A stretch of DNA of 15,685 nt, from assembly GCA_034660555.1 (NCBI GenBank), contig JAYEJL010000055.1, forward strand, positions 1-15,685, written 5' to 3'. The notes below the pieces were generated by a model that was given only the letters and a program-made list of their open reading frames with translations, was not told the DNA's origin and did no database searches. This DNA is from Thermotogota bacterium (GTDB taxonomy: Bacteria; Thermotogota; Thermotogae; Petrotogales; Kosmotogaceae). The position numbers were made by a program, and so were the translations under genes. Positions 1 through 15,685 of the stretch are shown piece after piece (the stretch's first letter is position 1; each line of letters opens with the position of its first letter).

Positions 1-123
1 ATAAGTAGTGAATTCAGCAACGGAATAATAGAAGGTGTCATAAACAAGATAAAGGTGATTAAGCGGGTTATGTATGGTAGATGCTCGTTTGAACTACTCA
101 AAGTGAAGGTTATGATGCTCTAG
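1..123 (+). CDS. ISL3-family transposase, C-terminal end (5' part outside the window)
   Basis: Frame 1 reads ISSEFSNGIIEGVINKIKVIKRVMYGRCSFELLKVKVMML*, matching the ISL3 C-terminal motif SNGxxEGxNxKIKxIKRxxYG...F. Not in the ORF track. Confidence 0.9.
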   Translation: MSSEFSNGIIEGVINKIKVIKRVMYGRCSFELLKVKVMML

Positions 124-145
124 TCAGATACTTTGCGGAAGAACC
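124..145. mobile_element. Right terminal inverted repeat of the ISL3 element
   Basis: Directly after the transposase stop, TCAGATACTTTGCGGAAGAACC; the reverse complement starts GGTTC, as ISL3 ends typically do. An AT-rich flank follows (AGTTTTAT). The left IR is outside the window. Confidence 0.7.
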
Positions 146-432
146 AGTTTTATTTTATCGTTTACAAAATAACGAAATTTGAAGATTTCTACTACATATA
201 TGTTTCTAGTGATGCATCCATATATAAATTTAGCGATTTAACTGACCCGGTCTGTGTAGGTAAAGAGTTTCCTTATCATATTACTGGACTTGAGGTTGAA
301 GGAGATATACTTTACTTTGTGTCAAATTTTGGAAAAGGATTTTATAAATATAACACAGCTAACAATTTGTTAATTAAACTATTTGAATTGAATTCTCCAG
401 ATCGTCTGTACATGATTACATATCATAAGTGA
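146..432 (+). pseudogene. 3' fragment of a hypothetical gene, 5' truncated by ISL3
   Basis: The TTG start of ORF 133-432 lies inside the IS end and has no RBS. The remainder is beta-strand/aromatic-rich (ITGLEVEGDILYFVSN..FYKYN), reminiscent of a beta-propeller blade. Confidence 0.45.
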
Positions 433-553
433 CACTCCACAGGGCAAGCCCCGTGGCTTCTGCTTAGTTTTCTAAGCATTCTTTTTCTTGCTTTGACGAC
501 GACTCCAACGAATCATCTCCACAAGCGTGAATTCCGCTGTGCCACAGCGTATT
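429..553 (-). ncRNA. TnpB omegaRNA (reRNA) scaffold
   Basis: Minus strand: AATACGCTGTGGCACAGCGGAATTCACGCTTGTGGAGA...AAAGCAAGAA...TGCTTAG-AAAA-CTAAGCA-GAAG-[RE hairpin]-GTGTCAC. The 5' hairpin segment TGGCAC can pair with the 3' GTGTCA (pseudoknot) and GCTT with AAGC, as in TnpB reRNAs. Confidence 0.8.
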
Positions 554-672
554 AAAACCTCTTGTTTATACATGTGTTTACTATCATACTTAGAATTTGT
601 TAAGTGTTTTTTTAATTATTTTGCCAATTCATCCCTGATGTAAGCATATGGGGTTTTCTTGGCAGTTTTTTT
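429..672 (-). mobile_element. Non-autonomous IS200/IS605-family derivative (PATE-like), no tnpA or tnpB
   Basis: Minus strand left end: TTAT target (676-673), then AAAAAAACTGCCAAGAAAA-CCCCATATGCTTACATCAGGG-ATGAATTGGCA. Right end: GAAG-CCACGGGG-CTTG-CCCTGTGG-AGTGTCAC. Guide/cleavage pairs AAAA/TTAT and GAAG/TCAC follow the IS608 pairing scheme (AAAG/TTAC, GAAT/TCAA). Confidence 0.88.
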
Positions 673-753
673 ATAACTCTCAAATTGATCCTCATTTAAG
701 GAATAACGGTGATCAAGTGAGCTTATATTATCAAATACATTTCGCTTAACCAT
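673..753 (-). pseudogene. purB: Adenylosuccinate lyase 5' stub (27 codons), truncated at the mini-element
   Basis: RBS AGGGAGG, then MVKRNVFDNISSLDHRYSLNEDQFESY, resembling the PurB N-terminal ISPLDxRY motif. Lies directly downstream of purE and ends exactly at the TTAT target. Confidence 0.6.
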
Positions 754-775
754 ATTCCTTACCCTCCCTTAAATT

Positions 776-1291
776 TTAGTCAAAATGTTTAGCCAGATAA
801 TACCTGTATCCGGGCTCTGTAAGTTCTTTAGAGGTTTCTTTAACTCTATCAGCCATCTCACCTTTAAACCTCTTAAATTTACTTCTTAGTTCATCATCTG
901 CTACACCTAAAATCTGCACAGCCAGTAACTCTGCATTTTTAACGCCATTTAAAGCAACAGTTGCAACAGGAACCCCAGGCATCTGGACCATTGAATATAA
1001 TGAATGAGCACCACCCAGGGTCGAAGTCTTTACAGGAACTCCTATAACCGGCAGTGAAGTATAGGCAGCCAGAACCCCTGCCAGTTGAGCCGCTTTACCT
1101 GCTCCTGCAATAATGACCCTGATTCCTTACTCTTCCGCAGACCGGGCATATTCCTCTGCCAGTTCCGGTGTCCTGTGGGCTGAAATTACTTTCAATTCAT
1201 ACTCCACTTTAAACTCTTCCAGAATCTCAGCTGTCTCCTTCATTACCAGTAGTCTGGAATCACTACCCATCACAACACCTACTTTGAACAT
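776..1291 (-). pseudogene. purE: N5-CAIR mutase with an in-frame stop
   Basis: [12 protein letters not shown]...ISAHRTP...EE*GIRVIIAGAGKAAQLAG...LPVIGVPV...VQMPGVPVATVA. TAA at 1129-1127 (codon 55); conserved SDSD changed to SDSR and AAH to AAQ. Confidence 0.93.
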
Positions 1292-1292
1292 T

Positions 1293-1463
1293 CTAAACAC
1301 CTCTTTGATTTTTTAAGGCCTTTTGTCCGATATCAGTTTGATACTGGATACCGGAAAAATTTATTTTTTCAATAACCTTATAGGCTCTCTCAATCGAATC
1401 ATGAAAGGAATCATCAACAGCAGATACTCCCGGGACTCTACTTCGTGCAGTTACCAAGTCACT
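1293..1463 (-). pseudogene. purD: Phosphoribosylamine-glycine ligase C-terminal remnant
   Basis: [56 protein letters not shown] aligns to the PurD C-terminus (LVTxGGRVLxV...AY...I.F.G.QYRxDIG). No start codon; its stop sits 1 nt before the purE ATG. Confidence 0.82.
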
Positions 1464-1503
1464 ATAAAATAAAGATATAGCAACATTGCTATATATATCT
1501 ATT

Positions 1504-1562
1504 AAAAATGCCCAGGTCGGGTAGATACTACTTTACTAAGAGTAGAACCTCCTCGCCTGGGC
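1504..1562 (-). terminator. Intrinsic terminator, the riboswitch expression platform
   Basis: Minus strand: GCCCAGG-CGAGGAGGTTCTACT...AGTAGTATCTACCCGA-CCTGGGC followed by ATTTTT. The 5' arm overlaps the 3' end of the ykkC aptamer. Confidence 0.7.
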
Positions 1563-1716
1563 TTTTTATCCCTTTGGTGTAATATAAGAAATCAGCACCT
1601 CACGAACCTGCCATTATTAGATGATAATTGATCATTGCCAATTAGCACAAAATCCTGGTTTACAAAAACTAGGAATGTAAATTCCTGCAATAAAGCGTAA
1701 ACCAAGGTACACTTTC
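1545..1716 (-). ncRNA. ykkC subtype 2 (PRPP-type) riboswitch aptamer, degenerate
   Basis: Minus strand: GAAAGTGTACCTTGGTTTACGC...GGTTCGTGAGGTGC...ACACCAAAGGGATAAAAAGCCCAGGCGAGGAGGTT, against the remembered consensus GAAAGTGTACCTAGGGTTCCG...CCGAGCGGTAC...ACACCnnnGGGAnAAAAGCCCGGG. Lies upstream of pur genes. Confidence 0.8.
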
Positions 1717-1784
1717 CTCATAGCTAGGTAGTTTATGGCCATCCGGTAGATGCTTATGTACCTTATTCCCAAAATTATATGAGG
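1716..1784 (-). ncRNA. Purine (guanine-type) riboswitch aptamer, degenerate
   Basis: Minus strand: CCTCATA-TAAT-TTTGGG-AATAAGG-TACATAA-GCATCTACC-GGATGG-CCATAAA-CTACCTAG-C-TATGAGG. P1 is intact, the TCTACC junction and L2 GG / L3 CC are retained, C sits at the discriminator position, and P2 is mismatched. Confidence 0.85.
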
Positions 1785-1810
1785 TAATATTACATTCTGT
1801 TTTCAACTAT

Positions 1811-1839
1811 GTATTAACAGATAAATAATATCTAGTCAA
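1811..1839 (-). promoter_or_regulatory. Sigma70/SigA-type promoter of the pur leader
   Basis: TTGACT-17 nt-TAATAC with TG just upstream of the -10, about 25 nt before the guanine aptamer. Confidence 0.55.
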
Positions 1840-1885
1840 TAAAATTCAATAATTTAAACAAAATTTAAATATTCATAAAGTTTTT

Positions 1886-2758
1886 TTATTTAGCCATAAA
1901 TTCGTCAGAAAAATCCTTAGCATGATATGAGCTGCGAACATAGGGGCCGGAGGCAACATATTTAAAACCCAGTTCCCGGCCAATATCCTTATACCGGTCA
2001 AATTTTTCTGGTTCAATATATTTCACTACAGGCAAATGATCTCTGGTAGGTTGGAGATATTGACCGATAGTAAAGATATCACAGTCAATTGACCTCAGGT
2101 CTTTCATTACCTGTACTACCTCATCCTCTTTCTCCCCCAGACCGACCATGATACCTGATTTTGTGTAAATAGAATCATTTAATTCTTTAACATACTTCAA
2201 GACAGATAGAGAGCGTTGATAATTAGCCTCTGGTCTAACTCTGGAGTAAAGGCGGGGAACCGTTTCAACATTATGATTATAGATATTCGGGCCAGCTGCT
2301 ACCACCTCTTTTATGGCATCTCTATTCATTTTAAAATCTGGAGTCAAGATTTCAATAATAATTTTTGAATCCAGTTTATGAATATTTTCTATTGTTCTAA
2401 TAAATTGTTCCGCTCCACCATCAGGTAGGTCATCCCTTGTAACCGAGGTGATAACTACATGTCTCAATCCCAGTTTGCCCACTGCCCTTGCCAGTCGAAC
2501 TGGTTCCTCATCGTCTATGGGACCAGGATATCCGGTCTTAACCGCGCAGAAGCGGCAGTTCCGGGTGCAAACATCCCCAAGTATCATAAAGGCTGCTGTT
2601 TTGTTGGCAAAACACTCTCCAATATTGGGGCATCTAGCACTCTGACAGACGGAATGGAGTTCAAATTCCTTTAAGACCTTCCTGGTTTCAATCATTTTCT
2701 GGTTAAAAAGGTTTTTATGTCGCAGCCATTCAGGTAATCTTTTTCTATTCTTTTTCAT
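1886..2758 (-). CDS. lipA: Lipoyl synthase (radical SAM)
   Basis: CX4CX5C ([12 protein letters not shown]), CX3CX2C (CTRNCRFC), [20 protein letters not shown] and RSSY are all intact. Confidence 0.97.
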
Positions 2759-2778
2759 TTATATTGCCCTTTCTAAAA

Positions 2779-3597
2779 CTACCTTTTGTAGATCCAATTA
2801 TAACAATTATATTTTTCTTTACTCAATTTTTCAACCCATTCCTCTTCTTCATCAATCAATTCACCAGTAATAAGTTTTATGCCAAACCTCTTTTCCCAGC
2901 CTTTCTTAATAGCTTTCTTTAAGTCAGTAATTTCAATTTTTTTATCGGACTCCTGGTTTACTGCAGTTGCTTTCTTTAAAAATCGTTTCTTCATTCTCTC
3001 TCTCACTCTCTGACCCGGCATCTTTAAAGTCCTGTATAGCTGATCAGCATTAATAGTTATCGGAATAGAACCGTGCTGGAGTATTACTCCCTTCTGCCTG
3101 GTCTGGGCACTTCCGACCAGCTTTTTTTCAGCTACAACTACTTCATTCAGGGAAGGTGCGTCAAAACAGGCCGCCGAAAACCCGCTGGGAGCCTTCTTCT
3201 TTCTTTTTGCCAGTTTTAATTCTGCAGCCAGGCCGAGGGAATTTAACCCATTTATAATCCCTTCACTGATAATTTTATAGCTTTCCAGGATATTATTAGG
3301 TAAAAAATCAGTCTTCTCCCCGATAACGATACTATAGGTAAGCTCATCATCATGGAGAATAGCTCGTCCACCGGTTAAACGGCGAACAATATCAATATTA
3401 TTTTCTTTACAATATTCTGCGTCTACTTCCTTTTCTGCTTGCTGAAAATAACCTAATGATAATGCAGGTGAAGACCACTGATAAAAACGTACAGTAGGCG
3501 GAACCAGTCCTATCCGGTGCGCATTCATAACAGCTTCATCGACAGCCATATTATAAAATGCATTATTTGACCCGGTATCAAGCAAACGCCACTCCAT
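2779..3597 (-). CDS. lipM: Octanoyltransferase LipM / lipoate-protein ligase family
   Basis: NMAVDEA, RRLTGGRAILHD, ACFDAPS, KLVGSAQ and LQHGSI; about 272 aa with no LplA C-terminal domain. Start moved to ATG 3597 (RBS GAGGAG). Adjacent to lipA. Confidence 0.85.
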   Translation of the reverse strand: MEWRLLDTGSNNAFYNMAVDEAVMNAHRIGLVPPTVRFYQWSSPALSLGYFQQAEKEVDAEYCKENNIDIVRRLTGGRAILHDDELTYSIVIGEKTDFLPNNILESYKIISEGIINGLNSLGLAAELKLAKRKKKAPSGFSAACFDAPSLNEVVVAEKKLVGSAQTRQKGVILQHGSIPITINADQLYRTLKMPGQRVRERMKKRFLKKATAVNQESDKKIEITDLKKAIKKGWEKRFGIKLITGELIDEEEEWVEKLSKEKYNCYNWIYKR

Positions 3598-3648
3598 GCT
3601 ATCGCTCCTCAAAATAATATTTGTCTACTAAAGCTCTTGCATAATTAA

Positions 3649-4275
3649 TTATGCAATGAATCTTGAAAGATGTCTAACTAATAAACCGTAAAACAAATTT
3701 AAATAAGGGCTTATATATGTTTCAATAATGGAACCACCAAATAATATAAAGGCTAGCACTGCCATATCAAATGAATATTTGAGAAAATGCTGAAAATTAA
3801 GCCTTTCAATTCTCCAGTAATACTTTATTATCCAGATACTGAGATAAATACCCATTACACCAGCCAGAATATATGTAGGAATAATCAGGATGTTCTGTGG
3901 GAAAATGGCTGTTAAAGTAATCATAATTCCTTTGTATCCATATTCACTTACCAGAAATCCAACTGTAAAACCCATAACAAATCCTTTGAAAAAGATTAAT
4001 AATGTTATAAAGGACATTAAAAAAACCGATATAACAAAGGCCCAGATTATAGCAATATTAAAGAGATTAAATCTTATACTTTCACTAACAAGAGAATGGT
4101 GATCATACTCCAGATTGTTTAAGCTGCTCATAAAATTATTAAAATAACTGAATAGGCTCTGTTTAACATGATATTCAACTGTCTTCACTGCAATAGAACC
4201 AAATATAATCCCCAGAATAAAAATAATAGCAACAAATGTAAAGAGTGATAACCTATCCCTTAAAAAAGTATTCAT
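3649..4275 (-). CDS. spoIIM: Stage II sporulation protein M family membrane protein
   Basis: FILGIIFGSIAV, FFKGFVMGFTVGFLV, IFPQNILIIP and IIETYISP are typical SpoIIM motifs; 208 aa. Confidence 0.88.
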   Translation of the reverse strand: MNTFLRDRLSLFTFVAIIFILGIIFGSIAVKTVEYHVKQSLFSYFNNFMSSLNNLEYDHHSLVSESIRFNLFNIAIIWAFVISVFLMSFITLLIFFKGFVMGFTVGFLVSEYGYKGIMITLTAIFPQNILIIPTYILAGVMGIYLSIWIIKYYWRIERLNFQHFLKYSFDMAVLAFILFGGSIIETYISPYLNLFYGLLVRHLSRFIA

Positions 4276-4376
4276 AGTTAAGCCCCCGGGAATGGAGAAA
4301 GTACTGTCAAATCATAATTATAGGAAATTTATTGATGATGAAGAACATAAAACCCTTTAGAATGTTTTGATCTGCA

Positions 4377-4385
4377 TGATATAAT
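4377..4385 (+). promoter_or_regulatory. Extended -10 promoter element
   Basis: TGATATAAT (TGnTATAAT), 60 nt upstream of the 4446 ATG. Confidence 0.5.
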
Positions 4386-4445
4386 CATCCTGTTCTTGAA
4401 ACAAAAACTACAGGCTGTATCACAGTTACAAAGGGGGTTTATCTT

Positions 4446-5189
4446 ATGGACCTTTCATTTTTAGATAGTTTACTAAAAACTGTTGTAGAGAATTGGTTTA
4501 TAGTTCTTCCAGTAGCGCTATTCATGTACTTTGGGGCACGATTTCTTGAATCAGTAACGCTTTTTCTTGTCGGTGCTGCGATAGGTTTCTTCTACATTAA
4601 CCCACTTGTCATGAGCTGGGTTACTGAAAGATTTGAGTTAACTGATATGTGGTTGAATGTTTTGCCCTACATAATAGCTGTTGTTGTAGCGATTGCTTTT
4701 CTTGCTATTTATAAGATCGCTGTATTCGTTCTTGTGGCTATTGCTTCAGGGGGACTTGTATATTTTCTGCTTGAAATTATTGCTGATGCTATTGTCAAGT
4801 CGAAGGAGACTGTACCGGGAGATGTAACAGGTTTTCTACAAAGTGACACTGCATTCTACGTATTTGTCGGAATAGCTGTCGTTGTTGGTATTATAGGTGG
4901 AATAATCGGAACAAAGAGGAGCAAAGAGTTCTTTCAGGTTTTTTCTATCATATTGGGATCGATCGGTATCGTGCTGTCCCTTTATACATTTATAATGACA
5001 TTGATAATTCAGGGTGAACCGCTGTTCAGAAGGCTTACCCAAGAAGAGGTTGACAAATTAACTAGTGATTTGGGCGCAATGCACTTGTTGATAATGGCTT
5101 TAATAGTTGTGGTTTTGTGTATTTATAAAATAACAAGGTTGTTCAGGAAAAAACGACCTATAACGCACCAGGAAAATATCCAGGAATAG
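4446..5189 (+). CDS. Hypothetical multi-pass membrane protein (DUF4203/TMEM198-like)
   Basis: About 7 hydrophobic segments, FGARF..TLFLVG and SIILGS patterns, RBS AAGGGGG. The family call is tentative. Confidence 0.7.
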   Translation: MDLSFLDSLLKTVVENWFIVLPVALFMYFGARFLESVTLFLVGAAIGFFYINPLVMSWVTERFELTDMWLNVLPYIIAVVVAIAFLAIYKIAVFVLVAIASGGLVYFLLEIIADAIVKSKETVPGDVTGFLQSDTAFYVFVGIAVVVGIIGGIIGTKRSKEFFQVFSIILGSIGIVLSLYTFIMTLIIQGEPLFRRLTQEEVDKLTSDLGAMHLLIMALIVVVLCIYKITRLFRKKRPITHQENIQE

Positions 5190-5222
5190 TCTACTAGATT
5201 TGAGAGGTGAACCTTTTTCAAG

Positions 5223-6509
5223 ATAAATAAAGAAGCAAAAAGAGTCCTTGACACACTTTCAAAATTGGGATATGAAGCATACCTGGTGGGAGGATGTGTC
5301 AGGGATCTTTTTTTGGGCAGAGAACCAAAAGATTGGGACATTTCAACAAATGCAACTGTTGAACAAATGTTGTCAATATTCAAAGATGAAGGTTATACAA
5401 TAGTACCCACGGGAATTCAACATGGTACTGTAACAGTTGTTATTAATAAAGAAATGTACGAAATAACATCCTTTAGGGGTGAAAATATCATAAATGATCT
5501 CAGGTGGAGGGATTTTACAATAAACGCTCTTGCTCTGGATGCAGAAAACAATGTTATTGATCCGGAGGGTGGTCTTGAAGATATCAAAAGCAAAATAATT
5601 CGCTCTGCTAATCCGGAAAAAGCCTTTAAAGACGATCCTCTCAGGATGCTTAGAGCTGTAAGGTTCAAAGCACAGTTAGGGTTCAAAATAGAAGACAGGA
5701 CCAAGAATACTATTTCCAGGCTCAACAATTTATTGGAAAAGGTTAGCTTAGAGCGTATAAGAGATGAATTCAACAAAATAATACTTTCTGATCCATATGT
5801 ATTATTTGGTCTTGTAGATTTTGATCTAATGAAATTCATCTGTCCTGAGTTTTTAGGAACCATTGGAATAGACCAGAAAAATCCCAATCATCATCTGGAT
5901 GTTGCAAATCACATTATTGAATCCATGGTTGTTATTCCAGCTGAACTGGTTTTGAGATTGACTATGTTCTTTCACGATATAGGAAAACCACAAACAATGA
6001 AAATCGGATCAGATGGGATTGGCCATTTTTATTCTCACAATATAACCAGTGAAAATATTGCAAGTAGAACGCTTAAAAGATTGAAATATAGCAGCAAAAC
6101 AATAAAAACAGTTAAACATCTGGTTCATTATCATGATTCATTTCCTGAAGAAAACAAAAAATCAGTAAGTCGTTTTGTGAACAAACATGGAGTTGAATAC
6201 ACTGAGCTTCTCTTTCATGTGTGGCGTGCCGACATGAAAGCTCAGGAACCTACTAGATTACAGGGAAAACTTAATACAATAAACAATGTCGAAGAAATAT
6301 TTAACGAGTTAAGAGAAAGCAAATTTGCAATTACAGTAAAAGATTTGAAAGTAGATGGGGACGATATTATAAAGCTCGGGATTAAAGAAGGACCCGAAAT
6401 TGGAGGAATATTGAATAAATTACTTCAGGTAGTTGTGGATGATCCAGAAATGAACAAAAAAGAAAAACTCGTTGAGCTGGCAAAAAAACTTAAAAAACAA
6501 GATGAATAG
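5223..6509 (+). CDS. cca: Class II tRNA nucleotidyltransferase with HD domain; flexible loop absent (probable CC-adding enzyme)
   Basis: YLVGGCVRD, DWD, HGTV, RDFTINALA, DDPLRMLRAVRF, ERIRDEFNK, FHDIGKP and DLKVDGDD. Homology extends upstream of TTG 5265 to about 5220, so the start is uncertain. Confidence 0.9.
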   Translation: MNKEAKRVLDTLSKLGYEAYLVGGCVRDLFLGREPKDWDISTNATVEQMLSIFKDEGYTIVPTGIQHGTVTVVINKEMYEITSFRGENIINDLRWRDFTINALALDAENNVIDPEGGLEDIKSKIIRSANPEKAFKDDPLRMLRAVRFKAQLGFKIEDRTKNTISRLNNLLEKVSLERIRDEFNKIILSDPYVLFGLVDFDLMKFICPEFLGTIGIDQKNPNHHLDVANHIIESMVVIPAELVLRLTMFFHDIGKPQTMKIGSDGIGHFYSHNITSENIASRTLKRLKYSSKTIKTVKHLVHYHDSFPEENKKSVSRFVNKHGVEYTELLFHVWRADMKAQEPTRLQGKLNTINNVEEIFNELRESKFAITVKDLKVDGDDIIKLGIKEGPEIGGILNKLLQVVVDDPEMNKKEKLVELAKKLKKQDE

Positions 6510-6528
6510 ATAGTCTTTTTATAAATAT

Positions 6529-6558
6529 AAAGCTGCATTCTTTGTGAATGCAGCTTTT
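6529..6558. terminator. Bidirectional intrinsic terminator between cca and bcp
   Basis: AAAGCTGCATTC-TTTGT-GAATGCAGCTTT, a perfect 12-bp stem between convergent genes. Confidence 0.85.
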
Positions 6559-6609
6559 AGGGGATAAGTGCTAGCATTTATTTGGTAATTACTTTTTTCA
6601 ACTCATTAT

Positions 6610-7086
6610 TTAATTGCAATTACTTCTAATAAATTCCAGCACTTCTTCGACATAATCTTTCACCTTTATGTTCCTAAATTCTTTTATTAATACTACATCT
6701 TTGTTCAGTACAAAGGTTGACCTTACTGTTCCCAATCTCTCTTTTCCGAACATTTTCTTTTTCTTTATCACATCGAACATTCTGCGTACTGAAGCATCGG
6801 GATCGCTTAGAATGTTAAAATTCAGATTAAGCTTGTTGTGAAAGTTAAGATGTGACTTGACGCTGTCTTTGCTTATACCTATAACAGCGGTATTAAGTTT
6901 ATCAAACTTGCTCATGTAGTCGCGAAAACTTTCTGCTTTAAATGTACATCCAGGCGTATTATCCTTTGGGTAAAAATAAACCACTACACATTTGCTTTTG
7001 AAATTTGATAGTGAAATATCTTTTCTATCTTCGTTTTCTAGTGTAAAATCCGGTACTTTTCTTCCAACGCTAATTTGATTGTCCAT
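6610..7086 (-). CDS. bcp: Peroxiredoxin BCP/PrxQ
   Basis: VVYFYPKDNTPGCT, GISKDSVKSH and RSTFV; RBS GGAGGAGG. Confidence 0.93.
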   Translation of the reverse strand: MDNQISVGRKVPDFTLENEDRKDISLSNFKSKCVVVYFYPKDNTPGCTFKAESFRDYMSKFDKLNTAVIGISKDSVKSHLNFHNKLNLNFNILSDPDASVRRMFDVIKKKKMFGKERLGTVRSTFVLNKDVVLIKEFRNIKVKDYVEEVLEFIRSNCN

Positions 7087-7177
7087 TATATCCTCCTCCT
7101 GTTTAGAATCATTCTAAACTACTTGTTGATATGATATAATCAATAGTAAAGAACGTAAACAAGTAGAGGTGATTGTT

Positions 7178-7330
7178 ATGTTCTTTGATAACAAAAAAGA
7201 AAAAGACAAACGAAAGCAGAATAAGAGTGGAAGTTTTTGGCTTAGTTGGAATCCAAAAGATAAAGAAAAGAACAAAATGCACATGAGAAAGCTGTTTATG
7301 TTTGACAAATTCTTTAAAAACAAGAAATAG
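7178..7330 (+). CDS. Small Lys-rich hypothetical protein (50 aa)
   Basis: MFFDNKKEKDKRKQNKSGSFWLSWNPKDKEKNKMHMRKLFMFDKFFKNKK*, with TGATATAAT at 7132-7140, RBS GAGGTG at 7166-7171 and a downstream terminator. Confidence 0.7.
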   Translation: MFFDNKKEKDKRKQNKSGSFWLSWNPKDKEKNKMHMRKLFMFDKFFKNKK

Positions 7331-7353
7331 TTGCAATAATAAATTATGATAAC

Positions 7354-7380
7354 AAAAAAGCCCGCCTTTAGGCGGGCTTT
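7354..7380. terminator. Bidirectional intrinsic terminator
   Basis: AAAAAAGCCCGCC-TTTA-GGCGGGCTTT between the small ORF and the convergent phosphatase gene. Confidence 0.88.
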
Positions 7381-7398
7381 ACTATTTATTTAGAAATA

Positions 7399-8457
7399 TC
7401 AGTAATAAAGTTTTTCCTGCAATTTCAAGATTTCATCAAAGGTTAAGCCAACTTTGTCTCTAAGATAATTGAAAGCTATGGTATTTACGTTATCGTTTGT
7501 AATTTCCTTACCGCCGCTGATATTTTCAAGAATACCCTCTATTATTCCTACCACTGCTTCATAGGCATCTGTTCCGGGTTTAACATGGTAATAGTTCACA
7601 TATGACTGAGCATAATCTTCATATATTTCCTCTACTGTTCCTCTCATAAGGGCACCAAGGATTGCAACTGTGATGCCAGCTCTGTCTTTACCCTCAACAC
7701 AGTGAATTAGATATGGCGGTTCATTGTTTATCAAGAAAAGTGAACCTTCTCTCAGATTATGAGCGAATTTATCGCTTGCAAGGTCAACTCCCATATTTAA
7801 ATTAATGACCTGTCCCTTTTCATTCAATGATTTATAGAAGTCGGATATTTCGCATGCCGTTTGAAGCTCTTCAACTGAATCTGATAGATTGATAACGGTG
7901 TTAATACCTGCTTCTTCACATAATTCATTTGCGTAGGGAGCTCTAGGATCATCGATAGCGGGATGAGAAGATCTATAAAGTGTACCGGGTTTAATATAGC
8001 CTATTGTGACTTCTCTGAAATTGGCAAAAACGGCATCGCTCTTATAATCATCCCTGTCATCTGTTCTGACAAGATGTCTCAGCTCGAGTTCCTTCTTATA
8101 AGCACCTTCCACAAGAATACTTATCTCAACTTCGTCGCCTACTTCGAGACCGTAGGTTTTGGAGAAATTACCGTAATTAATTGCCAGAAGAACATGATCA
8201 CCGGTGATTCTCACAAGAGGGTTACCGGTGTCCACATCACCATAAGTGGTAACAAAAGGTGCTTCAATAACTTCACCATCAAGTCTTACTTCTAGCATAT
8301 CTCCAAGTTCGAAACCTGCTTCTTCAACAGTAGTTTCGAGAATGTTGGTGTGAACATTTCCATATTTGTCTACCTCAGCAACTGTACCTGTCACCTGGGC
8401 AAGAACAACTGCTGCAAAAACAAGAACCAATCCTAGCAAACCAAGCTTTTTGAACAT
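7399..8457 (-). CDS. Secreted protein: SAM hydroxide adenosyltransferase C-terminal-like domain fused to a tyrosine/dual-specificity phosphatase (Y_phosphatase3-like)
   Basis: Signal peptide MFKKLGLLGLVLVFAAVVLA; VDKYGNVHTNI...TYGDV...LAINYGNF (DUF62 C-domain pattern); NFRE..LYRSS and P-loop HCVEGKDRAG. Start ATG 8457 with RBS GGAGGTG. Confidence 0.8.
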   Translation of the reverse strand: MFKKLGLLGLVLVFAAVVLAQVTGTVAEVDKYGNVHTNILETTVEEAGFELGDMLEVRLDGEVIEAPFVTTYGDVDTGNPLVRITGDHVLLAINYGNFSKTYGLEVGDEVEISILVEGAYKKELELRHLVRTDDRDDYKSDAVFANFREVTIGYIKPGTLYRSSHPAIDDPRAPYANELCEEAGINTVINLSDSVEELQTACEISDFYKSLNEKGQVINLNMGVDLASDKFAHNLREGSLFLINNEPPYLIHCVEGKDRAGITVAILGALMRGTVEEIYEDYAQSYVNYYHVKPGTDAYEAVVGIIEGILENISGGKEITNDNVNTIAFNYLRDKVGLTFDEILKLQEKLYY

Positions 8458-8662
8458 TCCTAACACCTCCAGCGTTAAGATTATAAGAAAATAACTTACA
8501 AAAATCAGACAAAATAATTATAGCACGCTGATACCTGGTGACAATTTGACGTATCTCTTAAATTTTTCACACTCATATTGATCGCATTATATTGTTAAAG
8601 GGAACTACAAGACTTCAAACTGAAATACGCATATTGTTATTTATAGTTGTTATAATTTAACC

Positions 8663-9432
8663 ATGAAAATATATCGTTGGATTAATTGCCCAGAAGAAGC
8701 ATCATTCATAAACAGTCCTAATCGCTTCACCGCGATTGTAAAGGGCAAAAGCTTCGAAAAACTGGTTTACCTTCCTGATCATGGAAGACTTGAAAGGCTG
8801 CTTATTCCAAATGTTAATGTCATCATGAGAAAAGAAGAGAAACAGGCAAAACACACCATGCTTTTCTTCTTGTAGAAACTGTGTCTTTCCCTGACAAAAG
8901 ACTATTGATGGTAAGTGTTGACTCAAGACTTCCAAATATCCTCTTTAGATGGCTTATAGAAGAGGAACTCATAAACCATTTTGATAAAATCAAGCAGATA
9001 AAATCCGAACCAAAGGTTGATAATGGTCGCCTTGAGTATTATATTGAAAGTACTACAGGAAAGCACTATATTGAACTTAAATCTGTGAATTTGATTGATG
9101 CTTCTGGAACAGCGAGATTTCCAGATGCACCAACAAAAAGATGAACTAAACATTTAAATGAATTAATGAATTTGAAAAATCAGGGATACAATTCCAGGAT
9201 ATTTTTTCTTGTTGTTAGAGGCGATGCGATTTCATTTAGTCCATTTTTCGAAAGAGATCCTTTGTTTTCAAAGACGGTGCAAAAAGCAAAGAAAGCGGGA
9301 ATAAATATCAAAGCATTGAAATTTGAAGTAGATAATGAAATTAGTTTTCTTAAAGAGATTCCTGTAAAGCTCAAACAAAATCCATTTGCAGGTTATTTAT
9401 TGGCCAGAATAGATTTTAACAAGTGTTTGTAA
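8663..9432 (+). pseudogene. sfsA: DNA/RNA nuclease SfsA, disrupted
   Basis: PNRF, LPDHGRL, IELKSV, FPDAPTKR*TKHLNEL and DPLFS. One frameshift near 8845-8880 and an in-frame TGA at 9142-9144 replacing the conserved Gly. Confidence 0.9.
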
Positions 9433-9446
9433 TAACAAAGACTTCA

Positions 9447-10928
9447 TTATAATATAGAACAGAATCTCAGTAGTTTTTCATGAATTTTGACCATGGCCAA
9501 TGTATCCAATTTGCAGTACTCAAGAAGGTTCTTTCTTATCCTTTCCATTTCCTGCTCTGAATAATCTCCACGTGCCATTTTTGCAAATATGTAGCAAGCA
9601 TCGTCACCATTTTTTATTTCCAAACCTTCATATGAGAAATCTGGTATGAGAGCAGGCAGAACATTTTTTATAGAAAAGCTTCCATGAAAACCTGGATGAT
9701 ATACATGCTCTTTTACAAGCAATTCCAGATCAACAAATTTGTCAATCATATTACTTAAAGCTGTTGTCAATTGATCATCGTATTCATTTCGTTTTATTAG
9801 GTTTTTTATGACATTTTTTTCAAAACTATCATGATATGCCATAAGCGTTTTGATTTCTCTGGTATCCTCCACAAGTGTTTCTGCAAGTTTTTTTGATTCA
9901 TCCATAGAAGGATCAAAAAACAGGTAATCCAGATGTTTAATGGGAGAATCAAGATTCTCCTTAATGTGTAAAGAATACTGAAAAGGAAGCTTTTCGTAAG
10001 GTGTTAAATCTCTGTAAAGTGGCAACGCAGTACTGACGGTTTCAAAATCGAGATATCCAATAGGATACCTCAGTTCATAAAGTTTTTCCCATAGTCCACG
10101 TTTATCATCAATAATTAGTTTATTTTCACTAATTGACCTAAAGATTCTTCTATGCAAATCTTTTACAAGCTTATCTTTATCTAGTTGTTCCAGTAAAAAG
10201 ATGCCTTTATTAATTAGTTCCTTAACATGACTGTGATACATGTTGTGAAGTACAAATATTGTTTTATCTCTATCTAGATCAAAGCAATCGTTAAAATAAT
10301 CACAGCTTCTACATTCGTATTTGAATTCGGGGTCAGGTTTTTCTAGTTTTCCCAGTATCTCAACGGCTCTTTCTTTTTCTGGTAAAAAATCATCTATAAG
10401 TTTGTGAACTTCATTAGAAACATCACATAGTTCAAACAGATTTTGATCTGACAAGCCTTTCCTATAGTTTTCAGATACTAGTATTAAAGTAGCACCATTC
10501 ACTTTATATCCAGCATCTTTTATAACCATCACTGTATAAGCGATATCCTTGATTAGATCCTTTATTTGTTTGGTGTTGATTTTACTGGATTTGACTTCGT
10601 ATACCTTCAAACCGTCAGGTGTTTCCTCAATAATGTCTGCTCTGGCCACAAAATTTCCGTTAACAAATGCTGCTTCATAAATGGTATTGAAGGACTGAGC
10701 CCTGAACATGCATTTGGTAATGTCCTCTGCAATAAAAGGATTTTTTTCTTCCAGTAAAATTCCTTCTGGGAAAAGCTGGCGTGCTCTTTTCTCGATTTCA
10801 ATACCTTCTTCTTTTCTGTATTTATCAGCAAGAGAATCATCTTTTTTTGGTGGATTGTGAGCCTCTATCCATCCTTTTACAGGGCACTTCAAAAATTCCA
10901 GGAAGGCATTTTTACTTATTAAAGGCAT
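9447..10928 (-). CDS. DUF2779-type protein: Cas4/RecB-like PD-(D/E)xK domain plus RNase H-like exonuclease domain
   Basis: ISK..F...CP, ARADII, YEVKSS, CRSCDYFNDC (1+3 Cys pattern), then YLDFET, PFQYSLH, SFEK, SFSIKNVLP and YCKLDT. Confidence 0.85.
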   Translation of the reverse strand: MPLISKNAFLEFLKCPVKGWIEAHNPPKKDDSLADKYRKEEGIEIEKRARQLFPEGILLEEKNPFIAEDITKCMFRAQSFNTIYEAAFVNGNFVARADIIEETPDGLKVYEVKSSKINTKQIKDLIKDIAYTVMVIKDAGYKVNGATLILVSENYRKGLSDQNLFELCDVSNEVHKLIDDFLPEKERAVEILGKLEKPDPEFKYECRSCDYFNDCFDLDRDKTIFVLHNMYHSHVKELINKGIFLLEQLDKDKLVKDLHRRIFRSISENKLIIDDKRGLWEKLYELRYPIGYLDFETVSTALPLYRDLTPYEKLPFQYSLHIKENLDSPIKHLDYLFFDPSMDESKKLAETLVEDTREIKTLMAYHDSFEKNVIKNLIKRNEYDDQLTTALSNMIDKFVDLELLVKEHVYHPGFHGSFSIKNVLPALIPDFSYEGLEIKNGDDACYIFAKMARGDYSEQEMERIRKNLLEYCKLDTLAMVKIHEKLLRFCSIL

Positions 10929-11212
10929 AATAACCTCCGGATCACTAAAAATCCAAATTTATAAGTTATACATATCTCAACTCCATTGTAATACTTAACG
11001 AAGAATTTACTAAACAAGGTGAAGACACAATTCATTTTTTACATAATGAAAGGAAGAGTTTTTTCGTTTTTGAACAGGGGCGAAAAATGCTTCTTATTGT
11101 ATAAATTATTCTGCTACTGAGATTTATTTGATAAGTTTCTATGCTTTATACTTTAAATATAAATTGAAATTAATATTGATTATACATTCTTAATGAAACG
11201 GAGGAAATATTC

Positions 11213-13702
11213 ATGTTTGGAAATAGCAGGCCCAGAACAAAGGCTGTTAAAGATAAATCAGAAACAGAAAGAGAAAAGATCCATAAAAAACTTGTGTGTC
11301 GTTCTGCCTCTGAAAGAATTGTGCTTCTTGAAAATGATGGAGTATTACCAATAAAACCTGGAAAATTGCTCATTATGGCGCTGGCGCAAAAAAGACAATT
11401 AAGAGTGGAACAGGATCTGGTGGAGTAAATGAGAGGCATAGCGTAAGTATTCTAGAGGGTCTGGAAAAAGCAGGTTTTACCATTACAACAATGAAATGGA
11501 TTAACAACTATTATGAACGCCTCTATACTAAAAGATTGAATGAGTACAGAGAAGAAATGTCAAAGAAAATGAGTGTGTTCAACCCTAATAAAGCCGCCGA
11601 AGCAATGGAAATACAATTTAGTTATCCCTATGAACGAAAAATAACAAATGATGATATAAAACTCAGTGAAACAGATACATGCATTTATGTATTTGCAAGG
11701 CAATCCAGCGAGGGTTATGACCGCAAGTTAGGCAATAATGACTATGATTTATTTGTCGGAAATCGAAATAGAAAATATTAGAAAGTGTGCTGAATCCTAC
11801 AAAATAACGATTATTGTGGTTAATGTAGGTTCAACCTTCGATCTAAGTTTTATGGATGATATTTCGGGCATAATAGCACTTGTTTATTTTTGTCAGCAGG
11901 GTATGGAAGGCGGCACAGCATTTGCTGATATTATTTCAGGTAGAGTATCTCCGTCTGGGAAACTTGCTGATACGTGGCCAAAAAAGTATGATGATATCCC
12001 CTTTGCTCGCGAATACAGTTATCTAAAAGATAATTTAGAGAATGAATATTATAGGGAAGGAATATATGTAGGATACAGATATTTCGATACTTTTAATATA
12101 GAATCTAAGTAAGAATTTGGATATGGGCTTAGTTATACAAATTTCGGTATTTCATTCATTGATGTTAAAGTTAATGGAATAAATGCAATAATAAAAGTCA
12201 AGGTCACAAATACAGAAACGATTTTTCCGGAAAAGAAGTCGTTCAACTATATGCTAGTTGCCCACAGAACAAACTGAAGAAAGAATATCAGAGACTTGCA
12301 GTCTTCACAAAAACAAGAGAATTAAAGCCAGTAGAATCCCAAGAAATAGAAATGATGATCGATATAACATCTTTGAAGAGCTATGATGAAGAAAATTGCA
12401 GTTTTATCCTTGAAAAGGGAGATTATATAGTTCGACTTGGAAATTCTTCTAGAAACACAGAACCATGTGTTGTTCTAACCTTGATAAGAATGTGGTTTTA
12501 TCAAGACATGAAAATGTATGTGAGCCACAAGCAAAAATTGATGAGATTCAACCTCCAATAGTCAATTATAAGGAAGATTTATCAAACTTAAAAAAGATTA
12601 TAATTGATTCCTTAAGTTTTGAAACAGTTAATTATGAATATAAAAAACCTGCTACGTATCATGATGAAAAAGTGGATAGATTGATGCACAGACTTAGTTT
12701 AAAAGATATGATTGAGCTTGTAGTGGGTGCGGGTATCAAATCGAGTTTATTCAATAAGAATTACTTCAATGTACCTGGTGCATCTGGGAATACGACATCT
12801 AAGCTGGTAAAAAAAGAATCATAAATGTAACCCTTGCTAATGGGTCTGCTGGTTTGCGGTTGCAGAAAACATCTACGGTTGGCAGAAGAGGAAAAATAAA
12901 GATGGTTGATGCTCAGCTTGAACTACTTAACTACCTGCCAAAAATGACAAAAAAACTAATTTTTGGAAACCCTGATAAAGATGTTTTACTTTACCAATTT
13001 ACTACAGCCTTTCCTGTTGAACTTGCGATGGCACAGACCTGGAACACAGAACTGCTTGAAGAAGTGGTAAGAGCTATAAGTACCGAAATGGATGAATATG
13101 GCATTACTTGCTGGTTGGCTCCTGCTGTTAATATACATAGAAACCCTTTATGTGGGCGGAATTTTGAATATTACAGCGAAGATCCTTTTCTTTCAGGGAA
13201 GCTAGCAGCAGCTATTACCAACGGTGTACAAAGCATTGAAGGTAATTATGTGACAGTAAAACACTTTTGTGCAAACAATCAGGAAGATAACCGTATGAGA
13301 GTCTCCAGCAACATTAATGTACGAGCGCTTCGAGAAATCTATTTAAAAGCTTTTGAAATTGTTGTATGCGAAGCTAATCCAAAAGCAGTGATGACAAGTT
13401 ACAATTGGTTGAATGAAATATATACAGCAAACAGTTATGATTTATGCACAAAAGTACTGCGCAACGAGTGGGACTTTGATGGTGTTGTGATGACTGACTG
13501 GTATTCTACAGCAGAAGGTCTTGCAGATAGCGCTTCTTGTATGAAAGCAGGTAACGATTTGATTATGCCAGGAGGGAAGTATTACAAAAAGGAAATTCTT
13601 GCTGGTTTTAAAAGTGGAAAAATAGCTGAGGAAGATATTATCCGTTGCGCTGCCAATGTTCTCAGGAGTATAGTTTACAGCAAGCTCGCGCGGGAATATT
13701 AA
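11213..13702 (+). pseudogene. GH3 beta-glucosidase with inverted domain order (C-domain, Fn3, TIM barrel), fragmented
   Basis: IVLLENDGVLP, GTGSG, SEGYDR, SPSGKLADTW, YREGIYVGYRYF, FGYGLSYT, GKEVVQLY, GRNFEYYSEDP, KHF and MTDW are spread over several frames, with at least 5 frameshifts and a TAA at 12110-12112. Confidence 0.92.
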
Positions 13703-13739
13703 GCAGGAAATGAATAAGCAAATTTTAAGGTGATGAAAT

Positions 13740-14117
13740 ATGGATTTTTGTTGGATAACGGTTCTTATTAATGAACTGGAGGAATCATTGGAGTTCTACA
13801 CCAGACTTCTTGGAATGAAAATATTTGAAAGATTCAGATCAGGTGATGATGTAGAAATAGCAATGCTTGGTGAAGAAGACTCAACAAAGATTGAATTAAT
13901 AGATGATAATAATTATGATGTTAAGCTTAAAAGTAAAGGTATTTCAATAGGTTTTGAGGTTGATTCTATGAACGCTGCAATGAAGTATGTAAAGAACAGT
14001 GGAATAGAGATAAAAAGTGGGCCAATTTCACCTAATCATTCAATCAGCTTTTTCTTTATAGAAGATCCCAATGATATTGAAATACAATGGTTGAAAACAA
14101 AGAAATATAGTATCTAA
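13740..14117 (+). CDS. VOC family (glyoxalase-like) protein
   Basis: LEESLEFYTRLLGM, KIELI, IGFEVD and FFIEDPN. The C-terminus may be frameshifted. Confidence 0.85.
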   Translation: MDFCWITVLINELEESLEFYTRLLGMKIFERFRSGDDVEIAMLGEEDSTKIELIDDNNYDVKLKSKGISIGFEVDSMNAAMKYVKNSGIEIKSGPISPNHSISFFFIEDPNDIEIQWLKTKKYSI

Positions 14118-14281
14118 TTATTACTGTAATTTTTAAAACTGCCCAATTTGTCTCAAAGAAAAATGTAAAGAGGTGGGAGCCTTAAACAACAAAATTAGAT
14201 AAAAATCATCATCGAATTCAGCTCCGCCCTTTGTTTATAAAAATAACAATAGCAAACTATGGTCCAAATTAATGCTCTTTA

Positions 14282-15439
14282 TTAATTGTTTTTATTCATG
14301 TAGTAATTCATAAGTATCTTGGCTACTTCCGGTCTTGTGAATTCTTTGGGTGGCATTTTTCCTTCAGATAACATTTTTCTTACTTTAGTGCCACTGAGAA
14401 AGACATGGTTTTCTTTTCCATGGGGGCAGGTCTTACTGCTGGCCATATTCTCACATTTTGTGCAATAAAAAGCATGTTCAAATTTTAATGGAGTTATTCC
14501 AATTTCTTCCGGTTCAAATTGTTCAAATATTTCCTGGGCTTCGTATGTACCATAGTAATCACCTACGCCCGCGTGGTCTCTACCTACAATGAAATGGGTA
14601 CAGCCGAAGTTCTTTCTGCAGATAGCATGGAATATTGCCTCTTTTGGGCCTGCGTATCTCATATTAACAGGGAATACTCCAAGAGCCACTCTTTCCTTCA
14701 CATAATACTTGTCGATTATTGTTTCGTATGTCTTTAGCCTTACATCGGAAGGTATATCACCAGCTTTTGTTTTTCCAACGAGAGGATTAATAAAGAGTCC
14801 ATCAACTATTTCTAAAGCTGTTTTTTGTAGATATTCGTGAGCCCTGTGTATCGGGTTTCTGGTCTGGAAAGCTACCACAGTGTTCCAACCTCTATCTTCA
14901 AACATTTTCCTTGTTTCTACAGGATCAAAACGGTAATCAACAAAATCATCGTGTTTAATCCTGTTTAAAAGTGTTATTTTTCCACCAAGAGCAATATCGC
15001 CAAGACTGTAAAGAAACTTTACTCCCGGATGTTCTTCGCTGTCAGTTTTGTATACACTTTTTGCTTCTTCTTTTTTCTCTCTTCTGTATTTATCTTCCAG
15101 ATGTAAAATTGCATATTCTGTACCATCTTCAGCTGTTATTAAAACATCATTGTTAAGATTAAGTTGATCTGCTGTCTCTTTATTTACAGATAGTACTATT
15201 GGTATAGTCCAAACTACTCCACTAGATAATCGCATGTTTTCCAGTACAGAATTATAATCTTTTACTGTCATAAAGCCTTCCAGAGGACTAAAAAGTCCCG
15301 ATGCGATATTCTCCATTTCTGAAAGATCCCAGTATGATACCTTTATCTTCTTCAATTCTTCCTTTTTCGATAACCATTTTTGTTTCTCCTCTTTAGTTGC
15401 TATTCTGTTTACAAGTTTTCCACCATGTGGTTGTATCAT
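14282..15439 (-). CDS. sat: Sulfate adenylyltransferase (ATP sulfurylase)
   Basis: [46 protein letters not shown] and a Zn site CTKC..C.H. Start ATG 15439 with RBS AGGAG. Confidence 0.96.
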
Positions 15440-15463
15440 GAATTTCACTCCTTTTTTAATGAC

Positions 15464-15491
15464 GAGAAAAGAGACTAGAGATCCGAGATTC
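15464..15491. repeat. Degenerate heptamer tandem array (4x)
   Basis: GAGAAAA GAGACTA GAGATCC GAGATTC. Confidence 0.6.
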
Positions 15492-15513
15492 AACAAAAAG
15501 ATTAATAAAACAA

Positions 15514-15543
15514 GTTGTACGTGGTACGTGGTACGTTGTACGT
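15514..15543. repeat. Heptamer tandem array (4x GTKGTAC)
   Basis: GTTGTAC GTGGTAC GTGGTAC GTTGTAC GT. Confidence 0.9.
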
Positions 15544-15558
15544 AAATTCAAAAAACAC

Positions 15559-15584
15559 CGTTCTGACCCCCTAAAATTGGACAC
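15559..15584. mobile_element. Right inverted repeat of an IS3-family element
   Basis: CGTTCTGACCCCCTAAAATTGGACAC, an IS3-like IR (TGxxCTGACCCC...GGACA) 13 nt past the transposase stop. Confidence 0.72.
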
Positions 15585-15597
15585 GGAACAATAACAA

Positions 15598-15685
15598 TCA
15601 CCTTTTTACTATGATTATCTTTGAATTATTACCCTTTTCCTTGTAAGCCATGGGGGTTTCATAATTCAAAGATGCATGTGGCCTC
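15598..15685 (-). CDS. IS3-family transposase (integrase core), C-terminal end, partial
   Basis: Minus strand reads RPHASLNYETPMAYKEKGNNSKIIIVKR*, matching the IS3 RPHxSLxYxTP motif. Confidence 0.85.
   Translation of the reverse strand, partial: RPHASLNYETPMAYKEKGNNSKIIIVKR

Follow-up and report, generated by a model that had tools for sequence, protein, structure and literature searches.

Transposition in the IS200/IS605 group uses folded single-stranded DNA ends. In IS608 of Helicobacter pylori, cleavage at the left end (LE) takes place 19 nt 5' of the hairpin foot, and the IS608 tetranucleotide pairs are TTAC/AAAG and TCAA/GAAT. The TnpB of ISDra2 has TTGAT as its TAM. In the TnpB-omegaRNA of this element from Deinococcus radiodurans (8H1J, 8BF8, 8EXA), the scaffold is supplied by the 3' end of tnpB and the right end (RE), and the guide by the flank. 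A preprint (Meers et al. 2023, PMC10055086) describes PATEs as often encoding omegaRNAs that need TnpB in trans. The ISGst PATE-like elements of Geobacillus stearothermophilus in the same source are short and ORF-less, with an IS605 LE and RE and many TnpA/TnpB partners in the organism, and homing-type retention of PATEs is proposed there. A 271-nt PATE-like element of Halanaerobium hydrogeniformans, as given in PMC7290912, lacks tnpA and is made up of an LE hairpin, the final 58 nt of tnpB and RE.

We analysed a 15,685-nt stretch of DNA from a Thermotogota bacterium (contig JAYEJL010000055.1, hereafter the window), which holds an element of this kind on its minus strand. The architecture is that of the H. 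hydrogeniformans element, with LE, the last 93 nt of the tnpB frame including its stop, and RE, and the element is short and ORF-less with an IS605 LE and RE, like those of G. stearothermophilus. Its sequence family differs from both. Its LE is retained for 117 nt, through the promoter and ribosome-binding site, as opposed to 28 nt in H. hydrogeniformans, and the search of its genome turned up none of the TnpA/TnpB partners that are numerous in G. stearothermophilus. Features shared with IS608 are the subterminal imperfect hairpins, the lack of inverted repeats, insertion 3' of a tetranucleotide, a left cleavage site 19 nt 5' of the hairpin foot, and, 5' of each hairpin, a tetranucleotide mirroring the cleavage site of that end (TTAT/AAAA and TCAC/GAAG). 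The target differs (TTAT, not TTAC), the parent of the window element has an extra small RHH-like ORF before tnpA, and the window element itself is geneless. Compared with ISDra2, the TAM of the window family would be TTAT rather than TTGAT, the scaffold as defined by covariation is about 128 nt with no matching Rfam family, and the window is without a TnpB.

A two-copy mini-element with defined borders

The element spans positions 429-672 (minus strand) as a 244-bp repeat with sharp limits, preceded by TTAT and ending in TCAC. A sister copy is found in the same genome at G000:C58:164-407, 92.2% identical over 244 nt. Homology between the two copies ends exactly at GTTAT and GTGTCAC, and their flanks are unrelated apart from the border tetranucleotide; outside both copies, blastn matches in the genome are all of 26 nt or less, with E of 0.077 or more. 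The alignment of the two copies thus returned the limits that a sequence-only reading had proposed for the element, its TTAT (673-676) and its right flank (409-428). The TTAT, directly 5' of the left end, is the predicted target of TnpA and the predicted TAM of TnpB, and it abuts LE in 18/18 distinct elements, two of them the copies of this genome and 16 of them relatives (20/20 rows). TCAC (429-432), identified by comparison of family ends as the right-end cleavage tetranucleotide, makes up the final bases of the element; GTCAC terminates 61 of the 62 related loci, the exception (L055) having GTCAA.

Subterminal imperfect hairpins are present at both ends, and terminal inverted repeats are absent. 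The RE hairpin (437-456, minus strand; CCACGGGG-CTTG-CCCTGTGG) is intact, with 8 bp and a DNA fold of -6.1 kcal/mol, and it is common to all 62 loci. The LE hairpin (633-653, minus strand) covaries across relatives and is intact in the sister copy (CCCCGTATGCTTGCATCGGGG). In the window copy (CCCCATATGCTTACATCAGGG) three derived G>A changes break 3/9 pairs, and the DNA fold weakens from -5.0 kcal/mol in the sister to -2.4 kcal/mol. The two end hairpins of the earlier reading are therefore both there, with only the right one undamaged. Directly 5' of the hairpins, the sequence reads AAAA at 654-657 and GAAG at 457-460 (both minus strand), as had been noted. By the IS608 rule AAAA would be the guide tetranucleotide of TnpA, opposite TTAT.

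The interval 429-672 contains no ORF reaching 50 aa and no protein genes, and the sole frame is a 31-codon remnant of tnpB. A 45-aa ORF at 615-752 merely enters the element from the flank. The insertion lies 3' of a fixed tetranucleotide without target duplication, with a fixed tetranucleotide at RE, and the two genome copies have different flanks and one common deletion junction. On the minus strand purE immediately precedes the element, which sits between convergent genes. Among contigs from runs holding this genome (contigs only; one run may be the source), we found further breaks of the element exactly at 428/429 and 671, and the ends of the element recur there in additional contexts. A 122-nt contig among them departs from the element at position 535 and may derive from a longer one. 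Judged by its ends and its gene content, the 244-base element is an IS200/IS605-family mini-element that has kept both ends and has no ORF, its protein genes having been deleted; it is a non-autonomous IS605-family element of the PATE kind.

Parent family and internal deletion

Full-length relatives occur on metagenome and viral contigs as 1.88-kb IS605-type elements with the order LE, small RHH-like ORF, Y1 tnpA, 386-aa tnpB and RE. Four of them (L010, L016, L030 and L036; 1,881-1,884 bp) have the same LE and RE as the window element, which therefore shares its ends with a tnpA-bearing family. A tnpA/tnpB-bearing parent, which the earlier reading had proposed to look for in the host genome, was found in these relatives and not in the host assembly. 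The TnpA of the family (134 aa) carries Y1_Tnp (PF01797, 6.1e-36) and matches the TnpA chains of IS608 (2A6M/2A6O; E 3.7e-23) and ISDra2, both at about E 3e-23. The 386-aa TnpB has PF01385 (1.3e-30), PF07282 (1.5e-21) and PF12323 (1.4e-17), and matches solved ISDra2 TnpB chains over residues 4-371 (E 2e-57). A second TnpB type of 419 aa occurs on the same element ends. Members of the family were seen on 12 viral contigs. A search of viral contigs for the same junction gave a single match (L096), which on reading proved to be unrelated sequence.

The deletion could be mapped on the 1,882-bp element L010. By blastn (element coordinates), positions 6-94 of the window copy align to L010 5-94, positions 5-116 of the sister to L010 5-117, and positions 120-244 of both copies to L010 1758-1882. 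The window element is thus co-linear with LE 1-117 plus the last 125 nt of the parent, and about 1,640 bp (L010 positions 118-1757) are missing at a junction at 553-556 (minus strand) that is identical in both copies of this genome. On the RE side of it, a remnant of the tnpB reading frame (467-559, minus strand) holds codons 356-386 and the stop (tblastn with the 386-aa L010 TnpB: 80.6% identity over 31 aa, E 3.9e-8). The mapped junction, together with the full-length match to the scaffold model below, bears out the proposal that the protein genes were lost by deletion with both ends and an omegaRNA scaffold retained.

The LE side of the junction keeps two signals of the parent. The motif AAGAGGT (557-563, minus strand) runs up to the scaffold, and had been taken for the ribosome-binding site of a deleted tnpB. 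It is indeed present there, but it belongs to the first, RHH-like ORF of the parent, upstream of tnpA: at the same LE position, L010 has AGGAGGT and, 7 nt further on, ATG. Upstream of it is the remnant of an LE promoter (575-603, minus strand), TTAACA, 17 nt, TAAACA, where relatives have TTGACA, 17 nt, TATATT. Both the -35 and the -10 hexamers of the window copy carry derived changes, and a scan for consensus promoters did not call the remnant.

The mini-element thus goes back to a single internal deletion of about 1.64 kb in a 1.88-kb IS605-type element (LE, RHH-like ORF, Y1 tnpA, tnpB, RE). The deletion brought the left end, including the promoter and the first of the ribosome-binding sites, up against the terminal 125 nt, which carry the final 31 tnpB codons, the whole of the conserved omegaRNA-type scaffold and the RE hairpin. 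We infer that the resulting PATE was copied at least once, because both genome copies have the same junction, with TnpA presumably supplied in trans and inserting 3' of TTAT.

A complete omegaRNA-type scaffold

A covariance model (R1) was built from 22 relatives, with the window excluded. It matches the window at 429-556 (minus strand) over its full length (1-128/128) with 145.4 bits, E 2.6e-32 and zero non-canonical pairs, a score within the 142-158.6-bit range of type-1 ends without a stem-2 insertion, those linked to tnpB included. The sister copy scores 127.4 bits with 3 non-canonical pairs, and no third locus in the genome is matched. The covariance scoring suggested by the sequence-only reading was thus carried through with a model made from relatives, Rfam having no matching family: at gathering thresholds, the window contains only a purine riboswitch, and at E ≤ 10 the region 350-800 gives four chance-level matches and no TnpB or IS605 RNA family.

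RNAalifold on 24 sequences gave 35 pairs, 16 of them with compensatory changes. Stem 1 (545-549/535-539, CGCTG/CAGCG) is supported by covariation, all five pairs changing on both sides in the family alignment. Stem 2 (521-525/487-491 and 510-517/498-505) follows from the family covariance model, and stem 3 (472-478/461-467, TGCTTAG/CTAAGCA) again has covariation support. Of the two perfect stems described earlier, TGCTTAG/CTAAGCA stands as it was given, whereas CGCTGT/ACAGCG, proposed with 6 bp, is supported by the family with 5 bp (CGCTG/CAGCG) and a 5-nt loop. The RNA of 409-556 (minus strand) folds at -52.7 kcal/mol (z = -5.07), and none of 200 shuffled sequences folds as well. A pseudoknot between the loop GGCA and TGTC near the 3' end is possible: the 3' side is invariant in all sequences, and the loop has one varying position, G/A opposite U, with both bases pairing.

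In relatives and in the remnant, the scaffold overlaps tnpB codons 356-386, the position of an omegaRNA; to this are added the covariation-supported structure and the full-length match to a tnpB-linked model. On these grounds the 3' part of the window element is a complete omegaRNA-type scaffold, still intact in sequence, and a predicted guide RNA. We considered whether the 3' structure might not be RNA at all, the covarying stems being single-stranded DNA features for TnpA in an IS200-type pair of ends with no link to TnpB. Folded single-stranded ends are used in IS200/IS605 transposition, and this is certainly what the RE hairpin does. Yet elements with the 419-aa TnpB have the same LE and RE hairpin and an unrelated interior 3' region, and reach only 37-40 bits on R1 via the RE hairpin alone; the additional stems therefore follow the type of tnpB and not the TnpA ends. 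The stems also lie inside and just after the tnpB frame, as in described omegaRNAs. We give the DNA-only explanation almost no weight.

Decay of the two copies

Each copy has one weakened transposase hairpin, LE in the window and RE in the sister. The derived changes of the sister break two pairs of stem 3 and one of the RE hairpin. In the window scaffold 0/35 pairs are broken, and its three derived changes in the 3' part are all unpaired. Purifying selection would give this pattern, but chance alone would produce it with a probability of about (55/125)^3 = 0.085, which is not significant. The suggestion that intact stems amid decayed neighbours point to recent insertion or selection was not supported: the copies differ at 21 positions, the LE hairpin (3/9 pairs) and both promoter hexamers of the window are hit, and three scaffold or RE-hairpin pairs are broken in the sister. 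Among the neighbours, the purine riboswitch (1701-1802) exceeds its cut-off of 37 bits with a score of 60.3 and is therefore not decayed.

Partner proteins, flank and targets

The assembly is a draft of 188 contigs, 95.5% complete. It gives no match to PF07282 or PF01385, and tblastn of the family TnpA, the family TnpB, the 419-aa TnpB and the RHH ORF against it returned only the two remnants. The sole Y1_Tnp match (C87:11478-11810, E 4e-13) is not matched by the family TnpA in tblastn at E ≤ 10. Neither a cognate TnpA for mobilisation in trans nor a cognate TnpB in the same cell was thus found in this draft, leaving without support the proposal that the RNA could load a TnpB encoded elsewhere. 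The earlier reading would have seen an inert scar in a single copy with no cognate tnpB in the genome. We found two copies sharing a deletion junction, and no cognate tnpB in the draft assembly. TnpB was matched in 0/4 searched genomes of the same genus. The 244-nt element was not found in 60 relatives, three of which give chance-level matches of 24-69 nt (E 5e-4 to 8e-4), and blastn in distant mode found no match in collections of plasmid and phage records. Multi-copy IS elements are often left unassembled in drafts, and the 188 contigs could be missing a full-length copy that carries tnpA and tnpB; given the 12 viral contigs with the family, a TnpB could also arrive in trans.

The RE-flanking DNA (409-428, minus strand; UUAUGAUAUGUAAUCAUGUA) would, judged by position only, supply the guide of an omegaRNA transcribed through RE. 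A search for TTAT followed by a 12- or 16-nt guide at ≤1 mismatch gave no match in the genome for either copy, and the 20-nt flank of the window had 0 exact matches in viral contigs; the targets predicted earlier were therefore not found in these two sets. Congeners yielded no clean empty site for either copy. Homology of G003 to the window RE flank stops at window position 430 but runs on into an unrelated gene, and at the sister copy the alignment to congeners begins no nearer than about 85 nt outside RE.

Discussion

The element is probably an IS605-type deletion derivative that was copied at least once as a PATE and is now orphaned, most likely a relic that no longer moves and is slowly decaying. 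It appears stranded in the present genome, with no cognate TnpA or TnpB found and the scaffold module intact in sequence; its current inactivity is what we infer from these observations. The main competing explanation is a working orphan guide gene, transcribed either from its own promoter in LE or as an extension of pur-operon transcripts, whose omegaRNA would be loaded by a family TnpB from an unassembled IS, a phage or a plasmid. The complex would cut TTAT plus the RE-flank sequence, i.e., the empty donor site, and homing would favour retention of the PATE. PATEs are described in PMC10055086 as often encoding omegaRNAs for a TnpB acting in trans, and several observations agree with such a role here. 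The scaffold is complete and undamaged by the R1 score and pairing, and all six type-1 mini-elements (the window/sister lineage, L024, L041, L050, L049 and L057) keep the 128-position scaffold. Those with a readable LE retain it through the -10 hexamer, with junctions that differ. No terminator was found in a scan between purE and the same-strand element, so read-through transcription is possible, and the presence of the family on viral contigs fits delivery of a TnpB. Yet searches of this assembly and of 4/4 congeners returned no TnpB of any kind, and both promoter hexamers of the window are degraded by derived changes. The LE hairpin is damaged, and with it the homing pay-off of retaining a mobile element is largely gone. 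The scaffold of the sister copy is decaying, and some RE fragments that lack LE have a shorter scaffold (L013/L037, the L022 group, L009 and L069), which shows that scaffold loss is tolerated. We therefore regard a working guide gene as improbable, and the functional reading as not supported. For the family at large, it is conceivable, though we think it rather unlikely, that mini-elements are guide-only parasites selected to keep the whole omegaRNA scaffold behind an LE promoter, riding TnpA for movement and TnpB for homing; the window copy would then still function as a guide gene once the cell acquires a family TnpB, for instance from one of the phages carrying the family. Six junctions are too few for a claim of selection, and L024 and L041 may be one lineage.

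Exaptation by the host would have the hairpins serve the neighbours, by terminating transcription of the convergent ORF 133-432 on the plus strand (stem 461-478, then a T-run), by stabilising the 3' end of the pur transcript, or by guiding a nuclease-dead TnpB-like regulator. The position between convergent genes suits the first of these, and a scan of the plus strand called one terminator-like site (461-478, tail TTCTTTTTCT), where 0.3 are expected in shuffles. This stem, however, has only three G-C pairs of seven and is the family scaffold stem 3 on the other strand, and is therefore present in every relative; in the sister copy, which sits in a different context, it is broken. The element was not found in congeners, which argues against a conserved host role. 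As for a regulator, the likeness to TldR and other nuclease-dead TnpB-like repressors would lie in a TnpB-type guide RNA used away from the transposon nuclease gene. No TnpB-like gene or protein of any kind was detected in the genome, and the guide region is plain flanking DNA for which the genome holds no further target, so that a TldR-type reading is without support. Exaptation in any of these forms is very unlikely.

The preferred reading thus remains that of the orphaned deletion derivative. The presence of a mini-element with an omegaRNA-type scaffold is confirmed at the level of sequence, and both the IS605 mini-element and the omegaRNA had been correctly recognised from raw sequence alone. 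Since omegaRNA-carrying PATEs are already published (Meers et al. 2023), the window element adds an example, not a principle. It looks stranded, and is most likely an orphaned, decaying copy of this described kind, a PATE with an omegaRNA. For the host genome it is an ordinary mobile-element relic. For guide tests in trans, its relatives make up a defined family: full-length members exist, the shared ends occur with either of two TnpB types, mini-elements have formed independently several times, and a covariance model of 128 positions is at hand.

Borders and copy number of the element

The element at 429–672 (minus strand) is a 244-bp unit with two copies in the 2.1-Mb draft genome; the other lies on contig C58 (164–407) and is 92.2% identical to it over 244 nt. 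Pairwise alignment of the copies with their flanks revealed that similarity starts directly after GTTAT and stops at GTGTCAC, the flanks being unrelated. The rest of the genome gave no match longer than 26 nt by blastn (word size 7), the best other E value being 0.077. The sequence-only reading had described this anatomy, and its account is borne out almost to the base: blastn of 429–672 in the host genome returned two sharply bordered copies sharing one deletion junction, and the inverted repeats that it had listed (461–467/472–478 and 535–541/543–549) were found. The RNA fold of 409–556 (minus strand) has an energy of −52.7 kcal/mol (z −5.07), a value matched by 0 of 200 shuffles.

Relatives and origin by internal deletion

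Relatives were retrieved through the right end (RE). A search with an RE 21-mer yielded one genome contig (L009), and a 24-base RE pattern with two positions free yielded 49 loci in metagenomes and 12 on viral contigs. After all 62 loci were oriented, the terminus was GTCAC in 61 and GTCAA in L055. Left ends (LEs), sought with the left 118 nt of the window element and then with an nhmmer profile of left ends, were located upstream of the REs at several discrete distances. A complete LE is present in 16 distinct relatives; L049, L053 and L057 are cut by contig starts and have a partial LE 175–244 nt upstream of the RE. Full-length elements of 1,881–1,884 bp (L010, L016 (=L065), L030 and L036) all carry a 134-aa ORF, assigned by Pfam to Y1_Tnp (6.1e-36), and a 386-aa ORF assigned to OrfB_IS605 (1.3e-30), Cas12f1-like TNB (1.5e-21) and HTH_OrfB_IS605 (1.4e-17). 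Residues 4–371 of the 386-aa TnpB matched the solved chains of ISDra2 TnpB at E 2e-57, and the family TnpA matched the TnpA chains of IS608 and ISDra2 at about E 3e-23. Mini-elements of 231–259 bp (L024, L041, L050 and L054) are without an ORF.

Three cargos were seen on one LE, RE hairpin and TTAT target, the first being tnpA with the 386-aa tnpB. The second, in elements of about 1,428 bp (L021, L028, L038, L039, L043 and L063), is tnpB-only: a single ORF for an unrelated TnpB of 416–419 aa (Pfam matches of 1.1e-25 and 5.8e-10 for the 419-aa ORF), with a different 3' interior and scaffold. The third, on a viral contig (L066 (=L070), 1,115 bp), is a 272-aa ORF with a LAGLIDADG domain (Pfam, 1.9e-10) that replaces tnpB, the 3' region of the second type being kept. 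An additional ORF of 50–70 aa lies between the LE and tnpA in full-length elements (L016 1216–1425, L036, L030 and L059; 51–70 aa in the first three). It has a weak RHH_1 match (E 0.0018, below the Pfam cut-off) and perhaps encodes a small regulator that this IS605 lineage carries. RE fragments with no detectable LE (L022/L048/L060/L067, L013/L037, L026, L046, L009 and L069) are joined in frame to upstream ORFs of unrelated sequence, which gives host or phage ORFs a C-terminus made of the tnpB tail (...ACGDGS..LKQEKECL.N and the stop). L069 has two RE-like copies about 1 kb apart.

Alignment to the 1,882-bp reference element L010 places positions 6–94 of the window element on 5–94, positions 5–116 of the C58 copy on 5–117, and positions 120–244 of both copies on 1758–1882 (the window at 91% identity). 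The deletion thus removed about 1,640 bp, comprising the RHH-like ORF, tnpA and tnpB codons 1–355. With the L010 TnpB as tblastn query, residues 356–386 were recovered on the window contig (C55:559–467, 80.6% identity, E 3.9e-8) and also at C58. The deletion junction is identical in the two copies. Those of other mini-elements differ, the right part kept being 144 nt (L041), 135 nt (L024) or 177 nt (L050), which indicates that mini-elements formed repeatedly; L024 and L041, judged by their similarity, may be one lineage. The SD-like AAGAGGT of the window, which had been read as the start signal of a deleted tnpB, stands as a ribosome-binding site and belongs to the first ORF, as L010 has AGGAGGT at the matching place of the LE with an ATG 7 nt on.

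Transposase signals and the omegaRNA-type scaffold

TTAT abuts the LE in 20 of 20 rows, representing 18 distinct elements with our two copies included. The LE hairpin covaries among relatives (CCTCG-T-GGGC/GCCC-CGAGG, CCCCG-T-CCGC/GCGG-CGGGG, CCCCG-T-ATGC/GCAT-CGGGG) and has the GCTTGC apex in common with the RE hairpin. AAAA lies directly 5' of the LE hairpin and GAAG directly 5' of the RE hairpin, opposite TTAT and TCAC, respectively. The tetranucleotide pairs of IS608 are TTAC/AAAG and TCAA/GAAT; TTAT/AAAA and TCAC/GAAG are in the same register.

Among divergent members, conservation in 24 aligned right-end regions starts at the TAC that immediately precedes stem 1, approximately where the retained right part of the window element starts. 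RNAalifold on these regions gave 35 pairs, and for 16 of them there are sequences in which both partners differ yet still pair; this holds for each of the five stem-1 pairs, the number of such sequences being 2 to 13 out of 24. The data are compatible with the proposed pseudoknot, one side of which is invariant in the alignment. A covariance model of the 128-position scaffold and RE (R1) was built from 22 relatives, both of our copies being left out. The window matched R1 over 1–128 of 128 positions (429–556, minus strand; 145.4 bits, E 2.6e-32) with zero non-canonical pairs, and the C58 copy scored 127.4 bits with three; the genome held no further match at E ≤ 1. Across the 62 loci, type-1 ends (the kind linked to the 386-aa TnpB) lacking a stem-2 insertion scored 142–158.6 bits, tnpB-linked ones included, and elements of the 419-aa type scored 37–40 bits through the shared RE hairpin only. 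The extra stems therefore go with the type of tnpB and not with the TnpA ends, which argues for an omegaRNA and not for a transposase DNA signal. By analogy with ISDra2 and the ISGst elements, as treated in passages of PMC10055086, the scaffold RNA would be made and bound by TnpB.

On a viral contig, the 1,792-bp element L059 has tnpA and a 357-aa tnpB and has lost most of the scaffold between the tnpB end and stem 3 (R1, 54.9 bits); its TnpB apparently lacks a guide scaffold of its own, the reverse of the situation in the window element. On the plus strand, stem 3 of the window (461–478), together with the TTCTTTTTCT that follows it, was identified as a terminator-like site; the convergent ORF 133–432 ends shortly before it.

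Probable decay and surroundings of the two copies

The 21 differences between the copies were polarised against 16 LE and 22 RE relatives, three staying unpolarised. The window copy has seven derived changes in its left 119 nt (the LE hairpin has three, all G>A, the −35 and −10 hexamers have one each, and two lie elsewhere) and three in its right 125 nt, all at unpaired positions. The C58 copy has three on the left and five on the right (stem 3 has two, the RE hairpin has one, and two lie elsewhere). DNA folding of the LE hairpin gave −2.4 kcal/mol for the window versus −5.0 for C58, and of the RE hairpin −6.1 versus −2.7; in each copy, one of the two transposase hairpins is thus weakened. The promoter of the family (TTGACA, 17 nt, TATATT) reads TTAACA, 17 nt, TAAACA in the window, a remnant that the consensus scan did not call. 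The pattern of changes in the two copies fits neutral decay, and the undamaged state of the window scaffold cannot be told apart statistically from chance (about 0.085).

Both copies sit beside other insertion sequences. At 1–167, the window contig opens with the C-terminal part of a transposase-like ORF, possibly of ISL3 type, that has its stop at 121–123. Bases ~130–167 recur on other contigs and in same-genus genomes, so that the mini-element has an IS end about 260 bp away. For the sister copy, the left flank (C58 1–164) is the end of a multi-copy repeat, found at 86–97% identity on at least seven other contigs of the genome and in four of four same-genus genomes, often at contig ends. Just upstream of the window element, on the same strand, a frame that is presumably purE-like (776–1300, minus) is intact but for one in-frame TAA at codon 58 (1127–1129); a nonsense mutation, strain variation and an assembly error are all possible origins of this stop. 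The purine riboswitch aptamer at 1701–1802 (minus), earlier described as decayed, does not look so: it scores 60.3 bits over the full model, the gathering score being 37. A 45-aa ORF (615–752, minus), preceded by a good SD, begins in the flank and crosses the TTAT border into the LE; in an uninterrupted flank it would end after 28 codons, and it is probably not a gene.

Partners and overall reading

PF07282 and PF01385 had no match in the genome (95.5% complete, 188 contigs). Its single Y1_Tnp match, on C87, gave no tblastn match with the family TnpA. With the family TnpB as query, homologues were found in 15 of 60 relatives, at 47% identity or less where the match spans most of the protein, and in none of the four same-genus genomes; the 244-nt element was found in none of the 60. 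Since the assembly is in 188 contigs at this completeness and both copies adjoin other repeated elements, an unassembled full-length copy may still exist. Contigs of four sequencing runs, one of them possibly the source of this DNA, were also compared with the window. Further run contigs match the element up to breaks at exactly 428/429 and 671; in one, a 138-nt stretch replaces the interior, and another diverges at 535. The community therefore holds more members, their cell of origin not being assignable from contigs.

The scaffold, complete in R1 and with every pair canonical, is what a still-working guide gene would offer, and the sequence-only reading had taken the element to be recent, selected and able to load a TnpB. 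The pattern of decay, a scaffold intact at a level that chance accommodates and the lack of a TnpB match in the genome leave that gloss unsupported, and we consider a working guide gene improbable. Passages of Meers et al. (PMC10055086) describe gene-less PATE-like elements in G. stearothermophilus and state that PATEs 'often encode' omegaRNAs, which would depend on TnpB supplied in trans. PMC7290912 reports a PATE-like element of 271 nt that consists of an LE hairpin, the final 58 nt of tnpB and an RE, and a 2023 IStron preprint shows a PATE with IStron ends. Both the architecture and the PATE-omegaRNA idea are thus already in print, and the window element adds another member. Most likely it is an IS605 PATE, orphaned and in decay, whose omegaRNA scaffold happens to be still intact.
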